The translations under genes and the position numbers were made by a program. Below the pieces are notes generated by a model. The model was not told the DNA's origin and did not search any database. It saw nothing but the letters and a program-made list of their open reading frames with translations. Positions 1-64,000 of a DNA stretch of 64,000 bases are shown piece after piece (positions within the stretch are counted from its first letter, which is position 1; the number at the start of each line of letters is the position of its first letter). The DNA is from a virus (Duplodnaviria > Caudoviricetes), in IMG/VR virus record IMGVR_UViG_3300028805_000074, positions 32,001 through 96,000 of that record; one strand, given 5' to 3'.

Positions 1-37
1 TGATAAATAGGCGGTAAACATTAAACAAAAAGGCGAT

Positions 38-325
38 ATGAGAACAGAGAAAAGACAGAAGACCGTCACATACGAAGTTTATGTAGCTTCTGATGGTAAG
101 GAATTTGAATCTCAAGAAAAGTGCAGACATCACGAAATGCTGCTTAATGGTTCAAGAAAAGAGTGTCCTAAATGTCATGGCAAAGGACGGATTAACGGAC
201 ATTATGAAAGGTATTTTGATGGTGGCTCAATGGGTGACCATCAGTACCACGAGCGCTGGACATCTGACGAATGTCCTGAATGTAAAGGCAAAGGATATCT
301 TGAAAGAGTTACTGAATGGAGATAA
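38..325 (+). CDS. small zinc-finger protein (DnaJ-type CxxCxGxG motifs)
   Basis: CPKCHGKG and CPECKGKG motifs. Confidence 0.65.
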   Translation: MRTEKRQKTVTYEVYVASDGKEFESQEKCRHHEMLLNGSRKECPKCHGKGRINGHYERYFDGGSMGDHQYHERWTSDECPECKGKGYLERVTEWR

Positions 326-434
326 AAATATGAACGAACAAGAAATTAAGGCGCAAGCCAACGAACAGAACAACGAGACAGTAACCACCACCCCGACGGA
401 CGTGTGGTATTCATAAACGACAAAGAGCAACAGA

Positions 435-1667
435 ATGAAGAATCCATTCAATATCATCAAGCGCAAAGCCGACAAGATTCGCAAGAGCGAAGAAGCGATG
501 AAGGCCGGTGTGGAGATGGCCGCCAGGGCGAAAGCTGAGGGCTGGAGCGACGAGCGGATGATGCAGGAGGTGATGAACTGGGCTGACCAGATGATTCGCT
601 GTGAGATGGAAGAAGCCGTCGGCAAGGACATCGACCGAATGGTGGAAGCCATGCTGCAGAACGAACCCAACGCCAAGCGCTACGAAGAGAAACTGCGGCA
701 GGAAGTTCGTCAGGAGTTCCTGAAGTATGCCATGACTGGCAAGGAACCCGACCTGGTGCAGGCCGCGAGCAGAGCCATTGGCGTGAACGAAGAAAAACCA
801 ATCGCTGCCGACAACAAGCCGACGATGACCATCGAGGAGATGGAGCGCAAGATGGTCAGTGCGACATCGGTGGTGAAGCTGGTGTGCGGCGTTGGCAACA
901 ATGCGGCGTGGCTGGTGGTGCTCGAAGCCTACGGACATGCCAAAGAGCATCCACGGTACAACCAGTCGGTGAAGGGCGGCAAGCGCGTGGGCTGGTTCTT
1001 CCGCCGCGTGATGAAACTCTACCACGAGTACGAGGACCATCTGGTGAACGCCAGGCAGAACCGCATGTTCCACCTGGCCGACATGGACGAGAAGACGCGC
1101 CGCAAGTACGGCGACATCAGCGACCGCGAGTACTACGACTTCTGGGCTGCCATCGGCGGGCCGGCCTACCACGAGACGCACCCACTGGTGACGAGCCTCT
1201 GGAACAAGTACCGCCTGTCGCTGCAGAACAACGGCGTAGAGCATGCCGACAAGGTGGCGTGGGTGATGACCGCTCAGGCGGCGCTGGAGCTGGCAGGCAC
1301 GATGTACGACATGGCCATCGACGAGTGCGAGACGGGCTACGGACTGCCGCGCAACCTGCTGGAGTACGTCTTCGGGCAGTTCTCGATGAAGGCAATCGCC
1401 AAGGAGTGGTACCGCGCCATGATGACGCTGGCCCCCGAGACCGAGCCCATCAAGCCGTCGGAACTGGACGAGAAGAACATCGACATCGGCATACGGCAGC
1501 TGATGGAGGCATGGATGGACCACGACCTGCTCTACCGCTCGACCGCCGACACCGTGGCCGACTACGACGAGGTGTTCTCGACCAAGGGCCACCAGAAGAA
1601 AGCCCTCCGCGAGATTGCCGAGGTGAGAGAAGAAACGCAACGAATGATTGATAACGACAATGACTAA
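435..1667 (+). CDS. hypothetical phage protein, 410 aa
   Basis: long ORF with coding-like GC3 bias and AT-rich leader. Confidence 0.75.
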   Translation: MKNPFNIIKRKADKIRKSEEAMKAGVEMAARAKAEGWSDERMMQEVMNWADQMIRCEMEEAVGKDIDRMVEAMLQNEPNAKRYEEKLRQEVRQEFLKYAMTGKEPDLVQAASRAIGVNEEKPIAADNKPTMTIEEMERKMVSATSVVKLVCGVGNNAAWLVVLEAYGHAKEHPRYNQSVKGGKRVGWFFRRVMKLYHEYEDHLVNARQNRMFHLADMDEKTRRKYGDISDREYYDFWAAIGGPAYHETHPLVTSLWNKYRLSLQNNGVEHADKVAWVMTAQAALELAGTMYDMAIDECETGYGLPRNLLEYVFGQFSMKAIAKEWYRAMMTLAPETEPIKPSELDEKNIDIGIRQLMEAWMDHDLLYRSTADTVADYDEVFSTKGHQKKALREIAEVREETQRMIDNDND

Positions 1668-1670
1668 GAT

Positions 1671-3437
1671 ATGACCTACGACGAGACAACGCTGTTTACG
1701 AAGTTCATGCAGGGAAAGGGTGTGATGAACAACTTCGAGTACCTGTACCGCTCGCACCGGTTCGACAAGCGCGACCTCGACACCTACCTCGACGAGGTGG
1801 CGGCAGAGGACGTGATACTGTCGGCCTTCGACTTCACGGGTGCTGGCAACACCATCTTCGGCTTCAAGTACTGGAAGGATATCGACCAGAAGTGGCAGGC
1901 GAAGCTGACGGAGTTCCGCAACACGGGCATCCTGACGGCCGACGAGGCACAGGTGTACTGCCCCCACTGCCAGCGGGTGCTGCCCAGGACGGCCTTTGCC
2001 ACGAAGTCGAATGGCGTGCTGCACAAGCACTGCCGTGAGTGCGAGGGCGGCAAATGGGACAAAGAGAAGAAGGAGCGCGAGAAGGCTGAGAAGGAGGCCG
2101 AGAAGCAGGCCAAGGCCATCAAGCAGCTGGAGAAGGAGATTGCCGAGAAGCAGGCGAAGCTGGAGCGGCTGTCGGCACAGGAGCCTGTAGCAGAGCCGAC
2201 GGGCAAGATCCTGACGAACAATCGTGCTGAGAGTGCCCGTCGTGAGATAGCCGAAGGACAGGCCAACCTCGACAAGACCACGAAGGTGTGCGGCCACTGC
2301 GGCAAGCGCAAGTTCCGCTCGGAGTTCTACAAGTCGGACTCCAGCGAGGACGGTCTGCAGGAGTATTGCAAGACCTGCCAGACGGAGCTGTTGGCCGCTG
2401 CTGAGGAGGCACAGCGGAAAGAGGGGGAACAGCGTCGGCTGGAGATTGAAATAGCCGAGTGCGAGGCCGAGGTACAGCGGATGGAGCAGGAGAAGAAGGC
2501 TCTCGATGAAGAAGTACGACGCAAGAAGGAAGCAGAGCGTCAGGCCGACGAGCAGCGCAAGGCTGTATCTGCAACCGCCGAGCCTACGACCGGCATGACC
2601 GTTGACACGACCGAAAATACGACCGAAATCCCGACAGCCACACGCTTGGGCGAGCACGACGTGACGATGCACTACAAGACGACGGAGAAGCGCATCACGC
2701 TCAATGCCGTGCTGTCGGACATCGTGCGACGGGCAGGGTTGACGAAGTGCTACATCTACGCCGACCGCAAGGGCTGTCAGTTCCTCGTGTTCAACAATGC
2801 CGAGGGCTCCAACGTCACCAAGGCCAACAGCCGTACCAGCGACCTGCTGCAGGTGTGCTCGTCCAGCATCTGCCGACAGATTGCCGAGCGATTCGAGCTG
2901 AGAATTGGCGACAACTACTACCTGCATGTTACGAAGAACCTGGCACACACGGCTGACATCGTGAACGTCGAGGTGAAGCAGGTGCGGACCCGAGAGGAGT
3001 ATGCCGTCATTGTGGCACAGCGCGAGGCAGCCGTGAAGAGCGGCATCACGCCCGACATCGACGAGACCGACGATCCTATGGAAGAGGCCCCTACCCCATC
3101 CACCGACACCAACGACATGCCGCTGATAGAGTTTGCGGACATCGACGATAACCATACAGGCGACGGGCAGACCCCGACCACGGGTGAGAGTGGCGGCAGT
3201 TCTGCCCCCACGCCTGAACCCAAGCAGAAGGCCAAGGCTGGCAACATGAAACCTGCCAGCCTGAAACCTGAAACCACCGGCATCCCCCTCTCTGGCCGCA
3301 AGCCGCAGGATATCCTCCAGCAGCTCATCGACCGGGGCCACCTGCAGGAGCGCGACATCGCCGCCTTCCTCTTCCAGAAAGGCTGGGAACTGCACGAGCC
3401 GGTCGTGGTCACCAAGCACAAGAAATTCTCACTGTAA
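1671..3437 (+). CDS. protein with two C4 zinc ribbons and coiled coils
   Basis: CPHC...CREC and CGHC...CKTC (phage zinc ribbon of the 'EFYK...DGLQEYCK' type); E/K-rich coiled coils. Confidence 0.7.
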   Translation: MTYDETTLFTKFMQGKGVMNNFEYLYRSHRFDKRDLDTYLDEVAAEDVILSAFDFTGAGNTIFGFKYWKDIDQKWQAKLTEFRNTGILTADEAQVYCPHCQRVLPRTAFATKSNGVLHKHCRECEGGKWDKEKKEREKAEKEAEKQAKAIKQLEKEIAEKQAKLERLSAQEPVAEPTGKILTNNRAESARREIAEGQANLDKTTKVCGHCGKRKFRSEFYKSDSSEDGLQEYCKTCQTELLAAAEEAQRKEGEQRRLEIEIAECEAEVQRMEQEKKALDEEVRRKKEAERQADEQRKAVSATAEPTTGMTVDTTENTTEIPTATRLGEHDVTMHYKTTEKRITLNAVLSDIVRRAGLTKCYIYADRKGCQFLVFNNAEGSNVTKANSRTSDLLQVCSSSICRQIAERFELRIGDNYYLHVTKNLAHTADIVNVEVKQVRTREEYAVIVAQREAAVKSGITPDIDETDDPMEEAPTPSTDTNDMPLIEFADIDDNHTGDGQTPTTGESGGSSAPTPEPKQKAKAGNMKPASLKPETTGIPLSGRKPQDILQQLIDRGHLQERDIAAFLFQKGWELHEPVVVTKHKKFSL

Positions 3438-3449
3438 TATATAAATGTA

Positions 3450-3752
3450 ATGGCAAGACACAAGCAAAGAAGATACGCAGAGATGAAGCCCGCCGTGAAG
3501 ATGAATGGCGGCTACAGCCGACGCCAGCGCACCGACATACTGACCGCACAGGGCGAGATAACCGAGGCGCTGGGCTACGACAACTACCACGTGGAGCTGG
3601 ACAACGGCGTCACCATCCTCGCCACCATCAGCGGCAAGATGCGACAGAACCACATCCGCGTCATGGTGGGCGACCGCGTGGAGCTGGAACTCTCCGTCTA
3701 CGACCTCACCAAGGGCCGCATCACAAGACGATTTCAAGTTAAGCAGCAATGA
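3450..3752 (+). CDS. infA: translation initiation factor IF-1 with N-terminal extension
   Basis: GEITEAL...VELDNG..ILATISGKMRQNHIRVMVGDRVELELSVYDLTKGRITRR matches the IF-1 consensus. Confidence 0.93.
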   Translation: MARHKQRRYAEMKPAVKMNGGYSRRQRTDILTAQGEITEALGYDNYHVELDNGVTILATISGKMRQNHIRVMVGDRVELELSVYDLTKGRITRRFQVKQQ

Positions 3753-3782
3753 TTATAGAATTAAACAAACGATTAAGGTATT

Positions 3783-3938
3783 ATGACGAAAAGACTTCAC
3801 GGAGGCAGGACAACGGAGCAGTACGTGCTCGACCTGCACAGCAACGGATGGCAAGTGGCGAACATTGCAAGCATCGCAGGGGTAAGCGCCCAGACGGTGC
3901 GAGAAATCCTGAAGAGAAAAAACATCATCATGGACTGA
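3783..3938 (+). CDS. small helix-turn-helix protein (51 aa, not in ORF track)
   Basis: hand translation: VLDLHSNGWQVANIASIAGVSAQTVREIL is an HTH pattern. Confidence 0.6.
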   Translation: MTKRLHGGRTTEQYVLDLHSNGWQVANIASIAGVSAQTVREILKRKNIIMD

Positions 3939-3954
3939 AAGACAAGGCAGCGAG

Positions 3955-4134
3955 ATGATTGACCCCGACGAGCAGAAGACCATCAGGTTCAGCGCCGACG
4001 ACGTGCCCGAGCTGCCGGAGATAGACCGGCAGCGGCGCGAGGCCGACAGGCAGCGCAGGCGGCAGCAGGCGATGGAGAACCTGCGGTGGCTGGAGCGGAA
4101 CATGGGTTTCCAGCCGTTCGGCGGGGAGTGGTGA
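3955..4134 (+). CDS. hypothetical protein (59 aa, not in ORF track)
   Basis: hand translation MIDPDEQKTIRF...GGEW; fills the gap in the operon. Confidence 0.5.
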   Translation: MIDPDEQKTIRFSADDVPELPEIDRQRREADRQRRRQQAMENLRWLERNMGFQPFGGEW

Positions 4135-4163
4135 AGGGATTTAAAAGTGAAAAGTGAAAAGTT

Positions 4164-4454
4164 ATGGCAAAGAAGACAGAGAAGAAGACGCAGGAGCGGA
4201 CGCTGGAGGTGTCGGCTCAGAGGATGCAGGAAATCATGGAGCGGGTGGCGCCGGTGCTGGACGGACTGAAGACGACGACGCTGGAGGACATCTTCGCCGG
4301 GCAGGAAATCATGCTGAACGGACTGCGCCATCTGGTGAAGGACAACCCGAAGGCGGACCGCGTGGCACTCATCGGCACCATCATGCAGCAGCTGCACATG
4401 AAGGCCCTGCGCGAACTGCAGCCCACTCCGATGGCTCCCGTCGGCGAGGCGTGA
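4164..4454 (+). CDS. hypothetical protein
   Basis: ORF in operon. Confidence 0.65.
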   Translation: MAKKTEKKTQERTLEVSAQRMQEIMERVAPVLDGLKTTTLEDIFAGQEIMLNGLRHLVKDNPKADRVALIGTIMQQLHMKALRELQPTPMAPVGEA

Positions 4455-4484
4455 GAGAGACTGGAATATATAGTATTAACAAAT

Positions 4485-4810
4485 TAAAAAGCTACAACAT
4501 TATGGAGCAACTGACAAGAGAACAGGCGATAGCCTTTGCCGAGAACAAGGGCTATGAGGGATGGACGGCGAGACAGATAGCCGAGTTCCAAGTACAGCAA
4601 GACAGGCTGTGCATGCCGGTGGATGTGTTCCACAAGGCCATCAACGAGGCACTTGGCAGACCTGTATGGACACATGAGTTTGCCAACCGCGAAGCCTTGG
4701 AGAGGGAACTGATGGGCGACCGTCCGGCCCCGACCATGCAGGAAATCATCGAAATGATACCGGCAGAGAAAAGAATTATTATAGGATTATAAAAAGCTAC
4801 AACATTATGG
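4485..4810 (+). repeat. 21-bp direct repeat TAAAAAGCTACAACATTATGG (4485-4505, 4790-4810) bracketing one gene
   Basis: two exact copies, each ending at a start codon. Confidence 0.85.
4502..4792 (+). CDS. conserved phage hypothetical protein
   Basis: start reassigned to MEQLTREQ; LGRPVWTHEF motif typical of a phage family. Confidence 0.7.
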   Translation: MEQLTREQAIAFAENKGYEGWTARQIAEFQVQQDRLCMPVDVFHKAINEALGRPVWTHEFANREALERELMGDRPAPTMQEIIEMIPAEKRIIIGL

Positions 4811-5055
4811 CATGTAATTGCGTAAACGAGTGGAGCCAGCTGCTCAAGGAGAAGCTGAACCACACAGCGACAGTCAACCACGACATGATTTCCGGTCGTG
4901 TAGTAATCAACGGCATCTACCACAAGCTGAAGAAGGACGGCTCCTACAACCCCAACAAGTGGGAAGAGGTGAACCTGTGGCCGAAGTACTGCCCGTTCTG
5001 CGGCAAGCCCTACGACGAGAAGGAAGTGGAAGAAAAACCGGAGGAAAAAGTATGA
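4807..5055 (+). CDS. small Cys-containing (zinc-ribbon) protein
   Basis: CNC ... YCPFCGK. Confidence 0.65.
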   Translation: MACNCVNEWSQLLKEKLNHTATVNHDMISGRVVINGIYHKLKKDGSYNPNKWEEVNLWPKYCPFCGKPYDEKEVEEKPEEKV

Positions 5056-5834
5056 ACCAGACATACCGACAGATGAACGCCGAGATAGGCCGGGGCATCG
5101 GCAAGGAGGCGCAGATGCAGGCGCTCATAGCGGCGCAGAGGAACAACAGGCGGACGGTGATCGACCCCGACCGCATCGACACGGAGAGGGTGATGGAGCT
5201 GACGCGCAGGCTGACGGAGGACACCGACCTGGGCATGATAGTGCGCCCGCTGCCCTACGCCGACATCGAGGGCGACACGGAGGCGACGCTGAACGTGGTG
5301 ATGCAGGCGCTGGGGCTCTACACCTTCCCGACGGTGGAGCTGACCGACTGGCTGCGGCGGGAGATTGACGACGACCCGGAGCTGGAGCCGCACTCGGCCA
5401 TCGAGATCTGCGCCGGCACGGGCTGGATAGGCCGCACGCTGGGCATACCGACGACCGACGCGCAGTGGCAGAAGTGCGACGACATCCACGAGCTGTACCT
5501 GCGGCAGGGGGCGATACCCATCAACTACCCCGCCGACATCGAGCCGCTGGAGGCCAGGGAGGCCATCCGCAAGTACGAGCCGGAGCTGGTCATCGCCTCC
5601 TACTGCACCCACCTTTACGGCACGGGCGGCTCGAAGCAGGGCAGCTCGCTGGGCGTGGACACCCGCTGGGTGCGCTCGCACTGCCGCCGCTTCTACCACA
5701 TCGGCAACGACGCCATCCACAGCCGCGACCCGCTGATGCGGATGCCACACAAGCGCCTCTCGTTCGACTGGCTCGTCACCCGTGGCGACTCGTCGAAGGC
5801 CAGGATATACGTGTGGGAGAATAAAATGTATTAA
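5052..5834 (+). CDS. putative SAM-dependent methyltransferase-like protein
   Basis: motif-I-like IEICAGTGWIG; ATGA overlap with upstream gene. Confidence 0.55.
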   Translation: MNQTYRQMNAEIGRGIGKEAQMQALIAAQRNNRRTVIDPDRIDTERVMELTRRLTEDTDLGMIVRPLPYADIEGDTEATLNVVMQALGLYTFPTVELTDWLRREIDDDPELEPHSAIEICAGTGWIGRTLGIPTTDAQWQKCDDIHELYLRQGAIPINYPADIEPLEAREAIRKYEPELVIASYCTHLYGTGGSKQGSSLGVDTRWVRSHCRRFYHIGNDAIHSRDPLMRMPHKRLSFDWLVTRGDSSKARIYVWENKMY

Positions 5835-5842
5835 CAATAAAA

Positions 5843-6487
5843 ATGAATAGCACTATGAGAGAACAATCGAATCTGGACAGCCGCGAGGCGCAGGAGGTGC
5901 GCCAGCGGTCGGAGTTCATCAAGAAAGTGAACGACTTTGCGCACTTCATGCAGAAGGAGTACATCGACGAGTGCGACGGCGACATCGGACTGCTGATCTG
6001 CGCTCTCGACAAGACCATCGGCGATGGCAAGGCGGGCGCGGCCCACATCGTGCTCGGCGGAAAGGCAACGGTTACCACCGGGCTGGTCTCGATGATGCAG
6101 CAAGAGAATATGCGCGACGTGTTCCATGTGGCACGGACGGTGGCCGGCGAATGTGAAAGTGAGCGTCAGGACATCGGCGGACTGCGCCGCCGCCTGCGCC
6201 TCGGTTACTGGATGGCTGGGCTTTGCGCCCTGTGGACGGCGTTCCTCGTCTTCCTGCAGGTGTGGGGCATCGCCAACTGGATAACCACCGTGCCGAACCT
6301 GCTGCTGATGGGCTTCATCGGCTACCAGTTGTGGATGACCATCCGCGACCAGCGCCGCCGTCTGAAGCGCATCGAGCGCGAGGAGATGCAGGAGCGACGC
6401 GAACGGCTGGACCACGCCATGGGCATGTTCACCGCTATACTGAAGGACATGGCAGGGCGCATGAACGGCGACGATGACGACGAGTAA
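5843..6487 (+). CDS. membrane protein with two TM helices
   Basis: hydrophobic segments LGYWMAGLCALWTAFLVFLQVWGI and VPNLLLMGFIGYQLW. Confidence 0.7.
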   Translation: MNSTMREQSNLDSREAQEVRQRSEFIKKVNDFAHFMQKEYIDECDGDIGLLICALDKTIGDGKAGAAHIVLGGKATVTTGLVSMMQQENMRDVFHVARTVAGECESERQDIGGLRRRLRLGYWMAGLCALWTAFLVFLQVWGIANWITTVPNLLLMGFIGYQLWMTIRDQRRRLKRIEREEMQERRERLDHAMGMFTAILKDMAGRMNGDDDDE

Positions 6488-6508
6488 TAAATAAAAGGAA
6501 TAAGAACT

Positions 6509-6916
6509 ATGGCAACAAAAGCATTTATCAACAACGAGGTGCAGAAGCGCATGAAGGCGGAAATGGATCGGACGGGCTTCAAGGCGTTTGAGATGGGTTA
6601 TGCAAACGGCTATGTGGCTGTCAGTCCCGACCATCCGCTGCACGGGCTGAATTACGACAAGGTGTACGACGTGCAGGACGTCAGCGTGTGGGGCGGTCTG
6701 ACGTTCTCGGAGAAGAAGGCCGACTGCCAGTGGGACGGCTCGTGTGTCGAGGTGATTGGCGGCGGTTCGTTCGACGACATCCCCGGCGACTGGTGGGTGT
6801 TCGGCTTCGACACCATGCACTACAACGACGGCCCGGAGCACGACCGCGAGTGGTGCATCAGAGAGACGCGCCAGTTACAACTCCAGTTGGACGCAATCAA
6901 AAGTAAGGAGGGCTGA
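6509..6916 (+). CDS. conserved phage hypothetical protein
   Basis: NGYVAV...GGLTF...WWVFGFDTMH pattern common in phages. Confidence 0.7.
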   Translation: MATKAFINNEVQKRMKAEMDRTGFKAFEMGYANGYVAVSPDHPLHGLNYDKVYDVQDVSVWGGLTFSEKKADCQWDGSCVEVIGGGSFDDIPGDWWVFGFDTMHYNDGPEHDREWCIRETRQLQLQLDAIKSKEG

Positions 6917-6919
6917 CGC

Positions 6920-7123
6920 ATGACCAGAGAAGAAGCCATCGGGCACTGGATGCCCATCGTGAGCGCGGTGTTCACCGCAGAGCACAACATCCTGGGCGAG
7001 TGGGATGCGAAGCTGAAAGCCGCCAAGGGTTCGCCGCAGGTGGAGGAAACCTGCAGGGCATACGTCCGCGCCGTGGCTGCGGAAATCGTGGACCACGGCG
7101 ACATCGAGTTCGACGAGGAGTAA
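6920..7123 (+). CDS. hypothetical protein
   Basis: GGAGG upstream, coupled to previous stop. Confidence 0.6.
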   Translation: MTREEAIGHWMPIVSAVFTAEHNILGEWDAKLKAAKGSPQVEETCRAYVRAVAAEIVDHGDIEFDEE

Positions 7124-7125
7124 CA

Positions 7126-7488
7126 ATGAAGAATAAAAAAAAGAAAGAGATCATGAAGACAGAACAACATTTCCCGATTTGCATGGACGAAGAGTTCTGG
7201 GCCAGCAGTCAGTTTTCGGTAGCCCGCCACTACGGGCGTGTCAGGATCAACGGACATGAGTACATCATCGTGAACAAGGAGGGCAAGGACATCTTCGAGT
7301 GCTCCATCGAGGCGGAACGGGCCGGACGCGAGAAGGCCATCGAGCCGGGCGAGCCTGCCGACCTGGTACGCAGCGACTTCGTGAAGCACTACCGCCGGCT
7401 GGGGCGAGACCGCTTCATCGACGTGCTGAAGCAGAACCAGCAGGCCTCCGACAAGGAACTGGAGAATATTTACAAGGGGATGAAATGA
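7126..7488 (+). CDS. hypothetical protein
   Basis: ORF in operon, start reassigned. Confidence 0.65.
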   Translation: MKNKKKKEIMKTEQHFPICMDEEFWASSQFSVARHYGRVRINGHEYIIVNKEGKDIFECSIEAERAGREKAIEPGEPADLVRSDFVKHYRRLGRDRFIDVLKQNQQASDKELENIYKGMK

Positions 7489-7509
7489 CAGATAAAAAGG
7501 AAAGAGATT

Positions 7510-8229
7510 ATGCAAGACCCAATGTATGACAGACTCCGGGACGTGCTCGGAGCAAATGCCGAAGAAGGCATCGACGAGAGATTCAAGAAACTGGTTGGCA
7601 ATCCTACGGAGCCCGACTTCGAGGAGCTGATGGAGCGTGAGCATCTGCGCGAAAAGTTGGAGCCGAAGTACGTCATCGTGAAGAACGGACCGCTCTACGA
7701 GTTCCGTGCCCGATACGTTGACATGCACCGCACGCTGCTCTCGGAGCGTGAGATACGCGACAGGCTGTGCGACGGCGGCGGCTTCTGGGGCGTGGACGGC
7801 GAGAAGCGGCTGGTGACGCTCTACGACAGCAGTTCGGACTTCGGATTCCCCAAGCACATCGAGGACGCCATCCGCCAGGACGGTCACCACCTGCTGGAGA
7901 TACTCGGCAAGGTGTGCGACAAGAGCGGCGAGCAGCACGACCTGACAGGCTACAAGATTTCGTATATGTACCGTGATGGTCGGCACTACGTTGACTACCT
8001 GAGCGCCGAGGAGGTGGAGAAGCTGCGGCAGGTGGCAGAACGCAATGCCGACATCGGAGCGAACGCCAGCCCCGAAACGGTTGGGGCGATTGGCCGGCTG
8101 AGCCGTGAGGACTACGAGCGGTTCGGTCGCTGCACCAACTACACGCCGCCCAGCCCCGTCAACAAGAAGAAGCGCAAGGCAAAGGCCAAGGCGCAGAAGC
8201 AGTCAAGGAAGAAGAATCGTAAACACTGA
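7510..8229 (+). CDS. hypothetical protein with basic C-terminal tail
   Basis: ends KKKRKAKAKAQKQSRKKNRKH. Confidence 0.7.
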   Translation: MQDPMYDRLRDVLGANAEEGIDERFKKLVGNPTEPDFEELMEREHLREKLEPKYVIVKNGPLYEFRARYVDMHRTLLSEREIRDRLCDGGGFWGVDGEKRLVTLYDSSSDFGFPKHIEDAIRQDGHHLLEILGKVCDKSGEQHDLTGYKISYMYRDGRHYVDYLSAEEVEKLRQVAERNADIGANASPETVGAIGRLSREDYERFGRCTNYTPPSPVNKKKRKAKAKAQKQSRKKNRKH

Positions 8230-8285
8230 ACAACATTCCACGCCGCAAGGCACAGTTTATTAACAACATTAAAATTTCAACGATT

Positions 8286-8585
8286 ATGGCAAAATTCATT
8301 ATTGAAATCAGTGACGAACAAATCCGTGAGATGGCAAACCCCGACAAGGCGAAGGAGCAGATAGGGGGTGAGGACAAGATGAACCCGATGATGGTGCTCT
8401 TCAACATGATAGGAGCATCGGTCGTAGAGCGCGAGCTGGACAAGGGTGTCAACGAGTTCCACATCTCACGTGAGAAGATGAAGGACAAACAGCCCATCGA
8501 GTTCTTCGACCGCAACGTCGGCGACATCTGCAACCTCGCCATGTTCGCCCTCAAGGACGAGAAGGAAGAGAAGAAGGACGAGTAA
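8286..8585 (+). CDS. hypothetical protein
   Basis: ORF with AT-rich leader. Confidence 0.65.
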   Translation: MAKFIIEISDEQIREMANPDKAKEQIGGEDKMNPMMVLFNMIGASVVERELDKGVNEFHISREKMKDKQPIEFFDRNVGDICNLAMFALKDEKEEKKDE

Positions 8586-8640
8586 CTTGTCAAGAAACCG
8601 GAGCCCCGCCGCGACGACCCCCGGAAACGGCCCTGGGAGA

Positions 8641-8703
8641 CCGACCGAGGGTCGATGGGGGAAACCGACCGAGGGTCGGACAGCCAAGCCGACCGAGGGT
8701 CGG
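8641..8703. repeat. three copies of near-palindromic CCGACCGAGGGTCG at 24-bp period
   Basis: copies start at 8641, 8665 and 8689; upstream of the HU-like gene. Confidence 0.85.
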
Positions 8704-8853
8704 TCCCGGGAACCCTCCGGGGGCGCATCGGGCGAAGGCGTCGGAATGTAAAGAAAACAGACTATCAACAGAAGGCTGCCGAAAGTCACGGGGCAGTCAG
8801 TAACAATCAAAACGGTCGCCACCGTGACGGCGGCCAATAGGAGACTCACAGAA

Positions 8854-9435
8854 ATGATAGAGTACAAAGGGCAGATTAACCTGCCCAACCCGAATTTCGG
8901 TACGACCGAAAAAACCATCACGGCCAACGAGGACGTGCGCACCTGCGACGTGAAGGCGCTGGCCAAGGAGATTGCCCACCAGAACCACGACATCATCACC
9001 GAAGGCATTGCCGAGATGGTGCTCAACTCGTTCTGCAAGGCTGCCGTCGAGAAGATCAGCGAGGGCTTCGCCATCCAGCTGATGAACGGCCAGGACGTGG
9101 CCATGCGCATCTTCCCCGACGCTCACCTGGCCACCAAGACTGGCAACATCAACCTGAAGCGTGCCAAGGAACTGATGCCAGGTGTGGTGACCGACGAGGA
9201 GACGATGGTGGCCCACGCCGGCGAGCTCATCGACAAGGTGGGCGTCCGCGTCACCGTCCGCGCCGTCGTGCAGCAGAAGTTCACCGAGCTGCTGGAGAAG
9301 GAGGGCTACCAGCTGAAGCGCACCGACATCGTGACCGCCACAGCCGCCCAGCAGAACCAGCAGCAGCAGGACGACTCCGGCACCGGCGACGAGACGCCCC
9401 AGGGCGGCGGTGGCGACAACGGGGACAATGAGTGA
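8854..9435 (+). CDS. putative HU-family (Bacteroidetes histone-like) DNA-binding protein
   Basis: LAKEIA...EMVLNSFCKAAVEKISEGFAIQL resembles HU helices/strand; Gly/Asp-rich tail typical of Bacteroidetes HU-like proteins. Confidence 0.5.
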   Translation: MIEYKGQINLPNPNFGTTEKTITANEDVRTCDVKALAKEIAHQNHDIITEGIAEMVLNSFCKAAVEKISEGFAIQLMNGQDVAMRIFPDAHLATKTGNINLKRAKELMPGVVTDEETMVAHAGELIDKVGVRVTVRAVVQQKFTELLEKEGYQLKRTDIVTATAAQQNQQQQDDSGTGDETPQGGGGDNGDNE

Positions 9436-9580
9436 GCAAGCCGAGCGCAGTGCCATGCTCGCATGAACCGAAGGAGCAGCGAGAGCCGAATGATGCTCGC
9501 ATCAATTTGGCCGAGTCGCGACTGAGGAAGGCGATAGCCAACACTGCCGAGGCGCCGCCACTCTTCGACCGAAAGGTCAA
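9432..9580. repeat. Prevotella-type palindromic intergenic element (REP/MITE-like)
   Basis: shares AAGCCGAGCGCAG with ~30250 and TCGACCG..AGGTCA with ~52071 and ~38501. Confidence 0.4.
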
Positions 9581-9684
9581 CGAGTAGTTTCCCCACCCTC
9601 TGAGCAACCGGGGAACGGGCGGCGGACATGCCGCCGGCCGCTCCCTTCAAGAAAGAAAGTGAAACGAATAAAAAGGAAAGAGAT

Positions 9685-10128
9685 ATGACAGTACAACAAT
9701 TAAAGGAAACGTGCCGAGTGAAAGGCATCAGTTTTATCCCACATCACGAATGCGGAGTGTGCAGACAACCTACAGGATGGTATCTGTTTGAACGCTGGCC
9801 GCCCTACGAGGTCGCCTACTCATCGGATTGCGGATGTGGCGACAGCGGAGCGCGCCGCAGTTCGTGGCAGGAAATCATCTACTGGGTATGCGACAAGGAC
9901 GGGGTGCTGCGTCCCGAATACGATTATCTGCAGCCCGTCGCCGCAGAGCACAAGCCGTCGGCCATCGAGCGCATCAAGGCCGAGCTGCTGGCAAGGAAGG
10001 AAAAGTACACCAAGCGCGGCGACGAGTCGGATGCCAATCACGACGGCAAGGGTATGTTCTGGGGCGGTGTCCTGTCGGCATTCAACGAGGCACTGACGGT
10101 AGTTGAACAAATAGAAAGGGAGGACTGA
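9685..10128 (+). CDS. hypothetical protein with Cys motifs
   Basis: CGVC ... CGC; start reassigned to MTVQQL. Confidence 0.65.
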   Translation: MTVQQLKETCRVKGISFIPHHECGVCRQPTGWYLFERWPPYEVAYSSDCGCGDSGARRSSWQEIIYWVCDKDGVLRPEYDYLQPVAAEHKPSAIERIKAELLARKEKYTKRGDESDANHDGKGMFWGGVLSAFNEALTVVEQIERED

Positions 10129-10131
10129 CCT

Positions 10132-10359
10132 ATGAAGAAGACAGAAAAGGCAGTAATGTATATCATCCTGACGCTGGCGTTTGCCGTCGGCTCGTTCATC
10201 GGCCACGGCATCGGCTGGGCGGTGTTCGACCGCCACGAGACCAGCCACGTCTGCCAGTGCGAGACGTGCAAGACCATCCGCCAGCTGGAAGCCGTCGAGG
10301 TGGTGGACTCCATCATCCACGACCGCATAGTCATCAACATCAACGGGGAGGAGCAGTAA
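10132..10359 (+). CDS. small membrane protein
   Basis: N-terminal TM helix; CQCETC. Confidence 0.6.
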   Translation: MKKTEKAVMYIILTLAFAVGSFIGHGIGWAVFDRHETSHVCQCETCKTIRQLEAVEVVDSIIHDRIVININGEEQ

Positions 10360-10360
10360 C

Positions 10361-10690
10361 ATGAACGAACAGATTGACATTGTGAACCTGCTGAAGGACA
10401 AGTCGGCGCTGCTGAAGTACATCCTCGGCATGATTACGTCGAGCGACAAGTTCGCCGCCAACCTGCCCGAACTGCGGCAGCGCGGATGGTCGGAGCAGGG
10501 GATGCTCGACAAGGTGTTGGAGGTGACGGCCATACAGTCGTCGCAGATCAAGCACCTGGCACTGATAGCCCTGCTGCTCGTGCAGTCCAACGACTTCGAC
10601 ACGATGGTGGGCCACCTGATGGTTAAGATGGGACGCGGCGAGGAAGCCCTCAAAGCGATGTTTGAAGCGAAACTGAAAGGAAAGGGGTAG
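10361..10690 (+). CDS. hypothetical protein
   Basis: coupled ORF. Confidence 0.65.
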   Translation: MNEQIDIVNLLKDKSALLKYILGMITSSDKFAANLPELRQRGWSEQGMLDKVLEVTAIQSSQIKHLALIALLLVQSNDFDTMVGHLMVKMGRGEEALKAMFEAKLKGKG

Positions 10691-10842
10691 AGCGGTATGA
10701 TGCAGGAACTGATAGACACCTTGCAAAAGGAAATGGGCGAAGGTGCAGAGATAGTAACCTTTACCGTCGTTCTGAAAAAGAACTACACGGCATATACGGT
10801 CACTCCAGACCATTTGTCTAACGATGTTTATGTTGACGAAGT

Positions 10843-11118
10843 ATGAGCCGCAAAAATACACGACATGCAAGGACGCTGGCCCATCGGCGCTATGAGCATC
10901 GCAGCCAGCAGAAGCCGGGCCGCATGCCCCGCAAGATGAAGAAGGCCTACTGCCACGGATGGCTCTACCGCCGCGACACCAGGTGGAAGCGCAAGGCCGG
11001 CAACTACAGGCGCCGCCTCCTGGTCACCCTGCACAATGCAGAGATAGTCGTCGCCAACGAACAGCACGACCGCCTCGCATCCACGATCGAGATGACCATC
11101 AGCGGCAAGGCTGAATAA
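10843..11118 (+). CDS. small basic hypothetical protein
   Basis: RMPRKMKKA motif, R/K-rich. Confidence 0.6.
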   Translation: MSRKNTRHARTLAHRRYEHRSQQKPGRMPRKMKKAYCHGWLYRRDTRWKRKAGNYRRRLLVTLHNAEIVVANEQHDRLASTIEMTISGKAE

Positions 11119-11176
11119 TTTGAAACGGATTTGGATAATTTCTCGGCGACAGCCGATAACAAAACAGAAAGAGAAT

Positions 11177-11572
11177 ATGGAGAAATCAAAATCACGGGAG
11201 CAGTTCTACAAGGCATACGCCTTCTACCAGTACCCCGATGTCATCCACGTCAAGAAGGACGGCTACCATTCCGATGTGGTCTGCCTGAAGGAGTTCGGCT
11301 CGGCCTACATGGAGGTCGTCAACGGCCCGCAGGAGGAGACGGAGATATTCGTCAAGCTGAGCTCGTTTGTCAAGTATGCCACCCGCAAGATAGGCCTGCA
11401 CATCGACTACCTGAAGGACGAGATGCAGAAGTCCGGCATGGAGCTTGGCGGCGATTACCAGTACGGATTCCACAGCAATCGTATCGAGGCGCTTCATACT
11501 GCCATCGGCACGCTCATCTGCCTGCAGTCGGAAATCGAGAAGGAAGGATTGTCAAAACTAAGGGAGGAGTGA
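11177..11572 (+). CDS. hypothetical protein
   Basis: start reassigned to MEKSKS. Confidence 0.65.
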   Translation: MEKSKSREQFYKAYAFYQYPDVIHVKKDGYHSDVVCLKEFGSAYMEVVNGPQEETEIFVKLSSFVKYATRKIGLHIDYLKDEMQKSGMELGGDYQYGFHSNRIEALHTAIGTLICLQSEIEKEGLSKLREE

Positions 11573-11576
11573 TTAT

Positions 11577-11930
11577 ATGAAGGCAAAGAAACCAAACGAG
11601 ATTCGTGAGGAGGTTCGCAAGCAGATGGCGGCAAAGTACAAGCAAGAGGTCGAGGACTGGAGAAAGACAGCCAACGAATATCGCTCGAAGTGGGCGAAAG
11701 TCTGCAACGAAATGCGAGACCTGCGCGATGAGAACGCCGAGCTGAAAGAGAAACTGGAGGCTCAGAAGGAATGGATAGAGCGGCTGATGGAGTTCGTCAA
11801 CATGCCCGACGATAAACGGTCGGCAGCAGTCAAGGAATATGTCGTCAACCGTCGTATCACGCAGGAGTTCCGCGACCTCTTCGGCCCATACTTCGACACC
11901 CTCAATCGGTTAAACATCCTAAGTTGGTAA
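11577..11930 (+). CDS. coiled-coil hypothetical protein
   Basis: heptad-rich. Confidence 0.65.
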   Translation: MKAKKPNEIREEVRKQMAAKYKQEVEDWRKTANEYRSKWAKVCNEMRDLRDENAELKEKLEAQKEWIERLMEFVNMPDDKRSAAVKEYVVNRRITQEFRDLFGPYFDTLNRLNILSW

Positions 11931-12325
11931 AGCGAATGATTATGAACAACAAGATTCAGGTAAAGAAATTCCTTGATGTCGGCGGCCGGGTTGACATGTG
12001 GCTCTACACCGACTACTGGGTATTCGAGAAGTACCCACCGCTGCTGTGCGCCAACAGCAGGGAGTCGGCAGAGAAGATGCTCGATATGCTTGACGAGATT
12101 CGCCGAAAGCTGTTGTTTAAGTATCAAGTCCCGTTATACAGCGACTTCCATCTTGTTCGTTCTGTAATCTTCAGTTGGAATGGCATCGTGTATGACTTCG
12201 GCTTCGACCGGTCGGAATACCGCAGGGCATTGATGTGTATGGACAGAGTACCTAATCATACACTGAACGGCGTTGACACTTCTCCCTATTATCTCATTGC
12301 CAAAGAAAAATGTTACAGAGGATAG
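11924..12325 (+). CDS. hypothetical protein
   Basis: ORF in operon; true start may be slightly downstream. Confidence 0.6.
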   Translation: MVKRMIMNNKIQVKKFLDVGGRVDMWLYTDYWVFEKYPPLLCANSRESAEKMLDMLDEIRRKLLFKYQVPLYSDFHLVRSVIFSWNGIVYDFGFDRSEYRRALMCMDRVPNHTLNGVDTSPYYLIAKEKCYRG

Positions 12326-12330
12326 ACATC

Positions 12331-13359
12331 ATGAGTGAAGCAAACCATATATTACCTGCATTGCCCCAGTCCTGGTCGGCCCTGACGTGGCAGCAGCTCT
12401 GCGATGTCTGGACGGCGAAGATGCGCTACGGTGGCAACCCGGACGTGGCGGCTGCGGCGGCGCTGCTGGCGCTGACGCTTGGTTCCAAGTTTCAAGTTTC
12501 AAGTTTCAAGTTCGACGAGACGACAGGAGAGAGCATCTATCACCTGAAACCTGAAACCTGTCAACCTGAAACCGGCGAAGCCATCTACGTCGTGACCGCA
12601 AGGGAACTGGCATGGATGGCGAAGCAGGCCCTGCCCTGGCTGGCGTTCCCCTACGGCGACCAGGGCGACCGCGAGGAGCGCGACGACGAGGGCAAGGTGG
12701 TCCGCGAGCGCCGCGAGGGACATCCGGGCTACGTCAACCCCGCCACCGACTGGCGCGACGCCATGGCCCTGCCCCAGGAGACGGTCACGATAGACGGCAT
12801 CACCTTCGCCCTGCCCCAGGTGGCGATGAACAATCTGACGTGGCACCAGTACCGCGCCCTGCAGGCCATCGTGCCGATGATATTCCAGGAGGGCACGAGC
12901 GACGACGACAAGCTCTCGATGCAGGCCCAGTTCCTCGCCTACGCGATGACGCCCGAGGCAGTTTCAAGTTCCGCCGCCGACCCCTTCGCCCCCCGCCACC
13001 GCTTCAAGTACGACGCCGACCGCGCCGAGCAGACCGTCGCCTTCTGGCGCGAGCAGCTGGCGCAGGGCAGCCCCCTGTTCCACATCTGCTTCCAGGTGTA
13101 TCAGACCGCGATGCAGAATTACTATCCCTCGGTCTATCCCCTGCTGTTCGGCGGCTCCTCGTCGAAGAGCGACCCCCTCCACACCGCCCTCAGCGGCGAG
13201 GTGGACACGATCAACGCCGTGATGAAGTACCAAGGCTACAACGACCCCCAGCAGGTCTATGACGCCAACCTGCCCATCGTCTTCGGCACCCTGAACACCA
13301 TGACCAAGGAGGCGAAGGAAATCGAGAAGATGAACCAGAAAATCAAAAGGAAACATTAA
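12331..13359 (+). CDS. Bacteroidetes phage protein (possible tail assembly chaperone)
   Basis: LPQSWSALTWQQ N-terminus; carries an in-frame heptamer-repeat insertion; function is a guess. Confidence 0.5.
   Translation: MSEANHILPALPQSWSALTWQQLCDVWTAKMRYGGNPDVAAAAALLALTLGSKFQVSSFKFDETTGESIYHLKPETCQPETGEAIYVVTARELAWMAKQALPWLAFPYGDQGDREERDDEGKVVRERREGHPGYVNPATDWRDAMALPQETVTIDGITFALPQVAMNNLTWHQYRALQAIVPMIFQEGTSDDDKLSMQAQFLAYAMTPEAVSSSAADPFAPRHRFKYDADRAEQTVAFWREQLAQGSPLFHICFQVYQTAMQNYYPSVYPLLFGGSSSKSDPLHTALSGEVDTINAVMKYQGYNDPQQVYDANLPIVFGTLNTMTKEAKEIEKMNQKIKRKH
12482..12573. repeat. inverted heptamer arrays (GTTTCAA)n ... (CTGAAAC)n inside a CDS
   Basis: about 4 units per arm; translated as SKFQVSSFKF...HLKPETCQPET. 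Confidence 0.75.
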
Positions 13360-13371
13360 AGATAAGGAATT

Positions 13372-14139
13372 ATGATTGATTTATTTGGAATTAAAGCGCG
13401 ACGGCTTGCCAAGGCACAAGCCGAGAAGCAAAAGTATCAGGAAAGGAAAGAGCGGATTGATGCTTACCTGACGGAATATCGAAAGGAAGAGCAGAAGAAG
13501 GCGAGTAAGGAGTACGCCGAACGGCAGAAGCATGCAGACGGTGTTAATTCTCAATGCCCGAAATGCAAGTCAAAGAACGTCATCCATCACATCATCCGCA
13601 CCAAAGGGGAAATCCACGGAGAAGGTTCGTCCTATTCATCCAGTACGCACTTTCTCATAGGATCCAGTTCGTCGTATGGCAGTCACTCCCGCTTAGACGG
13701 AAAGGTTGACACGCTGCCCGTCAACAAGTGTCAGGACTGCGGCAACGAGTGGAACATCGAAAAGGCAGAGTACCCTGAAGCAGAAAACATATTTGGTGGT
13801 TGCGACTCGCACTTCCTCTTCAGTGCCATCAATCAGTATCTCAAAATCAAGTATGACCCGTTTGATAAGACCGAGCCGTATAACTCATTGGAAGAAAAGC
13901 GTGAAGAGTTCTGCAAGAAAGAGTCTGGATATTATTATGCCGGTAAATACCGAAGTGTACCCAGATTCATGCTGGACTATGCCGTAGCCCGTGGTGGCAG
14001 GAGTGAATTTAGTTACGAAGAAGACACTGCAAAGGCTTTCGGCTTCTTGAACGACAACGACGAATACTCTTATATCATGCCCGACAAGATATGGGAAATT
14101 GCCAAGAAGATTATCCGATGGGAAGGGAATGAAGAATAA
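13372..14139 (+). CDS. zinc-ribbon protein, AT-richer than neighbours
   Basis: CPKCKS ... CQDCGNEW. Confidence 0.7.
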   Translation: MIDLFGIKARRLAKAQAEKQKYQERKERIDAYLTEYRKEEQKKASKEYAERQKHADGVNSQCPKCKSKNVIHHIIRTKGEIHGEGSSYSSSTHFLIGSSSSYGSHSRLDGKVDTLPVNKCQDCGNEWNIEKAEYPEAENIFGGCDSHFLFSAINQYLKIKYDPFDKTEPYNSLEEKREEFCKKESGYYYAGKYRSVPRFMLDYAVARGGRSEFSYEEDTAKAFGFLNDNDEYSYIMPDKIWEIAKKIIRWEGNEE

Positions 14140-14157
14140 ATTTAAAGCTACGAGATT

Positions 14158-14472
14158 ATGGAGAATGACGAAATCAAAATGTTTAAGGAGCAAGAGCGAG
14201 CCTCGATGATACGAGGGTATGCCAACGGCTATACAGCCCACTGGATAGACATGCACCCTCACGGTAAGACATACCGAACGCTTGACAATGCCAGCGGACT
14301 TGTAGCCCTACCTGAAGAGCAGATAATGCTGTTGCATCGTGACGGACCTGTCGTGATGTTCCTTGAAACCACAGGCGACCTCGATAGAATTGAAAAGGAA
14401 ATGCGCTTGGTGAGAACGGTAGACTATCCTAATGCGCAGTTACCACCATTAAACAGAAGGAAGAGTGAATGA
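14158..14472 (+). CDS. hypothetical protein
   Basis: ORF in operon. Confidence 0.6.
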   Translation: MENDEIKMFKEQERASMIRGYANGYTAHWIDMHPHGKTYRTLDNASGLVALPEEQIMLLHRDGPVVMFLETTGDLDRIEKEMRLVRTVDYPNAQLPPLNRRKSE

Positions 14473-14628
14473 TGATCGACAGACTTATACATGAATACCT
14501 CAGTGCGACCGACGACGAGCGTGCCGCCTTCCACGAAAGGGTGGCTCAGTGCGGACTGTCGGCAGCGGAACTCGTCAAGGCCGCCAATACGCTAAGTGAA
14601 ATTGCAAGGAACATTCAAACAAAATAAT

Positions 14629-14910
14629 ATGAAATTACAAACATTGTCACGAGTGGAGTTTGCGTTCAACGTGTTTATCGCAATCGTAATGCTCCCGTTC
14701 TGTATTATAAACATTGTCTTGTGGGTTGTAAGATACCCGTTTGACCGCATTGTCGATTTACTTGCATTGCTGCGGCAGCGGGTAGGCAACATACTGCTAA
14801 AGAAGTCCGACGAGGTGAAGGACGGTACGATATGCAATCCGATGTGCCTGCGTCAATACACCGCACGGTTTGCACTGAAAGAGTTAAAGAGACAAGCAAA
14901 TTTGAAATAA
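14629..14910 (+). CDS. small membrane protein
   Basis: TM segment FAFNVFIAIVMLPFCIINIVLWVV. Confidence 0.55.
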   Translation: MKLQTLSRVEFAFNVFIAIVMLPFCIINIVLWVVRYPFDRIVDLLALLRQRVGNILLKKSDEVKDGTICNPMCLRQYTARFALKELKRQANLK

Positions 14911-14916
14911 AAGATT

Positions 14917-15219
14917 ATGGACTCGAAATTCAAGAAACAGATAGTGGACGGCTCGGAAACGATAGAGCAGCTGGCAAAGAAGATTTGTGGATATAGCCAC
15001 TTCGCCTACGAGAACGACGACCGCGAACACCCGATACCCATCAAGGCCGTCGAAGAATATCTAAGCGTCGGTGTGATGTTCGCCGACAAGAAACTGAAGC
15101 AGCTAAAGCAACTGGCCGATGCGATGTACTCGGCGGCGCAGTACCTTACCACCGACGCCTCGCGACTGCACAAGGCAATGGAAGAGTATCGACAGTTTAT
15201 CATTCACCTAAACAAATAA
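14917..15219 (+). CDS. hypothetical protein
   Basis: ORF in operon. Confidence 0.65.
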   Translation: MDSKFKKQIVDGSETIEQLAKKICGYSHFAYENDDREHPIPIKAVEEYLSVGVMFADKKLKQLKQLADAMYSAAQYLTTDASRLHKAMEEYRQFIIHLNK

Positions 15220-15224
15220 AGGTT

Positions 15225-15662
15225 ATGGAAGAAATTATCACAGACTTCGGCGAGGTCAGACTGTCGCTGAAGGAGTACAACGAAATGCGTGACAAGATCC
15301 GCAAGTTGGAAGAAGACAACGACGCGCTGGTGGAAGAGCGCGACCAGATTTGCGACGAGAACAAGGTGAGGGTGCGCCGGCAGACCATCGTCGAGACCCG
15401 CCTGACGACCAATCCCCGTGCCCTCGGTACGAAGGAAATCATCGAGGATAGGCTGGAGAACTGCGAGGACTTGAAGCAGGAAATCGACGCGAAAATCAAA
15501 GAGTGCGAAGAGGGTTGGATAAAGAAAGCCGACGAACTGCAGGAGAATCTCGACCGTGCGGAGAAGTCGCTTGAACAGTGCCAGCGGCAGAAGTTAGACG
15601 TCGAACTGGAACTGCAACGCCTGAAGGGACGTAACTGGTGGCAGCGATTGTGGAACATGTAA
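15225..15662 (+). CDS. coiled-coil protein
   Basis: ends LKGRNWWQRLWN, a common phage C-terminus. Confidence 0.7.
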   Translation: MEEIITDFGEVRLSLKEYNEMRDKIRKLEEDNDALVEERDQICDENKVRVRRQTIVETRLTTNPRALGTKEIIEDRLENCEDLKQEIDAKIKECEEGWIKKADELQENLDRAEKSLEQCQRQKLDVELELQRLKGRNWWQRLWNM

Positions 15663-15674
15663 ACTGTAAGGATT

Positions 15675-16652
15675 ATGAAGATACTATCAAGACCAAAAGG
15701 AAATGCCGAGGAGTACGGACGCTGGGCGGTGAACGCCTACCTCGGATGCCCAAACCGCTGCAAATACTGCTACCTGCAGTCAGGCCCCGGCGCGAAGAAC
15801 CTGGGCGGCTCGGTGGCGAAACTGAAGACGCACGTCATCAACGAGGAGCACGCCTACCACCTGGCGATGGCCGAAATCATCGAGAACCGCGAGGCCATCA
15901 TCCGCGACGGCGGACTGTTCTTCACGTTCACCAGCGACCCGTGCATCAAGGATACGCGCAATCTGAATTTCACTATCGCCCACGACGCCCTGATGATGCG
16001 CATACCAGTAACGATGCTCACCAAAGACGCTACATTTCTCAACCTCGACCCGTTCGACGAGGAAATAATCGGCCTTGACAAAGAGGAAGACTGGCGGCGT
16101 AGCATTCCGTTCTATCATTCAGGCAGCGGACATCTCAGCTTCATCGACAATCCGCACTTCACAACCGACACGGCCATCATCGCCTTTGGCTTCACGCTTA
16201 CAGGTCACGATGAACTGGAGCCTAACGCCTCGCCTAATGAGGAGCGTATCAACGCCATGCAACGCCTGAACGAAAGAAACTTCAAGACATGGGCCTCGAT
16301 TGAGCCGGTCATCGAATTTCGCAGAAGCTACCGCATGATTCAGCAGGCGCTCGACGCAGGCTGCCGGCACTTCAAGATTGGCCTGATGACCAGCCGCACG
16401 AAGGTGTGCCGCAAGGGCTTCACGCTGGGCGGACAGGCCTTCGAGCCCTACGACCCCGCCCGCTGCCTGGCCTTCGTGCAGGACGTGATGCAGCTGACCC
16501 GCGACCGCGCCACCGTCTACTGGAAGCAGTCGTTCCGCGAGTTCATCGGCGGCACCCCGGCGCACCGCCTCTTTACCGACGACGAGCTACACAATATCTT
16601 CGACGACTACCCCAACGCCGTCGGCAAGGACTGGACGATGTTCAATATATAA
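15675..16652 (+). CDS. radical SAM protein (SplB/spore-photoproduct-lyase-like phage family)
   Basis: NAYLGCPNRCKYCY CxxxCxxC; TSDP, LTK and WASIEP motifs. Confidence 0.8.
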   Translation: MKILSRPKGNAEEYGRWAVNAYLGCPNRCKYCYLQSGPGAKNLGGSVAKLKTHVINEEHAYHLAMAEIIENREAIIRDGGLFFTFTSDPCIKDTRNLNFTIAHDALMMRIPVTMLTKDATFLNLDPFDEEIIGLDKEEDWRRSIPFYHSGSGHLSFIDNPHFTTDTAIIAFGFTLTGHDELEPNASPNEERINAMQRLNERNFKTWASIEPVIEFRRSYRMIQQALDAGCRHFKIGLMTSRTKVCRKGFTLGGQAFEPYDPARCLAFVQDVMQLTRDRATVYWKQSFREFIGGTPAHRLFTDDELHNIFDDYPNAVGKDWTMFNI

Positions 16653-16663
16653 AGGTAACGACT

Positions 16664-16837
16664 ATGGCAAACCGAGACATCACCTACTGCAACGGAAAAG
16701 GCTGCGGACTGCGCGAGCGCTGCCGCCGCTACGTGGACGGCCAGCGGATAATGACGAGCCAACAGGAGGGCCAGTACTACTGGATGGACAATTGCGACGA
16801 GGAGCATCGCGACGGATATGTGGAATTAACAACTTAA
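16664..16837 (+). CDS. small Cys-rich phage protein
   Basis: DITYCNGKGCGLRERCRRY. Confidence 0.6.
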   Translation: MANRDITYCNGKGCGLRERCRRYVDGQRIMTSQQEGQYYWMDNCDEEHRDGYVELTT

Positions 16838-16851
16838 AACAGATAAACATT

Positions 16852-17304
16852 ATGCAAGCAATCGACAAGAAGACAGGCATACTGATGGAGGTATTGCCAT
16901 CGAGCAAAAAGAGTGACGAAGGCAGCGATGTAATGGTGAGTCTTCAAGGATTCCGTTACCGCCGCGACGAACTGGAGTTCCCAGAGCAGCCGGTGGAGCC
17001 ACAGAGACTCTATGCGGTGCTGGAAAACGGACATGAGTTCGACGACCTGGATGCAGGCGAGTCGTCGCCTGTGTTCCTCTCGACCGACCACCGCCGCGCC
17101 CGCAGCATCTACAACCGCCTCGTGATACAGGCACGTCAGCAGGGGCTGGAAGGGAAGAAGCAGTACGGCGACGACTACTATGAAGAGGATGACGAGAACA
17201 ACGAGAACATGTTCTGCTACTACCTCGGCAAGTGGTGCTATACCTACCGCTTCGAGGAGTACCTGATGGACTCAGAGCGTGTAAAAGCAAGAAACGATTT
17301 TTGA
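16852..17304 (+). CDS. hypothetical protein
   Basis: start reassigned to MQAIDKKTG. Confidence 0.65.
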   Translation: MQAIDKKTGILMEVLPSSKKSDEGSDVMVSLQGFRYRRDELEFPEQPVEPQRLYAVLENGHEFDDLDAGESSPVFLSTDHRRARSIYNRLVIQARQQGLEGKKQYGDDYYEEDDENNENMFCYYLGKWCYTYRFEEYLMDSERVKARNDF

Positions 17305-17319
17305 AACTTTACCAGTGGA

Positions 17320-17562
17320 ATGAGTATAAAAGTGAGACGGTTTAACATTGAGCAGAACGGTGCCGTGATGACTAAGGACGGCGAGTTCCTGCACATCAAC
17401 GACATTATGCTGTTGTTGAAAGAAGAGCGTGAGTCGGCGGTGAACTGCATGAAGATCCATGAAGAAGCAGAAACGGATTTTTCTCAAAAGCAGCTGTTTG
17501 CATACAAGCATCAAGTGGATTTTATCAACAAATTGATTAACAAGATAAGAAAACAGGATTGA
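17320..17562 (+). CDS. hypothetical protein
   Basis: ORF in operon. Confidence 0.55.
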   Translation: MSIKVRRFNIEQNGAVMTKDGEFLHINDIMLLLKEERESAVNCMKIHEEAETDFSQKQLFAYKHQVDFINKLINKIRKQD

Positions 17563-17565
17563 CTT

Positions 17566-17838
17566 ATGGCAAAGACTATCGAAGAATTATCAGAGGAATA
17601 TACTGAAATCCAAATGAGCATCATCATTACGGCTGGCGAAGATGATGACAACTCTATTGCCGAGTATATTCAGGAGGCATGTAAGTATGGTGCAAACACC
17701 GTGCTTGAAGAAGTGAAGTCGGAAATAAAAAGGGCTTTCCTTGAAGACTACAATGACTTCTCTGATTACGACAGAGACCTTGCACAAGGTGTGCTTGGCT
17801 CTATAGATATTTTCATTGAAAGACTAAAATGTAGTTAG
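17566..17838 (+). CDS. hypothetical protein
   Basis: ORF in operon. Confidence 0.6.
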   Translation: MAKTIEELSEEYTEIQMSIIITAGEDDDNSIAEYIQEACKYGANTVLEEVKSEIKRAFLEDYNDFSDYDRDLAQGVLGSIDIFIERLKCS

Positions 17839-17841
17839 ACT

Positions 17842-19446
17842 ATGGCAAGAAACGAAGATATCAACCTATTATACATCGACCTGTTCTGTGGGGCGGGCGG
17901 CACGTCAACGGGCGTGGAGTATGCCCGGCACGACGGGATGCCGTGCGCCAAGGTGGTGGCCTGCGTGAATCACGACAAGAATGCCATTCTCTCGCATCAG
18001 GCCAACCATCCGCACACGCTCCACTTCACCGAGGACATCCGCACGCTGGAACTGTCGCCGATGGTGAGCCACCTGCAGAAGATGAAGGCCGAATACCCCA
18101 AGGCCCGCGTGGTGTTATGGGCGAGTTTGGAATGTACGAACTTCAGCAAGGCGAAGGGCGGGCAGCCGCGCGATGCCGACAGCCGGACGCTGGCCGAGCA
18201 CCTGTTCCGCTACATCGAGGCGCTGCAGCCCGATTACATACAAATAGAGAACGTGGAGGAGTTTATGTGCTGGGGCGAACTGGACGAGCACGGCAAGCCC
18301 ATCAGCAAGCGCAAGGGGATTGACTACATGCGCTGGGTGATGCACGTCTGCGACTACGGCTACGACTTCGGGTGGCGCATCCTGAACGCTGCCGACTTCG
18401 GGGCCTACACCTCGCGCAAGCGGTACTTCGGGCAGTTCGCCAGGAAGGGACTGCCGATAGCCTTCCCACAGCAGACCCACGCCAAAAACGGCGACGAGGG
18501 CGGCATGTTCAAGATGTACAAGAAGTGGCGGCCCGTGCGCGAAGTGCTCGACCTCGACGACGACGGCGAGAGCATCTTCACTCGCAAGAAACCGCTGTGC
18601 GAGAAGACATTGGAGCGCATCTATGCCGGACTGGTGAAATTCGTGGCTGGCGGTAAGAAGCAGCACGAGCAGTTTATGATGCGATACAACACGGTGAGGG
18701 CGCAGGACACGGTGAAGTCGATTGAAGAGCCGTGCGGCGTGGTGACTACGGAGAACCGCTTTGCCAAGGTGAAGTGCCAGTTCCTCTCGAAGCAGTTCAG
18801 CGGCGACCCGTCGGGCAAGAACATCGACCTGGAGCAGCCCGCCGGCACCGTAACTTGTAAGGATCATCACGCCTTCGTTACCGCCTATTACGGCAACGGC
18901 TTCAACACAAGCATCGACGACCCGGCTCCCACCGTCACCACTAAGGACAGGATTTCGCTGGTGACGACGAAGTTCTTAGACAACCAGTACGGCAAGAGCA
19001 AGCCCACGTCCATCGACGCCCCGTCGCCTACCCTTCTGAACAATCCCAAGCAGAAAATCGTGTCGGCGCAGTATCTGATGAACCCGCAGTATCAGAGCGA
19101 CGGCGGCAGCATCGACAAGCCCTGCTTCACGCTCATTGCCCGCATGGACAAGATGCCGCCCTATCTGATTACCACCAAGGAGGGCGTGGTGGGCATCGCC
19201 ATCTACGACGACGACAGCCCCTGGACGCGACGGGTCAAGGAGTTCATGGCCGCCTACGGCATCGTGGACATCTGTATGCGTATGCTCAACATCGGCGAAC
19301 TGAAGCGCATCATGGGCTTCCCGACGGACTACACCCTCATAGGCACCCAGGCCGAGCAGAAGAAGTTCATCGGCAACGCCGTCGAGGTGAACATGAGCCG
19401 CGTGCTCTGCGAGGCCCTGAGCGAGCGACTGAGACAGATAGCGTAA
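17842..19446 (+). CDS. orphan DNA (cytosine-5)-methyltransferase
   Basis: motif I DLFCGAGG, motif IV SLECTNFS (catalytic Cys), VI ENV, VIII RKRYF, X GNAV; no adjacent restriction enzyme. Confidence 0.92.
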   Translation: MARNEDINLLYIDLFCGAGGTSTGVEYARHDGMPCAKVVACVNHDKNAILSHQANHPHTLHFTEDIRTLELSPMVSHLQKMKAEYPKARVVLWASLECTNFSKAKGGQPRDADSRTLAEHLFRYIEALQPDYIQIENVEEFMCWGELDEHGKPISKRKGIDYMRWVMHVCDYGYDFGWRILNAADFGAYTSRKRYFGQFARKGLPIAFPQQTHAKNGDEGGMFKMYKKWRPVREVLDLDDDGESIFTRKKPLCEKTLERIYAGLVKFVAGGKKQHEQFMMRYNTVRAQDTVKSIEEPCGVVTTENRFAKVKCQFLSKQFSGDPSGKNIDLEQPAGTVTCKDHHAFVTAYYGNGFNTSIDDPAPTVTTKDRISLVTTKFLDNQYGKSKPTSIDAPSPTLLNNPKQKIVSAQYLMNPQYQSDGGSIDKPCFTLIARMDKMPPYLITTKEGVVGIAIYDDDSPWTRRVKEFMAAYGIVDICMRMLNIGELKRIMGFPTDYTLIGTQAEQKKFIGNAVEVNMSRVLCEALSERLRQIA

Positions 19447-19471
19447 CAAACAAATAGAAAGGAATAAGCGT

Positions 19472-19690
19472 ATGATACACTTTGGAAAAGAACCGTCGGG
19501 CGACCTGCAAATCTGCATCAGCCCCGACGAAGTGGGAGAAATCTTCGACCTGCTGCAGACCGCCGGACTGCTGCAGCGCCGCACGTTCGACGCGCTGGGC
19601 ACTTACATCAGGAAAGAGTTCGCCGCCGAGCTGGAGCAGTACCGCCGCCGCATGACGGCACAGATACCGAGAAAGGAGGGCGAGGGATGA
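19472..19690 (+). CDS. hypothetical protein
   Basis: ORF in operon. Confidence 0.6.
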   Translation: MIHFGKEPSGDLQICISPDEVGEIFDLLQTAGLLQRRTFDALGTYIRKEFAAELEQYRRRMTAQIPRKEGEG

Positions 19691-20079
19691 AAACAAGAGA
19701 ACAGTTGGAGAAATGCCGACGCCCGTGGCCAGTGGCAGTGGTGGCGGCGATGAAGGAGTATGGTGGCGACGATATGGATTTTGAGCCGACTGTGGTAGAG
19801 GACGACTACGGAGTGTACTCCACGGGCTTCTTCCAGTGGAAAGGCAAGGAGATATTCATTACCATCGACGCTGGGCTATGGCACCTGTCGGCATCAACGA
19901 ACCACACTATTGGTTACTACGAGTTGAAGGAGCTGCGTTACGAGTTCATGCCAAACGCCATGTTCGTGGCACAGATATTCCCTCCACGCGAAGAGTTTGT
20001 GAACCTCGACCAGAACTGCTTCCACCTCTGGCAACTTGCACCGGGAGCCTACGCAGACTTTCCTGGTGACTCTGAATAA
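19687..20079 (+). CDS. conserved phage hypothetical protein
   Basis: WHLS...FPPREEFVN...CFHLW pattern. Confidence 0.7.
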   Translation: MKTREQLEKCRRPWPVAVVAAMKEYGGDDMDFEPTVVEDDYGVYSTGFFQWKGKEIFITIDAGLWHLSASTNHTIGYYELKELRYEFMPNAMFVAQIFPPREEFVNLDQNCFHLWQLAPGAYADFPGDSE

Positions 20080-20129
20080 TTTTTAATCAATTTCCCTGCG
20101 CAAGCAGGCTTAAAACAAAACAGCAAACA

Positions 20130-20513
20130 ATGGAACAGACAGGAACAATCATCCAAGTCATGCCGCCACAGAGCGGCGTAAGTCAACGGACCGGCAACCA
20201 GTGGATGTCACAGGAGTATGTGCTGGAGGTGCCGGGGCAGTACCCCAGGAAGATGGTCTTCCGAATCTTCGGCGAAGACCGCATCAAGCAATTCAATCTT
20301 CATCAGGGCGAGCAGAACGTGACGGTGCAGTTCGACATCGACGCCCACGAGTACCAGGGCCGTTGGTTCAACGAGATCAGAGCCTACAACGTCATCCGTC
20401 CCTACGTCGGCCAGCCCGCCCCGCAAGCCGCCGCACCGCAGCCCACGTCGCCAGCCCCCTTCCCACCGCCACAGCCCGTATCGCAGGACGGCACGGACGA
20501 TTTACCATTTTGA
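20130..20513 (+). CDS. DUF3127 family protein (Bacteroidetes SSB-like OB fold)
   Basis: GVSQRTGNQWMSQEYVLE..QYPRK...FDIDAHEYQGRWFNEIRAY; C-terminal DDLPF. Confidence 0.88.
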   Translation: MEQTGTIIQVMPPQSGVSQRTGNQWMSQEYVLEVPGQYPRKMVFRIFGEDRIKQFNLHQGEQNVTVQFDIDAHEYQGRWFNEIRAYNVIRPYVGQPAPQAAAPQPTSPAPFPPPQPVSQDGTDDLPF

Positions 20514-20621
20514 ACAAGTTCAAGAAATTGCTTGGCGCTCGGCAGTCTGAAAGCGAGCTTTCGACTGCTCTCGCTTAGCGCAACATTTTAACGACAACGG
20601 ATTACACTAATTAAACGGATT

Positions 20622-20846
20622 ATGGCAAAGAGAGTAATTGTAACACTGACCTATGTGGCAGACGTGGACGACGATTTGGAAACCGACTATATCCACGAAC
20701 GGCTGGAGGACTATATCGACCAGCGAATCAACATGGATATCTACGACTGGGAGGGTGAGGACTCGTGGCTTGTCCCCCTGCAACTGCAACAGATGCAGAC
20801 AAGCATCGGTGGCAACACAATGGTAACAGTACAAAAGACGGATTAA
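20622..20846 (+). CDS. hypothetical acidic protein
   Basis: ORF in operon. Confidence 0.6.
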   Translation: MAKRVIVTLTYVADVDDDLETDYIHERLEDYIDQRINMDIYDWEGEDSWLVPLQLQQMQTSIGGNTMVTVQKTD

Positions 20847-20858
20847 ACAGAACAACCA

Positions 20859-21335
20859 ATGAAGACAATTTACATTTCTGGCAGCATTACAAACAATGCT
20901 ACAGGTCAGCCACGAGAGGGCTGGCAGAAGGACTTTCTGGACGCAGAGGCAAGGCTGCGGGCGATGGGATTCTATGTGATTAACCCCGTGGACATTGCGC
21001 GGGAGGTGGAGGATGCGCTCAGGTGGCGGTACTACCACGTCGGCGGGCCGTGCTCATGTAACGGCGAGCCGGAGAAGCCGAGCCGTGCCGACTACATCAT
21101 GGCCTGCCTGCAGCGGATGCAGATGGCTCACGAGGCGGACGCGCTGCATGGCGTGTATGTCATCGGCGACAACGTGGCGTGCTACGAGTCGCGTGGTGTG
21201 CAGATGGAATTGTCGCTGGCCGAGGTGCTGGGTATTCCCATCTATGCCGAGTGCCGCACCGACTGCCGCGTGGATCATAACATCGTCGCCCTGCCAGGTG
21301 AGGGCGGCATCGAGGAATTGTTAAAGGAGGAGTGA
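20859..21335 (+). CDS. DUF4406 family (nucleoside deoxyribosyltransferase-like) protein
   Basis: IYISGSIT...F..AE..L...VINP...SRGVQMELSLA. Confidence 0.78.
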   Translation: MKTIYISGSITNNATGQPREGWQKDFLDAEARLRAMGFYVINPVDIAREVEDALRWRYYHVGGPCSCNGEPEKPSRADYIMACLQRMQMAHEADALHGVYVIGDNVACYESRGVQMELSLAEVLGIPIYAECRTDCRVDHNIVALPGEGGIEELLKEE

Positions 21336-21489
21336 CCTATGAGTACAGTAATCGGACGAAAGTGCAGGACGTGTGGCTACTCATGTGGACTGGATCAGTA
21401 CCACCTATGGTGTCATTGGCTTGGCAGACCACGCAAGAAGAACGCCACAGAGTGTGAAGACGGATATAAACCAAAAGAAGAATAAGACT

Positions 21490-22026
21490 ATGGCAAAGAT
21501 TGAATTAAGACAGGAAGATCTTGACTTCCTGAAGGAACTGCAGCACGAACTGCTGACGCAGGACAACGACGGAACCGCCGACCCGCTGTATTGGGGCGTG
21601 ATGGAGGAAGAGACCGTCGGAGTGCCTGACGGTTGCGGCGACCCCATCATCTACATGGGCGACGGCGTGACGATGGACGTTGACGAAGCGGTGAAGTATA
21701 TCGAAGAGGGATATCTGAAAGACCTCGACGAAGCGAACCGTGAGGAATGGAACGAGAACACGGACAAGGGTTGCATGGATGATGTGGTGTACTTTATGAA
21801 CAACGTGCTCGACTGGCGGGATGTCCGCATTGTGTGGCAGGAGAAGCAGGAGGTCATCAGCCGCGAGACGGGTGCCTTCCTCACCAAGAGGGCTTGTAAG
21901 GAGTATATTCAGAAATGCGGCTACAACCACACGAACCCGCACACCTACGCCATGTGCGCCTACCGCAACTACGAGCTTGACCGTCTGCTGAAGATATTGA
22001 AGACAATGAAATTTGAGGAGGACTGA
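21490..22026 (+). CDS. conserved phage hypothetical protein
   Basis: LLTQDNDGTADP...FLTKRAC..Y...N.YN...HTY pattern. Confidence 0.72.
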   Translation: MAKIELRQEDLDFLKELQHELLTQDNDGTADPLYWGVMEEETVGVPDGCGDPIIYMGDGVTMDVDEAVKYIEEGYLKDLDEANREEWNENTDKGCMDDVVYFMNNVLDWRDVRIVWQEKQEVISRETGAFLTKRACKEYIQKCGYNHTNPHTYAMCAYRNYELDRLLKILKTMKFEED

Positions 22027-22029
22027 CGT

Positions 22030-22284
22030 ATGACCAAAGAAGAAATTGAAATCGGCAAATGCTATTCTTGCAAGGACGATGCGCTCTATAAAGTCGTCGC
22101 CACGGGAAAGGACTGGGTGTGCGTCCTGCACTACTCTTACAACCATTGTGTATGTACGGCTGAGTTTCACGACTACGAGTTCTTCAAGGACTTGCAGGAA
22201 GAGACTGAACAGTGGATGTACGACATCTTCTGCGGCTTGCGGCTGAATAAGAAATGGGATTATCTGACCAACAAGGAGGACTGA
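22030..22284 (+). CDS. hypothetical protein
   Basis: flanked by repeated GGAGGACTGACGTATGA junctions. Confidence 0.6.
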   Translation: MTKEEIEIGKCYSCKDDALYKVVATGKDWVCVLHYSYNHCVCTAEFHDYEFFKDLQEETEQWMYDIFCGLRLNKKWDYLTNKED

Positions 22285-22287
22285 CGT

Positions 22288-22857
22288 ATGAGAGGCAAGC
22301 AATGGACTTTTGTGAGACCTGCCAAGGAGGGCGGCGTCATCAGGTTTCTGAACAGCAGCGGCGAGACGTTCGGCGCAAAGTATCAGGCACAGAAGTGGCT
22401 GCACGAGCACGGCTACAGCTACGGCTCGACGGACCTGAGCCCCTACGTGCCGGCGATGAAGGGCGAGCGGTACGACCTGCCGCAGAAGCTGCACAACTTC
22501 GACCGGGAGGACCTGAAGCGGGTGGACGCCGTGATGTTCTCCTACGACTACCGCGACGGCTGGGTGGAGGTATGGCTGGTGGAGTGGATGGAGATGCTCG
22601 ACCTGGTGCTGACCTACCAGTGGTTCGACATGATAGACCGTGGCGAGAAACGGGAGGAGTACCGCCGCATCTGCGACTACTGGACGAAGCGCCTCGCTGG
22701 CAAGCACTACACGCACATCCGCTTCCGCCGTGGCTACACCGGCCGCACGGCGATATTCCGCTACGAGGGATTCCGCGAGGGCACGGGCAATGCCGACTGG
22801 GGAGCCCCGGCGAACGAGCGGGTGTATATCCTGCCGATTGGCGAAAGGTATAAGTGA
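22288..22857 (+). CDS. two-domain protein with C-terminal ASCH domain
   Basis: LDLVLTYQWFDMIDRGEKREEYR is the ASCH GxKxxExR motif. Confidence 0.75.
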   Translation: MRGKQWTFVRPAKEGGVIRFLNSSGETFGAKYQAQKWLHEHGYSYGSTDLSPYVPAMKGERYDLPQKLHNFDREDLKRVDAVMFSYDYRDGWVEVWLVEWMEMLDLVLTYQWFDMIDRGEKREEYRRICDYWTKRLAGKHYTHIRFRRGYTGRTAIFRYEGFREGTGNADWGAPANERVYILPIGERYK

Positions 22858-22883
22858 TAAGAATATTAAAAGGTAAACGAATT

Positions 22884-23504
22884 ATGATAGGACATCCATT
22901 TTTGACAGCGATTGGCGACTGGGTAATGGTCGCACTGAAAGACGACGGCACTCCGGTTGGTATCGGCGACAAGCCTGCCCGCGTTGAAGTCTGCGAGGTG
23001 ATAGGCATCGTCGAGGAAGAACGTGGACTGATGGTGCACCTTATCGGTGAGAACGACGAGAAGTTCAAGGTGGGGTATTACAACATCCGCCACATAAGCA
23101 TCAGCGACGAAGCGCTGCAGGCTTTCGGCTTTGAGCCGTGCGACGGCGACAAGTACGCTTCCGACTGGCTCTTCGACACGCACCGCTGGCGGCTCGACTG
23201 CCGCAATGTGGGCAACCCTGAGCTGGGCTACTTCTATATCTCTTGGAATACGGACAATATAGAACTTGGTCGCTCGTACCGCATCATCTGCCGTGACTAT
23301 GGCGACGACATGAGTCTGCTGGAGGATACGATAGCCGAGTTGCAGCACTTCTTCTTCCGCTACAACAGCGAGTGGCCGATGCCGATGGAGTACAAAGGCC
23401 GTTCGCATTTCAAGACGACGAAGCGGCACGAGCCGTCGGCAGGTCCCATCTTCGAGGCGATCGGTATAGACAAGAGACTGATTGGAATGGAGGACAGCGT
23501 ATGA
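22884..23504 (+). CDS. Bacteroidetes phage hypothetical protein
   Basis: IGDWV N-terminus, L..FGF and ..ELQH motifs; paralogous to 27668. Confidence 0.6.
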   Translation: MIGHPFLTAIGDWVMVALKDDGTPVGIGDKPARVEVCEVIGIVEEERGLMVHLIGENDEKFKVGYYNIRHISISDEALQAFGFEPCDGDKYASDWLFDTHRWRLDCRNVGNPELGYFYISWNTDNIELGRSYRIICRDYGDDMSLLEDTIAELQHFFFRYNSEWPMPMEYKGRSHFKTTKRHEPSAGPIFEAIGIDKRLIGMEDSV

Positions 23505-24133
23505 GCGACGAAGAAAGAATGTCAAAGGCAATGGAGGTGTTCAGGAACTACACGCCGGACTTTGACAACCTGAAGATATGGGACAACAAGGGGCAGGTAT
23601 CAACTGTCAAGGATATGTTAAAGAAGTTGTACCGCCGACCGAAGCCATACGAGTGGTACCGCCGCGACCTGAATCGCAAGCGACCGCACCGCAAGCAGGG
23701 GCGTAACCTATACAAGGGAATACAGGCCTACCGCCAGCGTGTCGGCCAGCCCGTGCCGTCGAAGAAGGGGCTCGGATTCCGTGGCGTGGCTCGGCTGTAT
23801 GACTATCTGCGCATCCGCGTCATCCACGATCACCCCGAAATGGCGGAGCGATGGCCAGACCTCTACACCCGCTACATGTATCTGCGCTTTCCACCGCTGG
23901 AGTTCAGAAACAAGATTTTGAATGATTTCGTTACACCTCAAAAGCCCAGTCGCGGCATCGACCTTTCACGCTACGGAATAGCGAAGGACGCCTGGATCCG
24001 GCTGCCTGCCGACAAGAGCCTGTTCGTCACGCCGTCGATATTTACGGCGGGTGCCGACGCCATCAGCCGTGCCGACCCGCACGACGATGCCGTGATGGGT
24101 ATGGCAATGGCGATGCTGAGAGACTCTGAATAA
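23501..24133 (+). CDS. hypothetical protein
   Basis: ATGA overlap, GGAGG upstream. Confidence 0.65.
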   Translation: MSDEERMSKAMEVFRNYTPDFDNLKIWDNKGQVSTVKDMLKKLYRRPKPYEWYRRDLNRKRPHRKQGRNLYKGIQAYRQRVGQPVPSKKGLGFRGVARLYDYLRIRVIHDHPEMAERWPDLYTRYMYLRFPPLEFRNKILNDFVTPQKPSRGIDLSRYGIAKDAWIRLPADKSLFVTPSIFTAGADAISRADPHDDAVMGMAMAMLRDSE

Positions 24134-24195
24134 TTTTAATCTAATTTTTTAATAATTTCCCGACCGGAAGAGAAGGCCAAAAACGAAAAGGATTT

Positions 24196-24612
24196 ATGAC
24201 AAAGGAAGAATTGACGGCCATTGAAAGCCGCATGACAAAAGAAGAGATAATGGAGCGGGCGCGGACGCTGCGACCCGTTGCCGAGTTCAAGGACAAGGGC
24301 GGGATGCGCTTCTGGATGGAGGCCGACCGCATCGCCACCATCGCCTACCTGTGGGACAAGAAGCCCCTCCAGCCGACGGGCTACCTGAAGGAGCTGGGGC
24401 GCATCACGACCTATCATCAGTACGGCCACCCGTCGCTGTTCAAGCCGTCGGTGGATGAGTGCGTCTACCAGTGTCCCTATCCGGAGGCCACTGCCTTTAT
24501 GATAGTCGGCGATGGCGAGTTCGACAGCCGTCTGGAGCGCCACACGGCCACGACCGTGTATTTCTCTGGCGACATTCCCGAAGAGATTATGAACCGAAAG
24601 ATTGAATGGTAG
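24196..24612 (+). CDS. hypothetical protein
   Basis: TYHQYGHPSLFKPSVDEC phage-type motif. Confidence 0.7.
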   Translation: MTKEELTAIESRMTKEEIMERARTLRPVAEFKDKGGMRFWMEADRIATIAYLWDKKPLQPTGYLKELGRITTYHQYGHPSLFKPSVDECVYQCPYPEATAFMIVGDGEFDSRLERHTATTVYFSGDIPEEIMNRKIEW

Positions 24613-24623
24613 GAGGACTAACT

Positions 24624-25031
24624 ATGGCAGACCACGGAACAATATCTTTCGAGAACTCGAAGCGGATGCGGGAGCGTCGGCTGAAGGTGGACGGGCTGGT
24701 GGAACAGGCGGCCTGTGAACGGCAGGCACTCGTCGGCGCACAGCACAACCTGATAAGAGAGATAGTGAAGCAGGAGCGCAGCCACCTGAACAAGCAGGTG
24801 TATGACCTGGCCGAGCGGCAGGGCGTGAGCATCTATGACATCTGCCTGCAGTACATGCCAGAGTATGGCGAGCCGAAGTTTGACTTCGGTGGCGACGGCG
24901 TGAACATGACGCAGGAGGTAAGGCTCGTGCCCATGCCGCTGGAACTGGAGAAGGGCGGCGGCTACTGGAAGGACAAGTATTACCGTCTGAAAGAACACCT
25001 GCAGGAACTAATAGATAACAAGGAGGACTGA
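24624..25031 (+). CDS. hypothetical protein
   Basis: GGAGG upstream of ATG. Confidence 0.65.
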   Translation: MADHGTISFENSKRMRERRLKVDGLVEQAACERQALVGAQHNLIREIVKQERSHLNKQVYDLAERQGVSIYDICLQYMPEYGEPKFDFGGDGVNMTQEVRLVPMPLELEKGGGYWKDKYYRLKEHLQELIDNKED

Positions 25032-25035
25032 ACGT

Positions 25036-25893
25036 ATGAAATGGAATATCAACAGCTGCGACGGGATATATAACTCGTTCGACGTGCATTTCACGTCGGT
25101 GTGCGACAACCGGTGCCGTCATTGTATCGACGCAAAGTATGACGGCAAGGGAATTAAGAAACCGGATGCTCATGCCATCGCTAAGACTATCATCGAGCAT
25201 CAGGAGGGTTTCGAGGACGTGCTGTTCCTCGGCGGTGAGCCGTGCCTGTATCTGTCGGAACTCTGCGACTGTATCCGTATGATTAAGCAGGAAACTCGGC
25301 TAAAATGCTACGTCACGACCTCGGTGCCGCAGACTTGCTTCTACCAGTATCAGAAGTTTCTGGAGATGTCGGAACTGGCCGACGGCGTGAACCTTTCCGT
25401 GCAACACTACCGCGAGGACGTGGCCGACAAGATACGCTGCACCACGTCGTGCTACGACCGCCAGAAGTTCTACTCTGAGTTGCCGCATAAGGAGCGGTTT
25501 CGTATTCACTTGAACATCGTTCGGCCATGGCTCTGCGAGCGTGACGAGATACTGGCCTGTCTGCAGCATTACGACAGCATGGGATTCAACGTTATCAAGC
25601 TATCGGAACTGCAGCGTGCCACCGACAGTTACGCATCATTTGAACAGATTATGGGCATCAAACTCAAATCACCATTTGCTCATGGCTGTCAGACGTGGTT
25701 CGATATGCGTCAGTTCCTGCCAGACTATAAAGGCCGGCTGCTGCTGAAACGCTCCTGCTTCCTGAATGAGGAGACATGCCGCGCCAGTCTGATGGACGGC
25801 ATCAAGGTGTTCCGCAAGTGCCTGGTCCGACCACGGCTGCAGCACTATTCCGTGGTATATGAAGACGGCTCACTCAGCAATGGGTGGGTATAG
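25036..25893 (+). CDS. radical SAM protein, candidate peptide maturase
   Basis: CDNRCRHC CxxxCxxC and LGGEP motif. Confidence 0.85.
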   Translation: MKWNINSCDGIYNSFDVHFTSVCDNRCRHCIDAKYDGKGIKKPDAHAIAKTIIEHQEGFEDVLFLGGEPCLYLSELCDCIRMIKQETRLKCYVTTSVPQTCFYQYQKFLEMSELADGVNLSVQHYREDVADKIRCTTSCYDRQKFYSELPHKERFRIHLNIVRPWLCERDEILACLQHYDSMGFNVIKLSELQRATDSYASFEQIMGIKLKSPFAHGCQTWFDMRQFLPDYKGRLLLKRSCFLNEETCRASLMDGIKVFRKCLVRPRLQHYSVVYEDGSLSNGWV

Positions 25894-25920
25894 TATAAAT
25901 CCTTTAATACATTAACAACT

Positions 25921-26106
25921 ATGTGGACAAGATTTCTTAGAAACATGATGGCGCAACACGCGCTGAAGATGAGCCACTGCTCAACGGGCGGCGGCTATGG
26001 CGGGGCATCACATTGCTCCAGTGGAGAAACATTTTATCGTAAAGTAGGCGCAGGGCACTGTGTCACCTATGAGCCAGTCAACCGAGGCAATGGGCACTGC
26101 GGGTAA
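25921..26106 (+). CDS. 61-aa Gly-rich peptide with four (S/G)HC motifs; candidate RiPP precursor
   Basis: SHC, SHC, GHC, GHCG; 27 bp after the radical SAM gene. Confidence 0.6.
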   Translation: MWTRFLRNMMAQHALKMSHCSTGGGYGGASHCSSGETFYRKVGAGHCVTYEPVNRGNGHCG

Positions 26107-26146
26107 AGAGAAATATTTGTTATTAACAATTTAAACATTTACGATT

Positions 26147-26623
26147 ATGAGATCAAGAACAGCTATTTGGTTTGAGTGCAAGGTCCGCTATGAGAAGGTC
26201 ATGGAGAACGGCTTGCAGAAGAAAGTGACGGAACAGTATGTGGTGGACGCCCTCTCGTTCAGCGAGGCGGAGCAGCGCATCATCGAGGAAATGTCGAGCT
26301 ACATCAGCGGCGAGTTTGAGGTGACGGACGTGAAGAAGGCGACGTACAAAGAGGTGTTTTTCAGCGATTGCGAGACGGAGGACCGCTACTTCAAGGCGAA
26401 GGTGCAGTTCATCACCATCGACGAGAAGACGGAGAAGGAGAAGCGCTCGAACGTGTACTATCTCGTGCAGGCCGCCACGCTCGACGGCGCCGTCAAGAAC
26501 ATCAACGAGGTGATGGGCGGCACGATGATCGACTACGAGAAGTCCACCGTCAGCGAGACGAAGATCCTCGATGTGTTCGAGTACCAGAAGGCGGACAAGA
26601 AGGAGGCTGGCGATGGCGAGTAG
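26147..26623 (+). CDS. DUF4494 family protein
   Basis: WFECKVRYEKVMENGLQKKVTEQYVVDALSFSEAE is the family N-terminus. Confidence 0.85.
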   Translation: MRSRTAIWFECKVRYEKVMENGLQKKVTEQYVVDALSFSEAEQRIIEEMSSYISGEFEVTDVKKATYKEVFFSDCETEDRYFKAKVQFITIDEKTEKEKRSNVYYLVQAATLDGAVKNINEVMGGTMIDYEKSTVSETKILDVFEYQKADKKEAGDGE

Positions 26624-26921
26624 GGTGCCCACGTTCAAGGAGTTCTGGGCGGCGTACCCGCTGCACAAGGACCGGCTGAGGGCGGAGAAGGCGTGGCTGC
26701 GGATGACGGCTGCCGACAAGGCGGCTGCCATCGCGGCCCTGCCCGCCTACACCGCCGACTGCCGCCAGCGCGGCGTGGCATTCCAGTACGCACAGGGCTG
26801 GCTCAACGGCCGCCGGTGGGAGGATGAGATAGAGGAGCCGCAGACGGAAACTCCGCAGACGGAAACTCCACCGCCAGCCGACACCGCCGCCCCCTCGCTT
26901 GCGGACATGGAGACGTGGTGA
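26613..26921 (+). CDS. phage replication-initiator-like C-terminal domain protein
   Basis: FKEFWAAYP...AEKAW...YAQGWLNGRRWEDE. Confidence 0.65.
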   Translation: MASRVPTFKEFWAAYPLHKDRLRAEKAWLRMTAADKAAAIAALPAYTADCRQRGVAFQYAQGWLNGRRWEDEIEEPQTETPQTETPPPADTAAPSLADMETW

Positions 26922-26955
26922 CACAGAGTATTAACAATTAAACGAAACAGAGATT

Positions 26956-27477
26956 ATGGACAAACTGACACCAACAAGAGAAGAGATGCTCGACTTCGCA
27001 AAGATGGCGACTTTCCATCTCGACGACCGCCTCTGCCCGTTCAGCCGCGAAGACTTGCGGGCGGAATCGTGGCTAAACGGCTACTACTTTGCCAAGCGGC
27101 ATCAGAAACCTGCCGAGGAAGAAGAGCAGAACCGGGCTCTCATGCCTGCCGACGTGGAGCATCTGGGCAAGCCGGTGCCCGAAGAGGAGCAACAGGGACT
27201 GGACGGATTCCAGCAGCACGTCGACCATATCATCAACCCCGAGAAGCGCGAGGCCATCGGCTTCTGCAACGTATGCGACGGCCTGCTGTTCCAGGCCCGC
27301 AAGGTGCTGCAAATGGACGAGCAGCAGGAGCAGGCGTACGAGAAGGGCTACGACGAAGCCAGCAGGAAGCTGATAGCCAAGGCTGAGAGCATCATAAGCG
27401 AGGCTCCGGAGGGACTGCTGTCTGAGGACTACATGCTGGGGATGAAGGAACTGTTGGAGAAAATTAAGGAGGACTGA
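26956..27477 (+). CDS. hypothetical protein
   Basis: ORF in operon. Confidence 0.65.
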   Translation: MDKLTPTREEMLDFAKMATFHLDDRLCPFSREDLRAESWLNGYYFAKRHQKPAEEEEQNRALMPADVEHLGKPVPEEEQQGLDGFQQHVDHIINPEKREAIGFCNVCDGLLFQARKVLQMDEQQEQAYEKGYDEASRKLIAKAESIISEAPEGLLSEDYMLGMKELLEKIKED

Positions 27478-27479
27478 CT

Positions 27480-27650
27480 ATGAGAGTAAGAGTAAGAATT
27501 GACGGCTACATCAACGTCGATGACGAAAACGTAACCGAGCAGGAAGTTGAAGAGGCAGTTTATTTCAGCCTCGGAATGGGAAGCATGAGCTTAGACAATC
27601 CTGTTGGCGACCCGGACTGGGACGAAGCAGATGTCGAAGTGGATTTGTAA
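27480..27650 (+). CDS. small acidic protein (56 aa, not in ORF track)
   Basis: hand translation MRVRVRIDGYINVDD...EVDL; AAGGAGG upstream. Confidence 0.55.
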   Translation: MRVRVRIDGYINVDDENVTEQEVEEAVYFSLGMGSMSLDNPVGDPDWDEADVEVDL

Positions 27651-27667
27651 CAAGCATTAAACGAATT

Positions 27668-28570
27668 ATGAAGAAAGAAGAACTATCAATCGGCGATTGG
27701 GTATGGAACGAGTTCAACCATCAGCCGGAGCAGGTGGTGGAACTGAGGGAGCGGCAGGTGATGCTGGCCTACAACGACCTGTACGACTACGACGACATCA
27801 AGCCGCTGACGCCGACGGACTACATGATGCGACGCAACGGATTCACGGAGGACGGAGCACTGCGTCACTGGTGGCGCAAGTACGAGGGTGAGCGTAAAAT
27901 CAGCGTCTATCTGCACGAGGTAATGGGACGCTTCTTCACCTACGACTACTGGATTGACCAGCCCTTCGACATGACACGGCAGACCCTTTTCAGCAGCTCG
28001 ATAAGGGAAATGGGCGACCTGTTCGTCTGCAAGAAGCAGGCACGCAGCCTGACGGCAGGCTGTGCCGACGGCATCCACCTGCTACAGCACGCGATGAACA
28101 GTGCGGGCATCGACTTCGAGTGGGACATGACGCCGGAGCCGAAGCCGGAGAAACAAGAGGAGATAAGCCCCGGCCAGTACGAGTGGATACTCGACATCAA
28201 CACGGCGGCACACATGGCATGGCGCGGACTGCCGCTATATACTGCCGACAAGCGCCGCCCCATCGACGAGTGCCCGACCATCGACACAAGCATGGTGCAT
28301 TGGGTGAAGCAGAGCGACGGCACCTATCTGACGTGGTCGGCACAGCGGCTGATAGACATGCTGCCCGAGCGGCTGAACTACTATCTGGAGAACGACCTCC
28401 GCCTGCAGCACTACCGCCACGGCGACGTGTATGTGGTGAAGTACGAGAGCGACACCCAGATACTGGAGTGCCGCTCGTCGAACCTGCTCGATGCGCTCCG
28501 CAAGATGTACGACCGCCTGCTGCCCGACAGCCACCTGAAATCGCAGATCGACTTCAAGCGGTGGCAGTGA
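27668..28570 (+). CDS. Bacteroidetes phage hypothetical protein
   Basis: ELSIGDWV N-terminus, NGF and HLLQH motifs. Confidence 0.7.
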   Translation: MKKEELSIGDWVWNEFNHQPEQVVELRERQVMLAYNDLYDYDDIKPLTPTDYMMRRNGFTEDGALRHWWRKYEGERKISVYLHEVMGRFFTYDYWIDQPFDMTRQTLFSSSIREMGDLFVCKKQARSLTAGCADGIHLLQHAMNSAGIDFEWDMTPEPKPEKQEEISPGQYEWILDINTAAHMAWRGLPLYTADKRRPIDECPTIDTSMVHWVKQSDGTYLTWSAQRLIDMLPERLNYYLENDLRLQHYRHGDVYVVKYESDTQILECRSSNLLDALRKMYDRLLPDSHLKSQIDFKRWQ

Positions 28571-28641
28571 GCCTTGATGCCCTCGCATACCGCGCACACA
28601 TTATATATATTATACAGCAAACCCACTAAACGAAAGAGATT

Positions 28642-29145
28642 ATGAAGAAGAAGCATAAAGACCTGCAGCCGTGGCTGGACTATTTCGCCATGCTGCGGCG
28701 GCACGAGGAGCAGGGGTTCCTGCACGTGAAGGCGCAGGAGCACGAGGCCTACGTGACGCTGCCGGCACTGCTGGTGCTGGCTGGCATGGACGAGACGGAG
28801 GTAAGGCAGGGTGACATCATGCGCGACGGAATGCGGATGATGCGCCGCTGCACCGCACTGGTGCGCCACCTGCGCACCTACGCCGCCTACCTCGCGGCCC
28901 ACGCCAAGGGCCTCTCGACATTCGACCCCAAAGTGGCCTACGACCCCACGCAGCCCCTGCCAAAGATTCCTGTCGGGCCACTGACGGACTACCTGCGCCA
29001 GCCCTTCGCCTTGAACGTCGTGCAGCCCGACGAGCCGCACGACCCGCTCTTTACCCTGCTCATCGAGACCCGCCGCCCCTGGTGGCGCCTCTGGATGCCG
29101 CACGACCACATCGAAGTAATCACGTATCAGGAGGAGAGAGTATGA
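28642..29145 (+). CDS. hypothetical protein
   Basis: ORF in operon. Confidence 0.65.
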   Translation: MKKKHKDLQPWLDYFAMLRRHEEQGFLHVKAQEHEAYVTLPALLVLAGMDETEVRQGDIMRDGMRMMRRCTALVRHLRTYAAYLAAHAKGLSTFDPKVAYDPTQPLPKIPVGPLTDYLRQPFALNVVQPDEPHDPLFTLLIETRRPWWRLWMPHDHIEVITYQEERV

Positions 29146-29747
29146 GCAAGACCAATTCGCTGCACTACGACCTGTGCGTGGAGGGAGCCAAGTGGCTGCG
29201 CCGTCGGCAGGACTTCAACCGGTGTCGGAAGAAGGGGAAGCCGTGCTTCAACCTCGATCTGTGCCGTGGCTGTCGGCTGGCGTTCAAGTACGTTGCCGTG
29301 GAGCTATGCACCTATGGGACGGAGAACTGTGACGTGTGGGGCTACGACGGCTACTCGACCGCCGTCATCGAGGTCAAGGTGAGCCACGCCGACTTCATGG
29401 CCGACCAGAAGAAATGGTGGCGCAGGGACGCTCCCGACGATATGCGGGCGGGCAACCTGCGCTGGTATCTTTGTCCCGACGGCATCATCAAGCCAAACGA
29501 ACTGCCCGACGGCTGGGGGCTGCTCTACTGGGACGGACGGCAGATTGTTCCGCAGGTGGCGCCGAAGTCGCACATGGCGACGGGTCATGCCGACATGAAG
29601 ATACTCTACTCGATACTGCGCCGCGAGGGTTTCCCGCAGAAGATATTCAACTATCGCGGCCAGCCCTCGACCATCCAGCCCAAGACTATCAACGGAGTGC
29701 CCGAAAGGGAGTGGTATAAACAACAAGGAAAGGAGGACTGCCTATGA
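29142..29747 (+). CDS. PD-(D/E)xK nuclease-like protein (MmcB-like)
   Basis: E..DVWG...IEVKVSHADFMAD...WYLCP...ELPDGWGLL. Confidence 0.72.
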   Translation: MSKTNSLHYDLCVEGAKWLRRRQDFNRCRKKGKPCFNLDLCRGCRLAFKYVAVELCTYGTENCDVWGYDGYSTAVIEVKVSHADFMADQKKWWRRDAPDDMRAGNLRWYLCPDGIIKPNELPDGWGLLYWDGRQIVPQVAPKSHMATGHADMKILYSILRREGFPQKIFNYRGQPSTIQPKTINGVPEREWYKQQGKEDCL

Positions 29748-30232
29748 CCGACTACAATCACAATGCCCGTTTCTCTCACCCTGCTATCAAGCCCGACGGC
29801 GAGGCGGAGGCACCGCTGACGCGGCCGACGAACCGCGACCCGGAGAACGAGAACATCATCGTCACGGGGCCGTTCTACCGGGTGATGAAGAACATGGACC
29901 GCGTGCCGCTCCGTGACTACATGGACCACGGCTACGAGACCCGACAGGATTTCTGCGACGCCGTGCGCGAACTCATCAGCCGCTGGGGCGGGCGCGAGGG
30001 CGAGTGCTTCGAGGAGCGGGCGTGGCACGGCAAAGAAGGCGAGGCAATCGACCAGCGCCACCGCGCCCTGCACCTGCGCTTCCACGACACGCCCGGCGGA
30101 CTGCCCGACGAGGCGTGGCTGCCCCTGTATCTGCTGGAGCCAATCCCCACGCCGCCCGGGCTCATACCCCACGAGCCGACCGAAGAGGAACTCCTGCAGC
30201 AGGAAATCGACGAGGCGCTGGGGTTCGACTGA
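29744..30232 (+). CDS. hypothetical protein
   Basis: ATGA overlap. Confidence 0.65.
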   Translation: MTDYNHNARFSHPAIKPDGEAEAPLTRPTNRDPENENIIVTGPFYRVMKNMDRVPLRDYMDHGYETRQDFCDAVRELISRWGGREGECFEERAWHGKEGEAIDQRHRALHLRFHDTPGGLPDEAWLPLYLLEPIPTPPGLIPHEPTEEELLQQEIDEALGFD

Positions 30233-30380
30233 CACGATGCCCTTGGCTAAAGCCGAGCGCAGGCTGCGGTTCAGTATAGGGCGCTCATGCCTGGCATGGC
30301 GACACTCTGCGTTCACCTCGCGCTGCCCTTGATTTCGAGAACGCCGCAATGTATTATGGGGTAAATAAATATTATCCCGT

Positions 30381-33167
30381 ATGGAACATTTAGCACTTGA
30401 AATCTTCGACCTCGCCGACGGCAAGACCAGCATCACGGCGCTGGGCTCACAGTATGCCAACCTGCCGGAGGATGCGAGCATCAGCATCACCGACACCAGC
30501 GAGATCTTCGACAGCGGCGACGTGTGGAGCCATTCGTTCACGCTGAACATCCCTGCCAACCTGCACATCTTCGGAACCAGCGGCGACATCCACGGCTCGC
30601 GGCTGCACGACCAGATAGACAAGCGCCGGGCCCGGCTCTGGGTGGAGGGCTTGCCCCTCTACCTGGGCTACCTGCGCCTGAGCGACGAGGTGGAGGTGGA
30701 CGAGGACGGCAACGTCGACGTCACATTCGAGAGCGGCCAGCACACCTTCGACGAGATGATCGACGGGGCCAAGGCCAACCAGGTGCCGATGATGTCGGAC
30801 GTACAGATAGGCATGGCCCTCTGGCGCAAGCGGTGGACGAAGTTCAGGGTGAAGCTGATGGCGTCGCTGACGCTTAAAGACAAAAAGACCCTGAAGGGAA
30901 ACGTAACCCGTGCGAACGGCGAGGAGTGGTTCGACTTTGAATACAACGGCGAGGACGAGGGCAACTCCGTGCAGCAGTACCCCCGCATGGTGTTCCCTAA
31001 CGGCACGTTCACCGACTACGCCCATGAGAACCCCGACGAGGACTCCGACTACATCAACACCGACAACCCCTACGACGAAGCCCACCCCTACTGCAATGTT
31101 CCGCTCTGCTACCAGAAGTACGGCTACGACAAGAAGGACAAAGACGGGGTGGTGACAACCGACTACAGCGGCGAGCCGGAGGCCCAGCGCGGCTACGAGT
31201 ACATGCCAGCGAACCGTGTGAACTCAGCACCCAATTTTTTTGTCATCTACTGGATCCGCGCCCTGATGAAGCACCTCGGCATCTACATTGAGGAGAACCA
31301 GATGATGGACGTGGCGGACCTGCGGCGGTTGTTTTTCGTAAACACCAACTGTGCCTACGAAGAACCGACCAACCTGAAAGGCGCCAACCGCTCGCGCTAC
31401 GGCAAGTATTTCCAGTACGCCTGGCAAGGCAGGCTCATACCTGAATACATCAACTCCAAACAGAACGTCAAGATAGATGAAAGCGGCTTCGTTGGTACTA
31501 ACGTAAAAATACTGGTCGGAAATATAGGCACCGAAGATATTACCAACAAAGTGTCGGTAAAAATCCGCGAGGTGGAGGAATGGAGCGACAACGACAAGAG
31601 CAAATACAAGTCGCACAACAGCTTCTTTCATAAGGCCTTCGCCACGAGCAAATGTTTCCCCGACGCGGACATCAGCGATGTAATCAGTGCCCTGGAGAGC
31701 GGTTTCGGCATCCGCCTGCTGTTCAGCGACGACTACCAGCGCGTACGCATCGTGCTGCTCAGGAACATCCTCCGCAGCCAAGAGGTACAGGCCATCAAGT
31801 GCGACATCATCGGCGAGCCCACGAAGACCGAGAACAATATCCGTGGATTCCGCATGACCTACGGCGACTCGGACGACACGCACTTCTACTACAAGGGATT
31901 CGCCGACATGCTGCCACACAAGAAGGAGCTGTGGGTGGACAACAGCGACACACACGACTACTCGCACTGGGACCTGAACGCCGACTACGCCAAGCTCATC
32001 AACAAGGTGTCGGCCTTCGACAAGACTTGCTATGTGACACCAAATACGGGAAACGCCTATATCATCAAGGTTGACAAGGAAGCTAAGCGATACGACGACC
32101 TCCATCCGTCGCTTTTCGGTTGTGCCGACTTTATGGACGCAGAGGACGGCGACTGCACGGGCGAAGAAGAGACTATCGAGACTATCAACGTGGGCTTCAA
32201 GCCCGCCATCATGAACGACCTGAATATGGAGGCCGAGCGCGGCGACGGCAACAACCCGCCCGTGGACCGCCAGCGGTTCGCACTGTTCGTCGACAAGGCC
32301 ATGCGGCCACGGAGGGTTGACCTGCAGGACGGCCAGGACTACAACGACCCCGACGCCATCTACGACACCGACAAGCTCTACAGTGAGGAATCGCCCGCCA
32401 AAGGAATGAAGGCAGAAGATGGCATCATCATGCCCGGCTCGTTTGCCATTACATCCGATATGTACGCCAGCGGCAGTGGGGCACATGCTACACTCGTCGG
32501 GCTGTTTAGTCTTGCCACCATCTCCTTCGACTTCGACGGACACATCAACGAGGGCTACAGGCTGTACTTACAGGACAACTACGAGCCCAACGACGAGGGC
32601 GTGTCGCCCGTGGAGACCAAAGAATGGGGACTGACGCTCGGCATCATGCGCGGCTCGGGCAGCGACGCGGGCGTGCAGTACTCGGCAGACCCCGACGACG
32701 GCGAGGGCAACGACACATGGGACATCATGGCCGGCAGCCAAGTGACCAGCCACCCCGACACCTGCGACAACTACGGACGGATATTCGACTACACCGCCGA
32801 CGGGCAGGAGGACGAGCAGGATGTCACGGGGCGCTTCTCGCTGAAGCTCCGTGCCGAGAAACTGAATCCCTACTTCGACCCGACAAAGGAGGAGAGCGAC
32901 ACCAACCGCCGTTACCTGGAAATCACCGAAGAGAAGCTGCGCAGGCGCGGACTGTGCGACCAGTTCTACAAGGAATACTCAAAGTTCATCCGCGAGGCCC
33001 GCATCGCCAACATCCCCGTCCGCATGGAGCTGGCACAGCTGCTGGCCATCGACAAGACGAAGCAGGCAACCGTCGGCGATATCACGGGCTTCATCCGCAA
33101 GATGCAGTTCACCGTCAGCAACAAGACGGGGCTTGGCAACGTAAAGATGGAGATGATGTACATCTGA
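30381..33167 (+). CDS. large probable virion structural (tail/baseplate) protein
   Basis: 928 aa, acidic and beta-rich; N-terminal SISI..TSEIF...SHSFTL.IP resembles Bacteroidetes siphophage tail proteins (inferred). Confidence 0.55.
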   Translation: MEHLALEIFDLADGKTSITALGSQYANLPEDASISITDTSEIFDSGDVWSHSFTLNIPANLHIFGTSGDIHGSRLHDQIDKRRARLWVEGLPLYLGYLRLSDEVEVDEDGNVDVTFESGQHTFDEMIDGAKANQVPMMSDVQIGMALWRKRWTKFRVKLMASLTLKDKKTLKGNVTRANGEEWFDFEYNGEDEGNSVQQYPRMVFPNGTFTDYAHENPDEDSDYINTDNPYDEAHPYCNVPLCYQKYGYDKKDKDGVVTTDYSGEPEAQRGYEYMPANRVNSAPNFFVIYWIRALMKHLGIYIEENQMMDVADLRRLFFVNTNCAYEEPTNLKGANRSRYGKYFQYAWQGRLIPEYINSKQNVKIDESGFVGTNVKILVGNIGTEDITNKVSVKIREVEEWSDNDKSKYKSHNSFFHKAFATSKCFPDADISDVISALESGFGIRLLFSDDYQRVRIVLLRNILRSQEVQAIKCDIIGEPTKTENNIRGFRMTYGDSDDTHFYYKGFADMLPHKKELWVDNSDTHDYSHWDLNADYAKLINKVSAFDKTCYVTPNTGNAYIIKVDKEAKRYDDLHPSLFGCADFMDAEDGDCTGEEETIETINVGFKPAIMNDLNMEAERGDGNNPPVDRQRFALFVDKAMRPRRVDLQDGQDYNDPDAIYDTDKLYSEESPAKGMKAEDGIIMPGSFAITSDMYASGSGAHATLVGLFSLATISFDFDGHINEGYRLYLQDNYEPNDEGVSPVETKEWGLTLGIMRGSGSDAGVQYSADPDDGEGNDTWDIMAGSQVTSHPDTCDNYGRIFDYTADGQEDEQDVTGRFSLKLRAEKLNPYFDPTKEESDTNRRYLEITEEKLRRRGLCDQFYKEYSKFIREARIANIPVRMELAQLLAIDKTKQATVGDITGFIRKMQFTVSNKTGLGNVKMEMMYI

Positions 33168-33202
33168 CATTGAACATTGAAGATTGAACATTGAACATTG
33201 AA
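33167..33202. repeat. heptamer tandem repeat (ACATTGA)x5
   Basis: acattgaacattgaagattgaacattgaacattgaa; reverse-complement copy at 53677-53711. Confidence 0.8.
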
Positions 33203-33214
33203 AACAGAAAAGCT

Positions 33215-34276
33215 ATGGCAGTTAGGATATCAGGAATGTTCGGCAGCGGACACACTTATTTTGCAGGATCGCCTGTCGTGATCAACATCGACGGACTGGA
33301 GTGGCCGGGCAATTCGCCGTTCAACATCGTCCGCGTGTACGTGTATTACAACAGTAAGAAGGTTGGCGAGTTCAAGGCCGACACGGGCGGACAGAGCAGC
33401 ATCTCGTTCGACATATCGTCGGCGCTCCGTGCCATCTGGGCCGACTACGACTTCTCGTCAGAGGTGAGTGCGGCTGAAGACCACAGCACGTCCAGCCGAT
33501 CCTACCGCAGCTACTCGCTCGAAGTGCTGACGGAGTATATCGACAGCCAGGACGGCGAGTTCACGCAGACCAGAAGCGGCATCTTCAGCGGCGGGCAGTG
33601 CGCCTTCGGCAGCTACACCGAGTGGGAGCGGTCGCTGGCAGGCAGCAGTGCCGATGCAGACGTGCAGTATCACGACGGAGAGAACCGGCGCAACGGCGAC
33701 GCCAGCACGAAGCCTACCAGCACACCAGAGCGCGTAGGCCGCAGCAGCATCACCTCGTGGGTCGATGTCAGCAACGCCGGTACCACCTGCCGTTACTACG
33801 CCGCCAGCGCCACGCCGTCGGGCGACAGCGCCTCGGCCCATCCCCCGCTGGTACTGCGCGACGATCAGGAGTACGTGGATTTCCTCTTCCTGAACCGGCG
33901 TGGAGCCGTCGAGACGTGCAGCGGACTGACGAAGGAGGCGATGAATATCGCTGTGGACGTAAAGCAGTTCGCCTATGTGGAGCGGCCGTCGTTCCGCCCG
34001 TCGCGCTCGCTGATGGCTCTCGGCACCGACGGTCGCCGATCGTGGCAGATGTCGAGCGGTTACGTCACTCGCGAGTGGGCTGACTGGTGGACCATGGAGT
34101 TCCTCGGCGGCAAGAAGAAACTATGGTGGATGAAGTACAAAGGCCCCGGCCAGTCAGCCGCCGCCTACGTGCCCGTCATCATAGAGCCGTCGAAGAAGAG
34201 CGTCGGCATCTACGACAAGAACAAGCAGCAGCTGCCGCACGTGGACTTCACCGTCACGCTGGCACTCGAAGGATAA
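33215..34276 (+). CDS. probable virion structural (tail) protein
   Basis: FDISSALRA and FLFLNRRGAVET motifs typical of Bacteroidetes phage tail-region genes (inferred). Confidence 0.55.
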   Translation: MAVRISGMFGSGHTYFAGSPVVINIDGLEWPGNSPFNIVRVYVYYNSKKVGEFKADTGGQSSISFDISSALRAIWADYDFSSEVSAAEDHSTSSRSYRSYSLEVLTEYIDSQDGEFTQTRSGIFSGGQCAFGSYTEWERSLAGSSADADVQYHDGENRRNGDASTKPTSTPERVGRSSITSWVDVSNAGTTCRYYAASATPSGDSASAHPPLVLRDDQEYVDFLFLNRRGAVETCSGLTKEAMNIAVDVKQFAYVERPSFRPSRSLMALGTDGRRSWQMSSGYVTREWADWWTMEFLGGKKKLWWMKYKGPGQSAAAYVPVIIEPSKKSVGIYDKNKQQLPHVDFTVTLALEG

Positions 34277-34303
34277 TCAATCATGGGATTTAAGCAAGCG
34301 AAG

Positions 34304-34346
34304 AAAAGCGGGCCAACGGTGCTTATGCCGTTGGCCAGCTTGGTTT
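34304..34346. terminator. hairpin terminator at the convergence of the two arms
   Basis: GGCCAACGG/CCGTTGGCC stem with A-tract on the left and T-rich run on the right. Confidence 0.6.
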
Positions 34347-34350
34347 ATAA

Positions 34351-35211
34351 TCAGAAGTCAAAGGTGCTCTCGCCGTCCCAGTCCGAATGCACCACGAAAC
34401 CAAAGTCGCTCTGGGTGAACACGCCGTCGCCCGGCTCAAAGAACTTTCCGGTGTAGGTCGTGATCCTGTTGCGGGTCACGGGCACCTCTGGAAACACCCG
34501 CTTGCGGATGACCGTCCCATCGGCGTCAAGCCCTGAGACGGTCATCTTCAGTGTGCAGGATGTCGCCATGTAGGGGAAGGTGTAGGCTTGGTGGATGTTC
34601 AGCGAGTTGCGGATCCTGCGCTCCGACTGCGACGACTTGGTGATGCCCTCCAGCGTCGTGGGGTTGAAATTGGCCGAGCCTCCGGTGTACTCCATCAGGA
34701 AGTAGGCGAACGATGACGGCACTTCTGTGTCGGTCAGGCAGAACTGGATCATCGCTCCGGCGCGATACATGGGCAGCGTCAGCGACTGGCTGTCGCCGCC
34801 GATATCTATCGTCGAGCAGTGGCAGAAGGTGTCGGTCAGTTTCTCGCCGTCCGAGGCGGTGAACTGCACGGCCTCGGGGCTCTTGATGGTGGCGCTCTTC
34901 GTCGAGGAATGACCCACGGCGACGATGGTGTACCGCCCCGGTGTGAGTTTCAGCGAGAGGGTGCCGAAGTCCTCGTCGTCGGCGGTCTGGGTCTTCACCT
35001 TGTCGAACACCTTCGCGCCGTCGCTGTCGAACATCTGCACGTTTAGTTTCGTAAACTGCGTCGGTGCCGAGCCCCGTGTCAGGTCGCGGCCAGTCGGCTG
35101 GAAGGTCAGTGTCACGTTGCCTGCAGGCTCGTCGTTGTTCTCACTGCCGATCATCGGCTTCTCGCAGGCGGCCATGACCAGCCCTGCCAAAAGAATCATC
35201 ATCTTCTTCAT
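34351..35211 (-). CDS. FimB/Mfa2-like fimbrial lipoprotein
   Basis: lipobox VMAAC, TR cleavage motif, C-terminal VPVTRNRITTYTGKFF...W. Confidence 0.72.
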   Translation of the reverse strand: MKKMMILLAGLVMAACEKPMIGSENNDEPAGNVTLTFQPTGRDLTRGSAPTQFTKLNVQMFDSDGAKVFDKVKTQTADDEDFGTLSLKLTPGRYTIVAVGHSSTKSATIKSPEAVQFTASDGEKLTDTFCHCSTIDIGGDSQSLTLPMYRAGAMIQFCLTDTEVPSSFAYFLMEYTGGSANFNPTTLEGITKSSQSERRIRNSLNIHQAYTFPYMATSCTLKMTVSGLDADGTVIRKRVFPEVPVTRNRITTYTGKFFEPGDGVFTQSDFGFVVHSDWDGESTFDF

Positions 35212-35223
35212 AGTCGTATGGAG

Positions 35224-36087
35224 TTAAAAATTCGTTACGTCGTACTCCTGCCAGGTACTCTCCACGGTGAAGGCTGCCGAGGTGTTGCGGTTGGTGAAGA
35301 ACTCGCCCCGGTATGTCGTCTTGTAGCCATTGCGCAGGGGCACGTCGGCGAAGGTGCGCTGCTGCTTTACGGTGCCGTCGGCTGTCTTTGCGGTCACGGT
35401 GACGGTATGGCTGGCCGGTGCGTCGGCTGGCGAGATGGCGCTGGCCGAGAACGAGGCCGTTCCGTCGTTGTTACGGGTGAAGCCGGAGAATGTCGTGGTG
35501 CAGTCGGCGGGCGTCGCTCCGTAGCCTGCCACGTTCCACTGCGAGAGTCCGCCGGCGATGGTGATTTCCATCGTCGTCACGTCGTCGGGCACGGCGTCGG
35601 TGGTCTCCAGGCGGAACATGCCCACGATGCGCGTCATCTCGCACGAGAGGCTGGTGCCGTCGGCTGGCGAGAAGGTACTGGTGTGCCACATGGCCTGCGC
35701 CATCTTGCCGTCGCCGCCGAAGGTAATCAGCCCGTCGGCAAGCGTGCAGGCCGCCGAAGCCTTGTGGCCGACGGCGTAGAGCGTGTAGGTCTTCGTCTTG
35801 TCGAGAGTGACGGCGATGGAGCCGAAGCCAGCGTCGGATGCCGACTGATGGACGGCGGCCACCTCCTGTCCGCCCTGGATGATCCACACGTCGAGCCGCG
35901 TCACCACGTCGGCGATGCTCGTTGCCGCTCGCGTCATGGCCTCCATCCGGTAGGGGCTGAAGGTCAGCGTCACCTGCGTGGGCTGGGGCTGGCTCTGAGG
36001 GGTTTCGTACTCGCCTGCGCCGTCGCCGGAGCAGGCCGTCATTGTCACTGCGGCTGCCATTGCAGCCATGAGAATAGTTTTCTTCAT
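35224..36087 (-). CDS. FimB/Mfa2-like fimbrial lipoprotein (paralog)
   Basis: lipobox MTACS, MTRA, C-terminal VPLRNGYKTTYRGEFF...W. Confidence 0.72.
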   Translation of the reverse strand: MKKTILMAAMAAAVTMTACSGDGAGEYETPQSQPQPTQVTLTFSPYRMEAMTRAATSIADVVTRLDVWIIQGGQEVAAVHQSASDAGFGSIAVTLDKTKTYTLYAVGHKASAACTLADGLITFGGDGKMAQAMWHTSTFSPADGTSLSCEMTRIVGMFRLETTDAVPDDVTTMEITIAGGLSQWNVAGYGATPADCTTTFSGFTRNNDGTASFSASAISPADAPASHTVTVTAKTADGTVKQQRTFADVPLRNGYKTTYRGEFFTNRNTSAAFTVESTWQEYDVTNF

Positions 36088-36265
36088 CGTTTTGTTGGGG
36101 TTTTAGTTAATACTGTGCACCTTTTTTACGGGCGCTGGTCGATGTCTCTGGAAAGCAGGGAAGTTTGCGTCCGCTCCCCTGCCCTGGTGAAGAGCGCGGA
36201 CACCGTCTCGGTTTAGTCTCTCATATATAGTTCAGGTCAACAGCCCCCCGTCTATGGGGGATAAG

Positions 36266-36291
36266 AAAAAGCCGCCCCATGATGGAGCGGC
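36266..36291 (-). terminator. rho-independent terminator
   Basis: GCCGCTCCATCATGGGGCGGC followed by TTTTT on the minus strand. Confidence 0.7.
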
Positions 36292-36336
36292 CAGCGTATA
36301 GTATATATAAATGTGTGCGGGGCACAAAAGTCGGTA

Positions 36337-36837
36337 TCATTTTCTTGGATAGTGCGGCACCGTCAGGTCAAAATCACTTTGTGAGAACCTTGCGCAAATA
36401 AAGCGAACAAACCCGTCGCCCTCCGAGAGTGCCTTTGAGATCTTCTTTCCCAGCTTCTGCTGCTTCTTCATGGCGCTAAGGTGTATCTTGTCGCCCAGGC
36501 CCGAACTTTCCTTGTACATCTGCACGTAGAATTTCTCCTGAAGTTCCCCCTTGGCGTTATAGATACCTACCAGCACCCTGTATGCCCGGAAACTGCCGTA
36601 CCACTCGTAGCACACAGACTCCTCGAAAATCCCCTGTGCCGTTATCAGACGGAAGTCTGGGTCCTTCCATCCCCATGACACATACGAGCCAACACCCGGC
36701 ACCTCATACTGGTAAGCCGTATAGGCTTGCTGTCCTTTCAGCTCGTCTGCCTGAAAGTTCGAGTAGGTCCACTTTCCCTGTGCGCACGCCGTCAGCACCG
36801 CCGACAGCACCAGCGCGATTGTCATCAGTCTTTTCAT
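36337..36837 (-). CDS. secreted protein or lipoprotein
   Basis: signal peptide MKRLMTIALVLSAVLTACAQ. Confidence 0.7.
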   Translation of the reverse strand: MKRLMTIALVLSAVLTACAQGKWTYSNFQADELKGQQAYTAYQYEVPGVGSYVSWGWKDPDFRLITAQGIFEESVCYEWYGSFRAYRVLVGIYNAKGELQEKFYVQMYKESSGLGDKIHLSAMKKQQKLGKKISKALSEGDGFVRFICARFSQSDFDLTVPHYPRK

Positions 36838-36855
36838 TGTCGTTATTGTTTTAAG

Positions 36856-37182
36856 TTAAACCCAATATTCACGCAGCGATTCTGCGCTGTCACAAGAGAG
36901 CACAACCACCAGGACCTTCGCATCCTTGCTGCCGTGCCAGTCCTCGAAGTCTGCATCCATGGACGAGTTAGCCAATATCGTGTTGCCGTACTCTTCCTCG
37001 TCCATCAGTTCCACCTGGCCTGTGAACTCGTCAGGCAGGTTGTCGATGCTCATATCCAGACAAACCGTGTTGTCTGTATGAATGCCACGAATATACCTGT
37101 CCGCCTGATTAAAGCGATAGATTTCAACTTCATCAGCCTGAGCTGCCATTTTCTTTACTTCTTCCTTTGTGTAGCTTAACAT
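36856..37182 (-). CDS. acidic hypothetical protein
   Basis: start reassigned after the TTGGAGGACAA motif. Confidence 0.6.
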   Translation of the reverse strand: MLSYTKEEVKKMAAQADEVEIYRFNQADRYIRGIHTDNTVCLDMSIDNLPDEFTGQVELMDEEEYGNTILANSSMDADFEDWHGSKDAKVLVVVLSCDSAESLREYWV

Positions 37183-37228
37183 CTTCTTGTCCTCCAAAAA
37201 TTTGATTACATATTTATTTCCGATTATA

Positions 37229-37537
37229 CTATACCTCCCTAATCCTCTTTGCAACGTCCAGTGTTCTTTTGACGGTGCAAGAACAAATCTCACGCTTTGT
37301 CTTCTGGTCAATAAGCGTCAGACTGATGTACGAATACTTTCGCTTGTCATCGTAGCCGTTGATTCTGACAGTCATCGGATTGCCATCTATTACCACGTCG
37401 ATGTAATTGCCGTTCTTTTCGTTCACGATGACCTCGCCGTATTCAGGATGCACAACTTCCTCCTTCAGAACCATTTCCTTTACCATAGAGCCTATAGAGC
37501 AAGGCCCGTCGTTCGCAATATACTCTATAACGTTCAT
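37229..37537 (-). CDS. hypothetical protein
   Basis: start MNVIE after TTTGGAGGACAA. Confidence 0.6.
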   Translation of the reverse strand: MNVIEYIANDGPCSIGSMVKEMVLKEEVVHPEYGEVIVNEKNGNYIDVVIDGNPMTVRINGYDDKRKYSYISLTLIDQKTKREICSCTVKRTLDVAKRIREV

Positions 37538-37555
37538 ATTTTTGTCCTCCAAATT

Positions 37556-38296
37556 TTAGATTTCACCATTCTTCTTCCACTCTTCCCACTTCTCCACGCT
37601 ATAGCCCTCGTCGGTCTTCACGCCGAGGAACTGGAACGAGTAGCCGTGCGACTCAGGTTCAGCCCACGACTCCAGTATGGCCATGTTGCCACGATGGGTG
37701 AAAGTATCGTTTTTGACGTCCTTTACCGCCTTGTCGTAGGCATCCATACCGCTGTCAGCAATCACGTTGCCCGAGAAAGTCATATCCGTGCGGTAGTCGT
37801 TGCCGTGGTTATTGAACACCGACAAGCGGAGGTCCAGCTCCACATGATACCAGCCGCGCTTCTGCTCATTCAACTCTGCCATTCGGCGCTGCTTGGCGGC
37901 TTCCGCCTGACGCATGCGCTCCTGTTTGGCTGCCTCGCGCTGCTCGTTGTAGATACGCTCGTGTTCTTCGAGCGTGTCGGCCAGAGCAGGATAGAAGCTG
38001 ATGTCCCAACAACCGCAGCCAGTAGTGCGCATCGTCTCGCAAGTGCGGGGCTGGCCGCTGGGATAGCTGCTGAGCCCGTCACGGAACAGCGTGCGGATTT
38101 TATCTGCCGTGTATCTGTTCACTTTGATGTGAAGCCATTCGGGATCAGCCGCCAGAGAGTCCGGCTTTCCATAGGTATTCCAGGTGTTAATCACTGCAAT
38201 AGCTTCGTCAGCCGTGTGTGCTATTGCCTTGTAGGGAACGTACGTGTTCCCGTTGCTGGCGCGTCCGCCGTAAGTAATACAAAATACGTTTGCCAT
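37556..38296 (-). CDS. hypothetical protein
   Basis: 246-aa ORF. Confidence 0.7.
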   Translation of the reverse strand: MANVFCITYGGRASNGNTYVPYKAIAHTADEAIAVINTWNTYGKPDSLAADPEWLHIKVNRYTADKIRTLFRDGLSSYPSGQPRTCETMRTTGCGCWDISFYPALADTLEEHERIYNEQREAAKQERMRQAEAAKQRRMAELNEQKRGWYHVELDLRLSVFNNHGNDYRTDMTFSGNVIADSGMDAYDKAVKDVKNDTFTHRGNMAILESWAEPESHGYSFQFLGVKTDEGYSVEKWEEWKKNGEI

Positions 38297-38438
38297 AATG
38301 CTTAACTGTTTAACCGATCAGTCCGGGGTCTTAAAAAATGTTTGTTGAACTTCTTTCGAGATTTTCTCGCCTCGGCAAATCTCATACAAGCATGGCTTTG
38401 CTCTCGGCTTACGAAAATGTTGTAGCAACTTTCGGTTG

Positions 38439-38520
38439 CAAAGATACGATTAAGTGAGCGAAAAACCAAATTTATTTGAGTTTTTCTGAGCGTAGTATCT
38501 TCGGCCGCAGGTCAAAGATA
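38439..38520 (-). promoter_or_regulatory. Bacteroidetes -7 promoter box TATCTTTG duplicated around a short palindromic insertion
   Basis: CAAAGATA at 38439-38446 and 38513-38520 with AAGATAC..GTATCTT inverted arms. Confidence 0.55.
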
Positions 38521-38983
38521 ATATAAATTCTTGAAAGTCTTGCAGGAATCAGCAAGAATTGTTTTCTGTCACGGTCAAGCCGCGCCGTGCGGCCTTGGCG
38601 TAGAAGTCTCGGCGGCACTCCTCGGTCGGGAACCACGCCAGCGTGCGCAGTTCCCTGCCGTCGGGTGCCGTGAGGGTTAGGGGATAGACGTTCGGAGTCA
38701 TAGGCACAGATGCTTAATACGGGCCATACTGCCCTACCCTTTCTCCTTTATCCAAATCGTGCTCGTAGTAGCTGCCACGATAGCACTTGCTGCAGCACTC
38801 GCCATCGTGCTTGCAGGTGTCGCAATAACCAAACTTTCCCATAGTCGTTGTTTGATGTGATTACAGTTTTGTGATGTCAATGTCGGATGGTACCACAGTG
38901 TACTTGTGTTCGTCGCGGCCTGCCTGAAGGAAGTCGCGGCGCTGTTCGGCCTGCTCCTTGGTCTTGAACGACTGGCAGAATAT

Positions 38984-39292
38984 CTACCGCCCGTCGGGAG
39001 TGATACACCAGAGATGCCACTGCTGACTTTCTGGCCACCACATGTTCCTGTAGTCGGGGTCGAGAATGTAGAGCTGGCCTTTCTTGTCGTACACCTTACG
39101 CCCTCCGTGGTAAGAGTCGCCGTAGTTCTCCCAGCGGTTCACTGCGTCGTTGAACACCTCGAAACCCACGCGCCGCTCGAAGCTGGCGTGCTCGTCCATG
39201 AACTGACGGGCCTCGCTAAAGGTCATCTCCCCGTCGAAGATCATCTCCTTGGGGGAGTACCTGTTAATCTTGAAATGATGTTTTGCTTCCAT
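38984..39292 (-). CDS. hypothetical protein
   Basis: ORF in minus-strand operon. Confidence 0.65.
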   Translation of the reverse strand: MEAKHHFKINRYSPKEMIFDGEMTFSEARQFMDEHASFERRVGFEVFNDAVNRWENYGDSYHGGRKVYDKKGQLYILDPDYRNMWWPESQQWHLWCITPDGR

Positions 39293-39307
39293 AATTCGCT
39301 TGATGTT

Positions 39308-39502
39308 TTAATGATTACCTTCAACTTCGATTACCTCATGCGCTATGCCGATGAAGGTCAGCCAGTCGCTTGCTCGCTTGGCTTCTGCATCGTCCATCTT
39401 CAGGCATAGCGTCTTGTCGTCAATGAACCGTGTCGGGCGGAGCCTGTGCAGGTACTCCGTGCGGTTCCTCCTGTTGTTCCAGATTTTGATTGTCTTTGCC
39501 AT
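39308..39502 (-). CDS. hypothetical protein
   Basis: ORF in operon. Confidence 0.6.
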   Translation of the reverse strand: MAKTIKIWNNRRNRTEYLHRLRPTRFIDDKTLCLKMDDAEAKRASDWLTFIGIAHEVIEVEGNH

Positions 39503-39512
39503 AGTCTTTTAC

Positions 39513-39872
39513 TTAGATCAGTTTTGCTTCCTTGCCCTCAAACCACTCGTCGTACTTGCTGGCGGGGCAGTAGCCGGCAAGTGCGTTTAGCAGGATTTCG
39601 GCAGCGTGCAGCCTTCCGCCGTCGTCGCCGCCCTCTTCCAGCCATGTCTCGTAGGCTTCGTAGTCATCGTCGTCGCCCACAATGCAGTGTCCGTCCACGT
39701 GCAGGCCGTCGAGGCAGCTCTTTAACTGTCGCTCGCCCGCCGGTGTCAGTTTAATGTCGCCGAACACTACTGCGATGTAGCAGTCGGTGCCGTCAACGCT
39801 CATGTCGATATCGTCTTCCTCGCGGTTCTTCAGGTGGAAGAACTCGCGCAGTGTCAGTTTTTCTTTTGTCAT
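39513..39872 (-). CDS. acidic hypothetical protein
   Basis: start reassigned to MTKEKL. Confidence 0.65.
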   Translation of the reverse strand: MTKEKLTLREFFHLKNREEDDIDMSVDGTDCYIAVVFGDIKLTPAGERQLKSCLDGLHVDGHCIVGDDDDYEAYETWLEEGGDDGGRLHAAEILLNALAGYCPASKYDEWFEGKEAKLI

Positions 39873-39889
39873 AGTTCGCTTGATGCTTG

Positions 39890-40120
39890 TTAGATTCCGA
39901 TACAGTTGATACTCTCGCACGTTATCCAGCGGGTGCCGCTGGAGGTGTGGGCGGTGAGGATGCCGTCGTCGCTTATCTCCCAGGCGGGGAAGGTAGCGTC
40001 GATGACGGCGTACTGGTCGTAGCCGTGCATAATCTCGATGTTGGGGCGGCTCTCTGCGGGGTCGCTGTCGTGCTCGTCACAGATGGCTGTGAGGATGCGG
40101 GTGAGTTGGTCTTTTGTCAT
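39890..40120 (-). CDS. hypothetical protein
   Basis: ORF in operon. Confidence 0.6.
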   Translation of the reverse strand: MTKDQLTRILTAICDEHDSDPAESRPNIEIMHGYDQYAVIDATFPAWEISDDGILTAHTSSGTRWITCESINCIGI

Positions 40121-40127
40121 AGTCGTA

Positions 40128-41123
40128 TTACTTGTTTTGATTGTTATACTTTCCTTCTATCATCAGTGCTCCCATGCGTCCGTTGATCTGGTAGCACCAG
40201 GTGATGGTGTCGTCAGCGTCGTTGAACACGTGGTAGGTGTTGCGGGGTTTCGAGAGCGGGTCGCCGTAGCGGTTGTACTTCTCGGTGGTCTTGCCCATGC
40301 GTGTAAAGCCGTGGTCGGCGATGAGCTCATAGACGGTGCATGACACGTACTTGCCGCCGCTCACCTTGAAGCAGCTGCGCTCCTCCAGTCCTGCCAGAAC
40401 CGTGCCCCGCTGCATGGCGGTGAGCTTGTCGGGCAGCATGCCCAGCTCCGTGAGGCGCTGCAGTTTCGCGTCTTCGGCGGCTCGCTCCTCGGCTTTCTTG
40501 CGGGCTTCCTCCTCGTCGCGCTGGCGGCGTGCCTCACGCTCGGCCTTTGCCTCTGCCTCGCGCTGTGCCATCAGTTCGCTGCGCTGTATCTCCAGCAGGG
40601 GATAGTAGCCTGAACCTACCTCCTTGAAGGCCCGGATGGTGGCGGCACTGACCCACGATCCGCTGTCGAGCAGGTAGTTGGGGTAGTCCTGATAGCGGCG
40701 CAGCTCGGCGTAGCGCTCGTCGCGGTACCGCTTGCGGCTGTCGAAGCGCTCGCGCCACGATGCCTTGCACTCGGCCACCTCCTCCGGGGTCATGGGGTGG
40801 TAGCGCATACTCTCCGGGCTGTAGGTCACGGCCATCTGCTCGTCGTACTCGCGGTCTATCTCCTCGTCGGTCTTCAGCAGGTATTCCTCCAGCATGCGTG
40901 TGAAGATGGTGTGCATGGTGGGTATCATCACGGCCACGTTGTCGCTCAGCTGGGCGTAGAGGATGTAGTAGTCGTCCTCATACTCATACCATAGCGGGGT
41001 TTCTGCGCCGTCGTTGCTCACGAGGGGCAGCAGTTCGTGGATGTCGGTCAGTTCGATGTTGCGACGCTTGGGGGTGTTGCCGTCGCTGCCAATGTAGTGG
41101 CACCAGAATTTCTTTGTTGTCAT
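40128..41123 (-). CDS. hypothetical protein with coiled coil
   Basis: 331-aa ORF. Confidence 0.72.
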   Translation of the reverse strand: MTTKKFWCHYIGSDGNTPKRRNIELTDIHELLPLVSNDGAETPLWYEYEDDYYILYAQLSDNVAVMIPTMHTIFTRMLEEYLLKTDEEIDREYDEQMAVTYSPESMRYHPMTPEEVAECKASWRERFDSRKRYRDERYAELRRYQDYPNYLLDSGSWVSAATIRAFKEVGSGYYPLLEIQRSELMAQREAEAKAEREARRQRDEEEARKKAEERAAEDAKLQRLTELGMLPDKLTAMQRGTVLAGLEERSCFKVSGGKYVSCTVYELIADHGFTRMGKTTEKYNRYGDPLSKPRNTYHVFNDADDTITWCYQINGRMGALMIEGKYNNQNK

Positions 41124-41402
41124 ATTCGTATCGTTGTTTTACTCGGTTAATACTTACTTCTTGCAGGCCCATTGAATAAACCACAGCCAGGCGAAGAAGC
41201 CCAAAATCCAGTTTTCTATCATATTCGTATTGCTTTTAAGTTTCAGATGATATGCCTTGCACCGCGTCGGCCTTGAAATATCTCAGGGCCTGACCAGTGG
41301 TCATGCGGTTATACGTTGTTCGCTTTTTCTTCCGTCCGTGGATCCAGACGTTCCATTCGGAAAACTTCTGTCGGTAGATAGCTTCTTCCTTACACATAGT
41401 CG

Positions 41403-41987
41403 TTACTTGTTTTGGTTATATTTAGTCGTAATGTACTCGGTCAGGATGGTGCGGTTGTCGTAGTCGAGCTCGCGCCAGAACATCTGCATGGCGGCCTTCG
41501 AGCCGTACTTCTCGTAGCAGTAGTCCCACTTCTCTTGCAGGTGCTGGCGGTTGCAGTGGCCCTTGGGGTGGCGCACCATGTAGTCGAGCCACAGGTTCTC
41601 GTCGTCGTAGTCCATGCACCAGTCGCTCCAGAGGGCGATGATGTCCCTGTCGGTGTCCGGCTCCCTGGCGATGTCCTTGGCGAACTGGTCGAGGGTGTAG
41701 CGCTGGCCGGGCTCTTGGCTCGATGCGCTCCAGCCTTTGTCGAAGAAGTGGTCGAAGACGGCGCAGTTGAACGTGACGGGCATGGTGGCGATGACCTTGC
41801 CTTCGAGCATAGAGAGGATGTCGATTGGGAACGTGCCACAGTCGGGCAGGCTGGCGATGGTCTCTGGGTAGTCCTCATGCCAGAACTGCTCCAGCGCAGC
41901 CCATGCGTCGTAACAGTGTTCGTACTGGAACAGGTAGGTCTCGCCGCCTACAACGGCCTTGATGATGTAGGTTTCTGTTGATATCAT
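41403..41987 (-). CDS. hypothetical protein
   Basis: 194-aa ORF; shares C-terminus KYNQNK with the 40128 gene. Confidence 0.7.
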   Translation of the reverse strand: MISTETYIIKAVVGGETYLFQYEHCYDAWAALEQFWHEDYPETIASLPDCGTFPIDILSMLEGKVIATMPVTFNCAVFDHFFDKGWSASSQEPGQRYTLDQFAKDIAREPDTDRDIIALWSDWCMDYDDENLWLDYMVRHPKGHCNRQHLQEKWDYCYEKYGSKAAMQMFWRELDYDNRTILTEYITTKYNQNK

Positions 41988-42011
41988 TGTCGTAATGTTT
42001 TTAATTGGGGG

Positions 42012-42473
42012 TTATAGTTCTGATTCTTGTCTCGATGTGATTGTGAAGAAGAGGATGCTGCCGTCGTTGAAGGAGAGGCGGATGCCGTAGCTCAGCGAGC
42101 GGGGCTGGTTCTTGCCGCCGTCATACAGCTGGGCGTTGCCCCACTCGTGGCAGTCGTCGAGGTTCAGTCCGCCGTGCTTGTCGGCGTGGCGCTCATGGTA
42201 CTCGATGAAGTCCTTGGCGCAGTGCAGCGCATACTCCAGGTGCTTTGTCACTTGCGGGTAGCCTGCTGCTGGGTGAAGGTCGGTGGCGGTGCCGTCCTCG
42301 TAGTAGTCTTTCACCATGCCGCTGTCGCAGAAGGCGAAGATGCTGCCCTCGCCCAGCGTCCTGCCGTGCTTCTGCCATAGGTTCAGACGGTGCTTTGCGA
42401 GGGTGTCGAGTTGGGTGTAGAAGAAGGGAGGCTCGAACGGCTCCGGTCTCATGTCGATAGTTGTTGTCTTCAT
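42012..42473 (-). CDS. hypothetical protein
   Basis: 153-aa ORF. Confidence 0.65.
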   Translation of the reverse strand: MKTTTIDMRPEPFEPPFFYTQLDTLAKHRLNLWQKHGRTLGEGSIFAFCDSGMVKDYYEDGTATDLHPAAGYPQVTKHLEYALHCAKDFIEYHERHADKHGGLNLDDCHEWGNAQLYDGGKNQPRSLSYGIRLSFNDGSILFFTITSRQESEL

Positions 42474-42593
42474 AATGCTTGCTGTTTTAATGAATGAATA
42501 ATCGGTGTTTTAGCTTTTACCTCGTGAAAGGTAGTGGCTTTTACCTCGTAAAAGGTTGGGGCTTCTACGAGGTAAAAGGTTTTTGAGGGGGTT

Positions 42594-45500
42594 CTACGCC
42601 GCCTGCTTCAGCCCGCCGTCGCTCTCGGAGGCGCTGCCCTCGGAGCCGCCGTTAGACTTCTTCCCGTTCATCTCAGCGTTGATCTTGCGGTCGAGCTTGG
42701 CGAGGTCGGCCTTGGCGCGGCGCAGCTCATCCTCCTTGGGCCACGTCTGCTTCAGCAGTTCGGCGAGCTGGCGGATAGTCACGTTGTTGTCGGCTATCCA
42801 TCGCTGCCAGTCGGCGATGCGGCGGGGCAGCTCCTGCAGACAGCGCAGGGCGTACTCCGCAGCCAGTCGGGGCGAGAGATGGGAGAGCTTGCCGTTGTTC
42901 ACGGTGTGCAGGATGCGGTTGCCTTGCAGCGAGAAGAGGTTGGTGTATTCCATCGACTCGTTGCCGTCGGCATCGTGAATAATCTGCTCGTTGGTCTTCA
43001 CCATCAGGTCGAAGCCGTAGAGCGAGCCGACTTTCAGGCGGACACCCTGCGTGCGGGCCGTCTGCTCGATGCGCCACAACCGTTCACCGAGGGCCTTCTG
43101 CTGTCCGGCATAGTCGAGGGGCTTGCCGTTGGCATCGGTCTCTGGCACGGTGAAGCCGTCGAGCACCAGGGCGTTCAGCACCTCGCCCTGTTCGCCCAGC
43201 TGCTTCTGTGCATCGTACTGCTGCTGGTCGGCCTGTGCGTCCAGGACATCCTGCTTCAGCCGCTCCACGTCCTTCTGTAGCCTGTCGCGGCGCTCCTCTG
43301 CCTGTCGCTGGTCGCGGTGGAAGTTCTTCTTCTCCACCTCCAGGGCGGCAATCTTCTTGTCGAGCTTGGCACGCTCCAGCAGGTCGGTATTGCCCGAGAG
43401 GATAGCCATATACTCGGCGAAGTTCATATTGCCCTTTTCGTCCATCGAGCCCTCGTCGAGGGTGCGCTTGCCTAACTGGCCTTGCTTCAGCTGCTGGATG
43501 AAGGTCTGCTTGCAGTGCAGCAGATTGAACTTATAGGCATCCAACGACCGCTTCACGGCGTAGATGATTACATCCACTTTGTTGTCGCCGTAGTCGCGGG
43601 CTATCACGTTGCCTTTACGCACTGCCCTGCCGTCGCGCTGTTCCAGGTCGGCGGGGCGCCAGGGGGTGTCGAGGTGATGCACCGCCACCACTCGCTCCTG
43701 GGCGTTGACCCCCGTGCCGAGCATCGAGGTAGAGCCGAAGAGGATGCGCACGTCGCCGTCGTTCACCTCGTGGATGAGCTTCTTCTTCTTCGTGTCGCAG
43801 CGGGCCTCCTGTATGAAGCGTATCTCCGAGGCGGGTATGCCGTAGTCCTCCACCAGCTTGCGCTTGATCTCTTCATAGATGTTAAACTTCCCATCGTTCT
43901 GCCAAGTCGAGAGGTCGCTGAAGATCATCTGCGTACCCTTCACGGCGTCGTACTTGTGATAGTACTGGGCTACCATCTTGGCGCACATCGAGGCTTTGCT
44001 CCGTGGGTGGTCGCCATACGCCGGGTCAATCAGCCGCATGTCGAGACTCATCTTTCTCGCCAGGTCCGTTGCATACAGCATCTTCGCCATCTCCTGCTGC
44101 TTCGTCGGGTTGTTGATACCTATCAGCTTGAAGTCGCCCGTCTCGGCAAACCGCATCAGCGTGTGGATAAACTCCTCCTGGTCGGGGGTCGGCTCGATGT
44201 GCATCAGTCTGGCGTACTTCTCGGGCCGCTCTATGCCTACGTCCTTCGCCGTGCGGTAGTCTGTGATTTCATTATAGAACTGTGCCAGCTCCGGCACCTT
44301 GATGAAGTAGCGGAAGCGCTCCTTCAGCACAATCTGGTTGGTCAGTCCGAACTCATACTCCTGCGTCTTGCGGGTGAAGATAGCGGCCCAGGCATCGAAA
44401 CAGGTGATGCCCTGCTTGGCCATAGCCTGCGGTCGCAGATAGCGGAACAGCGAGTACAGCTCCGTCAGACTATTCGTAATCGTCGTACCACTGAGGAACG
44501 TCGCGCCGAGGTCACGCCCCGTGCGCTGCTGGATGGTTCGTATAGCCATGAGCAGATTGTAGGCACGCTTCGAGCCCTCCGAATTGCCTAAACCTGCCAC
44601 ACGGTCGTGACGGGTGGTGAAGCCGAGGTTCTTGAACTGGTGACTCTCATCAATGAAGATGTGGTCGATGCCCATCATGCGGAAGTCCACCACGTCGTCG
44701 GTGCGCTTGCGAATAGAGTATTGCAAATCTTGAAGTTTCGATTGCAGGTTGGCTTTCTTCTTCTCCAGTCCGCGCTTCAGTCGGCTCGATACGCTGTCAT
44801 ACGACCCGTAGAGTGCGCTCAGGCTCTCGTTCAGGTGGTTCAGCTCCTCACGGATAACGTCGGCCTGCACCTCGTCCGACTGCGGGATGAAGCCGAACTG
44901 GTCGTGGCTCATGATCACTACGTCCCAGTCGTTGTTCTTCATGCGATTGAAGAAGTTCTCACGCTCCTTGCCTGAGTAGTCGGCATGCTTGGCATAGAGC
45001 ACATGGGCCTTGGGGTAAGCCGTCATGTAAGTCTCGGCGATGGCAGCCACGTTGGCTTTCAGTCCGATGATCATCGGCTTGTGGCAGAAGCCCAGGCGCT
45101 TCATCTCGTGGGCGGCGAGGCACATGATGAGCGTCTTGCCGCTGCCTACCTCATGGTCGCAGATGCCACCGCCGTTCATCGTGAGCATCCAGATGCAGTC
45201 CTCCTGACTCTTATACAGACCGCCACTCACCTTCTTGCCGTCCTTATACACGGGCTGCGGTATGCCGTACTTCGCCTCCAGTCCTGCCCAGTCGATGCCA
45301 GGGAACCGCTGGTGGCTTCCGTCGAACTGCGGCTTCACGTGGCAGTTGAACAGTCGGTTATACTTCTCGGTCAGTGCGTCGCGCAGCTCCTTGGGCTGTC
45401 GCAGCAGCCAGTCCTGATAGCCCTGTCGGATTTCCTCAATCAGCGTGTTAGCCTTCTGCGTAGCCTCCGGGTCCTCGTCCTTGGCATAGCTCTTGCCCTG

Positions 45501-47711
45501 CTGAATCTTGCGACCCCGCTCGTCGCGGCGGTATTTCATCATCTTCGGGCAGGAGTTCAGCAGCGCATGCTGCAGCAGCCCCATGCCGTCAATCGGCTGG
45601 CTGGCCTCGCTACTCACGGCATACTGCGTATAGATTTTCTCGTTGTATCTGTTGCTGGCACAGGCATACTGGTCCAGGTTGCGGTCATACTTCACCGTCA
45701 CCTCCACCTTTGCGCCGTAGTCGTTGCCAGCCATCGAAAAGAACTCCGAGGCGAAGTCTTCGTAAATCTTGCAGTCCACCCATCGCTCACCCAGATTGAA
45801 GTCCAAATCGTCGAAGGGGATAGGCTCAGGCACTGCCTTCTTCAGTGCATCCAAGGAGCGGCGGATATAAGCCTCCGTCCTGTCTCCCCGTTTCGCCACG
45901 TCTGCCGTTCCGTGCGCTTCCTCTGCCGCCGTTCCGTGCTCGGCGGTAGTGCCGCCGAGGTCAGGGTACTTCTGCAGGATAGCATCTATCTTCTCAATCA
46001 CATTCCCGCTGATAAAGCGAGCCTTGATTTCCCACTCCTCGCTCAGGGGGTTATAGTATATCTCCCCGTCCAGCTCGTCGCATATCTCTTCCTCGCTCTT
46101 GCCAGTCAGCGCAGCCATATAGCGCACATCGGGCTTGCCGTAGTCGTTCAGGCTCTGCGCCAGCGCCTCGTGAGCATCCGTCACGCTGTGCATCTCGTCC
46201 GTCGAGAAAGCCACCGGCCTGTCGAAGATGTCAGCCTTGCGCCATTGTCCGTCCTCCAGTATCTCCAGTGTCAGCAGTTCTGCGATATTGCCAAAGCCTT
46301 TGATAGCCTTTATGAACTTCACGTTCTCCGGCTTGTTCAGCGGGCCCCATTTTTCAACGAAGCCGTCATAGAGGCGGTTTATCTCCTTTCGGAGTTCCGG
46401 CTGCTCAGCCATCTCCTCCGCTTCCTTCTTGTACAACATCTGATAGTCGAAGCAAAGCTCTCGCAAAATACTCTCCTTAATAGTCATCCTCTCCTCCTTG
46501 CGCTCCTGCTTCTCGCTCTTGGCCTTCTCCTTGCCCTTTTGGTCGTCACGCCCCCCGTCTTTCGGAGAGGGGTTGGTGGTGAGGTTTTTCTTCAAGTCCT
46601 TCGCCAGCACCTCGCCCAGCTGCTGTGCAATCCCCTGCACACCGCCCTCATGGCGATACACGAAGCCCGGCTTGCCGTAAGCATCTGTGCCAGCTATTGT
46701 TTCCGTAGCAATCACCCGCTCCGGCCACATATCGAAGTACATATTCGTCGGGCATCCCCCGTCCTCATACTGCGTCAGTAGCATTGTCTCTTCCTCGGTC
46801 AGTTCACCTCGCTTCGAGTCCTTCTGCATCACTAAGAGGTCGGTGCCTACCTCGGTGCCGCTCTCCTTGAAGAGATTGTTCGCCAACCGATACGCCCCGA
46901 TGAGCCGTGCATACTTCAGCGCCTCGCCCAGCTGCTCACTGTCACGGTTCAGGTAGTTGCTGGTGATGATATACGCCAGCACCCCACCCTCTCGCAGACA
47001 GTCCAGCCCTTTCAGCACATAGTAGCGGTGGATCATCTTCGCCGCCTCCCTGCGCACCTGGCTCTTCGAGTTCGTATAGTCCGGATCGAACACGCGGATG
47101 TCGCCAAACGGAACATTCGTGCTCACCAGGTCATACTTGCCCAGCTCGCTTGCGGGGATAGTCTCGAAGCCCTTCACACGGATGTCGAACTTCTCTTCAG
47201 TGGAAGCCTTTTCGAGTATTAAGCCTGTCAGCAAGTCCTTCTCGTAGGCCACGCATTTCAGATTCACGCCGTCTGCACGTGCCATAATCTCAGCATGGCG
47301 CATGAAGATACCCTCACCAGCAGCAGGGTCGAGCATCATACCCTGATAATGCTGAAAGTCGTATCTGCTGTTGAGCTTACCATAAAAAGCCTCGCTGATT
47401 CGGAACAGCAGCATAGCCGTTACGTCGCCCGGTGTATAGTACGCCGTCAGCGTGCTCGCCTTCAGGCTCTCCACCCATGCCTGATATTCCTTGTCGCTAT
47501 TGCTTGCGTCTCTCAGCAGCTCATGCAGCCACGCGGTATCCTGGTAATACATCATGTCGCTCTTGCTCCATGCCGTCGGCTCCAGCGGGTTCAGCACGAA
47601 TGTCATACCCCCGAAGCCCGTGTACTTATCCATCACCGATGCGTCGCCGTTCCCGGTCAGCGCATACTCAATAGCCGCGATGTTGTCTCTCAGTCTTTGT
47701 AATTTGCTCAT
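42594..47711 (-). CDS. DarB-like N6-adenine methyltransferase / SNF2 helicase fusion
   Basis: MTase motifs DPAAGEG and TNVPFG; helicase HEVGSGKT, DESH, SGT, GTGVNAQ, WRPADLEQRDGRAVR. Confidence 0.9.
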   Translation of the reverse strand: MSKLQRLRDNIAAIEYALTGNGDASVMDKYTGFGGMTFVLNPLEPTAWSKSDMMYYQDTAWLHELLRDASNSDKEYQAWVESLKASTLTAYYTPGDVTAMLLFRISEAFYGKLNSRYDFQHYQGMMLDPAAGEGIFMRHAEIMARADGVNLKCVAYEKDLLTGLILEKASTEEKFDIRVKGFETIPASELGKYDLVSTNVPFGDIRVFDPDYTNSKSQVRREAAKMIHRYYVLKGLDCLREGGVLAYIITSNYLNRDSEQLGEALKYARLIGAYRLANNLFKESGTEVGTDLLVMQKDSKRGELTEEETMLLTQYEDGGCPTNMYFDMWPERVIATETIAGTDAYGKPGFVYRHEGGVQGIAQQLGEVLAKDLKKNLTTNPSPKDGGRDDQKGKEKAKSEKQERKEERMTIKESILRELCFDYQMLYKKEAEEMAEQPELRKEINRLYDGFVEKWGPLNKPENVKFIKAIKGFGNIAELLTLEILEDGQWRKADIFDRPVAFSTDEMHSVTDAHEALAQSLNDYGKPDVRYMAALTGKSEEEICDELDGEIYYNPLSEEWEIKARFISGNVIEKIDAILQKYPDLGGTTAEHGTAAEEAHGTADVAKRGDRTEAYIRRSLDALKKAVPEPIPFDDLDFNLGERWVDCKIYEDFASEFFSMAGNDYGAKVEVTVKYDRNLDQYACASNRYNEKIYTQYAVSSEASQPIDGMGLLQHALLNSCPKMMKYRRDERGRKIQQGKSYAKDEDPEATQKANTLIEEIRQGYQDWLLRQPKELRDALTEKYNRLFNCHVKPQFDGSHQRFPGIDWAGLEAKYGIPQPVYKDGKKVSGGLYKSQEDCIWMLTMNGGGICDHEVGSGKTLIMCLAAHEMKRLGFCHKPMIIGLKANVAAIAETYMTAYPKAHVLYAKHADYSGKERENFFNRMKNNDWDVVIMSHDQFGFIPQSDEVQADVIREELNHLNESLSALYGSYDSVSSRLKRGLEKKKANLQSKLQDLQYSIRKRTDDVVDFRMMGIDHIFIDESHQFKNLGFTTRHDRVAGLGNSEGSKRAYNLLMAIRTIQQRTGRDLGATFLSGTTITNSLTELYSLFRYLRPQAMAKQGITCFDAWAAIFTRKTQEYEFGLTNQIVLKERFRYFIKVPELAQFYNEITDYRTAKDVGIERPEKYARLMHIEPTPDQEEFIHTLMRFAETGDFKLIGINNPTKQQEMAKMLYATDLARKMSLDMRLIDPAYGDHPRSKASMCAKMVAQYYHKYDAVKGTQMIFSDLSTWQNDGKFNIYEEIKRKLVEDYGIPASEIRFIQEARCDTKKKKLIHEVNDGDVRILFGSTSMLGTGVNAQERVVAVHHLDTPWRPADLEQRDGRAVRKGNVIARDYGDNKVDVIIYAVKRSLDAYKFNLLHCKQTFIQQLKQGQLGKRTLDEGSMDEKGNMNFAEYMAILSGNTDLLERAKLDKKIAALEVEKKNFHRDQRQAEERRDRLQKDVERLKQDVLDAQADQQQYDAQKQLGEQGEVLNALVLDGFTVPETDANGKPLDYAGQQKALGERLWRIEQTARTQGVRLKVGSLYGFDLMVKTNEQIIHDADGNESMEYTNLFSLQGNRILHTVNNGKLSHLSPRLAAEYALRCLQELPRRIADWQRWIADNNVTIRQLAELLKQTWPKEDELRRAKADLAKLDRKINAEMNGKKSNGGSEGSASESDGGLKQAA

Positions 47712-47927
47712 ATCTCGTTGTCGTTTTAGTTTCACTTATCATTCCTGAACGCACCATCTCTATCCAGACGGTCATAGAGGTGTCCCCAGTCAGCCTCCGA
47801 CACATAGTCAGTCATAAGGTTCACCACTGCCATTCCGCTGTCACCATAAAGATCATCTATCATCTCGATAACCTTAGCTCTTTTCTTTTCGTTGTCCATA
47901 ACCCGTATTGTTTTTGATTGTTAAATG

Positions 47928-47959
47928 TTTGGTCATTCCAAAAATTGTTCGTACCTTTG
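47928..47959 (+). promoter_or_regulatory. Bacteroidetes primary-sigma promoter
   Basis: -33 TTTG (47928-31), 20-bp spacer, -7 TACCTTTG (47952-59). Confidence 0.75.
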
Positions 47960-47964
47960 CCGCA

Positions 47965-48156
47965 GATTTGCGGCGAAAACCTGAGAGGGCGGCGTTAGCA
48001 GCACCACCCTCCGAGGTTAGAAGAACCTCGACCGGATTCGGATCCGGAAGAGTCGCATCTTCCAAACCCTAAAATAAATTACTTCTATCATACTCGTAAT
48101 TTTTTTAGGTGGACAATGAGCCATACGGCCCGGGAGCGACTTTCGCTCCTTTTTTT
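47965..48156 (+). ncRNA. candidate ~190-nt structured small RNA
   Basis: own promoter, four abutting hairpins (47985-48063), terminator GGAGCGA-CTT-TCGCTCC-T7; no credible ORF. Confidence 0.6.
48133..48156 (+). terminator. rho-independent terminator
   Basis: 7-bp stem plus T7. Confidence 0.75.
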
Positions 48157-48180
48157 ATGACATGTTCTTCCGCATGGACT

Positions 48181-48411
48181 TTATATGCAGTCTGCAAACA
48201 TGATGTCGAAATTACTGCGGGTAACACCGCCGCCTTCCTTTGCAAGGCAGCAGCAACGGCACCCAAGCACGTCATAGTGGTAGTCTTTCAGTGCCTGTGC
48301 GACCACATCCAGGTTCTCCCTTGTGCAGCACACGTCTACGGTCTTTTCGGGATATCCGCTAAACCCGTCACCCATGATCAGTACTTCGTAATGTTTCTTT
48401 TCGTTTGCCAT
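48181..48411 (-). CDS. hypothetical protein
   Basis: ORF in operon. Confidence 0.55.
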   Translation of the reverse strand: MANEKKHYEVLIMGDGFSGYPEKTVDVCCTRENLDVVAQALKDYHYDVLGCRCCCLAKEGGGVTRSNFDIMFADCI

Positions 48412-48423
48412 AGTCGTTTCGTT

Positions 48424-48795
48424 TTAGTCGTTAATCACTTTCACCTTCATGCCCTTCTTTTGCAGGGAGTCGTTGATTAGGTCTGTCACATTCTGCTTGT
48501 CGCCGATGGCAGAAAGCACCAGCCCGCAGTCCTTTATCAGTGCGTTGACGACACCAGCTATATAGCAGGGGAAGTTGGTATAGGCATCTTCGCGGAATTT
48601 CTTCATCAACGTTTCCACCGTGTACGTTCCATGCAGTTCGCCGGCATCGTCGGCATGTCTCAGCGTGACCTTGTAGAGCCATCGTCCCTTGCTGTCGTCG
48701 AGCCACTTGATGCGCTCACACCACTTCACACAATACAGATTGCCGAACATCATCATCTGTTCAGATGTTGCCTTAACCTTAATGTCACTCTCCAT
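48424..48795 (-). CDS. hypothetical protein
   Basis: ORF in operon. Confidence 0.65.
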   Translation of the reverse strand: MESDIKVKATSEQMMMFGNLYCVKWCERIKWLDDSKGRWLYKVTLRHADDAGELHGTYTVETLMKKFREDAYTNFPCYIAGVVNALIKDCGLVLSAIGDKQNVTDLINDSLQKKGMKVKVIND

Positions 48796-48809
48796 AGTCT
48801 CAATTCGTT

Positions 48810-49451
48810 TTAGATGTCATCAAATGTCACATTCTCAATGTCCGTCTTGTCAACCTCCATGTAGTCGCACCATCCGTCGCCGGCCTCGATGCCCTCGATG
48901 AACGCCTTGCGCTCGGTCTCAGTGTCGAACTCTCGTATCACGATACTGCCGTCACCGTCGCGGCACACCTCATGCAATCCCTCGAAGTCCTGCTCATCGT
49001 AGCGGCTGGTAGCACGGGAACCGAACACCACGGCGCACTTGAATTTCTGCGGCTCCACCGGCACCTCGTCCAGCCCCAGCTCCCGCTCCAGACACTCATA
49101 GACGTTGAGCATCGTGAGATGCGCCACGTCGTCGTCGAACAGTTCACGACAGTCATACTCACCCTCGCACTGCATCTTGAAACGCGGATGCTCGCCGTCG
49201 ATGAAGCTGACAGAGAATACGCAGCAGTCCTCGCCGCTGTTGTACTTGTCGAACCAGATGACATACGGACAGTGGTTGTCGCGGAAGTCCTCGTAGTTCT
49301 CCACATGTTCCTCGCCCTCGTGCTCCTCCAGATACTCCTCCTCGTCGGCAGGACAGAACTGCACAAGCACGATGTTCTCGGCTCTCATTTTCTCGATGAT
49401 GCGCTGGCGCACCTCGTTCACCAGCGGATAGATGTCTTTAATGTGTCTCAT
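48810..49451 (-). CDS. acidic hypothetical protein
   Basis: C-terminal REFDTETERKAFIEGI motif. Confidence 0.7.
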   Translation of the reverse strand: MRHIKDIYPLVNEVRQRIIEKMRAENIVLVQFCPADEEEYLEEHEGEEHVENYEDFRDNHCPYVIWFDKYNSGEDCCVFSVSFIDGEHPRFKMQCEGEYDCRELFDDDVAHLTMLNVYECLERELGLDEVPVEPQKFKCAVVFGSRATSRYDEQDFEGLHEVCRDGDGSIVIREFDTETERKAFIEGIEAGDGWCDYMEVDKTDIENVTFDDI

Positions 49452-49491
49452 ATAATTCTTGTTTAATTCTTTATAATTTCTTTCCCATCAA

Positions 49492-50892
49492 CTAAGCGGC
49501 CTGTCGTGCAGTCCGCTTAGTCTTCTTAGTAGTCACCTTCACATAGCTCGTCCTGTCGAACACATACCGCACAGCCGTGCCGATATGCACACGTCTTGTT
49601 CCGTCGGCCTGCTCGTGGCAGCGGCATAGCGTAGCGCCCTCGTCGCCGACACTCACGCCCACCATCAGGTGCAGCATCGTCCAGTCGTCGTCCGAGACTG
49701 TCACCTCGTCGTCGATGTCGCCCTGACTGAATGCCTCCGTCACGCCGCCCAGCTGTTGCAGGATGCGGGCCTTCGTCAGCACGTTCATCTTGCGGTTGAA
49801 GTCGGCCACGTTGATAGTCACCCGTCCGAAGCGCTCCTGCCAGGGAGTAGGCTCCGTCAGCTGCAGCCAGTCGTTGAAAAGGTCGGCGGCAACGACCACC
49901 TCTCTCACCGTAGGCCCGTCCTCCCATGTCACCGATGACTCGCCGTAGCGGTTGGTCTTGATGGTGAACGTCACCACAGGGAACTTCCCCTTCAGCACCG
50001 TCTTCAGGTTACTCACGGCCACCGTCTGCTGCTCTGCGTCGGTCAGTCCCCGGCTGATAGTGATTAGCTTCGGCGCCCACTCGTCTATCAGCGGCTTTTG
50101 CTCCGCCTCAATCCTCGCCTTGCGCTCCGCCTCGATGCGCTGCTGCTCCTGCTGCTCGTGGCGTATCTGTGCCAGCATGGCATCGAGCTGCTGCTGATAC
50201 ATCTCGCCGTAGCCGCATGGCATATAGAAGCGGCTTATCATCGGGTCGCCCATGGGGCTGCCCAACACGCAGTAGCTTGGCGAGCGGAACATCACTACCT
50301 TCGCCACGCGCTTGGCCTTGCGGATGCCGTTGGCAGGGTCGGCACTCTGTATCGTCTCCCATCCGCCCCACGGTCCGCCGCCGGGCATCTCATAGTTCAG
50401 GTCGTTGTTCATCAGCTGCTCGTCGCTCAGCTCCACGATAGTCTCTACCATCACCACCGCTTCGTCGGCCAGTCCATTCGTCAGCACCTCACGCAGCAGC
50501 GGCTCCATACGGGCAAAGACCATAGCCGCCTTGCCAACGTTCACCTGCCGTGCATAGATGAAGTCGCCCGCCTTCAGTTCGCCCGGTCGCTTCTGCTTGT
50601 TGCGCCGTGCCTGCTCCAGCACCTCGGCCAGCCGGTTACGTTCGCGCTCCTTGCGCTCCCGTTCCTCTCGCTCCCGGCGCTCCCGCTCTCTCCGCTCACG
50701 CCCCTTGGCACTCTTGCGGTAGTCGCCGTTCAGCTCAGCCTTGCGTTCCTCATACTGCTGCTGCATCTCCTGGAACTTAGCCGTAGCCTCCGGATCGTTA
50801 GGATTCCTGTCCGGGTGCATCTTAATCACGAGCCTTCTGTGCTCCTGCTCCAGCTGCTCGTGGGTCATACAGTTTGCAAAATATTCCACCAT
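49492..50892 (-). CDS. J-domain protein with possible LPD29-like C-terminal domain
   Basis: MHPDRNPNDPEATAKFQEM (HPD J-domain); LKGKFP...F.I...SVTWEDGP resembles LPD29 (from recall). Confidence 0.75.
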   Translation of the reverse strand: MVEYFANCMTHEQLEQEHRRLVIKMHPDRNPNDPEATAKFQEMQQQYEERKAELNGDYRKSAKGRERRERERREREERERKERERNRLAEVLEQARRNKQKRPGELKAGDFIYARQVNVGKAAMVFARMEPLLREVLTNGLADEAVVMVETIVELSDEQLMNNDLNYEMPGGGPWGGWETIQSADPANGIRKAKRVAKVVMFRSPSYCVLGSPMGDPMISRFYMPCGYGEMYQQQLDAMLAQIRHEQQEQQRIEAERKARIEAEQKPLIDEWAPKLITISRGLTDAEQQTVAVSNLKTVLKGKFPVVTFTIKTNRYGESSVTWEDGPTVREVVVAADLFNDWLQLTEPTPWQERFGRVTINVADFNRKMNVLTKARILQQLGGVTEAFSQGDIDDEVTVSDDDWTMLHLMVGVSVGDEGATLCRCHEQADGTRRVHIGTAVRYVFDRTSYVKVTTKKTKRTARQAA

Positions 50893-50927
50893 GATAATTT
50901 TCGATTTACTGATCTTCGATTTACTAT

Positions 50928-51899
50928 TTATGCCGCCTGCTGATAGTGCTTCAGCAGTGCCTCCCGCAGCCTTTCGGCAAACGTCGGCTCCTGTGCTCGT
51001 TCCGTATGCTGCGGTATCTCCGCAGACCTCGCCGCCTTAGTAGCCTTGCTCACGCCCTGCGCCTCGCCCTTCAGCCACCGCTCCAGGTCGAAGCGGTCGC
51101 AGTCCTTGCTCTCTACCTTGCAGCCCATGCCGCTGTCATCGTTCACCAGCAGCGGCATCAGCAGCATCAGCGTGTCGGCACTGTAGAACATTACCGGACG
51201 GACATTCTCCACAAACCGCATCGCCGTAGGCTCGAAGGCCAGGATAGTCTGCAGCTTCTTTCCGGCGAAGGTGGCAAACATCTTGTAGGGCATCTGCCCC
51301 ACGTCCAGATCCTGCTTCATCACCTCGTCGCCGTTCCAGTCGCAGTGACTCATGCGCAGCGTCTTGTCGCCACGCTCGCCGTAGAGCCTCACGGAGTACT
51401 GCGGTCCGTCATCGTCCTTATCCATCGTCTTCAGCATGCCGCCCAGCGACGAGTTCCATGCCTTGGCATCCACGTCAATCGCCCAGCCCGTATTCCACGG
51501 CATTACGCTCCGCCAGTGTGGATAGCGGGTGGTCTGCTCCATCTCAGCGGTGGCACCCTGGCCGTCGATGACGCGCACCGTCTCGTTGCCCTGACCATCG
51601 CCCATAATCTCCACCGTCACCGTGCCCTTCATCGCCAGCACCTCCACGGGCAGCGTCCTCGTGCCGTTCACCACCAGCACGCCCTCGCCCAGCTCGCAGC
51701 GGTAGTCCTTCAGCTTCGTCACTGCCAGGATATGCCCGTTGGTAGCTATCATCAGTCCCGTCTCCACCTCGATGGCGGGGTGGGTAACATAATCACGGAG
51801 GTCTTTCTTCTCCAGACACTTCTTCAAGTTCTTCACCATCTTGTCGACCACGAACGTTATCCGTGCCGTCAATGTCATGTTGTCATTCTCTTTTGCCAT
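50928..51899 (-). CDS. DNA polymerase III beta-clamp-like protein
   Basis: IATNGHILAV (cf. VATDGHRLA), RYPHWRSVMP (cf. FPDYRRVLP), C-terminal LLMPL. Confidence 0.6.
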   Translation of the reverse strand: MAKENDNMTLTARITFVVDKMVKNLKKCLEKKDLRDYVTHPAIEVETGLMIATNGHILAVTKLKDYRCELGEGVLVVNGTRTLPVEVLAMKGTVTVEIMGDGQGNETVRVIDGQGATAEMEQTTRYPHWRSVMPWNTGWAIDVDAKAWNSSLGGMLKTMDKDDDGPQYSVRLYGERGDKTLRMSHCDWNGDEVMKQDLDVGQMPYKMFATFAGKKLQTILAFEPTAMRFVENVRPVMFYSADTLMLLMPLLVNDDSGMGCKVESKDCDRFDLERWLKGEAQGVSKATKAARSAEIPQHTERAQEPTFAERLREALLKHYQQAA

Positions 51900-51937
51900 A
51901 GTCGTATATCTTTTTAGGGGTAAATAATTCTCGATAC

Positions 51938-51972
51938 AAAAAGAGCGGCCATGCTTCACAGCAGAGCCGCCC
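51938..51972 (-). terminator. rho-independent terminator
   Basis: GGGCGGCTCTGCTGTGAAGCATGGCCGCTC followed by TTTTT. Confidence 0.65.
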
Positions 51973-52137
51973 CATCAACATTCAAAATCAACTTTACAAG
52001 TTATGAAAAATTCGTTTAAGCCAGATGACCAAAGCGAAGCTCGCTTCGGCTTTGGCATGGCGTAGAATTTTCGACCGTCAGGTCACATAGTGCCCCGCAT
52101 CCCATCGAAGGGCAGGTTAATCCGTGCGGGGCTGTAG

Positions 52138-52557
52138 TTAGATCTTCGCCAGTATCTCATCGAAGTCACACTCACTCTCCCACCACTCCTCGGGAAGGCC
52201 GTTCTCCTCACCGAACTCCTCAAGCAGGTCGACAACCCTGTCGCAGTCCATGGTGTTCCTGTCGGGAATGATGTGTGCCTCGTAGCACTGATTCATTTCC
52301 GCCTTTAGGATATCCAAGTCGCAGCCGTCCATGTTCTCACGGATATAACGGATGGCTCTTCCAAGTGTCGAATTGTCCGGCTCGCTCTCGTTGACGGCCT
52401 CGAACTTGTGGAAGATATAGTGCCCGTCCCTGACGTACTGCCACGGGTCGTCTCCTATCCAGTTGCCCACGATAGTCTTTGCCTGTTCCTCACTCTCCGC
52501 ATCCACCTCGATGCGGCACGACATGGTGATATCCACGTCCACATTAAATCTCCTCAT
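52138..52557 (-). CDS. acidic hypothetical protein
   Basis: IEVDAESEEQA (DpnD/PcfM-like N-terminal pattern). Confidence 0.65.
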   Translation of the reverse strand: MRRFNVDVDITMSCRIEVDAESEEQAKTIVGNWIGDDPWQYVRDGHYIFHKFEAVNESEPDNSTLGRAIRYIRENMDGCDLDILKAEMNQCYEAHIIPDRNTMDCDRVVDLLEEFGEENGLPEEWWESECDFDEILAKI

Positions 52558-52573
52558 AATCGCTACTTGTTTT

Positions 52574-53068
52574 TTAGTAATGATAGTCTATCACCGCACC
52601 GATGTAGAGCTTGCGCCCTTTCCGCATCTTCATGTCGGCGACATACTCTATCAACATGTCGGCAGGCGAAGCATACTCGCACCAGTCCTTGATAGCGAAC
52701 CGCTTGGCTGTGTCGAGGCAGGTCTCGTCGCACATGGCCTTCACCGTGTAGCGCGGCGTGTGCTGCAGCACCGTGTCTGCAGTCACCTTTCCAGCCGCCT
52801 CGCGGATAGCCGATGCCCACCGCTCGCAGAACGTCCTGAGTGCATCGACACCCTTGAACACCAGCGCCTCGCCCGTCTCGTCGAGCACAAACAGATCCTT
52901 CACCGTGTCGGCCAGACTCTCTATACACTCGCGGCGTTCGTCGCCCTTCATCTCGTCGCCGATATAGTCGGCGAAATCCCCGCTGTTCTCATAGAAATCG
53001 CTGGGGCTTGCATACTCGTCTTCGGCAATAGGCTTGCTCGAAATCTGATAAATCTTGCTGTGACTCAT
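52574..53068 (-). CDS. hypothetical protein downstream of the RT array
   Basis: 164 aa, ends LYIGAVIDYHY. Confidence 0.72.
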   Translation of the reverse strand: MSHSKIYQISSKPIAEDEYASPSDFYENSGDFADYIGDEMKGDERRECIESLADTVKDLFVLDETGEALVFKGVDALRTFCERWASAIREAAGKVTADTVLQHTPRYTVKAMCDETCLDTAKRFAIKDWCEYASPADMLIEYVADMKMRKGRKLYIGAVIDYHY

Positions 53069-53083
53069 AGTCGTTACTCGTTT

Positions 53084-53470
53084 TTAATCACACTCGAAAT
53101 AGAATATCACGTTCAACTTATCCTGGAGCTCGTAGAACTCCACCACCAGCCTTTCGTTATCAGGGCACTCCCACGCCTTAAACTCCTGCTTATAGGAGTC
53201 GAAGATGCGGCGGCGGGTGTCCTCCCAATCCTCCGTCCCCGGAACGGCCAGCAGCGTGATGGTCACGCAGTTGTCGCCCCACTTCCAGCGGGCGTCCACC
53301 AGTCCGCTCTCACACTCCACACCGTCCTCGATGACGGTCTTGCGCCCTATCAGGTGGCGCATACCACGCTTGCGGTGGTCGTGTGCCGCGTCGAAGTCCC
53401 CGAATACCTCGTCCTCGAACGGGTCTTCCATCAAGTTCTTGTTGTCAATAGGTGCTTTAACTTTCTCCAT
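53084..53470 (-). CDS. hypothetical protein immediately downstream of the RT array
   Basis: 128-aa ORF. Confidence 0.65.
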   Translation of the reverse strand: MEKVKAPIDNKNLMEDPFEDEVFGDFDAAHDHRKRGMRHLIGRKTVIEDGVECESGLVDARWKWGDNCVTITLLAVPGTEDWEDTRRRIFDSYKQEFKAWECPDNERLVVEFYELQDKLNVIFYFECD

Positions 53471-53496
53471 AATCGTTTCGTTTTTAATCCGTTATT

Positions 53497-53677
53497 CGCC
53501 TGCCTCGCGGAGTGGCATAGCTCTTTACTCGATTGATGATAGGGCAGTGTGGGAAGCACAGACTGAAGCTGGCCCCGCGATAATCTTTCGCGGTTCCAGC
53601 TTCAGACAGGGCTTATCCTGACACTGCCATCTGAAATCGTTCCGCTCTACAGTCGTCATTAGGCTGTATGCGCAGCC
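53497..53677 (-). ncRNA. RT-associated array unit H (hairpin 53543-53628; leader hairpin 53662-53677)
   Basis: scaffold GCCTCGCGGAGTGGCATAG...TGATG / CTGAAATCGTTCCGCTCTACAG on the + strand. Confidence 0.8.
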
Positions 53678-53714
53678 AATGTTCAATGTTCAATGCTCAA
53701 TGTTCAATGTTCTC

Positions 53715-53876
53715 CCGCTCATCATCCTCGGCGCATCGCTCTATCGCGTTGATGATTAACAGCGCAAGAACCCTGGTCTTGACACTGGGAAATGTTCCCA
53801 GTGGAATACCAGGGTCTATGAGCTGTCAAGCTAAAGCGTTGGATGCCTTGCGGCTGTGTAGGGTGCGCTCCCCTGC
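53715..53876 (-). ncRNA. RT-associated array unit G (hairpin 53759-53826)
   Basis: P1 CCGC/GCGG, P2 CATCC/GGATG, conserved GCAT..CT.TATC...TGATG and CTAAA. Confidence 0.75.
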
Positions 53877-54050
53877 CCTGCTATCGGACGTGGCACATGG
53901 TCTTTATCTCGTCGATAACAAACAGTGTCTTGGACGGCGGCCGGCCGGCGTCGTCGGACGTTAGACGGACGACGCCTGCCGGCCGCCGTCCGTTACGACA
54001 CTGTTGCTTTGAAACTCTGTCCGTCTCGCAGGCTCATAGGCTGTGCTGCC
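53877..54050 (-). ncRNA. RT-associated array unit F (hairpin 53921-54005)
   Basis: P1 CCTGC/GCAGG, P2 CGGAC/GTCCG, GTGGCACATGGTCTTTATCTCGTCGAT; 14-bp perfect inner stem. Confidence 0.82.
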
Positions 54051-54140
54051 CGGCTTATTGTTCTGTGCTCCTGCCTTGGGCTTCGCCCGAGACAGTCTGC
54101 ACTCAGCATAGTCGATGCAAGCATCGCTTTGCTTTCGTTT

Positions 54141-54299
54141 GCTCCTGCCTTGCGGCATGGCATAGTGCTTTACTCTTGCGATGGAAAGTGATCCGACGTA
54201 AGAGATGAGTCCTGAGACATAGGGTCAGGACTCATCTCTGTTAAGACGGATCACTCTAAACACTCGCCGCCCTACAGGAGCCTGGCGGTATGCGCCGCC
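54141..54299 (-). ncRNA. RT-associated array unit E (hairpin 54187-54255; leader hairpin 54284-54299)
   Basis: P1 GCTCCTG/CAGGAGC, P2 GCGGC/GCCGC, CTAAACAC; 15-bp perfect inner stem. Confidence 0.85.
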
Positions 54300-54336
54300 C
54301 TCGTCCAGTAGACTGCGGTAGCTCCGCAGTCCCTCC

Positions 54337-55467
54337 TTATCGCTTCAGCTGCTTAGCCTTCTTCTCCTGCGCCCACTCCTTCATCTTCGCCTTGATGTCG
54401 ATGCCGTTCTCTTCTATCATCTGCTTCATCAGGCCGAACAGTCGCCAGCCCTCGCCGTCGGAGGCATAGGTCAGCGCAGCGTGCTCCAGCATCTTCATCT
54501 TGTCGCGGCCAGGCTCATAGAAATCATTGTCCTTTGGGAAGGTGCATCCGTGGAAGCGCAGCAGGTTCTGCATCGTGGCGTAGGCTCCCATACCCTTGTA
54601 GGCATCCTTCCACTCAGCTGTCTGCTTATAGTTGCCGCTGTTGCAGCCCCACACCCGGGCCTTGTTGAATGCCATCACTGCCTCGTAGAGTTTCTGCGGG
54701 GTCTTGGCGCTGTGGATAGCGGCCTTCAGGCGCACCATCGGCCACACCAGCTTCTTCTCGATGTCGCTCACGAACACGTTCTGACGGAAGAACTTGATGT
54801 AGGGCACGCCCTTGCACTTGTGCGTCTGGCGGCTCTTGGCATCCTCACGCATCTGGACGATGTAGTCCTCGGCCATCGTCACGGCCAGCTCGCGGTTGAA
54901 CCAGCGGTTACGCGCCTCGAAGTTCTCCATATCCTTGCCGTAGAGCTTGGCTTGCACGCGCAGCTCCTCCACCAGCATCTCCCACTGATAGTCGTAGCCG
55001 TGATACTTCAGCCACGATGAGAACCCGCCATAAGAGGTCAGCCCGTGGAACACCTGGCTCATCACCCAGCGGCGGAACAGCGAGCGGTTGGGCACCGTGC
55101 CACCCTTGCGGATAGCAGCCAGGATGGGGTCGTCGTCGCTCACGGGCACGGCCTTTCCGTCGCCGGTCTTCATCATCATCTGCTCGCCGCCGCCGGGAAT
55201 CTGGATGGCGAAATACTTACTCGGGTCGATGCCCGCCGCCTTCAGTGCGTCGCCCCGCTTCGATACGGGCAGGTAGATGTCGCCCAGCCCTGAGTCCTTG
55301 CCGATGGCCATGCCGCCCTTCACTGCATGCTCATGCTCGCCGATGGCGAACTCCGTGCCGCACACCGGGCACATCACGCGGGTTTCGCCACCGTCCGTCA
55401 CGGGGATAGTGCGCTTGCTCTGGTTCTTCACTGTGTTCTTGCTCTCGTTGGTCTTCTTTGTTGCCAT
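54337..55467 (-). CDS. 376-aa protein embedded in the RT-associated ncRNA array (candidate partner or effector)
   Basis: same strand as the RT, flanked on both sides by array units; N-terminal CPVC...HxH; no recognisable family. Confidence 0.8.
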   Translation of the reverse strand: MATKKTNESKNTVKNQSKRTIPVTDGGETRVMCPVCGTEFAIGEHEHAVKGGMAIGKDSGLGDIYLPVSKRGDALKAAGIDPSKYFAIQIPGGGEQMMMKTGDGKAVPVSDDDPILAAIRKGGTVPNRSLFRRWVMSQVFHGLTSYGGFSSWLKYHGYDYQWEMLVEELRVQAKLYGKDMENFEARNRWFNRELAVTMAEDYIVQMREDAKSRQTHKCKGVPYIKFFRQNVFVSDIEKKLVWPMVRLKAAIHSAKTPQKLYEAVMAFNKARVWGCNSGNYKQTAEWKDAYKGMGAYATMQNLLRFHGCTFPKDNDFYEPGRDKMKMLEHAALTYASDGEGWRLFGLMKQMIEENGIDIKAKMKEWAQEKKAKQLKR

Positions 55468-55517
55468 AATCTTTTTGTTGTTTTAAAGGGTTAATAAAAA
55501 AATGTTTCTTGTTTGTT

Positions 55518-55616
55518 GCTGTCGCCTTCAGCCTGGCACATAGCGTTATAAGTCTGATATATTCTGCTTTACGAAAAAGCGGTGCTTACTGCGATAGCGT
55601 CAGGCTGTGCGGCCTG
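55518..55616 (-). ncRNA. degenerate/short RT-array unit D
   Basis: GCACATAGCGTTATA scaffold remnant, short CTGCTTT/AAAGCGG hairpin, leader hairpin CAGGC-TGTGCG-GCCTG. Confidence 0.5.
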
Positions 55617-55626
55617 CCAGAGTTTT

Positions 55627-55806
55627 CGCCCGCCTTACGGCTTGGCATAGGTCTGTATCGTTTCGATGTCGCAGCTCGTGACGGTCGTCTGAACCAGAGC
55701 AGGAGACGGACCGCCGGGCGGTCTCCTGCTAAGGGCAAGAAGACTTATACACGAGCTCACTAAACATAGCCGTCCTACGAGCGGTGTCGGGCAGTATGCG
55801 CTGCCC
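55627..55806 (-). ncRNA. RT-associated array unit C (hairpin 55673-55757; leader hairpin 55789-55806)
   Basis: CCTT-ACGGC...GCCGT-CCTA; TGGCATAGGTCTGTATCGTTTCGATG; CTAAACA. Confidence 0.85.
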
Positions 55807-55807
55807 T

Positions 55808-55987
55808 GCATTGCCTTGCGGCGTGGCACAGGTCTGTATCGTGTCGATGACAAAGCCGGTCATTGCCGGATGTCGGACCTCGAACGAAGGCTGGTCATGG
55901 AACAGCCTTCATTCGAGGTCCACATCCGTTTGCAAACCTGCTTCTAAACACGTGCCGCCCTACAATGCCCATACTACTGTGCGGTAG
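55808..55987 (-). ncRNA. RT-associated array unit B (hairpin 55853-55943; leader hairpin 55974-55987)
   Basis: P1 GCATTG/CAATGC, CCTT-GCGGC...GCCGC-CCTA; TGGCACAGGTCTGTATCGTGTCGATG; CTAAACAC. Confidence 0.87.
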
Positions 55988-55997
55988 CGAAAGAAAT

Positions 55998-56178
55998 GTC
56001 TGCTCCTTGCGACGCTGCACATCGCTATAACTCGTCGATGTAATGCGGCGTGTGCCAGAACAGGCCGCCAGGATCCATCCACGGTAATAACCTGGACGGA
56101 TCCAGGCGGCCAGCTCTGGTTAGGCACGCCGCACACTCAATCGTGTCGCCATAAGCAGACTAAACTCTGTGCGGAGTT
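55998..56178 (-). ncRNA. RT-associated array unit A, 26 bp after the RT stop (hairpin 56044-56133; leader hairpin 56163-56178)
   Basis: P1 GTCTGCT/AGCAGAC, CCTT-GCGAC...GTCGC-CATA; GTCGATG. Confidence 0.85.
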
Positions 56179-56204
56179 GTTATCCATCCTTGCGCCGAAA
56201 ACCC

Positions 56205-64000: not shown

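Follow-up and report, generated by a model that had tools for sequence, protein, structure and literature searches.

What is the role of a protein that lacks any recognizable domain and is encoded in the middle of an array of structured RNA units, next to a reverse transcriptase (RT), in a phage genome? The gene in question occupies positions 54337-55467, on the minus strand, of the window, that is, of the whole stretch of 64 kb analysed here, which covers bases 32001-96000 of a virus record 122,574 bases long and 100% complete according to CheckV. The gene is intact, with 376 codons, an ATG start and a TAA stop. The initial annotation, made from the sequence alone, presented it as co-oriented with the RT, and so it is, both 54337-55467 and the RT gene (56205-57821) lying on the minus strand; it further proposed that the product was the dedicated partner of the RT and the array. 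As to identity, there is hardly any room for doubt: the product of 54337-55467 is the large accessory protein (bORF; RTas337, or cluster 337) of a phage-borne UG27 RT system. This assignment rests on the matches of bORF to the PADLOC model RTas337 (E 5e-108, with residues 30-366 aligned to profile positions 2-315 of 316), of the adjacent RT to RT_UG27 (PADLOC, E 4e-204, residues 5-434), and of a further part of that same RT to RTas346. Against a retron model, the RT scores only E 1e-8, to be compared with 4e-204 on UG27. Pfam, NCBIfam and PHROGs contain no family for bORF; homologues number 962 in one search, and a second search returned 594 clusters at 50% identity. One of these homologues (P0018, 70% identical) is named 'ubiquitin carboxyl-hydrolase' by NCBI, a name that we did not adopt; it has no support from Pfam, NCBIfam or fold comparison and looks like a misannotation.

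So what was already known of this family? The protein described here adds one more member to a family that PADLOC already covers and that was published in 2022 and genetically tested in a 2026 preprint. Clusters 337 and 346 were described as domain-less proteins that accompany RTs of the UG27 class in Bacteroidetes and Firmicutes phages of the gut, and a putative structured non-coding RNA (ncRNA) was reported alongside these RTs (Mestre et al., 2022, PMC9226505). In the Minerva preprint of September 2026, clusters 337 and 346 were renamed bORF and sORF, respectively, ncRNA arrays with units of ~150 nt were described for UG27, and the RT, sORF and bORF were each found to be required for cDNA in E. 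coli (bioRxiv 10.64898/2026.09.22.753630). According to the same work, the central hairpin of every unit is copied to single-stranded DNA (ssDNA) of 50-100 nt, the copying starting at the AUC of the motif AUCN7UANAG and stopping after UUYA; deletion of bORF or sORF abolishes cDNA, a result obtained in just two systems, those of Bacteroides sp. 2-1-16 and Blautia hansenii; and AlphaFold 3 predicts a complex of the three proteins, neither helper having a recognizable domain (bioRxiv 10.64898/2026.09.22.753630). The published UG27 systems (Bacteroides sp. 2-1-16, Blautia hansenii, Alistipes putredinis and Phocaeicola coprophilus) have in common with the window the bORF family, the RT and the sORF module, as well as arrays of ~150-190-nt units with AUCN7UANAG and UUYA, a location in phages, and a bORF without a recognizable domain. 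The differences are equally clear: the window bORF is only ~40-42% identical to the bORFs of tested or named strains (loci L031 and L049), its clade has an RT-sORF fusion and places most of the units downstream of bORF, and the host environment is probably the ruminant gut rather than, as for the published systems, the human gut.

Does bORF ever occur apart from the RT? The initial annotation had named gene-neighbourhood analysis as a check on the proposed partnership. We compared 94 related loci (15 viral contigs and 79 bacterial genome assemblies), 16 of which are uninformative, the sequence upstream of the bORF homologue being shorter than 1.4 kb; in all 78 informative loci, the UG27 RT adjoins the bORF homologue, and none was found without the RT. 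The order of the genes varies: RT-array-sORF-bORF is seen in 63 loci, an RT fused to sORF and followed by bORF in 11 loci and the window, sORF-bORF-RT in two, and bORF-RT-sORF and RT-bORF-sORF in one locus each. Along with membership in the RTas337 family and the deletion phenotype in two homologous systems, this association in 78 of 78 loci bears out the proposal of a dedicated partner for the RT and array, a reading that is correct but not new. The accompanying suggestion that two genes farther downstream also belong to the module is not supported, both 53084-53470 and 52574-53068 being missing from most canonical UG27 loci. The former (128 aa) was rejected as a core component, with homologues just after the array in loci of the window's phage clade only (L001-L004, L008-L010 and L017), and so was the latter (164 aa), the position of which varies: in several relatives it precedes the RT.

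How closely are the proteins of the module connected? In the window, 56205-57821 (minus strand) encodes in 538 codons both the UG27 RT, with a YSDD active site, and the sORF: the RTas346 model (sORF, cluster 346) matches at RT residues ~450-537 (E 6e-23), as an in-frame C-terminal fusion, and there is no separate sORF gene. The fusion is common to 11 loci (L001-L009, L017 and L018) and the window, and every locus with a bORF at least 54% identical to that of the window has the sORF fused in frame to the RT. Such fusions, of 526-579 aa, make up at least 120 clusters in the protein database, so that an assembly artefact can be dismissed. The main texts of the two publications on UG27 make no mention of the fusion (PMC9226505; bioRxiv 10.64898/2026.09.22.753630), and RTs outside the range of 380-450 aa were replaced for the tree building in the latter. 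By the usual gene-fusion argument, this architecture indicates that RT and sORF are likely to touch each other. In the Phocaeicola coprophilus locus (L031:6507-8071), the stop of sORF (159 aa) overlaps the start of bORF by 4 nt, an arrangement that suggests translational coupling. Thus, between the RT-sORF fusion and the sORF-bORF overlap, all three proteins are tied together. Longer fused forms of bORF, of 659-2000 aa, were searched for and none was found, and the sORF module is absent from seven of the longest members of the bORF family (390-468 aa). A complex prediction for the RT-sORF polypeptide with bORF (score 0.27, mark 0.32) gave no verdict and is counted neither for nor against such a complex.

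The RNA units flank bORF on both sides. All of those described below are on the minus strand, and the boundaries of the two halves of the array are approximate. The upstream half (55500-56180) comprises units 1-4, the first three with exact AUCN7UANAG motifs at 56039, 55848 and 55667, and the downstream half (53495-54336) comprises units 5-8, with exact motifs at 54182, 53916, 53753 and 53537. The four units per side that were initially annotated are therefore recovered as three exact and one degenerate upstream of bORF and four downstream. The seven exact motifs, between 53523 and 56039, all fall within the two intergenic stretches that flank bORF; the entire 64-kb window contains 12 matches, compared with 4.6 expected, and 12 was reached in none of 100 shuffles. 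Both intergenic stretches fold into long hairpins, every motif is preceded by a long hairpin, and UUYA, or the variant UUGA, is located 5' of each unit stem, with the exception of unit 4. This unit is a degenerate mini-unit (~55520-55625) with a one-mismatch motif at 55558, UAACG in place of UANAG, no UUYA and a central stem of 5 bp; it may be vestigial or the source of a very short product. Small hairpins with CGCAYA loops are found between the units. Between units 7 and 8 (~53677-53712, minus strand), there is also a short tandem 7-nt repeat (GAACATT-like) in about five copies.

Is such flanking of bORF a peculiarity of the window? Of 68 loci, 48 have a unit motif that starts 80-213 nt past the stop codon of bORF (for example, L031:8071-8210), so flanking by units is a general trait of bORF genes. 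It is the distribution that differs, canonical UG27 loci having about five units upstream of bORF and one downstream; in the window's clade, one to five units precede bORF and three to seven follow it. The hairpin that had been noticed just after the bORF stop is real, GACUGCGG-AGCUA-CCGCAGUC at 54331-54311 (minus strand) forming a stem of 8-9 bp with a 5-nt loop; it is not conserved in close relatives, in which the stop is followed directly by the small CGCAYA-loop hairpin with which the next unit opens. The idea that this hairpin might be a conserved terminator or a signal for processing was rejected: it is missing at this place from L001-L009, L017 and L018, no U-run was found on its 3' side, and terminator prediction did not call it.

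The wider genomic setting is that of a gut phage. Nearly all sampled words of the UG27 locus are present in sheep-gut metagenome runs, from which this DNA may derive, the record is nearly identical to contigs of these runs, and its closest genome matches are Bacteroidales and Prevotella metagenome-assembled contigs; the record belongs, like UG27 systems, among the phages and prophages of gut Bacteroidota or Bacillota. On the minus strand, the locus is accompanied by genes for an ArdC-like antirestriction/metallopeptidase protein (57934-59004), a protein with DnaJ and LPD29 polyvalent-protein domains (49492-50892), a product with a weak DpnD/PcfM-like match under the Pfam cut-off (52138-52557) and a 1713-aa DarB-like methylase and SNF2-helicase (42594-47735). 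The region 42594-59004 looks like the anti-restriction or early arm of the phage, a gene context in keeping with the anti-defence role that Mestre et al. put forward (PMC9226505). No terminator-like site was found on the minus strand between 59041 and 53400; the ArdC-like gene, the RT/sORF gene, the upstream units, bORF and the downstream units probably form one early transcript. Farther upstream, a 54-nt repeat with a GC-rich hairpin (CCCCGCCCC...GGGGTGGGG) is present at 59023-59076 and 60982-61035, the two copies being 78% identical; the copy at 59023-59076 has a terminator-like score on the minus strand and is located just upstream of the ArdC-like gene.

What can be learned from the bORF protein itself? 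All motifs quoted in the initial annotation are found in it, namely CPVC (33-36), HEH (45-47), LFRRWVMSQVF (130-140), YQWEMLVEEL (160-169) and WKDAYKGMGAYATMQNLLRFHGC (286-308), and the last three of these fall in the best-conserved blocks of the family. In an alignment of 121 family representatives, the near-invariant residues are G79, I119, L130, R132, R133, Q138, G157, Y160, E168, D179, R186, A289, K291, G294, N301, F305, H306, G340 and N354, and many more aromatic positions are conserved in over 80% of the sequences. Among blocks of 25 residues, conservation is highest across 126-175 and 276-300. The AlphaFold2 model, a structure prediction of the kind envisaged at the outset, is confident (pLDDT 90.1) and consists of a disordered basic tail (1-27), a beta-rich N-terminal domain that includes CPxC (28-125) and, from 126 to 376, a helical core into which a beta-hairpin is inserted at 215-232; the conserved positions are mainly basic, amide or aromatic and lie within this core. 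The fold offers little guidance: no solved or viral predicted structure is matched above background, be it by the full model or by the N-terminal domain. A Foldseek search of the full model against PDB and BFVD returned nothing at E <= 1e-3 (best E 0.064), and the best VIA-align matches, in a wide and a second-look comparison, have Z of 7.7 and 6.3 and are generic helical bundles, those at Z 7.7 extending across residues 151-279. The comparison with Cas1 of Cas6-RT-Cas1 (Z 5.4 over 80 residues) is within noise. With the N-terminal domain modelled alone (pLDDT 74.6), the best Foldseek match is a Pol I zinc-ribbon subunit at E 0.085 and the best VIA Z is 2.6. A PDB profile search with bORF yielded nothing below E 0.038, and an ESM Atlas search no usable match.

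A specific question concerns the CPVC...HEH segment, which had been taken as a possible metal site. The cysteines are conserved, C33 and C36 being kept in 105 of the 121 representatives; the histidines are not, with H45 and H47 kept in only 40. The hxCPxCGxxFxI segment resembles the first knuckle of zinc-ribbon and zinc-knuckle domains (Pfam Zn_ribbon_4 and relatives; the Rad50 zinc hook), and a Pfam scan of the 121 representatives with E up to 1 produced weak zinc-ribbon matches on CPxC only, in 27 sequences, at a best E of 0.004. Unlike these domains, bORF has no second conserved Cys/His pair, nor any other conserved Cys or His in the N-terminal domain among the 121 members, and so departs from the canonical four-ligand zinc ribbon with its two conserved CxxC/CxxH knuckles per domain. 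A four-cysteine site made of C33/C36 and C218/C308 was rejected, as the two pairs do not co-vary. With the histidines poorly kept and C218/C308 lacking co-variation, a complete zinc site within a single chain is not established. The knuckle is absent from parts of the family: some clades lack CPxC, the family match beginning near residue 70, and in the clade L089-L095, short bORFs of ~210-230 aa lack the entire N-terminal domain. These core-only forms still adjoin the RT, the sORF and a unit in which the motifs are unchanged; L091 and L092 have, between RT and sORF, a single mini-unit (L091:6200-6330; L092:6050-6200) with a CGCACA hairpin, AUCN7UAAAG, the same loop motifs and a central stem of ~9 bp. 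This hints at a link between the N-terminal domain and long hairpins or multi-unit arrays.

What, then, could bORF contribute to the reaction? Loss of cDNA upon deletion of bORF is equally expected from a role in priming, in RNA processing or in protection of the product against host nucleases, and the requirement is known from systems that are ~40% identical and have a separate sORF, not from the fused-sORF clade. With somewhat less than even confidence, we favour the possibility that bORF binds nucleic acid as a non-enzymatic subunit of the RT holoenzyme. In such a subunit, the helical core, with R132, R133, Q138, Y160, R186, K291, N301 and H306, would grip the conserved internal-loop scaffold that is common to all units and would define where the template begins and ends for the RT-sORF polypeptide, and the N-terminal beta domain with the CPxC knuckle would serve as an accessory clamp that is absent in some clades. 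The qualifier 'non-enzymatic' derives from the lack of a match to any known enzyme family or informative fold, that is, from absence of evidence, and the near-invariant E168, D179, D113 and H306 could, judging by their conservation, form a catalytic site, which would go against it. As a whole, the explanation that combines the bORF identity, the requirement for cDNA, the nucleic-acid-binding subunit and a single transcript is the best that we can offer and is, on balance, probably right.

Could bORF instead act after synthesis, by binding and protecting the finished cDNA hairpins, perhaps as an effector that uses them, so that the loss upon deletion reflects degradation of unprotected ssDNA? 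The preprint measured steady-state cDNA only, in minipreps after 16 h (bioRxiv 10.64898/2026.09.22.753630), and the conserved basic and aromatic surface suits ssDNA or a hairpin as well as RNA. The rate of evolution is compatible with such a role as well: at non-fused loci, the RT shares a median 62% identity with its counterpart in the window, sORF 44% and bORF 40%, so the helpers diverge faster, as expected of a protein with variable ligands. These observations have to be set against the AlphaFold 3 prediction in the preprint, which puts bORF in a complex with RT and sORF, against the tight coupling with sORF, by overlap or as neighbour of its fusion, which fits a part of the holoenzyme, and against the absence of any effector-like domain in bORF from the family libraries, PADLOC and the Pfam scan of the 121 representatives. 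On this evidence, we consider a protective or effector role unlikely. To return to a holoenzyme subunit, there is a bolder version in which bORF is a template-boundary and loading subunit with a new fold, the CPxC half-knuckle of which is completed in trans, yielding a zinc-linked multimer on each unit; the partner in this bridge, which would be similar to the Rad50 hook, would be a second bORF or the RT-sORF polypeptide. We regard this version as distinctly improbable; if true, UG27 would be the first bacterial or phage RT with start and stop set by dedicated non-catalytic subunits.

Another way in which bORF might be essential for cDNA is as a protein primer, the hydroxyl of a conserved Tyr, Ser or Thr starting the DNA as in AbiK, DRT9 and DRT10. 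UG27 belongs to class 2 of the UG/Abi RTs, a class with several protein-primed members, no UG27 primer has been described in the literature, and suitable residues exist, with Y160 kept in 118 of 121 sequences and Y223, Y290 and Y296 conserved too. In the known cases, however, the priming residue sits in the RT itself, and the preprint shows discrete 50-100-nt ssDNA bands from protease-free alkaline-lysis minipreps (bioRxiv 10.64898/2026.09.22.753630), with which, as a mild argument, a covalent adduct of 42 kDa would be hard to reconcile; priming by bORF seems to us very unlikely. The same low standing has to be given to an RNA-processing nuclease that cuts the array transcript into units or makes the 3' end that primes reverse transcription: the near-invariant D113, E168, D179, H306 and K291 might together make up a metal-dependent site, the array somehow has to be used one unit at a time and the CGCAYA-loop hairpins between units could mark processing, but no known nuclease, polymerase or other enzyme family or fold matches bORF in Pfam, NCBIfam, PHROGs, PDB profiles or fold searches, processing is unreported in the preprint (bioRxiv 10.64898/2026.09.22.753630), and acidic and histidine residues are few compared with basic and aromatic ones.

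The comparison with other RT systems puts a helper of this kind into perspective. DRT2, DRT9, DRT10 and AbiK, of class 2 UG/Abi, represent a related RT lineage and make non-genomic DNA from an adjacent structured ncRNA. To our knowledge, the RTs of these systems synthesize DNA without dedicated helper proteins; the SLATT protein of DRT10 is an effector, and all of them are host defence systems with long or repetitive products. UG27 differs from the other class 2 UG/Abi systems in that it is phage-encoded, needs two helpers and gives rise to many short hairpin DNAs. Retrons are similar to UG27 in that the RT copies a hairpin-forming part of an ncRNA into short ssDNA and an accessory protein is encoded alongside. 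The accessory proteins of retrons are effectors and are not known to be required for msDNA synthesis, and each retron RT has, as a rule, one template.

So what does this locus mean for the UG27 family? In itself, the bORF gene adds little, the family, the link to the UG27 RT and the requirement for cDNA being already in the literature and in PADLOC. The pattern of conservation provides targets for mutagenesis, namely C33/C36, R132/R133, Y160, E168, D179, K291 and H306. The minimal bORF core is defined by the clades in which the zinc knuckle, or the N-terminal domain as a whole, is missing, and the RT-sORF fusion is a natural clue to a probable contact between the two parts.
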